A stretch of 64,000 nucleotides of DNA from Pseudovirgaria hyperparasitica (lineage: Eukaryota). Numbering within the stretch: the stretch's first letter is position 1; every line of letters starts with the position of its first letter. Of this stretch, positions 1 through 64,000 are shown one piece after another. Position numbers and translations under genes: made by a program. The notes below the pieces were generated by a model. That model saw nothing but the letters and a program-made list of their open reading frames with translations. It was not told the DNA's origin and did not search any database. Location of the stretch: NCBI GenBank assembly GCA_010093815.1, contig ML996568.1. The stretch is one strand, 5' to 3'.

Positions 1-759
1 GCAAGTGTGTGGTGGAGTTTCATGAAAACCGCCTCATCCAATGATCCAGATGCCGATACCGAAGACACACTCATGAAAGCTTTTTATACCTTGCAAAACA
101 CAACAAGTCCCGACGATCTACAGATCGATTTGGACGTACCACGAACTATCAACCACCATGAAATGTTTGGACAAAGATACCGAGGGGGTCAGCGACTTCT
201 CTTCCGCGTTCTTCATGCGCTGTCCCTCTACCTCCCTGATCTTGGCTACACCCAGGGCATGGCAGCGATTGCGGTTACACTCTTATGTTATTTTCCAGAG
301 GAGAGAGCTTTTATCATGATGATACGCATTTTCAAATATCGAGGCCTCGCAGACTTGTACAAGCCTGGATTCGAGGGCTTGATGGTGTGCCTAGAGCAAT
401 TCGAGAAGAAATACCTCTCGAAAAAGCCCTTGATAGCCGCGAAACTTGAAAACCTGGGCATTTCGCCAACAACATATGGCACGCGGTGGTACCTTACACT
501 TTTCAATTACTCGATACCCTTTCATTGTCAGTTGCGGATTTGGGACCTATACATGTTGCTGGGGTTTGGAGTTTTGCACGCGGCAAGTGCTGCCTTGGTG
601 GATGCCTGCAGGGAGGTTTTGGAGATGGAGAGCAGCGACTTTGAGAATGCGATGAAGCTGTTGACGGGCTTTATTACGGTCAAGGATGAGGATTTCTTGA
701 TTGCTACCACGAAGGCTGAGTGGCAGCTTGAGAAGAAGGCGCAGAAGGCGGCGCGATAG
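1..759 (+). CDS. TBC-domain Rab GTPase-activating protein, 5'-truncated by the window edge
   Basis: Frame open from position 1. TBC motifs QIDLDVPRT (Arg finger), GYTQGM (Gln finger), RWYLTLF and LRIWD. Confidence 0.9.
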   Translation, partial: ASVWWSFMKTASSNDPDADTEDTLMKAFYTLQNTTSPDDLQIDLDVPRTINHHEMFGQRYRGGQRLLFRVLHALSLYLPDLGYTQGMAAIAVTLLCYFPEERAFIMMIRIFKYRGLADLYKPGFEGLMVCLEQFEKKYLSKKPLIAAKLENLGISPTTYGTRWYLTLFNYSIPFHCQLRIWDLYMLLGFGVLHAASAALVDACREVLEMESSDFENAMKLLTGFITVKDEDFLIATTKAEWQLEKKAQKAAR

Positions 760-1310
760 ATGGCACATGGGAGATGGGAGACTGGACAACGTGGGGAACG
801 AACGGGTAATGGGAAATGAACACACAAAACCAATTAATGTATTCTTAATTGTCCCCCCCCCGGAAACCAAGAACTCGAAAATTACATCAGGATTTTTGGA
901 TCGTGCTCAAAGGAGCTTTGATATTGAGTTGAGTGCTACTTTTGTGAGATTGTGGACTTGTCATAATCATGCGTGCTTGTGCCGGTATATATATATATAT
1001 CTCTTCCATGATGGTTAGAATAGCTATGCAAGCTGAACGGAACTGAACTTGCGGGCTATTAAACATCTTACGACTGACTTTGTGAAACGGGTAGATCGCA
1101 CAGCAAAGCTAGCCACACATCCTGTAATCAACCAACAAAACCGCTAATTGTGCGGAGTGAAGACAAGATTTGTAGGTTTGCTATGATTACAGATCTGCAC
1201 GGACGGACATCACATGCTCTCACTTTTTCTAACAACTTGAGATATAACTGTACATGCATGAACCAACCATTCTCCCACCCCCCTAGACACTTATTCACTC
1301 ACTAACTCAC

Positions 1311-1365
1311 TTGCTTGCTTGCCTTGCCCTGCCTTGCCTTGCCTTGCCTTGCCTTGCCTTGCCTT
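1311..1365. repeat. (CCTTG)n pentanucleotide microsatellite
   Basis: About 10 near-perfect tandem copies between convergent genes. Confidence 0.9.
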
Positions 1366-1412
1366 ACTCTGCGTGCCAGAGCAAATTCCAGCCCCCCCTC
1401 CCTCACCCCAAC

Positions 1413-4400
1413 TCACACGACAACCTCAAGACTCAGCATCCAGTTATCAAACTCATGATAGAAACTCGGCGCCACGCGGGGCTTCCCCTGCAGCATAGTC
1501 TGCAAGTACACCATCGCAACCTCCTCGCGAAACTGCACGCCCTTGGCGACCAACAAGCGGCAAAACAGCAGACTGGCGAGACTACACGCCTTGAGCCAGC
1601 GGGCAGCGACGCCGGCGCCAGCGTCACCAGGTCGGCGGACCGCGGCGTGGACGGCGAGTAAGCCTGCTTTGGCGTCTTGGGTGTCGACGACGGGCTGGTT
1701 GCGGCCTTTCGCGCCGTCGGCATAGGTCTTGAGAAGGGTGAAGGCTTTGTTGCTGAGCTGGGGGCTGCTCGTGGAGCGGATGCAGCGGAGGAGGGAGGGG
1801 ATGAGGGCGAGGGCGAGCGGGCTGCTGCGTTCGCGCTTGACGAAGAGGAGGAGGAGGTCGAGGACGCGGTTTTTGAAGTTGAGGACTGTGGCGCGGGCGT
1901 CGCGGCGTTGGCGGGCGGGTTTGGCTGTTGGGCCGGCTGCTTTGGCGCGCTGGGCGAAGATGGAGCTGAGGGCGGCGTCGGTGGCGAGCATGGCGTCTGA
2001 GTCGAGGGAGGATGCTGAGGAGGCTGGGGATGCGGAGCGTGAGCGGTTGGGGTCGAAGGGGGTTGTGCCGAGGGCGAGGGCGAATTTGCGGTTGAATTCG
2101 GCGGCTTCGTCTTCGTTGTCGTCGTCGTCGTCAGAGGCGGAGACGGCGGAGTCGGAGGATTGGGCGTCGTCGTTGTCGGAGAGCATTTCGACATCGGAGG
2201 CGGCGGCACCATCGATAGAGGCGGCGTCGGAATCTGAGGCTTCGTCGTCCATGTCGGATGCGTCTTGCTGGAAGAGCTCTTTCTGGCCGCTGACAGTCTC
2301 GCTGGTGTCGAGGATGGCGGTCATGGATGCAAGGGACTGGGGGGTTAGGTCTGCCGCAAAGGCAGAGAAGACTTGTTCGGACAGACTGCGTGATAGGGCG
2401 GATGGGCGCGCGGCAAAGCTGAGTATGAGCTCGAAGAGCACATCGAATCCATCCGAGGTCGCGTTGGCACCTTCTGTTATAGACTCGTAACACTGTTTAA
2501 GTTCGTCCAATATCGATACAGCGTCGGGATCGCCGTTGTACACTTGCAGTACTGACATCGATCCAAGAAGCTTCAACGCATTGAGACTGCTGGCTGAAGC
2601 CCCTCCTTTCGCCTTACGGCTCTAGAGCAGGATTAGCAAGTCAAACTGTGGACAGACTTCGGGTGTTTCTCACTTCTTTGTCGATATTTTTCAGCATCTT
2701 GTGAGCCTTCTTCAGACTCTTTGTGATATCTTTGCTCGCCTGAAAGATGAACTCCTGTTTCTCATCCTCTGCTGTGCGCGAGATGAATGCAACGAGTTGG
2801 AAAGCTATCGTCCCAACATTAGTGACCCCCTGAGAGATCAGATGTGTCAAGCATGACAATGTTCTGTCCTTCAACAGAGAACGGTCAGCATCCACGAGTG
2901 GTGGTGACGGCAGATGCTTTGTGGCAGTTTCACTCGGTCGAAAGTACGCAAACTTTGCCAACACTTGAAGGGTCTTGAGATACCACGAGTCCATAGGCTC
3001 AACTTCTTCAAAGTCCGGCTTCGTTCGTTGCCGAATGATGTTCAGCAGCAAGTCTCCGGCAATATGGCGTTGTGTTTCAGCCTCTGTTGCTTCCTCTGCA
3101 GCCGGCTTTACAATTTTCGACTCCAGAAATTCCGTGGTCTCGGACAAAGTGCCATGGTCTGCATGCTTGAGACAGTTTTCAACGGTCTTGGACTTGGTCA
3201 CTCTGTCGAAATCCAAAGATCCGTTGTGTGTCATCAATTCAGGTACAATAATGCGGGCAGACTCGGGCTCCCTATGCACTCTTGAGGACACTTCCTTCAG
3301 TGCTGATTTTGCAGCGGCGTGTAACATCCTGTCAGGCTCCTGGCACTGGTTGATGATACAACGCATAAGATTGGGACTGAAGATCGCCTTAAGAGATGAC
3401 ACTGGCGCTGTCTTGAGCATGTTCATGAATATCTGTAGACCACAGGACTTTCGTTTAGGTGTCGAAGTATTTGTGAACATGTTCTCTGCGAGAAGGTCAG
3501 TGGTAGCCTTTTCGCGCGTATAGAACCCTGAGACCTACGATCTACGATTTGTTTCCAGAACTTTTTGAACTCTACCTCGTCCATGACGCTCAATGCAGAC
3601 ATCAGCACGACGTCCCAGGCGAAGCTAGGTGCAGATCGTGCGTATCCAGATTGGGTCTTCTTTTGACTTCCATTGGCAGAGACTTTTTCGACAGTGTCTT
3701 TGAAGTTTTCGCGCATAACTTGAGCTAGTGTGTGTCGCTCCTTGGAGCAGAGGGGATCATTCTCATGCCAAATATTCGGTGGCAATTCGGAATCGCCAAA
3801 CTTTGACTTATACGCTATCCATATCGCAACACCCTCAGGCGTCTTGAGCATATCATTCGCGTTCATACCTTCCATTAGTTTCTGAATGTACGGGCTCGGG
3901 TCCTTCACTTTGTCGAAGTTCTTTGCAGCATCACAGAGCATCAGACCCGCATTTTCGCGAAGATTCGGAGTAGTCTTTGCAATCTCAAACGCATATTCCA
4001 ATATCGCTGACCAGTGCTCCAAAGAGATGGCCGCGGAGGATTGCAGAATTGCTGAGAGGCCGAACGCTTGGCCTAGAAGAAGAGACTGTTTTTCTTCCTG
4101 TATGATCATTAAATGGGCATCCCTTTCCAGTCCCAAGGTATACTAACCTTGTTCTCTCCATCTCCAGTTGGGCTTGTCTGATTTACGACAAAGCGAATGA
4201 ATTCGCTAAGATTCCAAGGCACTTCAGCCTGCGTAGTTTCCACGGACCCATAAAGTTGTGACACCAATTCCGTCAGAACGAGCGAGAAACCAATGCGGGC
4301 AGATTTTCTATTGCTACCCAGTCCTCTCGTCAATCGCCGTAGGACCTTCTCTATGAGTGCGTTATCGTTTTGAGTCTTCGTATCAACTAGTCGTAACAAA

Positions 4401-4642
4401 TCCTTGGCAGCTTTCAGACGTGTCTCTGAATCTTCAGATGCCAGATTGTCAAGTAGATTCGCTAGCTCCGCGTCAGCTTCCGAGTAAACCGACTTCTTCT
4501 TCCCTGGCGCTGCTGATCCATTCACAGCTGGCCGGGCTGAAGATTCTGCGTGGCCATTTTGATGGGCTTTCTTTTGTCTTTTCTCCGAAAGATTCCCAGC
4601 AGGCTTTTCAGTATCAGCGTTCTGCTTTCTCTTAGTACCCAT
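1413..4642 (-). CDS. POL5: DNA polymerase phi / Pol5 (MYBBP1A-like) rDNA transcription and ribosome biogenesis factor; 4 exons (4642-4148, 4097-3539, 3485-2674, 2621-1413)
   Basis: Motifs LRRLTRGLGSNRKSARIGFSLVLTE, FSPNLMRCIINQ, acidic tract, LSSIF..R, FKNRVLDLL. GT-AG introns join four ORFs in frame. Confidence 0.9.
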
Positions 4643-4939
4643 GGTCGGTCACGGGACAATAAAAGATTGTCTGCTTGTGTTGACGTCGCAAATCTATATC
4701 GAAGCTTTTTTTCCACACTAAAACACGAACTACGCTAGAGCATATACGGCTAGTTCATGTATAGGTAGGGTTGACCCCCACGCGCCGCCCCGCGATAGCC
4801 CCACTCCAATACTCAAGGCTGCCTCAATTCATATGAATGCCTCCAGCTGCTTCCGGGACACATTCCCCTACCCATCTAATCCTGTACTCTTACCTTCGCA
4901 GATACAGACCTCAAAGACCAAGATCAAAATTCCACAGCT

Positions 4940-5947
4940 ATGCCTCCCTCCTCGTCTCTGATAGTACGCAGCAGCCTTACCAAACCGCCATCGAGATGCT
5001 TACATCACCCTTCTTAGAACCGACTGAAAGTCCAACTCAAAATGTCCATATCGCGTTTGCGGATGGTTCAACAGAAAGATACTGCACTTGCAAAACAACA
5101 ACGGCGAGCGCTCTCACAGCTTGTCGAGCAAGGCAAGCTCGAATCGGCACGAATTCGCGTCGAAAACATAATCCGCAGCGACATCACCACCGAACTTCAC
5201 GAGATTCTTGAACTGTACTGCGAATTGCTACTCGCACGCAGTCAACTACTCGATCCCCCTTCCACATCCACCGCACCCTCCTCACCATCTACATATTGTG
5301 ACCCAGGTCTTGAAGAGCCAGTACGAAGCCTTATATATGCCGCGCCACGGACTGAGGTAAAGGAATTGCACATGGCACGGAATATATTGATAGAGAAATT
5401 CGGAAAGGAGTTTGCTCTGAGTGCTATGGAAGGCGAGGGCGTCGCAGAGCGTGTACTGAAGAAGCTGAAAGTGGAAACGCCAAGCAGAGACCTCGTGGAT
5501 GCCTATCTGGGCGAGATATGCAAAGCTTATGGAGTGCCCTTCGGCTCAGACAACACCGAGGATGATGGTAATGAGTCGGATGGGGACGGCGGGGGTCAAC
5601 GAGCGAAGCAGGAAAGCGAGCTGGGTTTAGAACCAGCACTTGAAGCAGAGTCAGGGGCTACGAATACTTCGACCAGCGATAAAAAGGGAGAGGAGGTGGA
5701 TGAGCTGAAGAAAGCAAAGGCGCCAAAGAGTCTAGGGCCTGGCAGTCCGTTACGCATTGCGCCGTCAAGCCCAAGCTCGGAGAACCCAACACCGCGGATA
5801 AGAATGCCAGGACAGACAGGGAAGGAGCCAGTGTCGGCAGTGAAGAAGACTCCAACGGCGGCAGCGAAGAAGAAGGATGATGGGCCGGGCGGGAAGATTC
5901 CAGATGTTGATGAGTTGGCGAAGAGGTTTGCAGCGTTGAAACGATGA
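4940..5947 (+). CDS. IST1: IST1, ESCRT-III-associated Vps4 regulator; intron 4964-5017
   Basis: LKVQLKMSISRLR, ARIRVENIIR, LELYCELLLAR, YAAPRTEVKEL and C-terminal MIM DELAKRFAALKR. Confidence 0.93.
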
Positions 5948-7065
5948 CCTTGACTCACGGCGTGGTCTAGTCTACGTACCCCGAATGGTACAACACGTTC
6001 GGCCGTAGCCATACTATTTTGCAACCAACGAAGCAATAACTATGGCCGGAATAACTGTGCAGGACCATACCAAACTCTGGCCGATTTCATCTATCTCATA
6101 GTCCTGTATTACATGTTTGTAATGGAGGCCAACCCCAGTGTCCCCTGGACTTTCAGGTCAACACCTAGTTGCTAACGTCTTTCCCCACGCACTATCAACT
6201 ATTGCTGTCTTTGATACCAGGGAGTATGTCAGCTGTGCGCATGCATCGCTGGAAAAATGCTACATTGTGTATATCAGATTAGAATTCACATCATTCCGTG
6301 GCTATATGATGTCATGGCTCGTAGGGGTACACCCCCTCAGGGTCCTTCTACGACCTCAAAACGTCTGTAATAGCTTTCTGTGGTGAACACAGAGAGTACC
6401 ACAAACAAATTTGAAATCACTGAGGTGTTGAGAAGTGCGGTCGTCAACATCGAGAATAGTGAACGTAGGTGACCAGTGTCATTCGCATTGTTGACAAAAG
6501 ACCTCGAGGGTGCCTCAGGCCAGGCACCCCCTACCAGCTGACTCGGGAGGCACCTGCAGCTCCACTACGTACGTTCCACCTTGTCTTTCCAGCGTTTTGA
6601 CACATTTCTCCATTCACTTCTCCACATCATCGCTGGCAAGCTTGCTCTGACAAATCCGTCTTTGTCTTTCTTTCATCGATGTGACGCTGCACTCCTCGGT
6701 TGCGCTATATTCTCCGCCGCCTCACCCTCGCCTCGAAACTTAGCATCAACACTCACCCCACCACAGTACTCTGTTCTACATTGTCCACTGCCTGACAGTA
6801 CCTCCCTTCTTTGTTCCGCCGGTTTCATTTCATCGACAAGTACCCAACAGCTCGGTCTCGCCCGGCTCCGGACGAGCACGAGCCACAAGCCGCATTCAAG
6901 ACGACGTCTCACGGCCAGAAACGCAAGGCGCCATCTGACACCGATTCTACCGCACATCTCATAAAGAAGAGGTCTAGTAAGCTGGACAGTGTCAGGGACA
7001 CAGATATCGTGAAGAGCGCGGGCACTGCGGAGCTGCCAGCTACGCCTCAGACCACAGGTTCCGGC

Positions 7066-8767
7066 ATGGATTCGGACGATGACATGCGTAGTGTACAGAG
7101 TAGTGACGACGATTTTATGGATGGGGGCGATAGCCCGTTTAGCGTTGATGATGATGACGGTATGTTCTAGACTTTACTGTTCTTCGACATCAAGGATCTG
7201 ACTTTACTGGGCAGACTCAGATATAGATCTGGATGACGGCATCGGCTTTGAAGCCCAAGACAAGGACATATATCCAGCCAAGAAATCCTATGAGGTCGAC
7301 TTTGATGTATTCGGTCCTGAGCAGATTCAGGCGCACCAGGACAGGCAGGTTGAGGAAGTCTCAAATATCCTGGGACAACCTACAGAATCCACAGCTATAC
7401 TCCTCCGATACGCAAAATGGAACAAAGAACGATTGATAGAATCCTACATGGATAGACAAGATGAAGTACTGGAAGCCGTTGGGCTCGGTTCGGATGCCAA
7501 TGTTCCCAGGAAAATTACAAAAGTCAAGGGATTCATATGTGACATATGTTGCGAAGATGACGCCGATTTGGACACTTTCGCTATGAAATGTGGGCATCGC
7601 TTTTGTGTAGACTGCTATAAACAATATTTGTCGCAAAAGATCAAAGAGGAGGGAGAGGCAGCGCGCATCAAATGCCCTGGAGATGGCTGCAATCGCACAG
7701 TCGATTCAAAGTCGCTAGACCTTCTTGTCGGCCATGACTTGCACGCTAGGTCTGTTACACAGGCTCCTCCGTATCGTGTCACACTAATCATTTTAGGTAC
7801 CACGAACTTCTCACCCGCACCTATGTCGACGACAAGGATAATCTGAAGTGGTGTCCGGCCCCGAACTGTGTATACGCCATAGACTGCAAAGTCAAGGCGC
7901 GAGACCTGATGCGAATAGTGCCGACCGTCCTCTGCAAATGCGGCCATCCCTTTTGCTTCGGCTGTACTCTCGCTGACCATCAACCTGCACCTTGCGCGCT
8001 TGTCAAGAAGTGGCTCAAGAAGTGTGAAGACGATTCCGAGACGGCAAATTGGATATCGGCAAACACAAAAGAATGCCCCAAATGCGGCTCCACGATCGAG
8101 AAGAATGGTGGTTGCAACCACATGACGTGCCGGAAATGCCGCCACGAGTTCTGCTGGATGTGCATGGGGATCTGGTCCGAGCACGGAACCAGCTGGTACA
8201 ACTGCAACCGTTTTGAAGAAAAGTCCGGCCACGACGCCCGTGATGCACAGGCCAAGTCCCGTCAGTCGCTTGAGCGCTACTTGCACTACTACAATCGCTA
8301 TGCAAACCATGAGCAGTCGGCAAAACTTGACAAGGACATCTACCTCAAGACGGAGAAGAAGATGACACAGTTGCAGGTTACAGCCAGCATGTCGTGGATC
8401 GAAGTGCAGTTTCTCGAGAGTGCAAGTCAGGCCCTGCAGCAGTGCCGGCAGACGCTGAAGTGGACGTATGCGTTCGCCTATTACCTTGCGCGCAACAACC
8501 AGACGGAAATCTTCGAGGATAACCAGAAGGACCTCGAGATGGCGGTGGAGAATCTGTCGGAGATGTTTGAGAAGAGCGTCGACCAGTTAGCCGGGCTGAA
8601 GGTCGACATGTTGGACAAGACGAGCTATTGCAACCGCAGACGGGTCATTCTATTGGAGCACACGGCAAATGATCTCAAGGCTGGTGAGTGCTATCGTGCT
8701 ATGGGGTCTTCTGTTCGTATACTAACTATCGTCAGGCAATTGGGAATTCAATGTTACGCTGACATGA
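7066..8767 (+). CDS. Ariadne-type RBR (RING-IBR-RING) E3 ubiquitin ligase; 3 introns (near 7160-7220, 7749-7796, 8684-8735)
   Basis: Acidic N-terminus MDSDDD, RING1 CDICC..CGHRFC, IBR WCPAPNC, RING2 KECPKCGSTIEKNGGCNHMTC, ariadne domain LERYLHYYNRY..LKWTY. Confidence 0.93.
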
Positions 8768-9289
8768 TGAAGCCGATTTCCTCCCATCCTAGCCACTCTG
8801 GCTTCAGCAAGGAGTTTTGGTATCTTACTACAACTTTCATCTCGCCTCACTTATTATGCTCTGTTTTCTTTTTGTTAAAGGAGTATTTACTCTTGCATGT
8901 CCGGAGCTCTATGATTTTTTTTGTGCACGGGATCATGGGGATGGCTGGGAAGCTTGCATTACACGAACCAGACCTCGATCGGGGGAGTCCGGTGGGACTA
9001 CGATGGTCTGACTTGCATTTTTTATCTTTCGACTGCGGAGCGTGTGGGATAGTCAAACGGCACAGTATTGTTCGGTCCGGAAGCGAATAGGGGTCGGGGA
9101 GCAGTATATGCTAGCATTAGTAGCGTCAGACAGACCGCAATGAGACAGACAGAAGACAGTCAGACAGCCAGACGACAGACAGACAATCATTTCGTGATTA
9201 TTTCGTGAAAGTAGCTAAGAACGCACGTAAATCGGAACGAAGTTCAAATGCGTCACCATGAGCTTAATTGTGTAACATGGTTTATGTTT

Positions 9290-9625
9290 TCCTATGCTCG
9301 ACATTAAGTCATTATTCTACCTTATTCTACCATATTCTACTTTATTCTAGCTTATACTACCTCCTCTTCTATCTTATTCTATCTTATTTAATTCTATTTT
9401 ATCAAAGAAATAGTACTTAAGTCTATAATAAGATACTTTAATACTATATATATACTCAATCTAGGCTGAAGATTATTCTAGATATGACTTGAGATATATT
9501 TTAAAGATAATTTCTATCTAGAGATAGACTATCTATTGTACTATTATATAAAGAGAGAATATATATATGAATATGAAGAGAGAGATATGTAGAGAGGGAA
9601 GAGAAAAGGTTAATGAAGATAAGTA
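9290..9625. repeat. AT/TpA-rich degenerate relic, RIP-like; includes short TTATTCTAC-type tandem units
   Basis: Abrupt drop in GC, excess TpA, no ORFs. Confidence 0.6.
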
Positions 9626-9778
9626 TGGTTTTTCAGGCGAGGTCTCGGTAAGGAAAAAGTGTGGCCCTTAGACACATACCGTCCACGGTATCATCCTTCA
9701 TTCTGAGCATTACTTCTTCTTTTTAAGCTTTCGCTTAAGCTTCTGCCTTACAAATCTTCCGATAGAAGGGTCGCTATA

Positions 9779-10990
9779 ATGGAGAATCGAAACATTGGAC
9801 CCGACGATATCATATTGAAAGAGATCTTCACGATTGACTTGCCAACAAAAACCACAGTCATTTTACAGGACTGGAATAAATGCGTGCTCAAGGCCGAATT
9901 TTCCAACGGCATCGAACCATGTATTGTCCGACTTGAGAGAGTAGCTGGTGAGTCCCGGATGTTTCCCATGATCGCTGCCCTGCAACAAGTCGCCGCGATG
10001 GTCATTCCCCATCTCGTGCCTCGTACGCTTCAGTTCGGCAAGGCCATGAATGCAGAGAAAGACGAGTTCCACTTCTCAGTAGTTGAGTTTATACGTGGTA
10101 GCACACTGGAAGAAGTATGGGGTACACTGAGTGAGGAAGAGCGGATTTCGGTGGTGGAAGAGCTTGGCGCAGCCCTGGAGAAGTTGCACTCCGTGCGGCC
10201 CGGGGATGATAACGTTCGGAGAGTCCTTCAGGACATGACATCCATTAACATGGAGGGGTTGGGTCCTCTCGAGCAGGCCGGGGTTTTCGGTGGTCCTGAA
10301 CTTGGCTTCTTCCAAGATGGGCCTTCTCTGCTAGAAGCGATCGAGAAAAGTCGACGACGCAAAACACCGGCTTGTACCCTTACGACTGGCGACATCTCGT
10401 CTGGGACCACGATCTTATCTCACTTCGACGAGATCGGAACAGCTACTGTAAACACATCTGACATGGAGACGTGGAAGTCAGAAGCTGTGCTTTGTCACAA
10501 CGACCTTACGCCTCGTAACCTCATTCTTCGATCATGCACCTCTCCTACCGGTGAGGTTCGCTATAAACTGGCTGGTATTATCGATTGGGAGTTTTCTGGA
10601 TTCTTTCCCGCCTCATACGAGCTCAGTCTACAAGACACATACTTTCCAACAGCTAATCGACACGTGTCTTACTATCTATTACTCAAAGAGCACTTGGGAA
10701 AGTTGACACCGCGAAGCTCTTCGCACACCACGCTCTCGAAGGCCATGGACCTCATCTACGAGTCTCAGCAGAGATCTTTGGTGGAAGGCAACAAGATCCC
10801 TGCGAAAATTCGCAAGAGGTTTCTTGAGACTCTGAAAATGGTCAAAGATGAAGATCCATATGTTGGTTGGCGCAGGTCTAGTCAAGAGACACCGTTCGAG
10901 GAACTCTCACAAGCGGAGTTTGTAAAATTAGAGAATGATGTGATTGAGGAGGTAGTTACTAAGAGAAAGGCGAGCGCGGGGACTACTTGA
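9779..10990 (+). CDS. Aminoglycoside phosphotransferase / choline-kinase-like protein, intronless
   Basis: 403-aa ORF with Brenner-type motif LCHNDLTPRNLIL, GIIDWEFSGFFP, VPR and LEKLHS. Confidence 0.85.
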   Translation: MENRNIGPDDIILKEIFTIDLPTKTTVILQDWNKCVLKAEFSNGIEPCIVRLERVAGESRMFPMIAALQQVAAMVIPHLVPRTLQFGKAMNAEKDEFHFSVVEFIRGSTLEEVWGTLSEEERISVVEELGAALEKLHSVRPGDDNVRRVLQDMTSINMEGLGPLEQAGVFGGPELGFFQDGPSLLEAIEKSRRRKTPACTLTTGDISSGTTILSHFDEIGTATVNTSDMETWKSEAVLCHNDLTPRNLILRSCTSPTGEVRYKLAGIIDWEFSGFFPASYELSLQDTYFPTANRHVSYYLLLKEHLGKLTPRSSSHTTLSKAMDLIYESQQRSLVEGNKIPAKIRKRFLETLKMVKDEDPYVGWRRSSQETPFEELSQAEFVKLENDVIEEVVTKRKASAGTT

Positions 10991-11389
10991 GATATCAGAT
11001 ATTTTTGGAGGGAAGAACCTCATAGACGAGCATTAATCGTGCCTTCATCGTACCCAATGTCATGCGCCGAGAAGGGATCGTGCGAGTTGTACGGCGCTTA
11101 TAATACCACCCCGGAATTTGGGGCTATTAGAATGGCTCAGCTAATTCTAGGCAGGCTATGGCAACTGATGCTTCGGAAATGAAATGGCTTAGCGGCTTCG
11201 ATAAGGAATTACGAGACTGGACCTAAGTTACTTGACTAACGCTAAGATTACAAATGAATCGTGTGGTCGAGGTTCACAATGCCTAATACGTCGTTCTAGC
11301 AGGTCTCTAGTTGTCAGCTAACCATTCATGAGTTCTGGTTATACTCGCCCTCCTTGCCATCGCTGCTAGAAGAGGGTAGAGTAATTAGT

Positions 11390-11690
11390 CATATTTCTAA
11401 AAAAAAAAATAATAGAATTAAGCCTAGTAAAGGCTTAACACAGATAATATAGAATAAATTATATATAGAAAAATAATAGATTCAAGAATATAGTAGAGCT
11501 ATATAGATTATAATCTATAAAAGTTAAAAGAAGTTATATTATCTAGAAGCTTAAGTCTATAAAGAGTTAAGTTAAGTATATAATACTAATAAGTAGTATA
11601 ATAGAGAGAGTAGTTCTTTCTATAGATATAAGTATCCAGAGAGATAGAAACCGTAGCTATAATAAGATAATGCTAGAGATTTGTAACACT
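11390..11690. repeat. AT/TpA-rich degenerate relic, RIP-like
   Basis: Very AT-rich with dense TA/TAG/TAA and no ORF. Confidence 0.6.
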
Positions 11691-12199
11691 GCGTTGATTG
11701 GATATAGAGACAAGTGAATTTAGGGAGAAAAGTGGACGAACCTGATAAGATGTTAGAAATGATACAGGGCGAGGGCTATTGTTTATATATCTATGCGTAG
11801 GTTTGGTCGCGTCTATTATTCAAGACGCCTCGCTGTGAGAGATGCTTGAGCGCGTCGAGCCACCCGCTAGGGCATGAATATTCGAAACATCTCCAGCACA
11901 AATAGGTATAGAGATATAAGACCTTAATTCAGATCTTTGGCTCCGCTCTTCGCTCTGTTTACATGACATGTGGATGGTAAGGGGCTGAAGTCGCCCGGGT
12001 CTCTTTCCGTGGCATTTCCTGGCGTGACGTAAGCTAAGATCCATCGTAATAGTTGAACCAAGCGCACTCCAATCCATTGTTTCCCATCCACCATCGCCTC
12101 CAATCATATAGGCCCACACGATATTCGACATGACAGCATCACGATTAACCCCGCCGAATCACACTCTAGAGAAGGACGACCCACGATCGACTCCGCAAA

Positions 12200-13472
12200 A
12201 TGCAAACCCTCGAGATACTCGACTACGGCGACCCTGTAAACTCGAGCGATGAGGAAGAAGTCGACGACCTCGAGGAGAATGCCGAACCTCTCATACTATA
12301 CTTCCAGCCGCCCTTCTACTACCCAATCTGCATCGGCAACACCCTGGCCCAGAGATACCGCATCGAGCACAAACTCGGCCACGGCGGCTTCTCGACCGTG
12401 TGGATGGCGCACGACGTCCTGACAAACACGGACGTCGCCCTCAAGATCACGACGCTCGCCAGAGACGAGATCGATCGTGAAGGAAATATGCATGATGAGA
12501 TCCGCCGGCGTGTCCAGGACACGTCTAATCTCCTCCTCGCTCATCAAGATGCCTCGTTCTCGCTCCCGAGCTCCCCTGGCGGCGATGGATTTCATCGAGT
12601 TTACGTGTTTCCCCTGCGTGGGCCAAGTCTGCATTCTTGCTTCGCTGTCATGTCTATGGCTGAGCGCATGGCTGCCGCGAAACAGCTGCTCGAAGCCCTA
12701 AAACGCCTTCACGACGCTGGTATCGTGCATCGAGGTCCGCCTTCCCCTGTGTTCACCAGAATCTACCCCCGCGCTCACCACACTCCCAGATCTCAACGAC
12801 AAAAACGTCCTATGCGGCATCACACCCCTCGACACCCTCCCCACCACAACAAAATACACCCTCCTCACCCGGCCTAAAAAGATCCGCCTGCGAACCCCGT
12901 CAGGCCTCCTCGGCAACCTCGTCCGTCCCGTCATCGTCCCGCCCACCCACATCAACACCCGCTCAATCTCCCTCTGCGACTTCGGCCTCGCTGCCACAAC
13001 CCCTGTGTCCAGCTCCACCCCCCAAGGCCCCGGCGCGTGGTGCGCGCCCGAACGCCTGCACGGCTACGCTGCTACCCGCGCCAGCGACATGTGGAGCTAC
13101 ACCTGCATTCTCGCGAAGCTGTATATTGGGGAACTACCGTGGTCTATCTACGGCGAGGCGCCGCGCGGGTTTGTGCGTGCGCTGGGGCCGCTGCCGGGGG
13201 AGTGGGCGGGGAGGTATTGGAGGCCTGGGTGGGAGGCGGCGAAGTGGTATGATGCCGCGTTGCTGCGGCCGGAGGTGGAGCCGGAGGCTATGTTGGGGGC
13301 GGTGCTGGCGAGGGCGAGGGGGGATGTTGAAGAGGAGAAGGAGGAGGAGGAGGAGAGGAGGCGGGTTGTGGAGCGGGTGTTGCGGAGGGGGTTTTGTTAT
13401 GATGCTGCGCGGCGGATTACGGCGGCGGAGTTGCTGGGGGATGGGGAGTTTTGGGGGGTGTTTGGGCTGTGA
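12200..13472 (+). CDS. SRPK-like (CMGC) Ser/Thr protein kinase; intron 12735-12789
   Basis: KLGHGGFSTVWMA, VALKI, HR|DLNDKNVL after splicing, CDFG, WCAPE, SDMWS, RRITAAELL. Confidence 0.85.
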
Positions 13473-13764
13473 TTGGTTGTGTTGTTGGTATATTATTAGC
13501 ATGTAGGACTAGGAGTCTTGTTCTAGTATATCAGACCAGCTAACCCTCTATACTCTACAGCAATGAGAAAGAAAAGGTCTAATATCTCTATATATATAAG
13601 CGCTCCTACTATAGTAGATGGATGTCTTAGGTTACCCCCCCCCGAAAAAAAAAATCCCTTAACTAACCTAAATCAAGCGTAGATACACGTATATAATATA
13701 ATATAACATGGCATAATCGAGCGCTAAACATACCTATATAGTAGAGTAAAAACACTCTACTACT

Positions 13765-13978
13765 AAGAAGAAGAAGAAGAGAAAGGGAGAGAGAGAGAAA
13801 GGGAGAGAGAGAGAAAGGGAGAGAGAGAGAAAGGGAGAGAGAGAGAAAGGGAGAGAGAGAGAAAGGGAGAGANNNNNNNNNNAGAGAAAGGGAGAGAGAG
13901 AGAAAGGGAGAGAGAGAGAAAGGGAGAGAGAGAGAAAGGGAGAGAGAGAGAAAGGGAGAGAGAGAGAAAGGGAGAGAC
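13765..13978. repeat. GA-rich tandem repeat (about 16-18 nt unit, GAAAGGGAGAGAGAGA) containing an assembly gap (N, 13873-13882)
   Basis: Directly visible. True length unknown because of the gap. Confidence 0.95.
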
Positions 13979-14399
13979 TCCCAAAATATCTATATCATCC
14001 CACCACCTAAGCCTCTCTCTCCCTCCCGCTCCAACGCTCCAACAATATATATATCCATAGAGCAAGTAGAGAAACAACGTACCAAGCAAGACCTTACTTA
14101 CCCTTCAATGACATCTTTTCTTTTACACGTATAACGTCTATAAAGTCCCATCCAAGTAGTATGTAACCATAAGACTACCTCTAGTGTAGTAGTATCACGT
14201 CTACATACAGACCACTCGATAGAGAGACGCAAGGGTTTTGTGTGGAGAAGGATGTATATAGTAGGGATTTCAAATATGTGGAATTGATAGACACATGGCC
14301 TTTCTATCTACTCCAGCCGAAGGACACTTCTATATCTAGTAGTAGGCACAGACCCGTATTCATTCTCCACCCCTTTACTCCTCCCCCTCCCCCTCTCCC

Positions 14400-16758
14400 T
14401 CACTCATCCCCCTCACTCCCCCCCTCCCCCTCCCCCTCATCCTCACTCCCACTCTCCTCCCCCTCACTACTCTCCTCCCGCAAAAACTCCACCAGCGCCC
14501 CCGTCTTCGCCCGCACCCGCACCAACCCCTCACTCGCCACCGCGCGCGCATCCTCCCACCACTGCTCCACGCCCTCGGGCTCGACAACATCCATCTCGAC
14601 GAGCTTCGTCGCCGCGCGGACGAGAATGGCCTCGCCCTGGTCGCGATGCACGAGGTCGGCCTGGAGCAGGAGGAGGAAGTCTACCTGGTCGGGCCGGTCC
14701 GTCTGGCCGCGGTCGAACATGGTGCGGGCGAGGACTTGTTTCTGGGTGCCGAAGACGGCGTCGACTGCGTCTTTGACGGAGGACGGGGGAGTTGTTGTTG
14801 TTGTGGTGGTGTTTGTTGTGGATGTGGATGTGGATGTGGTGGTGTTAGGGCCGGAAACGAGCTGCGCAACGCGCTTTGCAAAGGCGGTTGCGACGGCGCG
14901 GCGGACTTGGTGCTCTGAGGCGTTTGTCGTCATGCGCAGGGCGGTGAGCTCGAGGTTGATGTTTGCGGACTCGTGGCCGCGCTCGAGCGAGTCGAGGATG
15001 CTGGACGTGGCGTCGTGGTCGAAGTTTGCGGCGTGCTGGGAGGACTGCGAGTCGAGGGAGCCGACGGAGAGGAAGGAGGAGCCGGCGGAGCGGGAGCGCG
15101 ACGGGCCGGTGATGTGGTCGTGGTCGTGGTCGAGGGCGAGGTCCACATCGTCGTCGTCGTCGGAGTTGAGTGTGGAGATTGAGGCTGTGGATAGGGAGAG
15201 GGAGGACATGTTGTATACTGTTTGTGTTAGATTCTGTTGGTTTGGGGGGATTTGACGAACACGTACCGAGACCGCGCTCGTGGGAGATGAGGCCTGGCAC
15301 GACTTCTTCTTCTTCGTCTTCGTCCTCGTCGATCAATTCGAAGCCGTCACCGCCTTCGCCGACGACGGCAGCGTCGGCGTGGCCCTTTTCAATGTCCTCG
15401 CCTTCTTTCCGGCGACGCTTGGCGCGGGTGAGTCGGCTTGTGCCTTTCACCTTGACGCCGTCTGCGATGCGCACACCGTAGGAGATGAGCGCACCAGGCT
15501 CAACCACACATTTCCTCCCAATCACCACCTCGTCCGCGAGGATGGCCTTCTTGACCACAGAGCCGTCGGAGACGGTGGCGGAATTCCAGATATACGCGCC
15601 GTCAATAACCACGTTCTTGCCAATCTGGACGTCTCGGCCTATTATGCTGTTGGAGATGACCGAGCCCTCTGCTATGCTCGAGCCACGTCCGATGACGGTG
15701 TTCTTATCAATCTTGCAGGACCGCGCGAGGATGATGTTCTTTTCCAGGTAGATGTTGCCCCACTGCAGCGTGTACGACTGTCCGCCTACCAGGTTCGTGT
15801 CCGGGCACAAGGGATAGGCCCATCGCGAGACAATGTCCTTGCTGATGGAGTCGTACGTGTGCAGGTTCCGCACACGGGCGGCATAATTCTTCGACACGAT
15901 GTGCGTATGTGTCGTCTTCCCATTGAGCTCGTAGTCCTTTAGCACACTGTGCAGGAAGCCCTTGCGCGGCGCCTGGAAGTCGAAATTGTCGCTCCAGAGC
16001 GCCAGCACGTCCGGCGTGCAGATGTCTATCCCGCAATCAATCAGATCCTGCCGTATCTCCAACTCTTGATGGTCCGACAGCAGCCACTCATCGATGGAGA
16101 CGGCGCTCTTCTGTTCCCGGTTCGGCATCTGCTCGAAATGAAGACATCGCTCTTTCCGTGGGTCGATGACGAATATCGGCGACGTGCCTTGTGCCTTTGT
16201 CCTGTGCTTGTTGCCCGCCTCCCGTAGCACCATCGTCATGATGGCGTTTCTGTCCTTTGCGCGCCGCGCTCGGTGTTGTGCCAGTGCTGTCTCGAGCGGG
16301 AGATTGCTGACGACGTCGCCGTAAACAACGAGAAAGTCGCCGTTGAGGATTGCGCGGTTGTCGAGGTCGCGCATGGCGTCGCCTATGGAGCTTGACGCGG
16401 ACCGCAGGATCTCGACGTTTCTGAACGGCGACGTCCTGGAAACCCATTTCGACTTCTTCACATATTCCTCCAGCTGATCCGTGTGCGCACCACAATACAC
16501 GTACACTTCCTCGACGCCGGCATTCGCGAGGAATTCAAATGTGTACTCGATGAGCGGGGTGTTGGCGAGAGGCAGCAAGCACTAGATTGAAAATTAGTTG
16601 GCGATGAACACGACTATAGAATAACTAGAAAGTCTTACCCTCGGCCGCTCGAGAGTGAAGGGACTGAATCTCGTCTCGAACGGGTCGGCCAGTATCAGGG
16701 CCTGCAGCGGATCCTCGGCGCCCTCGTCCTGCTTCGACGTCTTTGGTTTCGGGGCCAT
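14400..16758 (-). CDS. GCD6: Translation initiation factor eIF2B epsilon subunit; exons 16758-16639, 16581-15267, 15217-14400
   Basis: LQALILADPFETRFSPFTLERPR|CLLPLAN, DNFDFQ, hexapeptide left-handed beta-helix repeats, catalytic LELTALRM in the W2/HEAT domain. Confidence 0.95.
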
Positions 16759-17761
16759 GGCGCGGCGGAGGAGTTGCCGACTTTGTAGCTGTCTGCTTAA
16801 GCGTGTGAGGAATGTGACGAGTGTGTTCAGGAAATGGTTGAGCCAGTCACATAAAGTTGAAGTTGAGGTTGAAGTTGAAGTCTAATTGTTCAAGAAAAGA
16901 AAATCCGGCCAGTAGCGTGGTGTCAAGGATGAGGCAAGGTCAAGAAGGGCGGGGTTTTGGAGAGGGAGGGAGGGGGGGGGGGGGGGGAGTCAGGGCATGG
17001 GAGTCATGACATGGATTGGCTCTCATTATGCACAGGGCGCTGTCTGGAATCTGTCTGGATAACCGTTATTCTGCAGGGAACAAATGAATGGCATTCAATA
17101 TTAGCCTTTTGTTTGTCCGCCCTATTCCTGTTCCTGTCCCTGTTCCTGTTCCTTGGGCCCAGAATCCCATCATCGACCTTCTAGACTGACACCCAAGCCA
17201 AATCACAACCAGGGATGCACAACCCAGGCGGATCGACTGGGATCGACTGGGATCGATAGTCGATAGTCCTTAATAGCATGACCACCTAATCTCTGCGCCC
17301 TATATAGTCCTCTTCCCCAGCCTTTTGTCTCGCTGTCGCATCATGCTCACGAGAAGGAACACGACCAAAACAATTTTTTTTTATATATTAACCTTTTCGG
17401 TCCTTGTTAATCGTTTATTCTTCAAACAATCACGCGTTGGCAGTGTTGCGCGTGGTGTTGACTGTCTGCCAGCTCTCAAAAACGTTTCTTGTAGGGCCCT
17501 TCGTCTTGCAAAGGGCCAGAACTGCGACATTGTCGCAGTGGGTATCAATCCATTGCCCTCTAAACGCCTGCCCAATTCACTTCATGCATTAGGCTCAAAT
17601 CAGAGATGGCCGCCAACCCTTTTCGCCGTCATCACAACAAACTGTCTCTCTAGCAGGTCTCCTCGGTTCTCGGCGGCTCGGCGCTTGCCCATATATTCTT
17701 CTTCGTTGTTCATTATACATTTGCAATACGATCGGTCTGATCATATGGGAAAATCTTCAGG

Positions 17762-19935
17762 TCACCTTGGTCGGCCCATAGGATTCATCTGTGGTGGCAT
17801 CGAATTGTACATCTGCTGCCTCTTCGCATCATTCATATCTGGACCACCCGATATGTCCGAAATTTGTCGTCTATGAGACTGATTGGGCTGCTGTTGGCCC
17901 ATTGGTGGTCCCCGTTGGCCACCCATGGGCAGCTGTGATGCATTCCCATACATCGCGCCATAGGGCCCAGGAAGACCCTGCACATTGGCGTAGTCCTCTT
18001 GGACACTGCTCCCCACGGGCGATACACCAGTCAGCTGGTTCGGCGAATTCCAATTGCTGACAGTCGCCGGCGATTTGGATGGCGATTCTTCTTCTTTCAG
18101 CGATTGTCTGGCAGACGTATGTGCCAGAGCCTGGATGGGGTGGCCGATGGGATCCATGTTTGCCGACTTTTTAAGATGCGCGAGGTGCTTCTCGAGGATT
18201 CCAAGCAAGCCTTCCTTGGTGAAGGGTTTCGGCAGCACATCATTCATGCCTGGAGATTGTCAGTTCTGCGACTATGGGATAGATGACAGGACAGAAGAAG
18301 ACTTACCGTGCTGGAAATACATTGAGATATCATCGCTGCGGATATTCGACGTCATCGCAACAATTGGAGTCGGGTCAAACTGGCGAATAAGGTGACAAGC
18401 CGAGACACCGTCAAGATTCGGCATGATGATATCCATCAGAATAAGATCGTACTTCTGTCCGCTATTCATCTTGTTGACTGCCTCGAGACCATCCAGCGCA
18501 CAGTCGATGTTACATTGGAAGGCGTGAAGGAACTTGCCGCCAATACGGCGACACGTCGGATCGTCCTCGACCAGGAGGATCTGTGGGGGACGGACCCAGC
18601 CCGGGTCAATATGCGTGCTCTTCTTCCGCATGTCCGAGGCCTGTGCAACTTGAGGAGCAGCAGCTTGTTCAGGGGCCTTTGCGGGCATTGGGTATGGAAT
18701 GTTGTGGATGTGATCGCCAAACATTGGGTCGATACCGTTGGAAGCGCCTACAGGATATACAAGATGGTCAATGTCGTTACGAGTAGAGCTGGTCGAGCTG
18801 GCCGAATTTGGCGGACCACCCCTGCTGGATGGTCGACCGTTACGGAGGTAGTCTGGCGGTGGGGTCGTGAGAGTGCCGTTCATCCTCATGGAGATTTCAT
18901 TCATGTGCTCTAGATTGCGTGGGTTCAGCATGGCATCCGCATTCGTCTCACTGAGCAGTTTCGAGGCATGCTGCAGCGGAGAAGCAGGCATATCCTCCTC
19001 GAGCGGATCTTGTGGTTGTGGCTGTTGTCCCATGGCGCCGTTCTGCATGGTGCCACTCTGGGCAAATGGGTTGCCGACTCGACTGTCGCGACGCCTCTGA
19101 GCATCTACAGAGTTCAAAAAGACCATGACATTCTGCATGACATGTTCGTGGTTCACGACCGTCTTCTGCAAGCCGATCAACTCCTGCAGAAGCATTGAAT
19201 GGTGAATGCGCAGCTCCTCGTACTGGCCCTGCATCTGCTGCAGTTGCTGCTGGGTAGCGACGAGCTGGGTGTTGACCAGATCCATCTGTTGCGTGGGTAT
19301 CAACATGTCCTCGGGATTTGCATTCGGCTTTCGCGGGGCGGGAGCTTTCCTTCGGATGTTGTCCAGGGCATCCTTGTTGTTCATCTTGAAGTCGGGATGC
19401 TTGAACTCCCACGCCTACCACAAAAAACGTCAGAGTGTGTTCTCTCGTCACGCTGCGCAAAACAAGCACTTACACCAGCACCATATGGAGATTGGCCATT
19501 TTCTTCATTGTTATGACGGACTTTGTGGAAATCGTACTTGTTGAGCTGGCGTACAAAACTCGCAAAGTTGCTGTGCTTGAAGTGCTTTGGTAGGATGTGC
19601 TTTGTAAACTTTTCGTTCTGTCGCGCACGAGTCAGTGACTGTGTGGCAGTGTGTGCCAGGCGGATAACAGGCAGGATGTACCTCGAGTACGACGAAGCTA
19701 TCGCCTTCGTTGCCCCACCGTACAACGGCCTCGTCTGTCTGGTTCTCCAACATTCTGCAGGAAGGTTATTACTGAGTCGGATTGTGATGGCTGTCAGACA
19801 CGAAGGCTTACTTGTATAGCTTGCGAACCTGCGGGGACGAAACATGTTAGCAATTGTCAATAGATAGGACAATAGCAGGCTCAGTCTTACAAAGTCGCTG
19901 GAGTTGTTGGCTCCAGAGGCGGCGGAATTGTCCAT
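17762..19935 (-). CDS. SKN7: Skn7/Prr1/SrrA stress response regulator (HSF DNA-binding domain, coiled coil, receiver domain); multi-exon with a VRKLYK micro-exon
   Basis: HFKHSNFASFVRQLNKYDFHKV, ILLVEDD, LILMDIIMPNLDG (phospho-Asp), MNDVLPKPFTK. Confidence 0.95.
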
Positions 19936-22900
19936 GATCGGCTGTCGGGCGAGTGGTTGAGCTAGCTCTCAGCAGCAAGGGAGGGGGGTGCAAGCTGCGG
20001 TGGTAAGAAGCTCAACGGACAAGCAAGGCCGACGCGATCGAGGACGAAGAGTCGCAATCAACGAGTGATGATGGTCCGATGTATCTGTCCAGTCGCGCAA
20101 GGGAGTAGAACAGTAGTAGCAGCAGCACAGTAGTAGCAGTCGTGGATAAAGTGGAATTGAAGAAGACCGGGGGAGGAGAGGAGTAAGCGAAATCGACGAT
20201 GGAATGGGCCCAAGCTCGTATCGGACAGTTTGGGGAGCTTGGTAGCGACTCAGGATTGGGAAGCAGGGTTTGCTTATGGGGCCGACGGGAGTCTGGCAGA
20301 AGATACAAGATGTAGAGCGAGGGTGAAGAGCGATTGATGGTAGAGCGAACAGAGTATCAAAAGATGATGAAAATGATGATGAAGATGATGATGACGATGG
20401 CAATGACGACGATGCTGAAGACGAGCAGGCCTGGCAGTCTGTGATGGATGGATCTGGAGTGGATAAGAATAAAAGAACGGAGCCAGTCAAGAGTGGTCCA
20501 GAAGTCCAGGAGTCCAGGAGTCCAGAGACGAGAGAATGAATTGAGGGGGAAAGACAAGAGGGCACGACCAGGTACAAAAAGGACGAGGAAAGTGATATAG
20601 TGGTTGGTGGTGGTAGTAGTTGTCGTAGTCGTCGTCGTAGCAGTCGAAGTAGAGAGAGAGAGTCCGGCCGACGATGGACGATGGATGGATAGTGGGCAGG
20701 AGGATGAAAGAGTCGAAGAAGGAATCCCTGACTCTCTTCTTTTTTTTAATCCCGTTTCTTCTCACTCACTCGCTCTCTCTCTCTCACTCTTACACCCTCA
20801 CACTAATTTACTACACCCACACACTCTTTCTTGCCCGTGTTGCCGGCGGATCTGAGCCGTCGGGCGTCACTGGCGGTTGGTCAGAGCGGCCGGCAGCGCA
20901 CGAGGAGAGAGGGGGGTGAAAGGATTGTGATAGCGAGACCCAGCAGCCAGGACAGCAGCCAGTAGCCAGTAATTATCCAGTAGAGACACAGACACAGACA
21001 CAGACGCTGATGATTGTAGTCTCCACTAATTCACTGATTATTGTGCAGCTGCTGCAGCCAAAACAGATGCATCCACCCCAATTAAATGATCGTATGCGCC
21101 CCCTGTTTAGCTTCTTGAGCTTATTTAGCAGGTTTAGCGCGACCAGGGGGGGAGGAGAGCACCAGGTAGAGGTAGTAGTAGTAGAATTAGCAGCAGCAGC
21201 AGCCACGTCCCCGGGCAGAGACTGTGGACGTGGGAATTGTGGAGTTTGGGTGGAGTGGAGGAGAGATGTATATGCTGTGTAGGGATAGGGGTAGGTAGGT
21301 AGTTCGGAGTGTAGGAAGAAAAGTCGTGGGCTGGACGGCTAGCACCTGTCAGCAGCGACAACGACGGTGTGATTTCGAGCGTCGTGGCCTCGATAATAAT
21401 AAGAATAAAGAAGAATTACGCATCTCAGCTCGTCGGCGTGATGAATGCTTGTAAGAGCCTTGTCCTTCTATACCGCTGGAGACAGTCCTGGACTGAGTGT
21501 GGGAGGTATTTATACTTGTATCTCCTTCACATCGTGCAAAGCTAACCTGCCATACAACCACTCTTTCAACTCATGTCGTCAAAAAGATACATTTCACAAG
21601 GAACCATATACGGGCCTTGACGGACATGAGCCAGCAAAACTAATTACCCAGTAATAAAGGTGGTAGTCCTAGTGGTAGAATTGGGGAAGTGAACCAACGC
21701 ACTGTTCTTGGGACCAACCTTTTCTCTGTCTATACTAATTATCCAAACATGAGATAACGCTCCTCGATATTCCGAAACCTCATTAATCGTCACGGTGGCA
21801 GTGTGGCTGTAGCTTATCCTTCAGCTTCACATTCACAGCTCACTACTGCGGCCTGTGCCAGCGCTACTTACTCTCCTAGCCCACTCGGACTTTCCCATAC
21901 CCATCCACCCACGCATCCGATACCACTGTCGACGGGGCATTATTACCATCTTCATATCCTCTACCAGTGTCAGACATCTGGATGTGTGGCCTGGAAGTTA
22001 TCATAGATGTATGACTTGTTGACTGCCAAACTAATACCGTCCACTGCAGCTTATCCCGTTCACAGTCGGCTTCCAAATCGCTGTAATCAGCCAGCATCAA
22101 GTCTTCTTCTTCCCTTTTCCTTGCCTTTTCCATGCCATCGCATTCTTTTTTTTCCCTCTCCACTTCCATATTACTATGCAACGCCACATGTTTCCTTTGC
22201 CTCGGGAGTCCAAGTGCAGTGGCTGTGTTCGGAACTGGCTCATGTCCGGTAATTATTGGGCGTCCGCTGGTCCAGCCCCTACCCTGGACGCCCGCCGCAT
22301 ACTTCTTCGACACCACCACTTGCACGTCGGCGTCGCCGTCACAACTCATATCGTGGCTTGCCCGAAAACGTACATTCGGGCGCTGCGACGTACGAATGCG
22401 CTGTAGTATAAACGTTGGACCTTTCCCATCATGCCACTTCAGCTGCCATGGAGAGAGTAAGCACTGCACCTGGAATGGAATGGATCAGCTCCCATCAATA
22501 ATAGCAGAGCACACGACATACACCTTTCAACACTTTGTATATTCATACCATACCATAAAGTGAAGTGAGCACTGCTGGAGGTCTAGACCGTCCGGCCTGC
22601 AGAATTCTCACCTTCGCACCCCCGGCACGGCTTGTAGGGCTGTTATCCCGATCTGTCTCACTACTGCTTCATGCCTGTTCCCTGCGCAAATCTCGACATT
22701 TCCGATGCTGTCTGTACATATGTATCATGTAGTCGCTTCGATGCAGGAATGGGACGTCGGCTTTATGTTCGCCAGTAAATCCTATCTCGCTGCCAGTTGC
22801 GCTTCATCGTCTCGTGCCCTGCCTGTCACCGTAAACTCCGCCATACGAGCTATAAGCAATAAATACTCAACTGGATAAAACACGAGTATGGCCAGAAGGA

Positions 22901-23262
22901 CGACGCGCCAGGGGGAAGCACAGACTCGGAGACATCTCCTCGGCTCGTCTCGTCTCGTTTCGTCACGTAACCTTAGCGGAGTGATTGCGTATGTGTTTGC
23001 CAAAAGACTACTACTATAGTACAGTATACATGGATTAAGCATTCGCAGTGGCCTGAGCAAACCACGCCTCGGCCGAGTGGGCCCGACTGGAACATCCGAC
23101 CAAACTTGAAGCTTCCAACGTCAACCAACAACCTCTTCGCCTCTTCTGCTCTCGTGAGTCGTCAAGAACTGCTCCCCCACATCAATCCTACTACGCCCAT
23201 CTCTGCTTGTGGCTGTCGCTCTAACTCTTATCGTCTGTTTTGTCTTCATTCATCCTCACGTC

Positions 23263-24506
23263 ATGCTGTCTCTTCGTCGCGCCTTGCCATCTCCGCCTAA
23301 TGCCGCCCGGTGCTTTCACTCGACCGCGCGTCGTTTTGTCAAAGCTGGAGATACCATCCCGGATGTTCCCCTCATGGAGAACTCGCCGGGGAACACGGTG
23401 TCTCTGGCAAAAGAGCTCAGCGGCAATGGTATCATCATTGGTGCGTCTCCACAACCGGTAATACTTACCACATTGCCCCGTGGCCTGCTGGGACCGCGTA
23501 TCGTACCGAGCCAATCAACCCCTTTGACTAATCGCTTCCACAGGTGTACCAGCTGCCTTTTCTCCATCTTGCTCAGAGTCACACATCCCGGGCTATATCA
23601 ACTCTCCAAAAATCAAGAACGCTGGTGCGGTTTTTGTTGTCTCCGTCAATGATGCATTCGTGTACGCTTGCTTTCATTTCGTGTCCCTGATGTTCTGTCT
23701 AAAGCAGAATGGATTTCATTTGCCAAGCAGCTGTTTACACGCTATTCTACGTCGGTCCTATTCATGGACGTGGTTTTGCAAGACATGAACAATTTTTTTT
23801 TGGTTCACGAATCATCCACTCATATCTGACGTGAACACAGCATGAAGGCATGGAAAGCCTCACTGGATCCCGATAGCAAGAGCGGCGTACGTCCTCTCTC
23901 ATTCATTGTGTACCATCATCACATCATTCCTCTCTCATCGCCTCTTCATGTTCTCCACATACACACAACGATATGCTAATGTCCCACAGATCAGATTCCT
24001 CGCTGACCCATCCGCGGCATTTGCCAAATCACTTGACCTCACCTTCGACGCCCCCCAGATCTTCGGCGGACCACGCAGCAAGCGATACGCCCTCCTGATC
24101 AAGGACGGGAAAGTTGCGGAAGCTCACATCGAGCCCGACAACACCGGCCTCAACAGTGAGTCTTTGCACCCCTTTCCCCCTATTTCACTTCGGTCTGGGT
24201 GGATCCCCCGTCGCGCCTATCTAGTATACATACCCGCCTTCCGCTTCCCTCTGGTCTGCTTTCCGGACCCCCTCTTTTGAACGTCGCTGGTGGAGCTGCT
24301 GTTGTGTCGGTACGCTGCGGCACGACCGCACTGTCCCGCTCACACCTGCATATGGTGGAGCCGTTGGAAGCCTTCTCGAATATCCAACCACTCGGTGGCT
24401 TGTTCGCTCGAATATACGAAAACTTGCTGATCTGCTTGACTCATAATAAACTGACGCAACTTGACTGACTTCCACAGTTTCCGCGGCTGAGAAAGTCCTC
24501 CAATGA
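23263..24506 (+). CDS. Prx5/Ahp1-type peroxiredoxin with predicted mitochondrial presequence; 5 exons
   Basis: Arg-rich leader MLSLRRALP..RCFHSTARR, GVPAAFSPSCSESHIPGY (peroxidatic Cys), VSVNDAFV, IRFLADP, RSKRYA, last exon ISAAEKVLQ. Confidence 0.9.
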
Positions 24507-24892
24507 GCATGCCTGCCCATGAAGCTCATCTCCCGCATATACGCGGATCGTAGAATGGTAGACTGGCAGATTGGATGGTCGAGCACAACAAGGTGATGAA
24601 TTCACGCTCCTGTGGTGCGGTATGTAGTACGTATATCGTCACGTTGAAGTAGGATACGTTCCGTGGTATGCCGAGATAGTAGTATATATATGAGTGCGCA
24701 TCTCGCAAACTTGCAATCATATACTACACACACTCAAACATACATACATACATACGAATAAGCAGCCTAGAAGCAACCTCAACACCCAATCAACACCCAA
24801 CATACCACCAACATATAAACCCCAGCAAATATTCACATATCCATCCTACAACTCCAAATTCCCAAATCCTCCATTACTCGATACACCGGGCC

Positions 24893-25050
24893 ACTACTCT
24901 CCTCTACTCTCCTCTCCCCTACTCTCCTCTCCCCTACTCACTACTCTCCCCTACTCACTACTCTCCCCTACTCACTACTCTCCCCTACTCACTACTCTCC
25001 CCTACTCTCCTCTCCTCTACTCTCCTCCCCTACTCTCCTCTCCCCTACTC
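24893..25050. repeat. Pyrimidine-rich minisatellite (CTACTCTCCTCTCCC / CTACTCACTACTCTCCC units)
   Basis: Directly visible degenerate tandem units of 15-17 nt. Confidence 0.85.
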
Positions 25051-25427
25051 TATCCCACCCTATATCACCACCACCAACACCCAGCCCTCTCCACTCCCAC
25101 TCACACCCATCCTCCCCCCTCATCCTCCCAAGCCACTGCTCTCACCACAAAATACAACGTAGAACACGCACAATATACCACTATCACGATTCATAAAGAC
25201 TAGACTAGACTGTGATGACCGTGACTGTGAAGACTGTGTGCATCTACAGCACCAGCCTACGAGGTATATACATATCGAACTTTTTGCACCCAAAGATAGC
25301 CCCGAAACGCCGTTTGATATGCACACATTACACAGACACGGACACAAACACAGATACACATCGCACTACTCTCCTTCTCCTTCTCCTTCTCTCCAATCCT
25401 CTCCCTCTCCCTCCCTCTCCTTCTCCA

Positions 25428-25520
25428 CCCCAAAACAACCCCTCCTCTCCACCCCAATACAACCCCTCCTCTCCACCCCAATACAACCCCTCCTCTCCAC
25501 CCCAATACAACCCCTCCCCC
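25428..25520. repeat. 24-nt tandem repeat CCCCAATACAACCCCTCCTCTCCA, about 4 copies
   Basis: Directly visible, immediately downstream of the RPA2 stop codon. Confidence 0.9.
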
Positions 25521-25524
25521 CAAC

Positions 25525-28500
25525 CTACGGCCTAACCCCAAACCGCATCCGCACCCCCATACTAGCAAGCTCACAATCCAACAACCTCAACACCCCCGGC
25601 ACAGCAACAACAGTCACATCCTCGCCACCCACCCACCGAACCCCCTGCCCATCCTCCCAAACCTCACACCTCGCCTCCTTGCCCTCGGCGCGCCGAGCAC
25701 ACCTCCGACACCTGACGGGCCCGCCACTATACTTATTAAACCGGCCACGCGCGGCAAACGGATCAACACTAGGCAGCGTAGCCAGAAACCCGCCGCAGGA
25801 GCGACAGCACCAGGCCTTCTGGTAGTCTGAGCAATTCATGAGGCGATCCTGGAGGAGGTAGGCCGCGCCATGGGCAATCAGGGCGTCGCGCTCCATTTCG
25901 CCGACGCGGATGCCGCCGCCCTTTTTGCGGCCCTTGATGGGCTGGCCGGTGGTCGGGACGACGGGGCCCGTTGTGCGGACCTGGTATTTGTCGTTGACCA
26001 TGTGGCGCAGACGCTGGTAGTAGACGACACCGATGTAGATGTCTGCGGCGAGTTCCTCGCCTGTGATGCCCGAGTACATGGGCTCGTTGCCGTAGTAGTT
26101 GTAGCCTGCGCGACGGAGCTGGTCGCCGAAGAAGGCGACGGCGGTGTGGTCTTCGGACCAGCGCCAGGGGGTGGAGTCCTGGGCGAGGCCGTGCAGGGCG
26201 CCGGATTTGCCGGCGAGGGACTCGACGAACATGCCGATTGTCATGCGGGAGGGGAAGGCGTGCGGGTTGATGATGACGTCGGGCTGGATGCCGGATTCGG
26301 AAAAGGGCATGTCGGTGCTGGGCCAGCGCTGCGAGCAGACGCCCTTTTGGCCGTGGCGGGAGGAGAATTTGTCGCCGATGATGGGCGAGCGCGGGATGCG
26401 GAGCTTGATGCTGAGGGTTTGGCAGGGCGTGTTGCCGTCCTCGGAGCCGATGAGGCGGACTTCTTCGATGAAGGCGTCCTCGTCGTCTTTGTATTTCTCG
26501 ATGTGGGTTTCTTGGTCGTTGTTGATGTATGTGTGGGTGGCGGCGTCGTAGGAGACGTTGTGGTATGCCGCGATCGGGTCGCCCTGTTTGATCTTGGCGC
26601 CGACGATCGGGAGGCCGTCGACGTCTATGATTTCTTTGTATTCCGCCTTGAAGATGCTGCCTGGCGCAATGCCGAAGATCTTGCTGATGGTCTTGGCGGA
26701 GTGTTTGCGGTTGTTTTCCTCCAGTGGGATCTTCTTTGTCTTGTAGATGCTTCCGTGACCGAACCCGCGTTCGTGGCCGGACTTGTTCAATATCATGGCG
26801 TCGTCCATGTCGTACCCGGTGTACGAAATGACGGCCACGACGGCGTTGGTTCCGTTGGGGAAGTTGTCGAAGCCGTAGTCATTATGCAGGGGAGCTCGGA
26901 CAATCGGCGTTTGACCGGCTTGAAGACGATAAGTCTTGTTGTCGGTACGGTACCGCAGTGCTGTTCCTGGTGTTCCCATGGTCTGTTTACCCATCTGACA
27001 CTGATACATATTTCTTGGAGATTGGTTGAAGTCTGAAAAGGGCGTCATATTTGCGACAATGGAGAGGATGTTTGTAGGATCGTACTCGACATGAGTGGTA
27101 TCCCCTGATTCAATCTCATGCTCTCTACACGCAATTGACATATACGGTTGCTCAAACGGACCAACGTAGTCCAGCTTGTCGAGAGGTAGGTACTTGACTG
27201 GTCGGTAGAATCGCGCCGGGTGGGAGAACATGTACACTCCCGGATATGTGCCACCGTTGGAGTTCGGAATATAGCCGACCTCAAGCTCCAGTGGAACGCC
27301 ATGCGTACCCTCTACTTTCCAGTATCGTATTGTCTGTGCAATCATTTTTGCTTGTTTCGGTGCGCAGAATCCCAGTATGCGCCCATCGAGCTGTACTACA
27401 ACGCTATCTTCAGGCGATGCCGACGACTTAGCTTGTATTCCAAGGCCTGCGACCAGGTCTGGGATCTTCGAGGTGTCGACCGGTTTGGTGGAGATTTTAC
27501 AGGTATGGGATAAGTGATTGAGGAGACCACAAGGCGCACCATCAGGCGTATGCACAGGGCACAGGAACCCCCAGCTCTCCGGTAACAGCTTTCTCACTGT
27601 AGTTGTACGTAGCTCGGCAAAGAAGCTACCTCTGTGAATCATGCGGAAATGGCTTATGAAGCGGTAAAAGTTGAGCTTTTCGGCAGCAACGGTAAAGCCC
27701 GACACCTGCTGTAGATCCAGACCTGAAACACTCGTCAGATTGCCAGTGGCAAGAAAGTACTCGAGCATTTGCCCGATATTTTGATTTGTTCGTTTCAGTA
27801 TCTTCGAGTCGAAGGTGCTGGATGCGAAATTTGGAGAGGTGAAGGATACTCCAGGGTTTGATCTCAGCCAATCGTTGATCGATAGACGAATTGAAAGTAG
27901 CCACTCCTCCAGCTTCTCTTTCAAAATCATGCTGTACAAGAATCCACCCAGCAGGACTTCTTGATTCTGCACGGCGTCAGGGTTGTCGACTGCGCATTCA
28001 CCTTCGACGAGCGAGAACAGCTTCTTGATCATGAACAGGAGAAGACGGAACTTGTCTCTGTCCTGGCTCTCGGTAACATTTGAAGCTCCTAGATGAGGCA
28101 ACACAATCCTCCTGAGAAATTCGGTACCAGCCTCTTCGTCCGTGACATCCTCTGCAAGTTGCAGGACGACCTTGAACTTATTGCCTAAATAGGCTCGCGT
28201 CTTCGATCGTCCGTTCAAGTTGTATGCCTTGTATGTTCGGATCATGGCTTCTACGCGGTCAATTACGAATTGCTTGTCGTCTAGGCCTTTCGATCCCGGT
28301 CCACCCACAATGCCCTCGAATATTTCGCGATCATTCGTCTCCACGAGAGCCTTTAGTATCATGGACACCGGGATCAGGTATTCGTTCTTCCGCCACGAAC
28401 ATCGAAACGTGACATTGCCGTCGTTGAGGTAGTGGAGGCATATAGTTTGCGATGTCTCGTCTGGTCGCGCAGATCGTAATAGTATGCCATGTTTGGTGTA

Positions 28501-29222
28501 TCGCGGGCCCCGCTTTGTAAATGACGGTCGGTTAATCGCGAGAGGGTAATTTCGCTTCGTTAGGATGAGCATTCGAATGAGCTTCTCGATCCCGTTCACA
28601 ATAAAATAGCCACCCAGCTCTTCAGACTCCTCCTTGGATTTCACCAACTGATATGGGGTCATATTCTGCAGGTGACAGCGATTCGTCTATAGTGCCCGGT
28701 CAGAACCTCAAGTACTGCTATATATAGAGCATTACTTACCCGAAGCATGACTGGAAGCTGGCCGAATTCCCGCACAGACTCGAGCCATTCTCCGCTGTTT
28801 ATCTTATACTCTAGCCTTACTCTCAGTCTTGCGCGATATGATGAATGCCTCTCCCTGCACTCGGCCGGCAGTATAGTTCTGTTAAGCGTGAACTTATTCG
28901 TAGGCGGTAATTCAGGCTTCTCCAGCAGAACTTCCTTGATACGCACGCTCAGGCGATTCCTTGTGGGCGCACCGCTTGCCACATCCTTTCCTGAGCCCGC
29001 ATCCAAATATACCTTGGTGCCAATCTCTTTCAATCCTTCACTGAGGATTCCGCCCTTCTCGAAAATCGCATTGAACGAGTTCACATGGGGCTCTATGGCA
29101 GCAGCGAGCATAGGATAGGCGGTGTGATCTTTAGGGGGGTTTCGAAAGAGGTGCTGCCGCCGCAGCGTGTCGAACTCTGTAGACCATTTTGTGCTCGTGG
29201 GTTTGGAGGCCGGAGGTGCCAT
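25525..29222 (-). CDS. RPA2: RNA polymerase I second-largest subunit; intron 28739-28687
   Basis: GGYFIVNGIEKLIR, RKLLPESWGFLCPVHTPDGAPCGL, GYDMDDAM, GDKFSSRHGQKG, YYQRLRHMVNDK, GIRVGEMERD, C-terminal zinc ligands. Confidence 0.97.
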
Positions 29223-30314
29223 TTCGCAGTCGGAGGTGGGTCCCGGATCGGGACAATTCGACGACGATAAGGTTGGGGGTGAGAAGTGAAGAGAGTGTCT
29301 CTCCTTAGATCGCACCCATGCTCAATACTCGAGTCTAAAAGGAGTTGTCAGGGTGGTGAATGGTGCAGATTATTGACCAAAGTTGTGGCGCATAAAAGTG
29401 CAAGCAGACCCGAAAAAAGTTTGGAATTTGCTGCTCGCCGATCGCGCCAAGGGTAGCTGCGATAAGATAAGAGCTGAGGCAGACATATAGATGCCTGAGG
29501 CAGGTATGAAGATCTGACTCCACTAACTTCAGGCAGAGAATAGTATGTAGTAATTAGCCTCAGGCAGTAACGAGTCACTGCAGCCTGAGGCTCAAAGTCC
29601 GTGTCCCGCCTGCACAAATGGAGGGTAATTAAGAGACAGACGGCTTGCATTCCCGCCCAGTGATTCTGCTGCACCGTCGTGTATTGTGCATTAATATATG
29701 TATAAAAGTTCCTACAGTATATATACTACAGTATTCTCATTGCACAGTCGCGCACATATGGGGCCAGAAGTGGTTCAGGACTCCAGCGAGAGAGAGAGGA
29801 CTAAGCGCCTTTGCTTTGCTTTTTCCAAGCTTCTGCCTCAATAGAGAAGAGAGGATTTGGGTAGCACCCGGTAATAGACGCTACAGCCTACAGCCTAGAA
29901 TTAGTTATTTGCATCATGCGAGCTCTGTTCGTCACATAATAATTTCAGAGATTGTTTACCTAGCTGCCTACTGTTTGACTGCCGTTCTATATACTTTGTG
30001 CCGCAAACTACGCCGCTGTCCGGCCGTGTTGTCACGTTTTCCGTTTGCGTTTGTTGCCCACTCCCGCAGCCGCAGCACCAGTTTCCAGCTCCCCAGCTCG
30101 GTCGGTCGCGCCTTGGGCTTTTTTGGTTTTCAAGCCACACTCAAAAAGAGCCCCGCAGCACACGCCAAACTTACCTACCGACCAGGATTCCTCATTCACT
30201 GCACACCATCACCAACTTACCTTACCCTCTTTTCCGTTTCCATCTCCTGCAAACGCTCGCCCTGACTCTCATTCTTCGCTCCCCTCGACAACTTTGTCTG
30301 ATTGTCTTGCCATC

Positions 30315-31442
30315 ATGTCGAGCTTCTTTCGCCGCATGTACGATTGGCTTCTGCGCCTGTTCTGGTCAGTCCACTGCCTTCCGTCTGCCTGATATCCTCC
30401 GCCGTCACCCCCGCTCCCTCAAGCTCTAGAAAGGGCGTTCTGGCTGCCTGTTTCGCCTTGCGAGCATGCGAGTCAGCTGAACATAAGCATCCCGACAGTG
30501 TGCTGACTCCATGTGTTTGCAACTATAGGGCGACAGAGATGGACATCACCATGATCGGTTTGCAGAATGCCGGCAAGACGTCGTTGTTGAGAGTTCTAGC
30601 GGTGAGTGCTCATTGTTTCGGGAGATGCCCGTGCGACGTGTAGGCGCTTGGCCTACTGGATTCCATCCTTCCCCACTAATGCTTGAACAGGGCGGCGAGT
30701 TCACGATAGAGTATGTGCCTGCTCATGCTTTTGTTTCAACGGCCGTGGTTGCAATTCGATGGACTTGTCGGTTGCATCCCATGCGCTGATTGCACCATCC
30801 TCGCAAGCTCGTGTGTTTGCTGACCCGGCCTCTTCCTCTTCTACAGCTCTATTCCCACTGTGGGATTCAACATGAAGCGCGTCCAGAAGGGTCACGTTAC
30901 TTTGAAATGGTAAGTAGTCTTCACGTGCTCTGCGTCTTGCAAGCTCCCATGCAACTCTTAGTACAAGAGGCTTGGCGTGAAGGATGGACCAGATGACCTT
31001 TTGCATGACGATCAAATGTTCGCTAACGACGTGCTTGGCGTACAGTTGGGATCTTGGTGGGCAGCCTCGCTTTCGTTCGATGTGGGAGCGATACTGTAGA
31101 GGAGTGAACGCGATCGTGTAAGAGGTTTGAGGAGTAATTCGGATGTGCATATCGCTGACGCTGACAAGGTTCATCGTGGACTCTGCTGACCGGCAAGCGC
31201 TGCCTGTAGCACGTGAGGAGCTCCAGATCTTGTTGGAGAAGCCTGCACTCGAAGGTATTCCCCTATTAGTACTGGGAAACAAGTCCGATCTTGCGGACAA
31301 GCTCTCGGTCGACGAATTGATCGAAGCCTTGAATCTGACATCAGTTGCCCATCGTGAGGTGAGCTGTTACGGAATCAGCGCCAAAGAGGAAACCAATCTC
31401 GACGCAGTCCTGCAATGGCTGGTCAATCGAACGCGATCTTGA
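30315..31442 (+). CDS. ARL8: ARL8-like small GTPase; 6 exons including a 20-nt micro-exon at 30691-30710
   Basis: [72 protein letters not shown]. Confidence 0.93.
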
Positions 31443-33324
31443 ATCGACCTTGGTCACGCCTCAAACCCACGCTTCATCGCAGCCAGACAGTAGGTGGAAG
31501 GATGGACGACGATAATGACCTCGACACGACTCCTACGCGGCATTTGAATTAGCAAGCAACAGCATTAATACGACATTTTCTAACGAGTGACGATTTGACG
31601 GAAAGAAAGACAGCAGCTCTACACTGCACGGCTAGCAATGGCCATTTCCCGACATAGTACCAGTTGTCTCTGGTATCGCGTTCCTTTTGTTTCAGCGATT
31701 CCAGACATTCTTACGGCCCAGTCTACGACAAACACGAGCGTTTCGCGCAACGGGTAATTGATCTATATCCGGCAACGGTGCAATGTAGATTGAGGATTTG
31801 AGGGTTTTGGGATTTCTGCAGTTCCATAGTCATAGGCGGTTTTTCATGTATCAATTCCCCGATGTTCAAAGATTGGCTTAGTAACTTGTAAAGACCCATG
31901 AAAGGCGTGAGAAGCGGGGGTGGTGACGGAAAATGGTAATGTTATCCTCTCCAAGTTACTATCTCCGATACCAAGCTGTGTGCGCGATTGCAGGTGCTGA
32001 GAGAGCGACTTTCAGGTGACAATGAATGTTGAAAGCGGCGCAGGAGCATAGAATGGTTCGCGTGATCAAGCAGAGGAAGAACTTGAAGAAGAGAGTGAGT
32101 AGAAGAGGGAAACAGTAAGGAAAGGCATGGTAGAATGTTATTTCGTCGCAGGACCCGTAACGGCAGAGCTGCCACTTCATCTTGCATGAAGCTAAGGAGA
32201 ACAGGGGTGCTTCTGGCCGACCATTGGCTGTATGTCTGGAGAAGAGCTCTCCACGTAACCAAACTATTCTTCGTCAGGACTCATGATTGACCCTTTTCCA
32301 CGTTGTAACATGCTGCTTGCTGGCAACTGATGGATGCACGAAACATTTTTAGTCCGAGAGTGTATATGGGCGTGGGAAATTTACTGACAGAACACTCATA
32401 GCCTCCAGAATGCGCCGCTCAGCTGCCATCTGTCATAAGACATCTGCTACGGTGAATACACAGCCAATACCATTGCAATAATAGACGACAGTATTGACCG
32501 AAATAGTGTGCAATGGTCTTAGGCTATGTGAAATTGTTTCACGGACGTGATCTGTAGCCACTGGCCGGATCAGCAAGCGGCCGAAAAGTCGCTACAAACA
32601 GAGCTTGACATCGCATGATAAGCTGGAGCTACTGATGAGATAGATGTAGCGGCTGAAGGAGGACACTCAAAACATCAGAGCGTATGTTGAGCGTAATTAT
32701 TGTGCGCGTATCGTGTAGCGCGGAATGAGGGGGCTATGAGTCTGTGAGAAAAACAATCCGACGTTATGCTGGAAATCCTCACTCACACACAGCCTTGGTC
32801 AGCTTTGCGTATACGTTATAATTATCGAGCTTCTATCGTCTCAAGGATGATGGCTGGGTGATTAGAGGGAAAAAAGCGCGTGCTGGCGAATCCAGGTGGC
32901 TTTGCATTTGCCCAGGTGGGACCGTGGGCACCTGTTTCCAAAACATGATGCAGGGCTCAGCCACACTGTGCGTCATCTTTTCCTGCCGAGCGCGCCGAGC
33001 ACCACCCACCAGGCATACTATTAAGAAGACGCTCCTTGGCTCGCTTCCATACATCATTCACTTTTGCATATCCATTTCTTCGTCCAGTGAAGGAAACCCA
33101 CTTTACTCGGCTCCATCATGATCTTGCCAAGGGACTACTACGAGTGAGCTTACCCTGTTTCTACCTCCCGCCATCTATATACCTATGACGACTACCCGCG
33201 CTGCTATTGCTGCTTCCTTCGTCACTGATCTCAGCTTCAACACTGTGTGCATATTCAGCATTCATTCACATCATCCATCCATTGCACCTTTCTTCCTCAT
33301 CTCTTACAACGAGCCTCTAACGTT

Positions 33325-33866
33325 ATGGCTAGATGTCGCGATGCCTACACTGGCAGAATATACAGATGCAATAGTGCTTGGTCCGATTGGGTCCGCTGGG
33401 TAGTACTGGCAGTCATCGTCATTGCATTCCTCCTCCTCTTCTTCCTATGCTCGTAAGTTTGAATCATTCTCGAATGCCTCATAGTCCCTCTTCTGATTAC
33501 ATCAGGTGCATCACCGCTCGTCGTCGAAGAAGAGCAGGTCGCACTCCCTTTTACGGCACCGGATGGGCCGTTGGTCGCACAGCACCAGGCCATGGCGTGC
33601 CCACCTACAACAACAACAACCAATGGGCTCAACCTGCACCACCATACACCCCTTCAAATACAGGCACTCCTGGTCAGGGTGGATACTATGCGCCACCTCC
33701 TGGTGCACCACCAGGCGAAAACGCTGGATACTATGGGAACCAGCATAACGGTGTAGAGCTTCAACAACCACAACATGCCCACAACTACAACCGCGGCGGA
33801 GAAGACGTATACGCACCACCCCTTGGCCCCCCACCCGGCAAGAAGGACGATGGGATCATCCGTTAA
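33325..33866 (+). CDS. RCR-family (chitin synthesis regulation / Congo red resistance) single-pass membrane protein; intron 33453-33505
   Basis: RWVVLAVIV transmembrane helix, RRRRRAGRTPFYGTGW, PPPY and YAPPxGPPP motifs. Confidence 0.8.
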
Positions 33867-34568
33867 AATCGCCTACGCGCTTTACAAAGACAACATACAC
33901 TACGTTCACTTCGACGAGACTAAAATGGTGCTATGGGCTTACATTTTCTGACATGCCCATCAAATCGTAAAATAACAATGGTCAGGCAAAAGCGTCTGCA
34001 GTAATGGACGGTGGCTAGGGTTTGGGCTTTCGCGGAAATTGGGAGAACGGCGTTATGAAGAGGTGATATCCCCGTGCTGCTAGTAACAATACTTCATACA
34101 AAATAGTTAAATGGCCACTCAAGGATTCATTTTCCATTGCACTGTTCGGGAATGAGAATATATGCGTTTGATGTGCTGTACTCTCACGTTCTATAATATA
34201 TGTTTTGACCGAAACCGGAGCTACGCGAATTGCACTAGTAATAATTGAACGTGGTTTGTTGAGGAGAGAAGCCAATAGAGTTGTGGAGCTGAGGTCATGT
34301 GACCAAGTCCATCTAATCAATCTGATTCTCGATTTGATTCGCCACACCGATGATGTAGCGCTGCCTCGGATCCGACTTTGCGCAGGACCGACACCGACAA
34401 GTGCGGGCGTCATTTATCAAACTGTCGACTCTAGATTCACCATCCACCATTCACCACCTCGTAATCCAACCCTTCAACATCCACCTACCATCGTCTCTCA
34501 TCTTCAAAGAGTCGCCAAAGGAACTTTTATCCCCCTACAAGCTACGCGAACACCTTACAATTATCATC

Positions 34569-35371
34569 ATGCTGCAGAGATTTGTAGCTACCGCCCCGGC
34601 TCGCGCTGGCAGGATTATCTCAACCGCTGCAAGACCTCAAGTCGCCGCTCCACTCAGAACCGCACAGCCAGCAGTTTCACGACTCCAATCAAGGCGCAAC
34701 TACCATGAAAAAGATAAGCGTCCCTCGCGTTACGACTGTTCAGTCGTGCTGCGGTCGTCTCACCTCCCAGTGATCGACCGACGCGCTCCTCCCAGGGCAG
34801 TGCCCAAGCCTGACATATCACCTTTAAAATAGATTGGAACGCTCAGCTAACACTCGCAGCACTGCTCGACCATTACAACAACCCCCGCAATGTTGGATCA
34901 ATGTTGAAGACTGATACCGATGTCGGAACGGCACTCGTTGGCGCACCGGCGTGCGGAGACGTGATAAAGCTTCAGATCCGAGTGGACCCCAACGATAACA
35001 CCATCAGCGATGTCAAGTTCAAGGCCTTTGGATGTGGTTCGGCAATTGCAAGTTCAAGTTACTTGACAGAGTTGGTGCGTGGGATGAAGCTTGAGGATGC
35101 GGCCAAGATTCGGGATGCCGAAATTGCGAAGGAATTGTGCTTGCCACCTGTGAAGCGTAAGTTCGCATTACTAGCCCGTGATTCTTCTGCATACTGATGT
35201 TCTCGTGTAGTTCACTGCTCTGTGCTCGCGGAGGATGCCATCAAGTCGGCAATCTCGAACTACTATACCAAGAACCCGAAGGCCAAAGCGACCGATCTCG
35301 CTGGAACAGGAGGTGTGATGCCGAAAATTGAGATTGAGATGCAAGATACGCCCCAGCAGGCGACTGCATGA
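34569..35371 (+). CDS. ISU1: Mitochondrial Fe-S cluster scaffold Isu1/IscU; introns 34714-34862 (AT-AC) and 35157-35210 (GT-AG)
   Basis: Presequence ending RRNYHEK, then VLDHYNNPRNVG, GAPACGDV, FGCGSAIASSS, LPPVKLHCS. Confidence 0.95.
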
Positions 35372-36690
35372 TGGGCTCACAGCCTTTACTGGTCTTCTCT
35401 TCTTTGTTCAATAGTTCTTGATTGGTGTTATTGCATCACATTCATTAGGCGCAGGTGGTGTCGGTGAGCCTCTCTTTCATGTCATGTGCGTCAATGATGC
35501 ACTCGCTTCATGGCTCGATATCAAAGCAGTATTTCGACGATCTTTTTTGATCAGTAGTTAGCGGGCAAAAGTGTTCTAAGAGAGAAATGAAACTTTATGA
35601 ATAATACAATCTAAAAAGGCGCGTACAACGGTGATGATTGTCAAGGAGATTGAAATGTCCCAAACAGTGGTCAATACAATGAGTCGTAAGAATGAGAAAA
35701 AGAGATTATGGGACGGAGTTTGAGCACCTTTATGGCATCTATTCTTAGTGGCGAATGAACGGGTCTTTGGATATCTGATGGCTTTTTTTTATCAGATGCC
35801 TCCTGGCTCCTGCCTGCCTGCCACCCTACTAAAGGTATGCGACGATTACCAGCAAGACAAGTAATAAGTCATACCACATTCGAGGCGACAATGGATGATT
35901 GCAACCAAACCCCGGGTACACACACTCGCGCTTATGAGCAAGTCTATACAGCTTTTACGTATGTATGTATATATACCGTCCCTCTGAAGTCCCGATCCGA
36001 CTACCACCGCCACGAACCTACACATCAAATTCGGATCAGATCAAATCCCATAGTCCGTCAACAAAGATGCAGCAAACATGGATGCAGTGCCATTACATTC
36101 CAGCACACAGATGATATCGCAAACACGCAAACAAACGCTAGCATATAACCCAGCTGTGCATATATCTGATGATAATTCTATATCTCATATTGTAATGGGA
36201 TAAAGCTATGTACGCTCGATGTTATTACATACAGGAAGCACAAGCTTACGACTCTACGCGACAGCCCTAGAAAAATAGATATTTTCAATATGCTGCAGTA
36301 ATTATATATGGACGTACAGTACTTGCAGCCGCTCAGCAACAGCAACAACGAGCGTTGGTAGCCGTTGCTTGCCGCCACTGCGAGCCGGCTGCTTTGCCGA
36401 GTCTGCTCCCCGGACCGCGCCCCCGCCCAAGCTCTAATAGTTACTAACTAGTGGCTGTGGGGTCGTGTGTGGTAGCCTGTAGGTAAGCTTTCCCTCGAGG
36501 ATCTCCGGTTGTGTGCTTCGAATGGGATGTACCCGCGTGAAGCTGCCGAAGTACACGAGGTGCTGGACAGGGCTTGTTTGTGTTGCTTTTATGGGCTTAT
36601 AGGGGTGTGGATGCCCGGTTTGTTATGCGCTGATCCTACCCTCTCAGTTGCCTGCGACTTTCTGAGCTGTTTGGGCTTGCTTTGATCGGG

Positions 36691-38349
36691 ATGGTTTCCT
36701 TCACACTGTCGGTGCGGGCTACGGCCTTGTACTCGCGGTCGGCCTCAAGGGTGAGTTAGCTGCTTGTATGGTGTGCAGGTCAATTGCTGATGTTCGGTAG
36801 CCGTTTGCGTCCACTCGATCGTTCTCCTGCACGGCACGCTTCTATGAGATTAACAAGATATATCCGTCGGCGAAAGAGGCTATCAAGGATATGAAATCAG
36901 ACTCAACACTCCTCTGTGGTGGCTTCGGATTGTCTGGCGTAGCTAACACGCTCATAAACGAAGTCAAAGCCACTCCCCATATCAAAGGACTTACTGCAGT
37001 TTCAAATAATGCCGGTGTCCCGGGCAGTGGGCTGGGACTGCTGCTGGAGTCTAAGCAGATCAAGAAGATGATTGCGAGTTATATTGGCGAGAACAAGGTT
37101 CTGGAATCGCAATATTTGGACGGCTCAGTTGAGGTCGAGCTCACTCCACAGGGCACGCTGGCAGAGAGGTGTCGCGCTGGTGGCCACGGCATACCGGCTT
37201 TCTACACTCCAGCAGCATTTGGCACGGTGGTGCAGACCGGAGAGCTACCCATCCGCCACAATCCTGACGGCACGGTCGCTGAATACTCGAAGCCTAAGGA
37301 TGTCAAGGTCTTCAATGGCAAGAGCTATATCATGGAGGAAGCAATCAAAGGTGACTATGCCTTTATCAAATGCCACAAAGCAGACAAGCTGGGCAATCTC
37401 CAATTCCGCCTGGCTGCGCAGAACTTCAACGGCGCCATGGCACGCAATGCGACTGTCACCATTGTCGAAGCAGACGAGATTGTTGAGCCCGGCGAGATCG
37501 ACCCGGTCGCCGTCCACGTCCCTGGTATCTATGTCGACCGTGTTATCCAGTCTCTCGCTCCCAAGGGTATCGAGAAAATCGTCAACGCAAAAGCGCCCGG
37601 CGAGGAGAGCACCGCTGGCATCCTCGGCACCGGCGACACAGCTAGCAAGCGCGAGCGTATAGTGCGGCGTGCGGCCAAGGAGTTCAAGAACGGCATGTAC
37701 GCAAACTTAGGCATTGGCATGCCGATGCTGGCGCCCAGCTTCGTCGATCCGTCTGTCGAGGTCCAGCTACAGTCTGAGAACGGCCTGCTGGGACTCGGTC
37801 CGTATCCGCAGAAGGGCGAAGAGGATCCGGATCTGATCAATGCGGGCAAGGAGACGGTAACGCTGAACCCGGGTGCCTCGTGCTTTGGGTCGGACGAGTC
37901 GTTTGGCATGATCCGCGCAGGGCGAATTGATTTGACGATCCTGGGTGGCATGCAAGTCAGTGCAAAGGGTGATTTGGCGAATTGGATGTTGCCGGGCAAG
38001 GTCAAGGGTTTCGGTGGTGCAATGGACTTGGTATCGAATCCGCAGAATACGAAGGTTGTAGTGACAATGGAGCATACCGATAAGAAGGGCAGGCCAAAGA
38101 TCTTGAAGCAGTGTGAGTTCCCGCTCACGGGCAAGGCTTGTGTGTCGAGGATTATTACGGATCTGGTAAGTGTTGCTTGAGCTGCGAATATGAAGCCGTA
38201 TACTGACTGGTGAATAGTGTGTATTTGATGTTGACTTTACGAACGGTCTTACCTTGGTTGAGCTTGCGGACGGTGTTACTGTGGATGAGATTAAGTCGAA
38301 GACGGAAGCACCTTTCAAGGTGGCAGACGAGATCAAGCCGATGCTGTGA
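36691..38349 (+). CDS. Succinyl-CoA:3-ketoacid CoA transferase (SCOT), mitochondrial; introns about 36751-36800 and 38166-38216
   Basis: CGGFGLSG, VSNNAG, ELTPQGTLAER, ANLGIGMP, LQSENG (catalytic Glu), GGAMDLV. Confidence 0.95.
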
Positions 38350-38949
38350 GGTGAGGAGAGCCTTTGTTACTGCATTACTGAGCGAACTTGTATATATCTC
38401 CGTCTCTCAAAGCGCACTCTATAAAGCATCTTCAAGACGCGGCCCTTTCCAAGCGGATAGTGAGTGATTCGTGAATGATAGAAGTATGATTCTCCGTTGA
38501 GAGATGCTGTGAATCGCCCAACGCTTGATACATCAATAGCTCTATGAGTGGTATTGTTGAATTATTGTCATCATCTTAGGTGAAGTTTTGCGCACTATCC
38601 TATTGTTCTTGTCATCGTCAATAGGTCTCATGTTTTCGTACAGTGATGGATGGTTGCCAAGTTAGTCATCCATGGATCCGCATGGATCCATCCCTCGCAG
38701 GCTTCCCCACTGACTATTGCTTCACCAACCTCGTTTCTTCGTTCCTACTACGCCTCCAGATAGATTTCGCATCCGCACTCTGCGTTCCGACCCTTCGCCA
38801 TGCTAACTGTCCTCACTTTGATTGTAAAATCTGCAGAGTAAGCAGACCGCCACCTCAACTATTCGCGTGCCCACGAACAGCCTCACATCGACATCCCATC
38901 GACGCCGCCGAGATCCGCTATCGTCATCCACATTGACAAGAGAATCCTC

Positions 38950-40916
38950 ATGGCCGACCAAATGGCAGGCCAGCAAGGCCCTCCGCACTTGCGGCTGAAC
39001 CCTCCGCTGTTGAAGGTTGAAGAGATCCAGCGCGCCACTTTCCTGGATGGAGCCACCAAGGCGAAATATAGCGAAGTATTCAAGAAGCTATGGAGCTACC
39101 TCGACACGAATCCAGAGTCGACAGAGTACAAGAATGCTGCCATGAGGCTACAGGAGTTCTCGGCGAAGTTGAGACAGATGGCGGGAACATACCGTCAACG
39201 CATGTCGCAGCAAGCACAGCAACAAAACCAAGGCGGGCAAGCGACTGCAAACGGGCAGCAGAATCAAGGACAGCAGAATCAGGGTCAAAATAACAATGCG
39301 CAACCGCAATCAGTGCAACAAAGCGCACAGTCCGGGCAGAACGGTCAACAGTCACAGCAGCAACAACCACAAAGCGCAGCTCAACAAGGCCAAGCGCGAC
39401 CCGAGCAATCTGCTCAAGCGCCCAGAGGATACCCACAAAGCGTCATCAACCATATCCAAACATTTCCTTTCGTTCTACCTCTCGGCTTGGATCCACGCAG
39501 TCCAGAGGGGATAGAAAAGCTGAAGAATATTAAACAGGCGTACGCGACGCAGCTGACGCGCATGGAAAGTGCCCGGGTGACTATTGGGAAAATCAACGCA
39601 CAATTAGACCAGCTGAACAAGAGCGGACAGCCCATCCCTGAGAATTTTTTGCGACAGAAAGCCGAGGCAGAGCAGATGCACACCACGTCGCGGAAATACG
39701 TGGAGGATTTCAGAACGAAGCAAGCTCAGCTTACACAGGAGCTCAAGGTCCGACAAGCCGCTGCCAAACAGGGACAACAGCCTGCGAATATGCAAGCTTC
39801 AACTGCTAGCGCTCAATCTAAGGTAGAAGGCAACACGGCTCCTCCTCCCCAGCAACAACAAGCCATGCAGCCACAGCAGCAGCAACAACAGCAGCAACAC
39901 CCTCAGCAGAATCAACAGTCTCATCAAGCCCCTCCGCAGAATGTCGGACCAGGCGTACCCAGACCAACACAAAGCCCAGCGACCATGGGGCAACAGCAAC
40001 AGCAGCAACAGCACTTCCCGCAACAAGGTCAGACGCCGAATATCGGGGCGCCAATGAATGGACAACATCAGCAGAATGGTATGCAGAATGGTATGAATTT
40101 CCAGAGACCACAGCCTATGCCTCAACAACAGAACCCCATGAGCGCGGGCCCAGGAGGACAGCAGAATTCTCCTCAGACCCAGGGTCCATCGCACAACAAC
40201 CCCGTGCCCCTCTCACATCAAGATGCCGTTAGCGCCGCGCGCTCCTATTCCGATCCAAGGCCAAATGGCACTCCGCAGCAAACCTCAACGCCTGGCTTCA
40301 GCCCAGGGAACCAACGCGATGTCACGAATAATCCTAAGATGCCAATTCCCAAGCAGCTGAACGTTCCAGCTCCGGTGCCCGTCAACATGGGTCCTTCGCG
40401 GCCAACGATGGGTGGTAGTGGAGCTTCTGGTATGATGGGTCAGCCTGTGCTGAACAAACTCCCAGGCTATATGCTGGAAGGCGACAGCGAACGTGTTCTT
40501 AGCAAGAAGAAGCTCGACGAGCTAGTGCGGCAGATCACCGGCGGAGGCGACTCAGCTGGCGGCGAGACGTTGACGCCAGAAGTGGAGGAGGTAAGCCGCC
40601 ACTACAGCCACTCTGGCTACATACATACATTACCACAAGCTAACAGCAGCCATCACAGACAATGCTCCAGCTCGCCGACGACTTCGTCGACAACATCATC
40701 TCCACCGCCTGCAAGGTCTCGAAGCTGCGCGAATCCAACCAGCTCGACATACGCGACATCCAACTCGTCCTCGAGCGCAACTACAACATCCGCGTCCCGG
40801 GCTTCGCCAGCGACGAGATCAGAACAGTGCGCAAGCTCCACCCGGCGCCCGGTTGGAACGAGAAGATGAAGGCCCTCCAGGCAGCCAAGATCATGGGCGG
40901 CAAGACGGACATGTAA
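38950..40916 (+). CDS. TAF12: TFIID/SAGA subunit TAF12; intron about 40591-40658
   Basis: Long Q-rich N-terminus; histone fold [50 protein letters not shown]. Confidence 0.93.
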
Positions 40917-41215
40917 AACACCAAAAAAACCATTTTAGATATATCTTTCAGGAGGAGGAGGAGGGGGATGGGTGACGGTTTCGACGTCAGGCGCATTTAT
41001 CACATGGGGAATATACAAGGGGAATCTGGTCTCCCAAGGGACGGGACCCAATTGTTAGGGGGGGGGGCGCTACTGGGCGCTGGCGTAAGGTATGTTATTA
41101 TCGATCGATCGGGGCTCATCACTGCGAAGATGTGGATTTTCTGTAATACCATTGAGATTGAGGTAGGTTTGAGGGGGTGGTGGGTTGGGATGGGATGGAA
41201 TGGGATCATGCTTTG

Positions 41216-41255
41216 CCTACTTACTTACCTACCTACCTACCTACCTACCTACCTA
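41216..41255. repeat. (CCTA)n tetranucleotide microsatellite
   Basis: Directly visible. Confidence 0.9.
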
Positions 41256-42644
41256 TACCATATTCTGAATAAGGATGCGTTTTACACCTCGTCGATCAGA
41301 CGGACAATGTTTCCCGTCTTTGGTTCGACGCGAGAGTTGACTGGCTCGCTGGCTGGCTGACGTGCATGCATGCATGCATGGATTTTTCCTTATCCTATTC
41401 TATCCCGTTTGTAGGCGTTGGCGTTGGCGTCATACAGCTAGGTGATGATTTTCTTCCATCCATATATATATAGAAAGACGGGATGGATTGCAAAATGGCT
41501 CGATCGTTTCTCTGCCACGAATGCTGCTGATGCTGGTGTTGGTGCTGGTGGACTAGATGGTTGCAGCGGCGGCGAAGAGTCCGACCGAGACTGGACTTGA
41601 AAAGATCCCCGAAGAGTTCGAAAAGCTGGAGAACCTCGTCTAAGAAGACCTCGTCAAGCCAACCTCCAATCTCTCCGGCCTCGTGAGTTCCTCCCTTTCT
41701 CCCCCCTATTCCCCCAAACCCGCCTCGAATGATATCTTATATCTAAAACGCTCCCTCCAACAGCTTCTACAAACTGTCGGAATCCGTGACTTGTTGGGGT
41801 ATGAAGTGTGAGGGTGTATGGGTGCGTATGAAAGAATCGATATGCATTGAGTTGCTCGTATTATATGGAACGTAGAACTTAATGACTCTCCATTTTGATA
41901 ATTTTGACTAGAATTACAATAGTTATCATCCAATATAGTACCACGTGCCCTCCTCCCTCGTGAAGAGTCATTGTAATGACGGAAAAGGAAGAGGTTCAGA
42001 TAGAACGACTACAAACGTAGAATTCGTAAACGAAAACGCCTATAAACCTCCCTACTCCTCAACTCTCAAGCACTCTGTCCAAGCACGGCACAAAATCTTC
42101 TGTATCAAGCGTTGTTGGGAGAGCATCACTGTAGATGATCATCATGTCCGTCCAGACAAGTTGATATTCGCATACGGTGTCGGAAACTGTGAAGAGCTGT
42201 CCTGGATAGACAGAATGACGATTGTCGAGGATGTCGGTATGTTTGGAGTTTCATCTAGCTACTTCAAACGAGCAAGGTAGAGGTCATGGTAGCGAAGATA
42301 ATAGCCAGACGTCAAGAGCGGGTCGATGAGGGTGCCAATTAAGTATTCTGTGAGGGCCAGAACTGTATGCAGAATTGAAAGGAGCATGGTCAAAAGATCT
42401 TGCTGTTGGTATGCCGCGAGGTATACGTCGACGGGCTTGATCTGTGCGTATTCACCCTGCGGAGGGGAGGCTTCCAGTTTCTTGTCGATCCACCTTGGTC
42501 TCATTTGTATCGTTTTGCCGGGCGGATGACTTGACGGATCCAGGTGCAGTAGTGTCGGTATCTTGCGAGGCGTTTCGCTACAGTATGTGACTGCCGCGTC
42601 GCCCGATTACTCTCAGTGGAGCTCTGCGCTGTCAAACGAACCTG

Positions 42645-43382
42645 CTATCCCTGACGCCGCTGCTCTCTCGCAATCTCTAGGTTCTCCCAAGCCGCGCGGT
42701 CCGAGGTCTTCCTTGTGAGCATATGCGTCATGACGTGGGCGCAAATACCACGTGCAGTGTCGGTGGAGATGACTCGCTTTCTCAGAAACGATATATCATG
42801 ATGGTCTTGCTGGTAGAGCTCTGTCAGTCGTACGATACATCTCCCAAAATGCTCCGCTGATTTGAGCGTCGTCGGATTTGGCGCCATCATTGATCCAGTG
42901 GTTTTATTTACAAAGAAGAGTAGAACGGCGACGTTCCTCCGATGAAGATGGCTGTTCTGCATGGGTCCGATCTCCTCACCGCGCTCATACTGCTGCACGG
43001 CCACCGGTGTGCCTGGCTTCCCAGGTCCCTCCAGGACCTCCTCCAGCTCTCGCAAGATCAGCAGAGAAGATTTGTGGCTGATGATGCGTTCAAACTCTGC
43101 CTCGCTGACCTTGCAGACGGCAGCAAGGTGATACCTTGAGCGCCACAATTGTGCCGGGAGAAAAAGTTTGAACGGCTCACATCCGTCGTGTGGGTGATTG
43201 AGGTCCACGATTTCCGGCTCTTTGAGTCGGTACAAGTGTTCGTGCTCTAGTATGAGCGCGGATGCAGAGAACGTCCAGTCGGGCAAGTGCCCCGAGGTCG
43301 CTTCTGCCACCTCTTTGCTTACTTTGTATTTCTGTAACGGGTCTGGCACATCTGTCATGTATGGCATCTTCGGTATATCCAT
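42645..43382 (-). CDS. Hypothetical protein, 245 aa, no recognised family
   Basis: ATG-initiated ORF with protein-like composition and no recognisable motif. Confidence 0.4.
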   Translation of the reverse strand: MDIPKMPYMTDVPDPLQKYKVSKEVAEATSGHLPDWTFSASALILEHEHLYRLKEPEIVDLNHPHDGCEPFKLFLPAQLWRSRYHLAAVCKVSEAEFERIISHKSSLLILRELEEVLEGPGKPGTPVAVQQYERGEEIGPMQNSHLHRRNVAVLLFFVNKTTGSMMAPNPTTLKSAEHFGRCIVRLTELYQQDHHDISFLRKRVISTDTARGICAHVMTHMLTRKTSDRAAWENLEIAREQRRQG

Positions 43383-43499
43383 TGTGTTTCAGCGAGGGAA
43401 TTGGTAAGATTGGGTACGGTATACCGCACAGATATGAGCGACTAAGGTGTAAGGATAAGTCCGAATGAGGGTAGGATGGAGCGGAAAGTTTTATGGAAG

Positions 43500-45150
43500 A
43501 AATGACTTAAGATCTGAAAGATGTGGGTTTTCTGGTCTGGATTTCAGAAGGGAGGATTTGAGGAGGGTTCCCTGCCTGAAGAAGGGAATGAGTTTTGAGT
43601 CAATAAGCGAACAGTGGCTATGAGATGGAACAAGATAGAGAAAACGGACAGTGCCCGACAAGTGTCCAGGTTTGAGATATATACTGCCCTGGATAACTTG
43701 TTTAACTCTCCATCTCGATTGTGTTTGTTCTGCCAGTCTGCTCCTGCAGATACACTGCACTGTTCGTTAACATATTACATGTTGGAACCGTTGTTGTACA
43801 AAAAGGGATCTCGGTTATATTTATATCTCGGTTCCAGGCTGAGTCAATCCCCTGTCAATATACTATATGGACTTGGATACTGTGACCAGAGCTTCGGTTG
43901 TGTAACATATCCCTGCAGTTGCAAGCACACTGGCGTTAGGTGTACCTCCAATACAGTATCTCGGAAAGAAAGTTACCTCTTGGAATCAGAACACGGGAGG
44001 CCTCGAAGCAGGGCCTATAAAGATTTAATGCCAGATATTCTGATAATCATTCTCCAAAGAGAGGACGCCCGTAAAGGAGGAATAAGCTCAGGAAAATCTA
44101 TATAGGCGACGCTTTACTGGTATTTGGTATTCTATACACCTCCCTCCAGACTGTATCGTCTTGTATATTCATTATTCAGGATCATTCACTGGCTGATGAA
44201 TCGGACCCTGATAGCTAGTGGAAGGGCTCTCAATTCCTGCTTCATTGTAGCCTTCGTGTTGAATAAGATTATATAGCAAGAAGAGTCAAGGCCCTACAGA
44301 AGTCGAATCATACACAAGCTCGCATGCTTTTCAGTCGTTAAAAGTAATCTTTTCCATAATTCTGTCTTGATTCCTCCATCTTCAGCCTCTTCCTTGATGC
44401 AATCTTTCAGTCCTGTATAATCTTACACTTCATGATGTCGCTAGCCCCCTGGATTCCATTATCGGCAAGAGGGTAAGTATTGGTGAGCATTTCTATTATG
44501 ATTCATGCCAAGTTTGCTAGAGTGATGGAAAACAATGGATTGAATGCTGTGCTAAGTTAGACAGTGTCTTGATGGCTGCGGTCCAGCTTTTGGAGGGGAG
44601 ATGGCACTCCAGTGACTTCGCTTTTCATGTTATGTTTCCTATTTTGCATTCTTCTTGCCCCTATAGCGCCAATATATCCTTCTACCGGAAGTGCGAATGC
44701 CATAACTGCTATACGTCTTTCGATTTATCGGAGGTTCTCCATATGAACTGTTACGCCGATGATATTATTAGAGTCTCTTTGTGTCACGCCACACATTTCA
44801 GATTGGTGGATAGCAGCTGAACTGAAGAGCTTAGTACGTATAGATGGCTCATGTGATCTTAGCTATTGACTTGAACATCTAGAATCTCGATCGTCGAAGG
44901 ATCATTGCGGTAGCCTATGTATGATACACATGTACCCCTTGGTTGGATCCTTCGCACCTGGGGATCTTTATCGAACTTATTTCGACTCCTTCGAGGAGAC
45001 TAAACAAATATATATCGTGGAGTTGTAGGTGAAGATCGAGGACGGCTTCGTCGCGTGGTAGTTGAAATAGGTTCGTATGCGATTTTTGATCATGTTCATA
45101 CGATAGGGGACATCGGAAGTGCTTCAATATCTGACCCTCCACGAGGGGTT
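43500..45150 (-). pseudogene. Possible RIP-degraded gene or element relic
   Basis: Minus-strand frames read as protein-like stretches broken by TAG/TAA/TGA stops, compatible with C-to-T changes. Identity not recognised. Confidence 0.3.
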
Positions 45151-45473
45151 GTTGTTAGAAAGATCGTCATCCCAGGAATCAGAGCAGGTATCTGGCCGAG
45201 CTGAGATAGTAAAGGTGTGTAATTGAGATGTGAGAGAAGCGATTTGAACGAGTGTGGATTTCAAGTACCGAGTTGGTGATTGTTCACAAGCGAGTAGGTA
45301 GGCTTTGTAGCTTCACAAAGAGACGTTGTTCAACATTGGCCAAGAAGAAATAGGAGAATGAAATTGAACAATTCTCAATGAAACGCACCAGTATAGTAAA
45401 GAAACTGTATACATGAACGGACTCTAGCCTCGACCTCAAACGCCATCATCACACAATTCGCGGGATCTTGCAT

Positions 45474-46560
45474 CTACAGCGGCAGTTCCCGGTACGTATA
45501 CAAAGCGGTAGTGACAGCATGATACCCCCTCCGTCCCACCCTCACCGCCAACTCACTCCTCCAATCTTCCCCCTTCATAACCTTCTCCAACGCCGCCTGA
45601 AACGTGTACACAGGCTTCCACCCAAGCTCCACCTGCGCCCTCGACGAATCATAGATCCGATCAAACGCATCCAAAAACTCCCACCCCAAGGCCCTAAAAG
45701 CCAGCTCCGTGCCCGGCAGCACGTCCTCTAGCACGCCTCTTGCGTCACTGTTCAGTCTCTGCAGCGTCTTCGCGTCGCCCGCGAACGGACTCGGCGCGCT
45801 GATGACATACTTTGCAAACCCGATCTGCGAGGCCTTCTCCATTGCGCAAATGCATGACTGCACGACGTCGTGGATGTCGACGCGGCGGTAGCACAGCTCG
45901 AGGACTTTGATATTGTCGTTGGACATGTACTTGCGTAGGCCTGTCTCGTCGTCGGGCTGTTGGAAAAAGCGACTGACGCGTAGGACAATGATAGGCATGC
46001 CTGTCTTTGTGTGGAAGAACTGGCATACATCTTCGGCGGCTGTCTTGCTGAGGCCGTAGATATTCTTGGGGACGGAGATCAGAGATTCTGTAAGTGGTGG
46101 TGGTGTTAGCTTTTGTGCTTGGTGAGGGGATAGGGGCTTCTTTACCGTCAACCCACACGGCCGGTTGGCCTTTGGAGGGGCTTAGTACTGAGCCAAATGC
46201 AGATGTTGTGCTAACATATACGAAGGATATGCGTTCTCTGCACTTGCTGACCTCGTCAACGAGGATATTCGTGCCGGTGATGTTTGTGGTGATGAATTCC
46301 TCGTTGGTGTGGGAGATGATATGAGGTTTGTGTAGGCCACCAGCGTGTATGACATATCTGATGCCGCGGTTGGTTGAGAGAATGTGAGAGATGAAGGTAC
46401 GATCAGCGAAAGAACCGACAAAGCTTGTCGTTGAAGAAGGGAGGATGTCGATGCCCAAAGGCCGGTAACCTAAGCTTGGGAGGAAGAGCATCAGGGCATG
46501 ACCGAGATGGCCAGCTGAGCCGGTGATGAGTACATCGTATGTTAAAGTTGGTGCTCTCAT
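45474..46560 (-). CDS. NAD-dependent epimerase/dehydratase (extended SDR); intron 46145-46088
   Basis: VLITGSAGHLG, HAGGLHKPH, TNITGT, YVSTTSAFG, catalytic YGLSK. Confidence 0.88.
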
Positions 46561-47748
46561 TTTGGTTTACAGAGACTTGACCCGGTAAATGAATAGATAT
46601 AAATCCTATTGCAACTTTATGAGGAGGACCTGAAAGTACCGGTCTCTTGTCGAAAGTAGTAGACACAAAGACTAAAGGTGAATGGAGAGGTACAAATTTA
46701 TAGAATCCAAGGATATAATTCAAAGGGAAGAGTGACCGTGACGCGAGGAAATGCAGGTTCATTCAAAGAGACCACAAGCACCACATAAACATCTCCTCTC
46801 CTTATGGTGGATCAAGTAAGACACAGCCTCTATCCTCTGACTGGCACATCGCCCCTCCGAAATGAAGCTACATTATTACCCATGCTTACCAGCGTATTCT
46901 TGGACACTCGAGGGCCTTGTGAGTCTATTCCTTCGCCAAGGTACCTAAAAGTTCGTCGTTATGAAGCTGTCCAATTCCTGCAAATACGTGATCCTATTCC
47001 CATTTCTGGCAAGTCTCGTCTCATCCGCTCAAGTCCATGTGATTTCCAGCCGCCTTTGATGGTGGTATTTTCAGAACCAGGCTATCCCGGTAGCCTTAGT
47101 GGTCAGGGGCTGCAATTTCCAGTATCGTGGTTGGGGATGCTGAGCATCAAAGATCGTAGCGCTAGCGGATAAACGTTACGAAGTCTCGCTAGAAGTCTGT
47201 GCTTCATGTTGATGATAGCGACCATCGACCAGAATGGAACTTGGACAAACTCTACTCCACTGGCTAACAGCTTGTGCCCGGGGCGGATTCCTAGCCTTGG
47301 CATCGTCGCCAAGTCGCCGGCCTAAACCCACGTAAACGTCGTAAGCGCTGGCATCGTACAATCTAGACCTTATACATGGGTAGACCTTAGTGCTGATGAT
47401 TAGATGCAGCATCTTCTGCGATTAGTAGCTGATTCGCTTCGCATGACCAGTAATCGGCGCAATGTTTCGCCTACTGAGGTAGTATCAACAAACGCACGGG
47501 CCTCAATCCTTAGGAAAGCGATGTGCGTTGTGGCTGAGTTTAGTCGTGCAATGACAGGGCTTGTAGGCATTTCCCCATTTGGGGGCCATGAGGCACACGA
47601 ATAGGTCGGGCATAACAATGTCAAACGAGTGAGGACCTTCGTCCTTTGACCGGATCAGAACTTTGGACTTGCGCTTCTGTGATCAGTTACTCCTACCTCG
47701 TCTTTCCAGTTGCACCAGTTTTGATCAGTACACATTGAATGAGCAAAC

Positions 47749-48642
47749 ATGGCAGCATTCTCTACCTTGTCCTCTTTGTATCGATTTCTCCTCTCAACAT
47801 TCCAACCCTCACTGCCGCCCCCTGAAGCTTCGAAGATGGGAACTGTCAACGTTCAGAACTTCGACTACCATCAGTTTCGCCATTATGTCCTGGACGAGAT
47901 CCCAGAGCAGTTTGCAACAGAAGATCTCATGCTTGCCGCAGGCAGGATCATACACGGAGATGCCACCCTCTGGCGTCTCTTCGGACTCGACGCCCATCAA
48001 CTGGCGCAAGAAGGCGTCAAGATCCGATGTCGTACGCTTGTTGAGTGTATGATGGACGGTATGGCCCGCACCGTAGCACAGGACATCAACAAGATTGTTC
48101 AAGAATCGGCATCAGCCTCGACAACAGCCACGCTTGCGGTATATGATCTATTCTGCGGAAGTGGCAACTTCTCGTTTCACCTCTCAGAGCAGATCAATTG
48201 CACCTTGCTCGCGTCCGAAATGGATCCCAACGTATATTCAAATCTGAATGACAATTTCAAACAGTTGGGAGTGTTTGACCAAACACAAGACCGGACTTTG
48301 CAGATAGAGAATTGCAGCTATGCAGATTTGCTGAAAACACGAAAAGCAGCCTCAGGTCCTGAGGTCTACATAGTTGACCCACCCTTTGGCAGTGCATTCA
48401 GTGATGCAGGGATGGATTTTACGAAGACAGACCCCTCACTGCCTCAGATCCTTGAAGATATTAGGCCCTCAAATCGGGGGGTTCCTGTTTTTGTTGTGCT
48501 GAAAGGGACGGATAATGTTGTACAGCCGGCGTTCGATGACATATGGATAGGGGGTGAATTGTTAGCAAAGATCTCTGTTAAGCCAGAGCTGCCATTCGGA
48601 AAGAACGCTGTGTTCTACGTGTATCGGTATGGATCTCTATAG
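47749..48642 (+). CDS. Putative class I SAM-dependent methyltransferase (RsmD/TGS1/amino-MTase-like motifs), intronless
   Basis: Motif I VYDLFCGSGN, acidic end of beta2 (ASEMDP), motif IV IVDPPFG. Confidence 0.75.
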   Translation: MAAFSTLSSLYRFLLSTFQPSLPPPEASKMGTVNVQNFDYHQFRHYVLDEIPEQFATEDLMLAAGRIIHGDATLWRLFGLDAHQLAQEGVKIRCRTLVECMMDGMARTVAQDINKIVQESASASTTATLAVYDLFCGSGNFSFHLSEQINCTLLASEMDPNVYSNLNDNFKQLGVFDQTQDRTLQIENCSYADLLKTRKAASGPEVYIVDPPFGSAFSDAGMDFTKTDPSLPQILEDIRPSNRGVPVFVVLKGTDNVVQPAFDDIWIGGELLAKISVKPELPFGKNAVFYVYRYGSL

Positions 48643-49497
48643 CTTCTCTAATAGATCCTGTCGTATAACAACATTCACTTCACCTTCACACTTTTTGGAA
48701 CAATGCTTGCCAAGCGTCAGTTCTTGCTGTAACCGAACACTGATTACACCGCCCAATGAGTTGTATCATGAAAATAAGGCCCTTCTCTCCCTTGTCACCA
48801 ATGCACTTTGCAAAGCCACGACTCACATGCAACTTGACAAACCGTCAGCAATTTAGTCAGTAATTAGTGGTGTCATCTCTCGACTGCATGTGAATTTCTG
48901 ACCCCCGACTGAAGGTCGATTACAACGCACATGAGTATCAAGTAGAGTTGACACGCTGACCTGCATGACTGGCTCTCAGTATTTCTTGGCTCTCTCAAGC
49001 AATATGCCCAGCTGAGATTTGCTTTTCACACTAATAGCAAGCGCCAAACCCTCTGGGGTTTCGGCCCCAACGGTCCGAGCCCGGCCCCCCCCGGCAGGCT
49101 GGGCCTTATGACAAGCACGGGCCTCCACGAGAATGGTCTGAGCTGGCTAGGGAGGCGGAGGCGGAAGGCGGAAGTCCGCGTTTTCTTTTTCCTCTTTGGC
49201 GGAAGCACTGCAGTCCCATGTTTAGAGTCACCCCTGCAGAGCCCACAAGCTACGCCAAGTGCCTGTTCGTCTGATGTGGCGTCTCAGCGTTACACAGTAC
49301 CTGTGTACTCGTTTATTCCCACGTTCGGCGAGTAGGCAGGCGACATGTCTGGACGTTTGTTCGTGAGAATTCGTTGTCAACACTGACTTGGCATTCACGA
49401 GACTGTCTGGTGGTTTCTCTTCACGACATGAGACTTTCCTGTGGACGATCTTGATCTGAGATATTCACGCCTTTGATCTTCCCACTTCGTGCCTGAG

Positions 49498-51327
49498 ATG
49501 GCATCGCGAGAGAATATGCTGGAGCAGTCTCCCGAGAGACAATGCTCGAAACCGCCGGTCAAGTCGAAGGACAAGACGTCCATTATGGAAGCTCTACGCA
49601 TTACAGTGATTATGTTGACGTTATCGTCGATTTTGTTCCTTGCAGCGTTGGATATGGTAACAAATCAGCAAGACTCTGCATGCAAGTACACTAACACCGG
49701 CGGCAGACTATCATTGCGACAATTGCACCAACAGTCTCGGAGCAATTCGCTTCTCCAACTGGCTATGTGTGGGCCGGTTCATCATACCTGCTGGCTTCTG
49801 CCATATCGACCCCTTCGCTTGCTAGATGCAGCGATGTTTGGGGACGCAAACCATTGATACTCGTGGCAGACTCGCTGTTTCTGCTTGGTAGCTTGCTAGC
49901 TGCGACGTCTACCTCGATGGCGATGTTTCTGGTTGGCAGAGCGATACAAGGAACCGGTGGGGGAGGCATCATTGTCCTGGTTCAGATCATCATCAGCGAT
50001 CTCTTCAGTGAAAGGTGAGTTCAATAAAGAGTCGAGTGGCTGGTCTTCTAACATGTCGAAGGGATCGAGCTGCATATTTATCTGTGATCGAGGTTGTTTT
50101 CGCTGTTGCTTTGGCTGTCGGTCCTACACTAGGGTGTGTATCATCTCTGTGCATTGTTCTATGCAATTGGCAATTCTAACACCCAGCAGTGGTGTCATCA
50201 CAGAACGAGCATCTTGGAGATGGGTTTTCTACATGAATCTACCAGCTGGAGGCGTTGCCCTGATCCTAGCATTCTTCTTCCTAGACATCCAGACGCCAGC
50301 ATTCAAATTTCTTGAAGGTGTCGCCATCATCGACTGGACTGGAAGTCTTCTCATCACTGTGGGCACCGGACTGTTCCTTGTCGGCCTCGAGTTTGGCGCA
50401 GCTGCATATCCCTGGGACTCACCGCTTGTTATCTGTTTGATCGTGTTCGGAGTTGCGATTGCAGTCGTCTTCGTGGTGTGGGAGCTATACTACTCTACCA
50501 ACCCTCTCATGCCCATGAAAGTATTCACGCATCGTAGCAGCTGTGCAACACTTATTGTGTGCTTCATGCACGGTCTTGTCTCGATGGCTGGGTCGTACTT
50601 CCTCCCACTATATTTCCAATCAGCGCTAGGCGCCTCTCCACTATCATCTGGAGTATACTTCTTACCCACGACGCTCGCTACCTCCATCGCATCGATCCTT
50701 GGTGGACTCTACATCCGAGCCACCGGTAACTATTTCTTTCCGATATTTGTTGGCCTGGTATTTATGACCGCTGGAAACGGCATGTTTGTGGACTTATCAG
50801 CGACATCTACACTTGCAAAGATAATCTTGTACCAAATTATTGCAGCTGCGGGTATCGGACTGAACTACCAGGCGCCCCTGGTTGGCCTCCAAGCGATGGT
50901 GTCTCCAGATAATGTTGCGAGCGCAACGGCAACGCTGAATTTTCTGCGCAATCTAGCGACTGCTATCTCGGTTATTGCTGGTGGTACAATATTCCAGAGC
51001 CAAATGAGCAATAAGCGCGACCGCCTGCATTCTTTGCTAGGGAACGAAATGGCGGCACGGTTTTCGGGAGAGAAGGCAGTGTCAAGTATACCTGCCATAG
51101 CAAGATTATCCTCTACGGAGCAGATTATCGTACAAGAAGCGTACGCCGATAGCTTGTCTGTTATGTGGATATTCTATACAGCTTTGTCGGCGGTGGGGTT
51201 AGTAGCTGCGGTGTGCATAACTCAATTGAAGCTCAAGAAGGAGCATGAGCAGATCTCCACAGGCATTGACGCTGAGATGAGGCGAATAGATGCAATAAGA
51301 GTAGAACGAGAGGACGGGAAATCCTGA
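49498..51327 (+). CDS. MFS drug:H+ antiporter (DHA2, 14-TMS); 3 introns
   Basis: FLAALDM|TII, SDVWGRKP, GRAIQGTGGGG, GPTLGG, WRWVFYMNLP, IDWTG, FLPLYFQ. Confidence 0.9.
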
Positions 51328-51481
51328 TCAGAACACAGTATAATTCATTCAAAAGTCAAGTCTTCATCTCTCCAGTACACCAAACTCTAGTCATTTACTC
51401 GTAAATCGTCCCCAGTACAGAAGTGAAACAGGCGTCAAACCTCACATAATGAATGAGTATTGCGTCTCTACACGAGATGCT

Positions 51482-52057
51482 TCATTCCTTAGGATACGGC
51501 TTGTGATCCACAATCTCAATGTTGTTCCTAGCCAACACGTTAGCACGACACCAAACACTCCCATTCCAAAACCACAAACTCACCCAACAGGATCAAACAC
51601 AAAAGCCCCATAATAGTCCTCGTGATACATCGGCCTCAGCCCAGGCGGACCGTTATCCTTCCCCCCAGCCCCAATCGCCGCCTCATACCAAACTCGAACC
51701 TGCTCCCTCGCTACCACCACCATCAGCAACCACACTTTGTATCAAACCACAACTCCTCTCTCTCCAGTATCACGAAATTTTTTTTAAAAAAAAACTAAAC
51801 TCACTTTCTGCCGTAAAGGCCAAGTGCAACCCACGCGTCTCCTGACTCGCATCCTTCGCCACACTGACCCAGAAATCCGACGGTCCGTCGGCGCCTATGC
51901 CGAACCCGACGGCGACGCCAAAGTCCATCTGCTTAGTGTAGCCTAGCGGCGTGAGTATGGCGAGGTACAATGCCACGGTCTGCTCGTACAGCTCGCTGGG
52001 CACTTTGATGCCGATGTGGTTCAGCTTGCCGGTGCCGTAGGGGTTGGGAGGGGTCAT
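51482..52057 (-). CDS. Glyoxalase/VOC-family protein; 3 exons
   Basis: LNHIGIKV, LHLAFTAE, REQVRVWYEAAIGAGGKDNGPPGLRPMYHEDYYGAFVFDPVG|NNIEIV. Confidence 0.88.
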
Positions 52058-53547
52058 GGTGGAGCCGAGGATGTTTGATGGGATTGTCTACGCGAGCGTA
52101 TGTGCGTGTGTTTGCGTAATGAAGCTGGATCGTGTCTGGAGTGGATAGAGAGGGTGGCTGAAGTGAAGACGTGCGAAACAAACGAACGAACGCGTCGTTG
52201 CGTCCACACAGTCCGGCATTTTCCTCTCCCGAACACGATTAGGCAACCAAGTCCAACACATCCATACCAAGCCACATACCTCACTCAGCTCGAGTTACCA
52301 AAAACGCAGAATAGCCGTCGACAAGCTTTCCCAGTGTAACCCTTCGCTCCCGCCAAGCATATCCAAGACAACAAAACACCCTTACCTCCCCAGTCAGCCC
52401 CCTCCCCCCCCTTTAGTTCCAGTGCATTCGGCGCTTATTTGCACATTTCATTGCTCCACCGTTCGCTTAACTAAAACACGCTCCAGCCTTCTTTCTGCGG
52501 GAGATCCACAGGGTCCTTCTCCGCCCCGGTCGGCCCCCAAACACATCCATGGGTCCTCCCCGGCTCCCACCTACATCCCATCTGCTATGCCAAGACGTCA
52601 GCCTAACTCCCATTCTGGGCGCCAAGTTAGGACGATAAACACTACACCTAATTACGACCCGTAGACCACTTAATTTACATACTTTGCTATCAGCCCTCTC
52701 GAAGGATTCTGGACTAACCTTGCCTCGAATGGGACAACAAGCTAGGTCTAAGCAGACACCGGGCACCGTGCGTCTCGAGAATGGATCCCCGACCATCCTG
52801 ATTCAATCATCATGCTACCTAACGAACGCGTCTAGCGAGCTGTTCGTAGTTTGATCCAATCACGTCGTTGAGATTGGTAAACTGTAACTCGTGCTATCAT
52901 ACATCGACGACACTAGCGTTGTTGAGAAACCTTGAGGTCGGTATAGAGTACAGGATCTCTGGAGCTTTGACTATGTGGCAGTCTGTGCGGTGAATTTTGT
53001 CTCTACTGTGCCAATGAATGGGATGGAACTGTTGTTCGGCTACGATCCTACGTCTTCCTTCCAGACGTCGACGGAGTCAGCTGCGGCGAGACTTTTCCTG
53101 ATATGTGAATTTGGAAAAAAAAGGTGAATGGGTAGCTTGGAGGGTTGTTGAATGATTGATTGTCAAGGGGCTTCTTCGCTGGCTCGCTTGAGTGTTATTG
53201 GATCTAGGTAGCGTTGCGTTTGGTGGGCTCGTCAAGAAGGCCCCCAAAAAATTGTGATGCTCCTGGTAGTCATGTTGTTATGCGAGCGGACAGGCATAGT
53301 GGGTATGATGGAGAGAAATAGTCTTGTTGTGGTGAAACGCTATGGTAGGATATAGACGAAAATACAAGCTCCAGGAAACATATATTAGTCGTCCAGACAA
53401 TCCCCTTTTCCAAAGAACTACTCACTTCAGCAATCTATCCATCTGTTTATTCACTCCCCAACCAAAACACACCCCCTCACCCTCACCACTCCTCTCAGGG
53501 GCCACCTCCTCACAACAATCCCCTCAACCCCATCCCAAACCACCACA

Positions 53548-54232
53548 ATGCTCAGCCCAACCCTCCTCCTCCTCCCCCTCTCCACCCTCCTCCCCCTCGC
53601 CCTCAGCACCCCCGACTTCTCCAAATGGGCGCCCCCAGGCCCAACCGACGTGCGCGGGCCCTGCCCAGCCCTCAACTCGCTCGCCAACCACGGCTTCATC
53701 AACCACACAGGCCGCAACCTGACCGTCGCCGACGTCGCAGCCGCCAACGAGGCCGTCTTCAACCTCTCCCCCGAGCTCGCCTCGACGGTCGCGCGCATCG
53801 GCTTCGAAGTCAAGCCCGAGCCGCGCAACGGCTTCTTCGACCTGCCCGACCTGAACCGGCACAACGCCTTTGAGCACGACGCCTCGCTGTCCCGCGACGA
53901 CTACGACGACGAGGGCGTCGGCGCGGCCAACGTGGCAAGGTTCAGTCAGCGGCAGTTTGACGAGTGGTTCGCGCACTTTGACGGGCTGGACTATATCGAG
54001 AATAAGGTTGCGGCCAAGGCGCGGTATCATATGGTGCAGCGCAGTCGGGCGCGCAATCCGGCGTTTACGTATGAGGTGCTGCATCAGACGATTAGCTATA
54101 GTGAGACGGTCAAGTTTATGCGTGCTATGGTTGATGGGACGGGGAAGACGAAGACGGAGTTTGTGCGGATTTTGTTTGGTGAGTGGGGTGGTTTCGTACT
54201 TCTTTCCCTCTCCCATTCCCTCCCTTGATGCG

Positions 54233-54280
<48 letters not shown>

Positions 54281-54558
54281 CAGAATGAAGTGCTGACGCT
54301 GGGATTGCAGAGCAGGAGAGATTGCCATATAATGAGGGCTGGAGGCCTCCGGTCGACATGCTGAACGGGTTCCTGCTCGGTGCTGGGGCGCTGGAACTCT
54401 CGCTCTCGACTCCTGAGAAGGCGCTGTATCTGGACGAGGTGCCGCCCGAGGGCCAGGAGCACCAGACGACGTTTGACGTGCCTGTTTGCTACGGCACGGA
54501 TAACCCAGACTCGACTACGACTAGGAGGCATGTCCGGGATTTCAATCAGCTTTCTTAG
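53548..54558 (+). CDS. Secreted heme-thiolate peroxidase / short-type unspecific peroxygenase; intron 54179-54310
   Basis: Signal peptide, RGPCPALNSLANHG (PCP), EHDASLSRDD, ERLPYNEGWR. Confidence 0.92.
54236..54279. repeat. (TG)n microsatellite inside the peroxygenase intron
   Basis: About 21 TG units, directly visible. Confidence 0.95.
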
Positions 54559-55026
54559 TGGCCCAAGGCCGCGAGGTGTGAAATTGTTCGTCAAACGGGG
54601 TGTTTCTCGGTCCGGTGGTGTGGGTAGAATGATGTTGTCTTGCAGCTTTTCTGCTTATTTCGGTTCGATATAAATATATTTGATGAATTTACTCGAGATC
54701 TGGGTGCCCGCGTGTGCTTTTGAAGCCTGGACGCTACTTGACTTGTTTGTCTTCATTTTCGATGTCTATCTACAGTCAGTGAATTCCAGACATGCCCCTC
54801 CAGAGATGCTTACCTGGAGATCCGTGGTTCGTAGCGCATTAGTTGTATGCCATTAGTATTACCAAGGTACACATCCCGTCCTGATGTGCAGGCACCCAAC
54901 TGCTTGGTAGAACTGTAGTATATGTCTCAAGTATTTACATCTCTATGCTGTCCACGTATGTACATTCATACTCGTTATGCCGCGTAGATATATTCGCGAA
55001 TATGCAGCTTCTCGCTCAGATCTCGC

Positions 55027-56759
55027 TCAGACCCCGCTCTTCCGTGGTCTCCCTCTCTTTCTCAACTTTACTTTCTCCACAACCTCGACTACCTTCTGCT
55101 TCCGCCAATCGCACTCTTCGGCAAACTCGCACATACCACACTTGTACGCCTCTTCAATATCTACACCCACAGCCTCACGTTCGCCCTTCCACCAACTCAT
55201 CTCCTTCCCTACATACGCGTCGAGCTCCTCTTGATCGTACCGAAACACCTTGCTACCCAGCACAGTGCCGTCCCATGCACGGCGAAACTCGGCTTTGACG
55301 AGCGGCGAGATAGCTGCTGACGTGGGCGTTAGCAGGGGTATGGCACGCTTGTACTCGTTGATCATGAGAGCCCATAGTTGCGTGAGAGAATTGTGCTCCA
55401 GCAACTCGGAAACAGAGTCTTCAGCGGATTCAAATGGCGGATCGCTGGAGTCGACGCTCTCTTCGCGGAAGTTGAAGTCGAGCGCGCCAACCTGCGCAAT
55501 GAAGCCATCTGTGAAGGGTACAGCTGGGTTGACGGAGTAGCGAGCGAACAGCGTTGCCGGATCGACAGAATTGGTGGCGAGGGTTGAGAGGATATGGTGA
55601 TAGAGAAAGAGCTGCATCTTGGTTGGACGAAGAGCCGCACCTTGGGGAAGAGTACGGGCGCCGCGTGTTTTGACGTCTGTGATGTGAACTTGCTTCTGGG
55701 GGACTGTGTCGGAGCCGAGCCATGGTGAAGGGCCCGTTGGGTCTTCACCGAGGACAACTGCACCTTGGGTCCTAAAGAAGTCATTGATAGTGAGCCGTTG
55801 GTAGGGGTCGCCGCCGAGGAGGACTTTGCCTGAAGAGGTATTGCCGTCTACGCCATCTTCGGGTATAGCCTCGATTGTCTCTTCTCCTTCAACCGTCTCT
55901 AGAGGGGCACGGTAGGATAGCTCGTCAATAATACCGTTGACAACTTGTCCGTCGATAACACCCCATATTTCCATCTCTCGTGTCATGCCAGTAATACGTA
56001 AAGTTCGTAGACCTTGTATCACATTCCAGATCTTGAGTGCCCACATGTCTTCTTTTGTAGTGACATTGACTTCGACGGCCTCGTGTACTTCCTCTTCTAG
56101 CTTCTTGTGCACAGCACTGCCTTGCTTCATCGCGGGTGTCCGCCGCTTCCTTCCATGCTTGGTGAGAGTGTACCAGTATTGGAGTTCGCACCAAGCCGGA
56201 GAGATGAGGTCTGTAACCGAGAGAGGTTTCTTGGGCTTTGTTCGGAAGCGCTCAAGAGGTGATCGCGAATCATTCTCTAGGGCAGGCTCAGCCCCTGGGT
56301 CTAAGGGTGGCGAGCGCAGTGGATGGTCGTCTTGCGCCACTAAACGCTGTTAGCTGTCAGGGTTGAATAGACGATAAAATATGCGATGCGACCGATGCAT
56401 GGCCAGAAGAGAGAGAGGTACTGACCGGACCAAGCTGTTCGTGATGGCTCGCTGTACTCGACCACAACCGAGCGCTGTCTCCGCTCCTCTCTTTCCTCGA
56501 GATATTTCTTGAGCTCTCTTTCCAGTTCAGCCTCAGTCTTCTGTGAAGAGGGCTTCGGCACATGTGCGACCGGATGAACATTCTCGATGCCTGCATCTTG
56601 CTCGATACTCTCGAGTACCAAAGGTGTTTCTGAATCAGCAACTGTCCCCACCAACAGTGGCGCTATCTGTATCTCGGTATCTGTGTCAATGTCTGATCCA
56701 TAGTCACTCTCTGGTGCTGAGGTAACTATTGATTTGGAAGGTTTCCCAAGACGAGCCAT
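55027..56759 (-). CDS. EXO5: Exonuclease V (Exo5/Dem1), Fe-S nuclease; intron 56425-56340
   Basis: LSVTDLISPAWCELQ, GSAVHKKLE, TREMEIWG, GIIDEL, ITDVKTR, KCGMCEFAEECDWR. Confidence 0.93.
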
Positions 56760-57768
56760 GCCATAGTGTCAACGGAAGTTCGGGTGTGGTCTAGTGATGG
56801 AAAATCTGGCAGATGTTGTAGCAGAGAGCGTCATTGATTGATTAGAGGCAAGGGAACCTAACTGCAACGCGCGGGCCGGGGGGGTTCGCGTGTTAGCGTG
56901 ATCGACAGCCCTACGGGTGCTTTTTGACGATGGATCACTTGGATCAGGATCGGCATTCTGACACGATAGCACGTGCGCTCTTGTACTTGGGAATGTCATA
57001 GCTGGTGCAGGATGTCTAGATTGACCTTCATGCAGATAATCGCAAGGAGAATGGACAAGCACAAGAGCCAGGATTCCAGCTCAATGAATGAAAAAGTCGT
57101 GTCCACGAGGTTTGCACCAGACCGTCTTGTTGAAGGTGAGTTCTATAAATCCAAGGTTTGACTTCGCAATCTTGCATGACACAAATGTCAAAACGTTTCT
57201 GGTGTTCATGATATATGTACTGTACTACGTAACTACAGTGTGTCTGTGAGGTCCCGGCACGGGAAAAGTAAGTACATGAATAGAAGTGCAAATAGTAAAC
57301 TGTGCAGTGACGCTGTGGCAGGCATCGCTAACTCTGTAGATAATCACCGCCCTTATACCAGATCCTGGTAGCTCATGCATCTGCATGAATGGGGACAATG
57401 CCTCTCACGAGATTCGTTTTGTAGCTCACAGTAAAATTGTAATTCCGGCTGTTCGAGGTCGGCTGCGCAAACGGCTTGAAATCGATCGAGATGATCAATA
57501 CGATTGACTTGATCATACAAACAGCCGAGTAGATCGCAGTCCAGTAGCTCCTCCCCAGGAGATTAGGAGCAATCCCGGCCCTTCCGCCGCCTATATGCTT
57601 CAAAGGCGTTTCACAGGCACTCCGATCCTGGCCCGGGTCCCCAAGGGTACCCCGCATCAATCCCATTGAATTCGTAACATCCCTCGTTAAATCTTCAGCA
57701 CAATGTTGCGGGAATTTGCGCATAGAACTCTGTGCGCGCACGGTCGCGATCCAGACTTTCAATGCAGC

Positions 57769-58042
57769 TCACGAGCGAGAGATCTCTTTTACTTTCGTAG
57801 AAGGACCATTCCGTGACGAGAAGCTCGATCTGTAAGATGTAGGTGACGTTGGTCCGTACACATACTCGCCATCAATGTAGTGAGCTTCGCTGATGAACGT
57901 TGTCCGCTTCGATCGCCTGGTGTAACGCTGCTCGAGACGGTAGTACTCAAGTTCTAAGGTACGAATTAGCCTGACTGTCCGCTGCAAGCAAAAGAGATAC
58001 AAGATGTCACATACTGGCTTGAAGCTTGTCGAAGAAGCCCAT
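57769..58042 (-). CDS. Small (about 70 aa) fungal protein of unknown function; intron 58014-57954
   Basis: MGFFDKLQA|KLEYYRLEQRYTRRSKRTTFISEAHYIDGEYVY after a clean GTATGT..GCTAAT..TAG intron. Resembles a small Pezizomycotina family (recall, not searched). Confidence 0.7.
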
Positions 58043-59305
58043 ATTGACGACTTTGAATTCTGACTTTTGACTTTTGACTACGCCGGAAGCAAGGCGAGTT
58101 TTCGTGGGGTCGTTCGTGGTACTCGGTTCCACAGAGTTGCAAGGCCGAAAACCTTAAATGACGTGAGCTTCAGTGAAGAAAAGAGAAGAGAAGTGAATTC
58201 GAAGGATCAGAAACAGGAAATGGCTGTACATGTATAAGAAAGGTACAGCGGGGGTGGATTGATAGATGATTGTCAGAGCCGGCGTGAGAGGGGAAGAGAT
58301 CGATGCATGGACTCTGGCAAAGGTAATTAATGTAACGTTAATGAGAGTCGGTACCGTACATGATAGCTCGTAATAGCTAATACCTGCCCAAAGTGAATTG
58401 TTATTGTGGAGTCTATGGAAGCCGCGACCCGGAACACTAAGTTCGAGACAACGCCGGCCCCGCTGCTACACCGGACGGACGTTCCTCTCTGGGGAAAAAG
58501 GGGAAAGGCGCGCTGCAAGGCACGAGTCGGTTAATTTTACCATTGGTCTGAGCACATTAGCATACTCCGACGGCTTCGCGGTTCTTCTCAAGATGCTTTG
58601 CTTTGCTTAACTGAACGAGCAAAGAGGCGCTTCTTGCCTGCATGAAGTGGCTCTACCTCGATTCGTGCTGCGACGTCAAGTGACGCAGTATCAGCATCAT
58701 CATCATCATCACCAGCATGAGCATGAGCATGAGCATCAACACCAGCATGCTACCCGCATTTACCTCGAGCCTCAGATGAACCCTGCATGGGAGATGTAGC
58801 AGTCGTCTCACCGCGCTCCCCGCATCATCCTGGCAAGGTATTGGGCTCGGCATTGTTGAGGTTTGGGGTTTGGGGTTCTAGTGGCTGTTGACAGGCTCTG
58901 CCTTGCTAATCACACGTGGACTGGTGCTGGCGCTGGTGCTGATGCTGCTGGCAAGAAACTTTGTTGACTCGCGTACTCACAGTTCCAGCCCACCTATGCT
59001 GGTGGTTGGCCGTGCGACTCGCATAAGCATGGTGGCTTTCTTTGGGCCATCGATGCTCCGGCGCTGGCCATCACGGACACTGCGTATGGCCCAAGCCGGC
59101 ATGCACAGAAAGTCTGGTGCATCCCTTCATAGTGATCGACAGATTGCAATTTGACAGGTCTGTATTTGTTTCTTATTATAGCCTTGTCACACAACATTGT
59201 TCTCGAATCTTTAAACGAGATATTCTGCCAAAGTGCGGCTGATTAATGGCTGCACTCGCCAGCCACCAGACTTGCGTCCGTCCACCAACAAGGACATGGA
59301 GATCC

Positions 59306-61052
59306 TCAAACAGCCGAGTTTTCCGCCGTCGCTCGTAGGAGACCAGCAGTAGCTTCCCTCTCCAGACTGATCTTCATTTGCAGCCATGAATGCCAGTTCG
59401 ACGAGTCACAAAATCGTTCATAAAGGCTGTCGCGGGCGCGATGCCGTTGAATGGGTCCCTGCCCGCGAAATTTGACCGAAGTTCCGTGCTTCGAGAGACT
59501 ATGTAGGAAAGCCGACGCCGAAAAATTTGCATACTGAAAGCTACCCCCTGGCGACGTTACTGCCGGCGATATGCTCGTGGCAAGAAATCTGTTGATCGGC
59601 GATAGGAACTGAGCTGTCAACTCTGCAAATTGTCGACGTACAAACGATGTGATCTCATCTTGCGATGTCTCGCTGGCTCGTAACAACAGTGCGTTTAGAG
59701 CATGCGTAAAGTTTCGATCGGCCTTAAGACAGGTCTTCTTCAGCGAATAAAGCTCAACGTCCCCTGGCATATCAAATGACGGCTGTGTGTGATGGTGCAT
59801 GGAACGCGAGCGCTTGATGGGAACGTGGGCCCTGTCGCTCTGAAGATATACCACAGTAGGCTTGCCACGTCCTACGCTTTCCGCGCATTCTATTAGCCGC
59901 CGAAGGAGGAAAGGATTGGTGACCCCGATGATGAAAGGTCGAGGATGGCCACCGTCTAGCCCAATACTCTTGAAGTCTGACTGCATAGTAACATATTCTT
60001 TGATGATACCATTGAAGGGTACCGGTTTGATCAGGTCGATAGCAGCCGAAACGAAATCACTGCATAGCTGCGGGCTCCTGGAGACGACAACCACCGACTC
60101 GCACAGGAGAATGCTTTCGTAGACCGCATAGAGGTCATTCAAAGATGGCATGAAAGGCATCAACGTACTCCAGTGTCCGGTAGGCTCGTATGCAAATATG
60201 GCTGGCAGTTGCGTTGGTGACGTTCTGGGGGGAAGTGCACCTTGGAGTCCTTGGAGGGGAAACGCTTGGTGTGGCGGTCTGAAGGCGTTAGAAAGTACAT
60301 CGTGCGCAACGAAAGTCAGCCCTACATTTCAAGCACCATCATCGAACCCATGAAAGGTAACTCGTGCCTACCAATCCCTGGCGTCGGCCATGTACTAGAT
60401 ATTTCGGTGAATGCAGCTTCCAGAATGTCAGGATCACTGATAGCTCCAGCAGAGGTGATATGCCTCAAAATACTGGAGTGAAAGGAAGGGAACTTGTGAT
60501 TGGATATCAAGACTAAGCTTTTCTGGTTGAAGCTCCGTTTGGATTCATTGTCAAACTCTTGACGGAAAACGCAAGATCCATAAAATTCATTTGGGCTCCC
60601 ATATGGGATCTGAGGCGAACTGAGTTTGATGTCGGGTGAGTTGTTGTTTACTGTGAAGTGGAATGTCAAGTCGTCTCCCGTTTCAGTTTCTTGCCGTTCT
60701 GGAAAGCTGTATTCTGTTAATGGAGCCATTCGACATCATAACGCTGTTATTGTAAGTCATACCTATTGAAACACACGGCTGAGAGGTCCGCAGTACTAAG
60801 CTCGGTGTCTGCTGGATAAACTAGCTCTATCTCTGGACCTGTATACGATGAGTATACACCAAACTCAAGTTTAATATATAAGAACTTGCCTACGTCCACA
60901 TTGAAATTACACACAATACTACCCGAAACCATTAGCGCAGACATGACTTCAGAGCAATGGCTCACATACAATGCTAGAGCCCAGTGTCGAAAGTTCTCAG
61001 AATCTCGTGATTTGCTATGAGACGGTGACAATAAGCTCTTAAGTTTCTCCAT
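59306..61052 (-). CDS. DENN-domain protein, DENND6/FAM116-like (putative Rab GEF); 5 exons
   Basis: IVCNFNVDVGPEIELVYP, VCFNSFPE, FRQEFD..KRSFNQKSLVLIS, YESILLCE, IIGVTNPF, LTAQFLSP. Confidence 0.85.
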
Positions 61053-61597
61053 ATCGAGTCTCTTACAACCAACGAGACTTAATGGCTGCAGCAATGACAG
61101 GACCTGCGCTCAACTGGATAAAGGGGGTGGGCTGAGAGGGCCCGCGACGAACTGATGCTAGGTCATTTCGGTCAGAACGAGAAGCAGCTGTACACTGCTA
61201 GCTATTGACAAACTGGAAGCGCTCCCCACTGTAGCAGATTGCTTTGGGAAATCACGCTAGATGGTGGGATAACAGAGATTCTAAATGCTGCGGTGTGGTG
61301 CTTAGAAGATGATGTTTGAATTGCCTGCACACTTCCCGTCAACAGTCTGGTGATGTCGATCCATCGTAGCCCCACTTAAACAGATCTGATAGTGATAGTG
61401 GTTCAGCTTCAAGCTCCCAGACCTATGCACGTCAGCCTACGACAACGTACATTCTAGCGCCAATCTTTTCGATACTGCCACTTTCTTAGACTCTCTGCTT
61501 CGTCATCAGTCTCTTCACCTTTCGTGCACTAGTTCTATGCATTAAAGCTATAGAAGGTGCTCAAGCCATGTTGACACGATTGGACATTACCTGAACG

Positions 61598-64000
61598 ATG
61601 GACCCTCATATCCAAAAGGCTCTGAATGACAAGCTATACGATAAGAGAAAAGGAGGCGCGCTCGAGTAAGTAGACTGCTTCTGATGTGTTGGAAATAGTT
61701 CATGTCTCGCAAATATGGTTCGAACGCATCGCTGATACCGTCCAGGCTCGAAACCCTTGTTCGCGATTCCCTTGCCCACAGTGACCACGAGAGAATAGCA
61801 AAGATCGTTCATCAGCTATGTCACGAATATGCATACGCTGTGCATCAACCACACGCTCGTAATGGAGGTCTTATCGGGCTGGCTGCGGCCTCGATCGCGC
61901 TCGGAGCAGTACGAACACGTAACAATGAGCAAGGAAAGGATCTGACAACCTTTGTAGGAGGTGGCACAATACCTTGAAGAGATAGTACCCCCAGTCCTGG
62001 CTTGCTTTTCCGATCAAGATGCCCGGGTGCGTTACTATGCGTGCGAAGCTATGTACAACATTGCGAAAGTTGCTAAAGGAGAGATCTTGGTCTATTTCAA
62101 TGAGGTGTTTGATGCTTTATGCAAGGTCTGTAGGTCTGCCAGCCAGTCTGGATCTCGCTAACACCCAGAGAAAGCTTGCCGCAGACTCGGAGCTGTCAGT
62201 TAAGAACGGCGCAGAGCTTCTTGACCGTCTGATAAAAGATATCGTCTCTGAATCTGCCGCGTCATACGTTTCCATTCTACAAGATCCGGAAGATGTTGGC
62301 GACTCCGAATCTGCCTTGGAAAGAAAATCTCTTTCCATAGAAATGCCCACAGCGTTCTCGCTTTCACGCTTCATCCCTTTACTTCAAGAGCGCATAGTGG
62401 TCATAAATCCATTCACGAGAACATTCCTTGTCTCTTGGATCACCTTGTTAGACTCTATTCCAGATTTGGAGCTAGTCTCGTACTTGCCTTCGTTTCTGCA
62501 GGGCCTCTTAAAATTCTTGAGTGATCCTAATCAAGATGTGCATACGGCGACCCAGGTAGCCCTTGAAAGATTTCTAGCAGAGATCAAGAAAATAGCGCGT
62601 ATCAAAAAAGGAATTGCGGAAAGTAAGAGAAGCCAGGGAGAAGAGGGAATGCGACGATCGAATTCAAGCGCGAAGAGCGACAGGAGTGGGCACAGTCGTC
62701 ATAGCTTACGAAGTGACGACGATATTGCCCAAGATGGTCATCTCGTTGATGAGGATGTTGATGATGACAGCCACTCTGTGTCTGGTGAATCAGAAACTGC
62801 AACTGCAAACGACGAAAGATCAGGAGATGCGGATGGAGACTGGGTACCAGGTCAGGACGTGCAGGTTGACCACCCAAAGATCATCGATATCATGGCAACT
62901 TTCCTGAGAGAATCATCTGGTATGATATGTACCGATCTGCTTCTATCTAATCCGGCTAATATCATATAGACGAAGAAATCCAGCTGACCACGCTACGATG
63001 GATCGACAGTTTCTTCGAGATATGTCCCGAGGACATACTGCCATTTGTACCTCGTCTGCTCTCACAAGTATTACCAGCGATGTCAAGCGATGTCGAACAA
63101 GTTCGTGCAGCTGCACATAGGGTCAACTCTTCGTTGATGGGATACATCATGTCTTTGTCTATCGACGGTCATAAAGTGGACGAAAATGTCATTGCACCAC
63201 TCGCGTTGCAGAGAACGGCCACACTGAACAAGGATTTGGATCGAAGAGAGTCGAATAAGGCACCAGAGAAACGAGGAACAAGTGTCGAGCGCGCGACCAC
63301 GGGCAGAAAAACTCCTGCTGATGGTCAACCACCTAGCCCGCCCCAGGAACCCGCTATACCAGCTCATCCTGTCTCAGATCTTGACTACGAAGCAGCAGTC
63401 AACTCGCTCACACTCCAGTTCTTGAACGAGCACGAAGCAACTCGCGTTGCGGCCTTACAGTGGCTGATTATGTTGCATCGTAAAGCCCCGCGCAAGGTAT
63501 GATCTATCAGCCCAACCGTTACTTGACTAATCTTGGAAGATCCTTGCGATTGATGATGGCACATTTCCAGCACTACTCAAGACTCTGTCAGATCCAGCCG
63601 AAGCTGTGGTCACTCGAGATCTGCAGCTCCTATCTCAGATCTCCAAAAACAGCGACGATTCATATTTTACATCGTTCATGGTGAACTTGTTGAAGCTTTT
63701 CTGTACCGATAGAAGGCTTTTGGAAACACGTGGGAACCTCATCATTCGGCAGCTTTGCGTCAGTTTGAGTCCCGAACGGATATATAGGACGCTGGCCGAC
63801 TGCCTGGAGAAAGACGAAGTAAGATGATACTTCGCATATACCTGGCTGCATCACTGACACCTCCTTTCAGGATGTCGAGTTCGCTAGTATTATGGTGCAA
63901 AATCTGAACAATAATTTGATAACTGCCCCGGAGTTAGCAGATCTGCGGAAGCGACTACGAAATCTAGAGACGAAGGTCTGTCTTCATGTGCGTACTCGTA
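61598..64000 (+). CDS. VAC14: Vac14 PI(3,5)P2 complex scaffold, 3'-truncated by the window edge; multi-exon
   Basis: [63 protein letters not shown]. Confidence 0.96.

Follow-up and report, generated by a model that had tools for sequence, protein, structure and literature searches.

The ISU1 gene of the dothideomycete Pseudovirgaria hyperparasitica carries as its first intron a genuine AT-AC intron, which is precisely spliced and whose terminal AC is used over an AG located 3 nt upstream. We think it very probable that this is a natural U2-type intron, which is removed by the major spliceosome, is of ancient origin and has been kept in place by a two-mutation barrier. The intron had been noticed in a preliminary description made from the letters of the stretch analysed here (64 kb, hereafter the window), and that description is partly supported by our results. 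The gene structure it proposed is right and its positions for the ATAAGC donor, the in-frame TAG, the GCTAAC motif, the intron end and the start of exon 2 all agree with the sequence; its functional interpretation found no support in the present analysis.

ISU1, the gene coding for the IscU-type protein, occupies positions 34569-35371 on the plus strand and consists of three exons (Table 1). Exon 1 encodes an N-terminus that resembles a mitochondrial presequence and ends in TAC CAT GAA AAA G, of which the final G is the first base of the valine codon that follows YHEK. Exon 2 opens with TG CTC GAC CAT TAC and by itself matches the Pfam family NifU_N with an E-value of 1.1e-38 and 132.6 bits (cut-off 22). 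The conserved cluster-ligand cysteines and the LPPVK motif are counted as defining features of IscU/Isu1, and both are present in the 199-aa translation of the spliced gene, which contains YHEKVLDHYNNPRNVG, GAPACGD, GCGSAIASSS and LPPVKLHCS. Among the matches listed, the spliced protein is 75-94% identical to fungal proteins, many of which are named IscU or Isu1. The neighbouring open reading frames code for a homologue of the second-largest subunit of RNA polymerase I with Rpa2 domains (25525-28686, minus strand), a protein of the RCR (chitin synthesis regulation) family (33375-33866, plus strand) and a CoA-transferase (36801-38180, plus strand). No iron-related neighbour was found among the open reading frames scanned, and the context is one of ordinary housekeeping genes. 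Further upstream, at 13873-13882, the window contains ten N in a row, which represent an assembly gap or a masked stretch.

Table 1. Features of the ISU1 gene and of its first intron, in window coordinates.
Feature	Position	Strand	Remarks
Exon 1	34569..34713	+	ATG at 34569; covered by the X3 and X4 transcript contigs, which end a piece at 34713
Intron 1	34714..34862	+	149 nt, AT..AC, phase 1; X3/X4 joint 34713 to 34863
Intron 1, 5' splice site	34714..34719	+	ATAAGC, preceded by exonic AAG
In-frame TAG if intron 1 is retained	34830..34832	+	retained product of 87 aa
Branch-site motif	34846..34851	+	GCTAAC; branch A presumed at 34850, at a distance of 12 nt from the intron end
Nearby AG	34858..34859	+	lies 3 nt before the AC site; used by no contig
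Intron 1, AC 3' terminus	34861..34862	+	X3/X4 joint
Exon 2	34863..35156	+	core of the NifU_N/IscU domain; Pfam match and contig pieces
Intron 2	35157..35210	+	54 nt, canonical GTAAGT..TAG; X3/X4 joint 35156 to 35211
Exon 3, coding part	35211..35371	+	TGA stop at 35369-35371

Five public sequencing runs (X1-X5) contain the stretch. Whereas all sampled words are found in X1 and X2, which may be the source of the assembly itself, 0.75 of them are found in X3 and X4, two runs from one sample with the same organism code whose kind is recorded as '?'. Over positions 34300-35800, a contig of 1382 nt from X3 (depth 868.7) and a contig of 1703 nt from X4 (depth 1842.1) each align as three pieces that correspond to the three exons. 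At the first joint, exactly the AT..AC segment whose removal had been predicted is skipped, with no positional ambiguity (both=0); the second joint skips the GT..AG intron, and the contigs have 0 other letter differences. Since both introns are exactly removed, we regard these contigs as derived from cDNA. None of the X3/X4 contigs covers intron 1 and none uses the AG at 34859, where it has to be kept in mind that contigs drop rare variants, do not display minor isoforms, levels or ends, and are silent on partial retention or on the use of an AT-AG pair. The metatranscriptome X5, which bears another organism label, contributed a single contig of 152 nt (34565-34713) that stops at the end of exon 1 and is too short to span the joint. 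The X3 contig begins at 34354 and the X4 contig at 34423, after 20 loose letters that presumably represent sequencing adapter; if this is the case, the 5' untranslated region would comprise at least about 145-215 nt, the contigs not defining the start of transcription.

Intron 1 ends in ...CGCAGCAC at 34862, followed by the TG of exon 2. Its removal yields YHEKVLDHY, and splicing to the upstream AG would instead give YHEKALLDHY; the preliminary description had pointed out this second product and the translation agrees with it, but the contigs use the AC. It had further claimed that no convincing GT/GC donor lies near the junction. We listed every combination of a GT, GC or AT donor with an AG or AC acceptor that leaves an open frame, and in-frame GT-AG pairs do exist. 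The pair 34720-34859 (GTCCCT..CAG) leads to YHEKDKPLLDHY, and among the further options are the donors at 34729 and 34738 combined with the AG at 34859. All of these donors are poor, and the resulting products either contain additional residues between YHEK and LDHY or lack conserved ones. Only the removal of 34714-34862 yields the motif seen in correctly modelled homologues, and the GT-AG alternatives, which break this motif and are absent from the X3 and X4 contigs, were rejected. The exon-intron junction AAAG|ATAAGC (34710-34719) also contains a GATAAG core, a type of sequence recognised by GATA-type factors, fungal iron regulators among them. The core has probably arisen by chance from the splice-site sequence, and species with an inferred ATATG donor would be without this core.

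The intron is conserved in related genomes. A scan of metagenomes with exon 2 returned 80 loci, of which five with 82-88% identity (L001-L005) were examined; the other 75 (L006-L080, 62-70% identity) were left out as probably bacterial. Both genomic relatives among the five, L001 and L005, have an AT..AC intron at the same codon. In L001, which lies on a contig of 22.7 kb, the intron is 105 nt long and reads AAAG|ATAAGT...CTAAC...TCAC|TG, with the branch motif 12 nt from the 3' end, and in L005 it is 128 nt long and reads AAAG|ATAAGT...CTAAC...AAAC|TC, with a distance of 11 nt. The preliminary description had suggested looking for a conserved AAAG|ATAAG..CAC|T. L001 agrees with this at both ends; L005 has this donor but a different 3' end, which terminates in AC. 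Neither of the two has an AG near the 3' end of intron 1, and in both the second intron is canonical and placed as in the window. The remaining three loci, L002-L004, are transcript-like sequences of 1.0-1.4 kb, and all three lack both introns and read YHEKVLDHY.

A much wider distribution is suggested by deposited proteins. Three protein searches, in each of which the best 120 of 8000 scored candidates were kept, gave 312 distinct proteins. Among these listed matches, 182 of the 312 show the correct junction YHxK-V[L/I]-DHY, 55 carry an insert after YHEK, 63 lack YHxK, 11 lack the DHY anchor and one lacks both. A gene model that misses an AT-AC intron at this site reads from exon 1 into G|AT, and an aspartate (GAY codon) is then expected directly after YHxK. 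Such an aspartate is found in 65 of the 66 listed proteins that have no V[LIV]DHY at this position, which supports A at +1 in the underlying introns; the single exception is a correctly spliced variant. The aspartate is followed by lysine in 31 and by methionine in 16 of the 65 listed proteins. The 3' end has left a comparable trace, as an intron ending in C should produce a leucine (C|TN codon). Two residues before DHY, leucine is present in 114 of the 116 read-through forms listed, and the residue preceding it has an NNA codon in all 116 (A 70, S 19, L 10, P 8, V 6, plus K, T and I). The in-frame translation of CTAAC, xLT, is present in 61 of the 116. These counts refer to related sequences and not to independent events, and the AT and AC termini in the other species are deduced from proteins. 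The proteins with the aspartate come from many Dothideomycetes (Alternaria, Bipolaris, Aureobasidium, Venturia, Phyllosticta), from Eurotiomycetes (Coccidioides, Blastomyces, Emmonsia and Aspergillus niger, tubingensis, fumigatus and nanangensis) and from Lecanoromycetes (Xylographa, Heterodermia, Icmadophila), class assignments that were checked for some of the species. Two proteins from Geoglossum umbratile (P0157) and Trichoglossum hirsutum (P0190) have unrelated N-termini and read ...SALL and ...SVLL, respectively, before DHY. This x-L-L pattern fits an intron ending in AC, and the AT-AC intron may therefore extend to Geoglossomycetes. Eight listed proteins named as Leotiomycetes, a class that we assume for all of them except Cadophora, have YHxK-V[LI]-DHY, and so do all 109 new proteins, largely from Sordariomycetes, among the matches listed for the correctly spliced query, which favours such matches. 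Leotiomycetes and Sordariomycetes may thus be without the AT-AC intron, be it that they lost it, never had it or have a canonical one in its place, as far as this biased, protein-only comparison goes. In human ISCU, alternative first exons are joined to the common part roughly at the corresponding point, and the intron position may be shared with animals.

That gene predictors would mis-annotate this gene had also been anticipated, and this is the case both in P. hyperparasitica and, with the 65 homologues that read into the intron, among the matches listed. The best match to our query is a deposited protein of 151 aa (P0001, 'iron sulfur cluster assembly protein 1, partial [Pseudovirgaria hyperparasitica]'), which in all 151 residues equals the translation of 34862-35156 joined to 35211-35368. 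It begins with LLDHY, its first codon makes use of the last intron base, and the whole of exon 1 is missing from this 5'-partial model. For Coccidioides immitis, two deposited proteins, P0092 and P0121 (strain RS), are identical save for 23 residues (D...L) that stand in place of the valine in P0092. The homologous intron in this species is hence 66 nt long, in frame and free of stop codons. The correct junction is already present in P0121 and in the deposited models of Rhizodiscina (P0065) and Zymoseptoria (P0168). Both isoforms deposited for Dothideomycetes sp. NU459 (t2, P0073, and t1, P0198) read YHEKDMFPS... and thus enter the intron from G|AT, and neither contains YHEKVLDHY. Another listed protein of 312 aa, named as coming from the firefly Lamprigera yunnana (P0125), is one of the highest-ranking matches, with 71% and 65% identity to parts of the fungal Isu1 queries; it may be a fused model or result from fungal contamination of the firefly assembly.

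The consensus of fungal U2-type 5' splice sites is GTAAGT/GTATGT. The 5' site of intron 1 is of this type at every position except +1, including a G at +5, as judged by direct comparison with this consensus. Together with the GCTAAC motif, this bears out the U2-type signals that the preliminary description had assigned to the intron. We propose that it is a U2-type 'AT-AC II' intron and that its removal probably depends on the major spliceosome. This machinery would take AAG|AUAAGC for a regular 5' splice site despite the A at +1, and GCUAAC for a branch site of the usual fungal type. During the second splicing step, the initial A of the intron would favour a 3' splice site ending in C, located 12 nt from the presumed branch point, over the nearby AG. 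The use of the AC at 34861-34862 in preference to the upstream AG could thus be explained by the compatibility of the first and last intron nucleotides. Such a compatibility has been described before, as an intron whose first base is changed from G to A is rescued, with lower efficiency, when its last base is changed from G to C (PMC1557818). The mRNA spliced in this way, which is the dominant form as far as the contigs show, would provide the cell with normal Isu1. The intron would have originated before the split of Dothideomycetes, Eurotiomycetes and Lecanoromycetes, and its persistence could be due to the fact that a conversion to GT-AG needs two changes, with GT-AC and AT-AG intermediates that splice badly in an essential gene. 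Most likely, the conservation of the AT-AC ends needs no regulatory role.

One has to ask whether the unusual ends could be an artefact, caused by an error at 34714 in place of a true G, by template switching during reverse transcription or by a GT-AG junction that is the real one. An assembly error and a canonical cDNA junction had been named in the preliminary description as outcomes that would overturn it, and both were looked for. The X1 DNA contig is identical to the window, including the A at 34714, and could for its part be the very data from which the assembly was made; L001 and L005, which are independent genomic contigs, likewise have A at +1 and C at -1, as do, judging from their proteins, dozens of species. 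A true G at 34714 would leave the AC at the 3' end as it is, the joint is free of end repeats and restores the conserved motif, and the in-frame GT-AG pairs that do exist are used by none of the X3/X4 contigs. We regard this explanation as largely refuted and give it next to no probability. An intron with AT-AC ends could also be of the U12 type and be spliced by a minor spliceosome that the lineage has kept. In support of this, intron 1 shares with such introns the terminal dinucleotides and a branch motif that ends in TAAC, and the distances of 11-12 nt to the 3' end in the window, L001 and L005 fall into the U12 range of 10-15 nt. U12-type introns are characterised by ATATCC at the 5' end and CCTTAAC at the branch site (PMC3033335), but the 5' sites found here are ATAAGC or ATAAGT with G and not C at +5, and the branch motifs are CAGCTAAC in the window and AAGCTAAC or CAACTAAC in the relatives. 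The preliminary description had relied on the absence of the U12 spliceosome from most ascomycetes; published surveys agree in reporting that Ascomycota, or Dikarya, are without U12 splicing, minor introns and most minor snRNAs (PMC2846911, PMC10639083). A search of the window with Rfam gave 0 hits at the gathering threshold, which says little about the genome as a whole. Removal by a minor spliceosome is accordingly very improbable in our judgement.

The preliminary description had gone further and suggested a possible iron- or Fe-S-responsive switch, in which an inefficient intron gates the gene and its retention leads to a truncated product or nonsense-mediated decay. In a fuller form of this idea, the inefficiency would be deliberate, and use of the AG could likewise lower the amount of functional Isu1. 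Several observations could be read in this way: retention leads to an in-frame TAG in P. hyperparasitica, a competing AG lies next to the AC site, an A...C intron obtained by rescue splices less efficiently than one with G...G ends (PMC1557818), and the non-canonical ends are conserved in three fungal classes. Against this, the contigs contain the AT-AC-spliced form only, at the high depths given above, although this test has little power. The premature stop is not a family-wide feature, as the stop-free, in-frame intron of C. immitis would give none on retention, and L001 and L005 lack the competing AG. Our literature search found nothing that ties ISU1 splicing to iron or to AT-AC introns, genes without a regulatory story are reported to have conserved AT-AC II introns too (PMC1557818), and a two-mutation barrier would equally lead one to expect long conservation. 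An iron-responsive splicing switch is therefore unsupported here and somewhat disfavoured, and we think it unlikely. More speculatively, the AT-AC ends could themselves be under selection if they make ISU1 splicing rate-limiting and tunable, the productive share then following iron or Fe-S status or the state of the second splicing step. This we consider unlikely as well; if true, it would mean a post-transcriptional control of mitochondrial Fe-S assembly that is common to Dothideomycetes, Eurotiomycetes and Lecanoromycetes.

The reading we prefer, a major-spliceosome AT-AC II intron, has precedents. U2-dependent AT-AC II introns are known from SCN4A and SCN5A, where this was shown experimentally, and from TAF2; 15 are listed in human, their preservation in orthologues is reported, and such introns have been hypothesised in xylanase genes of filamentous fungi (PMC1557818). 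The ISU1 intron resembles those of SCN4A/SCN5A and TAF2 in its AT..AC ends, in its ordinary U2-type 5' and branch sites, in the long retention of its termini and in its rarity. It differs in that it resides in another gene and another lineage, that its dependence on the major spliceosome is deduced, and that no competing machinery is expected in a host group reported to be without the minor spliceosome. With the double mutants engineered in yeast and human, in which the first G was changed to A and the last G to C (PMC1557818), it has in common the pairing of a first A with a last C that allows the second step, but in ISU1 this pairing occurs naturally, has become fixed and apparently allows splicing at a level sufficient for an essential gene. 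Among fungal introns, AT-AC pairs are rare: a share of 0.03% has been given (PMC4084796) and 13 cases have been reported in Ganoderma (PMC11590231), and for Dikarya the published figures lie at roughly 0.01-0.03%, with AT-AC introns also being noted as a cause of mis-annotation (PMC4084796, PMC3577648, PMC11590231, PMC7072748). In the Ganoderma lingzhi gene chr6g0094801 (PMC11590231), a missed AT-AC intron likewise truncates or distorts the model, whereas in ISU1 the error recurs in one orthologous gene of many species. In Fusarium graminearum, one AT-AC case is included among the genes with non-canonical sites (PMC3577648). Our literature search, which did not cover the gene concerned in the F. 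graminearum case, did not turn up any account of an AT-AC intron conserved in ISU1 of fungi.

Taken together, the first intron of ISU1 is a naturally occurring AT-AC intron that has become fixed in an essential gene, in fungi for which surveys report no minor spliceosome. It would be a clean in vivo case of the rule by which the major spliceosome requires compatible first and last intron nucleotides, and the same read-through signature is present in proteins of the genetically tractable species Aspergillus niger and A. tubingensis. The finding also explains a recurrent annotation error, as 65 of the 312 proteins among the matches listed have spurious residues after YHEK and 63 are without the N-terminal part containing YHxK; allowing an AT-AC pair at the ISU1 site would correct these models. 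With the intron in three classes and no sign of it in the listed proteins of Leotiomycetes and Sordariomycetes, its distribution would be a dated case showing for how long non-canonical splice sites can stay frozen behind a two-mutation barrier.

What the first reader, a model, noticed from the sequence alone, without database searches (positions are those of the whole stretch)
35140..35240. ISU1 carries Val at the 'frataxin-bypass' Met position (LPPVKLHCSVLAEDA)
Seen: codon 35222-35224 is GTG, giving LHCS-V-LAEDA. Other departures from the usual motifs are KFKAFGC (usually KFKTFGC) and IRDAEIA (usually IKNTEIA). Established: eukaryotic Isu proteins nearly always have Met here (yeast M141, human M140), many bacterial IscU have Ile/Leu/Val, and in yeast replacing this Met with Ile/Leu/Val/Cys suppresses loss of frataxin. 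Inference: this fungus may have a naturally frataxin-independent ISC scaffold, possibly with relaxed or lost YFH1.
Basis: partly seen in the sequence, partly recalled or inferred. Interest (0 to 1): 0.75.

Follow-up and report, generated by a model that had tools for sequence, protein, structure and literature searches.

The report
Fungal Fe-S scaffold with valine switch
The mitochondrial iron-sulfur scaffold gene of this leaf-surface fungus really does carry valine where nearly all eukaryotes have methionine, a change that in yeast lets cells live without frataxin, but whether this fungus still has or needs frataxin could not be checked here.

Summary
Observation confirmed. Codon 35222-35224 is GTG, giving LPPVKLHCSVLAEDA in a three-exon ISU1 gene (34569-35371, + strand, 199 aa). 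The gene is 100% identical to the partial ISU1 record of Pseudovirgaria hyperparasitica. Spliced transcript contigs from a second study carry the same letters, so it is not an assembly error.

Val is unique among the relatives I could see. Of 192 relatives with the motif, 190 have Met. The only other Val is a bacterial-type IscU. The gene also has five further private replacements (G72A, M83I, T103A, N133D, T134A) at positions invariant in 153 other Pezizomycotina, in yeast and human ISCU, and nearly invariant in 71 bacterial Val-type IscU. A neighbouring control gene shows less of this excess (6/76 vs 3/175, p=0.024).

The frataxin inference stays open: no genome is held for this window. The literature gives precedents. 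Natural Leu occurs in Aspergillus nidulans and Cryptococcus Isu1. Giardia (Val) and Plasmodium (Leu) both lack frataxin. Bypass in mammals is only partial.

My verdict: a real, rare, lineage-specific bypass-type scaffold, and a new member of a known small set of eukaryotic exceptions. Frataxin is probably retained.

Side finding: intron 1 is a conserved AT-AC intron that breaks many public gene models.

The parts
34569..34713 (+). ISU1 exon 1: start codon and Arg-rich N-terminal presequence, ending ...YHEK plus the first base of the Val codon
   Evidence: ATG located. The exon end is fixed by the joint 34713>34863 in the spliced contigs of X3 and X4. The junction reads YHEKVLDHY, as in 127 of 235 relatives.
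34714..34862 (+). Intron 1, 149 nt, non-canonical AT..AC ends. 5' end ATAAGC, CTAAC box at 34847-34851. A CAG at 34857-34859 is skipped.
   Evidence: table 5: 'skips 149, ends AT..AC' in X3 and X4, absent from DNA run X1. Sequence. The same AT..AC intron is in loci L005 and L006.
34863..35156 (+). ISU1 exon 2: most of the NifU_N/IscU domain, with two Cys ligands, the Asp, and LPPVK
   Evidence: Pfam PF01592, E=1.1e-38. 100% identical to P0001. Joints.
35157..35210 (+). Intron 2, 54 nt, GT..AG. It splits the codon of the Leu before HCS.
   Evidence: table 5: 'skips 54, GT..AG'.
35211..35371 (+). ISU1 exon 3: LHCSVLAEDA..., the C-terminal helix and fungal tail. Stop TGA at 35369-35371.
   Evidence: PF01592 C-terminal part.
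35222..35224 (+). GTG = Val151, the position of yeast Isu1 M141 and human ISCU M140
   Evidence: Alignment to yeast 5t0v (hcsMl) and human ISCU chains. 0 other letters in transcript contigs.
34931..34933 (+). GCA = Ala72, a private change. Gly in all 153 relatives, in yeast and human, and in 71/71 bacterial Val-type IscU.
34964..34966 (+). ATA = Ile83, a private change two residues after the Asp ligand. Met in 153/153 relatives and in 70/71 bacterial loci.
35024..35026 (+). GCC = Ala103 in KFKAFGC, a private change. Thr in 153/153 relatives and 71/71 bacterial loci.
35114..35119 (+). GAT GCC = Asp133 Ala134 in IRDAEIA, both private. Asn-Thr in 153/153 relatives. In bacterial loci, Asn in 71/71 and Thr in 65/71.

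Best explanation
This is the transcribed, correctly spliced nuclear orthologue of ISU1, the mitochondrial Fe-S cluster scaffold, in Pseudovirgaria hyperparasitica (Dothideomycetes, Acrospermales). On the branch to this species, the Met two residues after the third cluster-ligand Cys changed to Val by a single A>G transition. Five other replacements arose at positions that are otherwise fixed from bacteria to humans. The three Cys, the Asp, the His and LPPVK are all intact, so the protein is a working scaffold. By analogy with yeast M141V and with bacterial IscU, the Val most likely makes sulfur transfer and cluster formation on the scaffold less dependent on frataxin, that is, a partial bypass. 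Frataxin itself is probably still encoded and used, perhaps with a matching change at the residue that packs on this Met (human FXN Pro163). Shown: the sequence, the splicing, the orthology, and the uniqueness among relatives. Inferred: the functional effect and the presence of frataxin.
For: Sequence and gene model. Family: PF01592, E=1.1e-38. Orthology: 100% to the P. hyperparasitica record, and 86-92% to Dothideomycete and other Pezizomycotina Isu1 over exon 2. It shares both intron positions with relatives. It is transcribed with the GTG: X3 and X4 contigs, 0 differences. Uniqueness: 190 Met vs 2 Val among 192 motif-bearing proteins of 235, and 153/153 Met in the core set. All 8 fungal-type metagenome loci have Met. 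Six private changes fall at columns invariant in all others (6/76 by leave-one-out; the next highest sequence has 2). The neighbouring control gene has 3/175, Fisher p=0.024. Function of the position: Yoon 2015, M141I/L/V/C bypass. Roche 2015, E. coli I108M makes CyaY essential. Fox 2019, M140 packs on FXN Pro163, with Met:Pro vs Ile:Gly pairing.
Against: There is no functional data for this protein. Human ISCU M140I/L/V behaved like wild type in vitro and did not bypass FXN (PMC6098246 abstract). Mouse M141I rescues only partly. The five extra changes are not bacterial-like: 71 Val-type bacterial IscU keep G, M, T, N and mostly T. So the protein is not simply a reversion to the prokaryotic state, and the combined effect is unpredictable. 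With the looser 97% criterion, the excess over the control gene is not significant (6/88 vs 7/242, p=0.12), and only one control gene was used. Frataxin presence, its Pro163-equivalent residue and ISU copy number were not examined, since no genome is held.
Confidence: 0.55

Rival explanations
1. Near-neutral drift. Met>Val is a conservative change tolerated while frataxin is present, fixed by chance in an isolated lineage. Frataxin dependence is physiologically unchanged.
For: Human M140V is indistinguishable from wild type in vitro. Sporadic single-species exceptions with Leu exist in fungi whose congeners keep Met: A. nidulans vs A. fumigatus and A. clavatus in the S2 table. The species is also among the highest in private changes in the control gene (7/242, second of 120).
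Against: The column is invariant in 190 fungal-type relatives, which argues for strong constraint. Six private hits fall on invariant columns in one small protein, against 3/175 in the control. In yeast, M141V has a clear phenotype.
Confidence: 0.3
2. True frataxin independence. The frataxin gene is lost or degenerate in this fungus, and the scaffold and its partners have been remodelled to work without it.
For: The two eukaryotic lineages with a mitochondrial-type IscU and a non-Met residue whose frataxin status I could check both lack frataxin. They are Giardia (Val) and Plasmodium (Leu). Three of the extra private changes sit next to the Leu, Val and Phe reported as the Nfs1-binding patch, and close to the Ala-loop that touches FXN. 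This hints at altered partner contacts.
Against: I know of no aerobic fungus reported without frataxin (recalled). Jedelsky 2011 states that frataxin is otherwise invariably present with ISC machinery. Bypass alleles do not restore full function in mammals.
Confidence: 0.08
3. A divergent paralogue. A canonical Met-bearing ISU is the main scaffold elsewhere in the genome, and this copy is a relaxed or specialised duplicate.
For: Yoon 2015 notes that eukaryotic exceptions often have a second, Met-bearing gene: wheat, bumble bee, cucumber, yak. An excess of changes at invariant sites is what a relaxed duplicate would show.
Against: It sits at the orthologous gene structure, including the conserved AT-AC intron. 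It is transcribed. No second protein from this species appears among the 235 best hits of two searches. No second NifU_N domain was found among the 140 ORFs of 110 aa or more scanned in the window. Pezizomycotina usually have one ISU gene (recalled).
Confidence: 0.06
4. A sequencing or assembly error, or a bacterial contaminant or transferred gene.
For: None found.
Against: The letters are identical in DNA run X1 and in the spliced contigs of X3 and X4 from another study. There are two spliceosomal introns, a fungal presequence and tail, and about 90% identity to Dothideomycete Isu1. Bacterial Val-type IscU are only 57-66% identical.
Confidence: 0.01

Closest known systems
Saccharomyces cerevisiae Isu1 M141V/I/L/C frataxin-bypass alleles (Yoon et al. 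2015, PMC4440810)
   Same: The same protein family, the same motif LPPVK-LH-CS-X-LA, and the same residue (Val) at X. The yeast wild-type chain 5t0v aligns with E=4.6e-51.
   Different: The yeast alleles are laboratory suppressors in an otherwise wild-type protein. Here the Val is natural and comes with five more replacements at invariant sites. Rescue of a yfh1 deletion has not been tested.
Natural fungal exceptions with Leu: Aspergillus nidulans AN4655.2 and Cryptococcus neoformans Isu1-like protein (S2 table of PMC4440810)
   Same: Vertically inherited fungal Isu1 with a bypass-type aliphatic residue at X, as isolated exceptions among Met-bearing relatives.
   Different: They carry Leu, not Val. 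I did not see their sequences, so I do not know whether they carry extra changes. Their frataxin status was not checked here.
Giardia intestinalis IscU (lppvk lh csv la) and Plasmodium IscU (Leu)
   Same: Eukaryotic ISC-type scaffolds with non-Met at X. The Giardia 12-residue block is identical to the window's.
   Different: Both are parasites with reduced or unusual organelles, and both lack frataxin. The present organism is a fungus with ordinary mitochondrial genes around the locus, and its frataxin status is unknown.
Bacterial IscU with Val/Ile/Leu at position 108 (Roche et al. 2015, PMC4440780)
   Same: The same residue class at the position. 71 metagenome loci with Val were retrieved.
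   Different: Only 57-66% identical, with no introns or presequence. They keep Gly, Met, Thr, Asn and mostly Thr at the five other positions changed here.

Membership tests
IscU/Isu Fe-S scaffold (Pfam NifU_N, PF01592) | Significant match to the family profile | tested here: met
   Exon 2 ORF: E=1.1e-38, 132.6 bits against a cut-off of 22. PDB hits to yeast Isu1 and human ISCU, E=1e-48 to 1e-51.
IscU/Isu Fe-S scaffold (Pfam NifU_N, PF01592) | Three cluster-ligand Cys plus the Asp and His, and the LPPVK chaperone motif | tested here: met
   APACGD, FGCGS and LPPVKLHCS are all present in the translation and aligned to yeast and human.
Mitochondrial (eukaryotic) Isu1 orthologue | Closest to fungal Isu1, spliceosomal introns at shared positions, N-terminal presequence | tested here: met
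   86-92% identity to Pezizomycotina Isu1. Intron 1 is shared with L005 and L006, and by inference with 77 protein models. The Arg-rich N-terminus before YHEK has no acidic residue. Import into mitochondria was not tested.
Mitochondrial (eukaryotic) Isu1 orthologue | Met at the position after Cys-Ser (the eukaryotic hallmark in Yoon 2015) | tested here: not met
   Val151. This is the finding itself.
Frataxin-bypass class of scaffolds | Ile, Leu, Val or Cys at X of LPPVK-LH-CS-X-LA | tested here: met
   X = Val. The class is defined in PMC4440810.
Frataxin-bypass class of scaffolds | Supports Fe-S assembly and growth without frataxin | not testable with these tools
   This needs yeast yfh1-deletion complementation or in vitro reconstitution.
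Frataxin-less eukaryote (Giardia and Plasmodium type) | No frataxin (PF01491) gene in the genome | not testable with these tools
   No genome is held. No PF01491 hit among 140 window ORFs of 110 aa or more, which says nothing about the rest of the genome.
U2-type (type II) AT-AC intron | AT..AC termini with a GT-AG-like 5' site (ATAAG) and an ordinary branch box, not the U12 consensus | tested here: met
   The termini are proven by spliced contigs. ATAAGC and CTAAC are read from the sequence. The assignment to the U2 spliceosome is inferred. That Ascomycota lack U12 is recalled.

The most novel reading that the evidence does not exclude
Pseudovirgaria hyperparasitica is the first aerobic, mitochondrion-bearing fungus whose core ISC machinery has escaped frataxin. 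Either its frataxin gene is lost or decayed, or it has co-evolved radically, for example with loss of the Pro that packs on the scaffold Met. On this reading, the six private scaffold changes are the natural multi-site solution to a full bypass, which the single M141 substitutions only partly achieve.
Probability: 0.1. Interest if true: 0.85.

Novelty: new member of a known kind. Interest (0 to 1): 0.5.

Why it matters
The Met-to-aliphatic switch in ISCU is the only known single-residue route around frataxin loss, which is the defect in Friedreich ataxia. In mammals it works only partly. A free-living fungus that fixed Val naturally, together with five further changes at universally conserved scaffold positions, is a ready-made natural experiment. 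If its frataxin is altered or gone, the extra changes would point to what else is needed for a complete bypass. If frataxin is intact, it shows that the Met rule is softer in fungi than the 2015 survey suggested. The check is cheap, because the assembly and transcriptome are public. Separately, the conserved AT-AC intron explains why this gene is mis-modelled or marked partial in many fungal annotations.

Tried and rejected
1. A whole-genome search for frataxin (PF01491) and a second NifU_N gene: no genome is held for this window, so both questions stay open.

2. Earlier notes of this scan on frataxin, ISU1 or AT-AC introns: nothing relevant.

3. GT or GC donors for intron 1: four in-frame candidates gave insertions not seen in relatives. 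They were rejected once the transcripts showed AT..AC.

4. The second Val-bearing hit, P0002, was rejected as a fungal relative. It has no presequence, a bacterial-type start and an IHCSV block, an internal tandem duplication, and sits on a 748-nt contig.

5. P0140, the only other sequence with many deviations (5), keeps Met and deviates at other sites.

6. Run X5 (a metatranscriptome) holds only a 152-nt contig on exon 1 (34565-34713). It does not reach the Val codon and says nothing about it.

7. The idea that the five extra changes are bacterial-like was rejected.

8. Literature look-ups for the frataxin status of Cryptococcus and A. nidulans gave nothing usable.

9. A direct comparison of P0140 with a written-out consensus was not run. 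The comparison was made by aligning stored proteins instead.

10. I had no coordinates of a model or solved structure, so spatial clustering of the six changes was not computed.

11. Supplement 1 of PMC4440810 (S1 table) was not opened. Its caption was read.

Full report
WHAT IS THERE

The region 34569-35371 on the + strand encodes a NifU_N/IscU-type protein. The exon 2 ORF matches PF01592 with E=1.1e-38. The best database hit, P0001, is 100% identical over the query. [quoted passage not shown] That species is a Dothideomycete of the order Acrospermales. The next hits are Isu1 of other Dothideomycetes, Lecanoromycetes, Eurotiomycetes and Leotiomycetes, at 86-92% identity over exon 2.

GENE MODEL

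I laid public contigs of four runs on 34450-35500.
- A DNA run (X1, possibly the source of this assembly) covers the stretch colinearly.
- Two runs of another study (X3, X4; same sample) each hold one contig that skips 34714-34862 (149 nt, ends AT..AC) and 35157-35210 (54 nt, GT..AG). Neither contig has any other difference.
- These are therefore transcript assemblies.
- They fix the model: exon 1 is 34569-34713, exon 2 is 34863-35156, exon 3 is 35211-35371, and the product is 199 aa.
- The exon 1/2 junction then reads YHEKVLDHY, the form found in 127 of 235 relatives.
- The four GT/GC donors I first tried gave insertions that relatives lack.

THE OBSERVATION

- Codon 35222-35224 is GTG. The product reads LPPVKLHCSVLAEDA, with Val at residue 151.
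- The alignment to yeast Isu1 (5t0v, hcsMl) and to human ISCU chains places it at yeast M141 and human M140.
- The transcript contigs carry the same letters. An error in the genome record is excluded as far as contigs can show.

HOW UNUSUAL IT IS

- Two protein searches, with exon 2 and with the C-terminal 64 residues, returned 235 distinct proteins.
- Of these, 192 contain HCSxL[AG]ED: 190 with Met and 2 with Val. The other 43 are truncated or run into intron 2.
- One of the two Val proteins is the window's own. The other (P0002) is a bacterial-type IscU. It has no presequence, a tandem internal duplication and an IHCSV block, and lies on a 748-nt contig.
- A scan of metagenome contigs gave 80 loci: 71 with Val, 8 with Met, and 1 without the motif. 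The Val loci are uninterrupted ORFs, 57-66% identical, and bacterial in type. L001-L006 and L033, fungal by their YHEK-VLDHY junctions and introns, are among the Met loci; I did not identify the eighth.
- No close relative of the species is in these collections. The best non-self hit is 92% identical. So the age of the change on this branch cannot be bracketed.

MORE THAN ONE CHANGE

I compared the 110-residue core (DHY...AEDAIKSA) with 153 other Pezizomycotina sequences of the same length. There were 107 distinct sequences in the set of 154; P0001 and P0002 were left out, as were 8 sequences of other lengths.

The window's protein differs at six columns that are invariant in all 153:
- G72A
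- M83I
- T103A
- N133D
- T134A
- M151V

It also has S63L, at a variable column where Leu is never seen.

By leave-one-out, it has 6 changes at 76 columns invariant in all others. 148 sequences have 0, three have 1 and two have 2.

Yeast and human scaffolds share the ancestral residues at all five extra positions. So do the 71 bacterial Val-type loci: G 71/71, M 70/71, T 71/71, N 71/71, T 65/71. The protein is therefore not simply 'prokaryote-like'. It departs from the whole family at positions around the assembly site.

By my mapping from the anchors C69, C95, C138 and M140 given in the papers, the positions correspond as follows:
- M83 is two residues after the Asp ligand.
- T103 is three residues before the second Cys.
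- G72, M83 and T103 each sit directly next to the Leu, Val and Phe reported as the Nfs1-binding patch of Isu1 (review PMC8199681, passages).

Whether the six positions touch each other in space I could not compute.

A CONTROL FOR LINEAGE EFFECTS

- The neighbouring CoA-transferase gene (36801-38177; P0236, 100% to the same species) was treated the same way, with its 119 best relatives.
- The species has 3 private changes at 175 invariant columns. The distribution over the 120 sequences is 97 with 0, 16 with 1, 4 with 2, 2 with 3 and 1 with 6.
- ISU1 at 6/76 against the control at 3/175 gives Fisher p=0.024.
- With the looser criterion (columns 97% or more conserved), the figures are 6/88 vs 7/242, p=0.12. 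There the species ranks second of 120 in the control as well.
- So part of the signal is a generally divergent lineage, and part looks specific to ISU1. One control gene is thin support.

WHAT THE POSITION DOES (FROM PAPERS)

- Yoon et al. 2015 (PMC4440810; passages, section 13, S2 table):
  - Met at X of LPPVK-LH-CS-X-LA is almost exclusive to eukaryotes (302 of 307 Met entries).
  - M141I/L/V/C, and no other residue, make yeast frataxin-independent. M141V was recovered 24 times in their randomisation screen.
- Roche et al. 2015 (PMC4440780, passages): E. coli IscU I108M makes CyaY essential and halves the rate of cluster formation.
- Fox et al. 2019 (PMC6525205, passages): in the human complex M140 packs against FXN Pro163. 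Ile would clash with it unless that position is Gly, as in bacteria. The Ala-loop A66-D71 contacts FXN Asn151.
- Against a simple reading:
  - Recombinant human M140I/L/V behaved like wild type and gave no bypass in vitro (PMC6098246, abstract only).
  - Mouse M141I rescues viability of FXN-null cells but not mitochondrial Fe-S enzymes or embryos (bioRxiv 10.1101/2025.09.03.673074, passages).

PRECEDENTS

- The 2015 S2 table already lists natural eukaryotic exceptions. Among fungi these are Aspergillus nidulans AN4655.2 and a Cryptococcus neoformans Isu1-like protein, both with Leu. The text also names Plasmodium species and Nematocida with Leu.
- Of the seven eukaryotic entries among 348 in the Val sheet, those named in the text and seen in my term searches of S2 are Entamoeba (NIF-type), Giardia (with the same 12-residue block as the window) and Aegilops, which also has a Met copy. 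I did not list all seven. None of those seen is a fungus. A fungal Val is thus new relative to that survey; I did not search for later surveys.
- Two of these lineages are reported to lack frataxin:
  - Giardia (PMC3044749, passage: not found in three genomes).
  - Plasmodium (PMC12974877, passage).
- I did not establish the frataxin status of A. nidulans, Cryptococcus or Nematocida.

WHAT REMAINS OPEN

- I therefore could not look for frataxin or for a second ISU gene in this fungus.
- Among the window's 140 stop-to-stop ORFs of 110 aa or more, only one has NifU_N and none has a frataxin domain.
- The neighbours are ordinary housekeeping genes.

VERDICT

- The best reading (0.55) is a functional orthologous scaffold with a natural bypass-type residue that lowers, but probably does not remove, the need for frataxin.
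- Near-neutral drift (0.30) is the main rival.
- Frataxin loss (0.08) and a hidden Met paralogue (0.06) are both cheap to test on the public assembly.
- It is a new member of a small known set of eukaryotic exceptions. Its added interest lies in the five accompanying changes at universally conserved sites.

SIDE FINDING: THE AT-AC INTRON

- Intron 1 is an AT-AC intron with a GT-AG-like 5' site (ATAAGC) and a CTAAC box 12 nt from the 3' end. It skips a CAG three bases upstream of the AC that is used.
- The same AT..AC intron is present at the same site in two fungal metagenome loci (L005, L006). Two others (L004, L033) have no intron there.
- Among 235 protein models, 27 run from HEK into 'D..' (the exon's last G plus the intron's AT). 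Another 50 enter as LLDHY or LIDHY from the intron's 3' end. This shows that the intron is widespread and often mis-annotated.
- It also explains why the NCBI record of this species is 'partial' and starts at LLDHY.

Noticed in passing
window 34714-34862: Intron 1 of ISU1 has AT..AC ends with a U2-like 5' site (ATAAGC) and a CTAAC box. A CAG three bases before the AC that is used is skipped. The intron is proven by spliced contigs. It is conserved in loci L005 and L006 and absent in L004 and L033.
   Followed up: yes
P0001 and 77 of 235 relatives' protein models: Public gene models of fungal ISU1 are often wrong at this intron. 27 read HEK then D.. into the intron, and 50 start or continue as LLDHY/LIDHY from its 3' end. 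The NCBI model for this species is 'partial' for that reason and lacks exon 1.
   Followed up: partly
window 34565-34713 (run X5): A 2025 metatranscriptome labelled as another organism holds a 152-nt contig identical to exon 1 that stops at the exon end. So this fungus, or a near-identical relative, is probably present and transcribing ISU1 in that sample. The contig does not reach the Val codon.
   Followed up: no
window 34904-34906, 34964-34966, 35024-35026, 35114-35119, 35222-35224: Four of the six private replacements (T103A, N133D, T134A, M151V) would each need an A>G change at the first codon position on the coding strand, judged from the residues and this gene's codons (relatives' DNA not compared). 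M83I would need G>A at the third position. Both Met residues flanking the cluster ligands are replaced by beta-branched aliphatics. This could be mutation bias or selection against oxidisable Met; it was not tested.
   Followed up: no
window 1-64000: The neighbourhood is ordinary housekeeping: RabGAP-TBC, DNA polymerase phi (four ORF pieces, 1416-4648, - strand), Ist1, an Ariadne-type RBR ligase, eIF2B-epsilon, an HSF plus response-regulator (Skn7-like) gene, the RNA polymerase I second-largest subunit (25528-29321, - strand), an RCR protein just upstream of ISU1, a CoA-transferase just downstream, a family-2 haem peroxidase and exonuclease V. No Fe-S assembly partner is nearby.
   Followed up: partly
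P0002: A 194-aa bacterial-type IscU with an internal tandem duplication of the first about 65 residues of the domain, on a 748-nt contig from an NCBI source. It is probably an assembly chimera.
   Followed up: no
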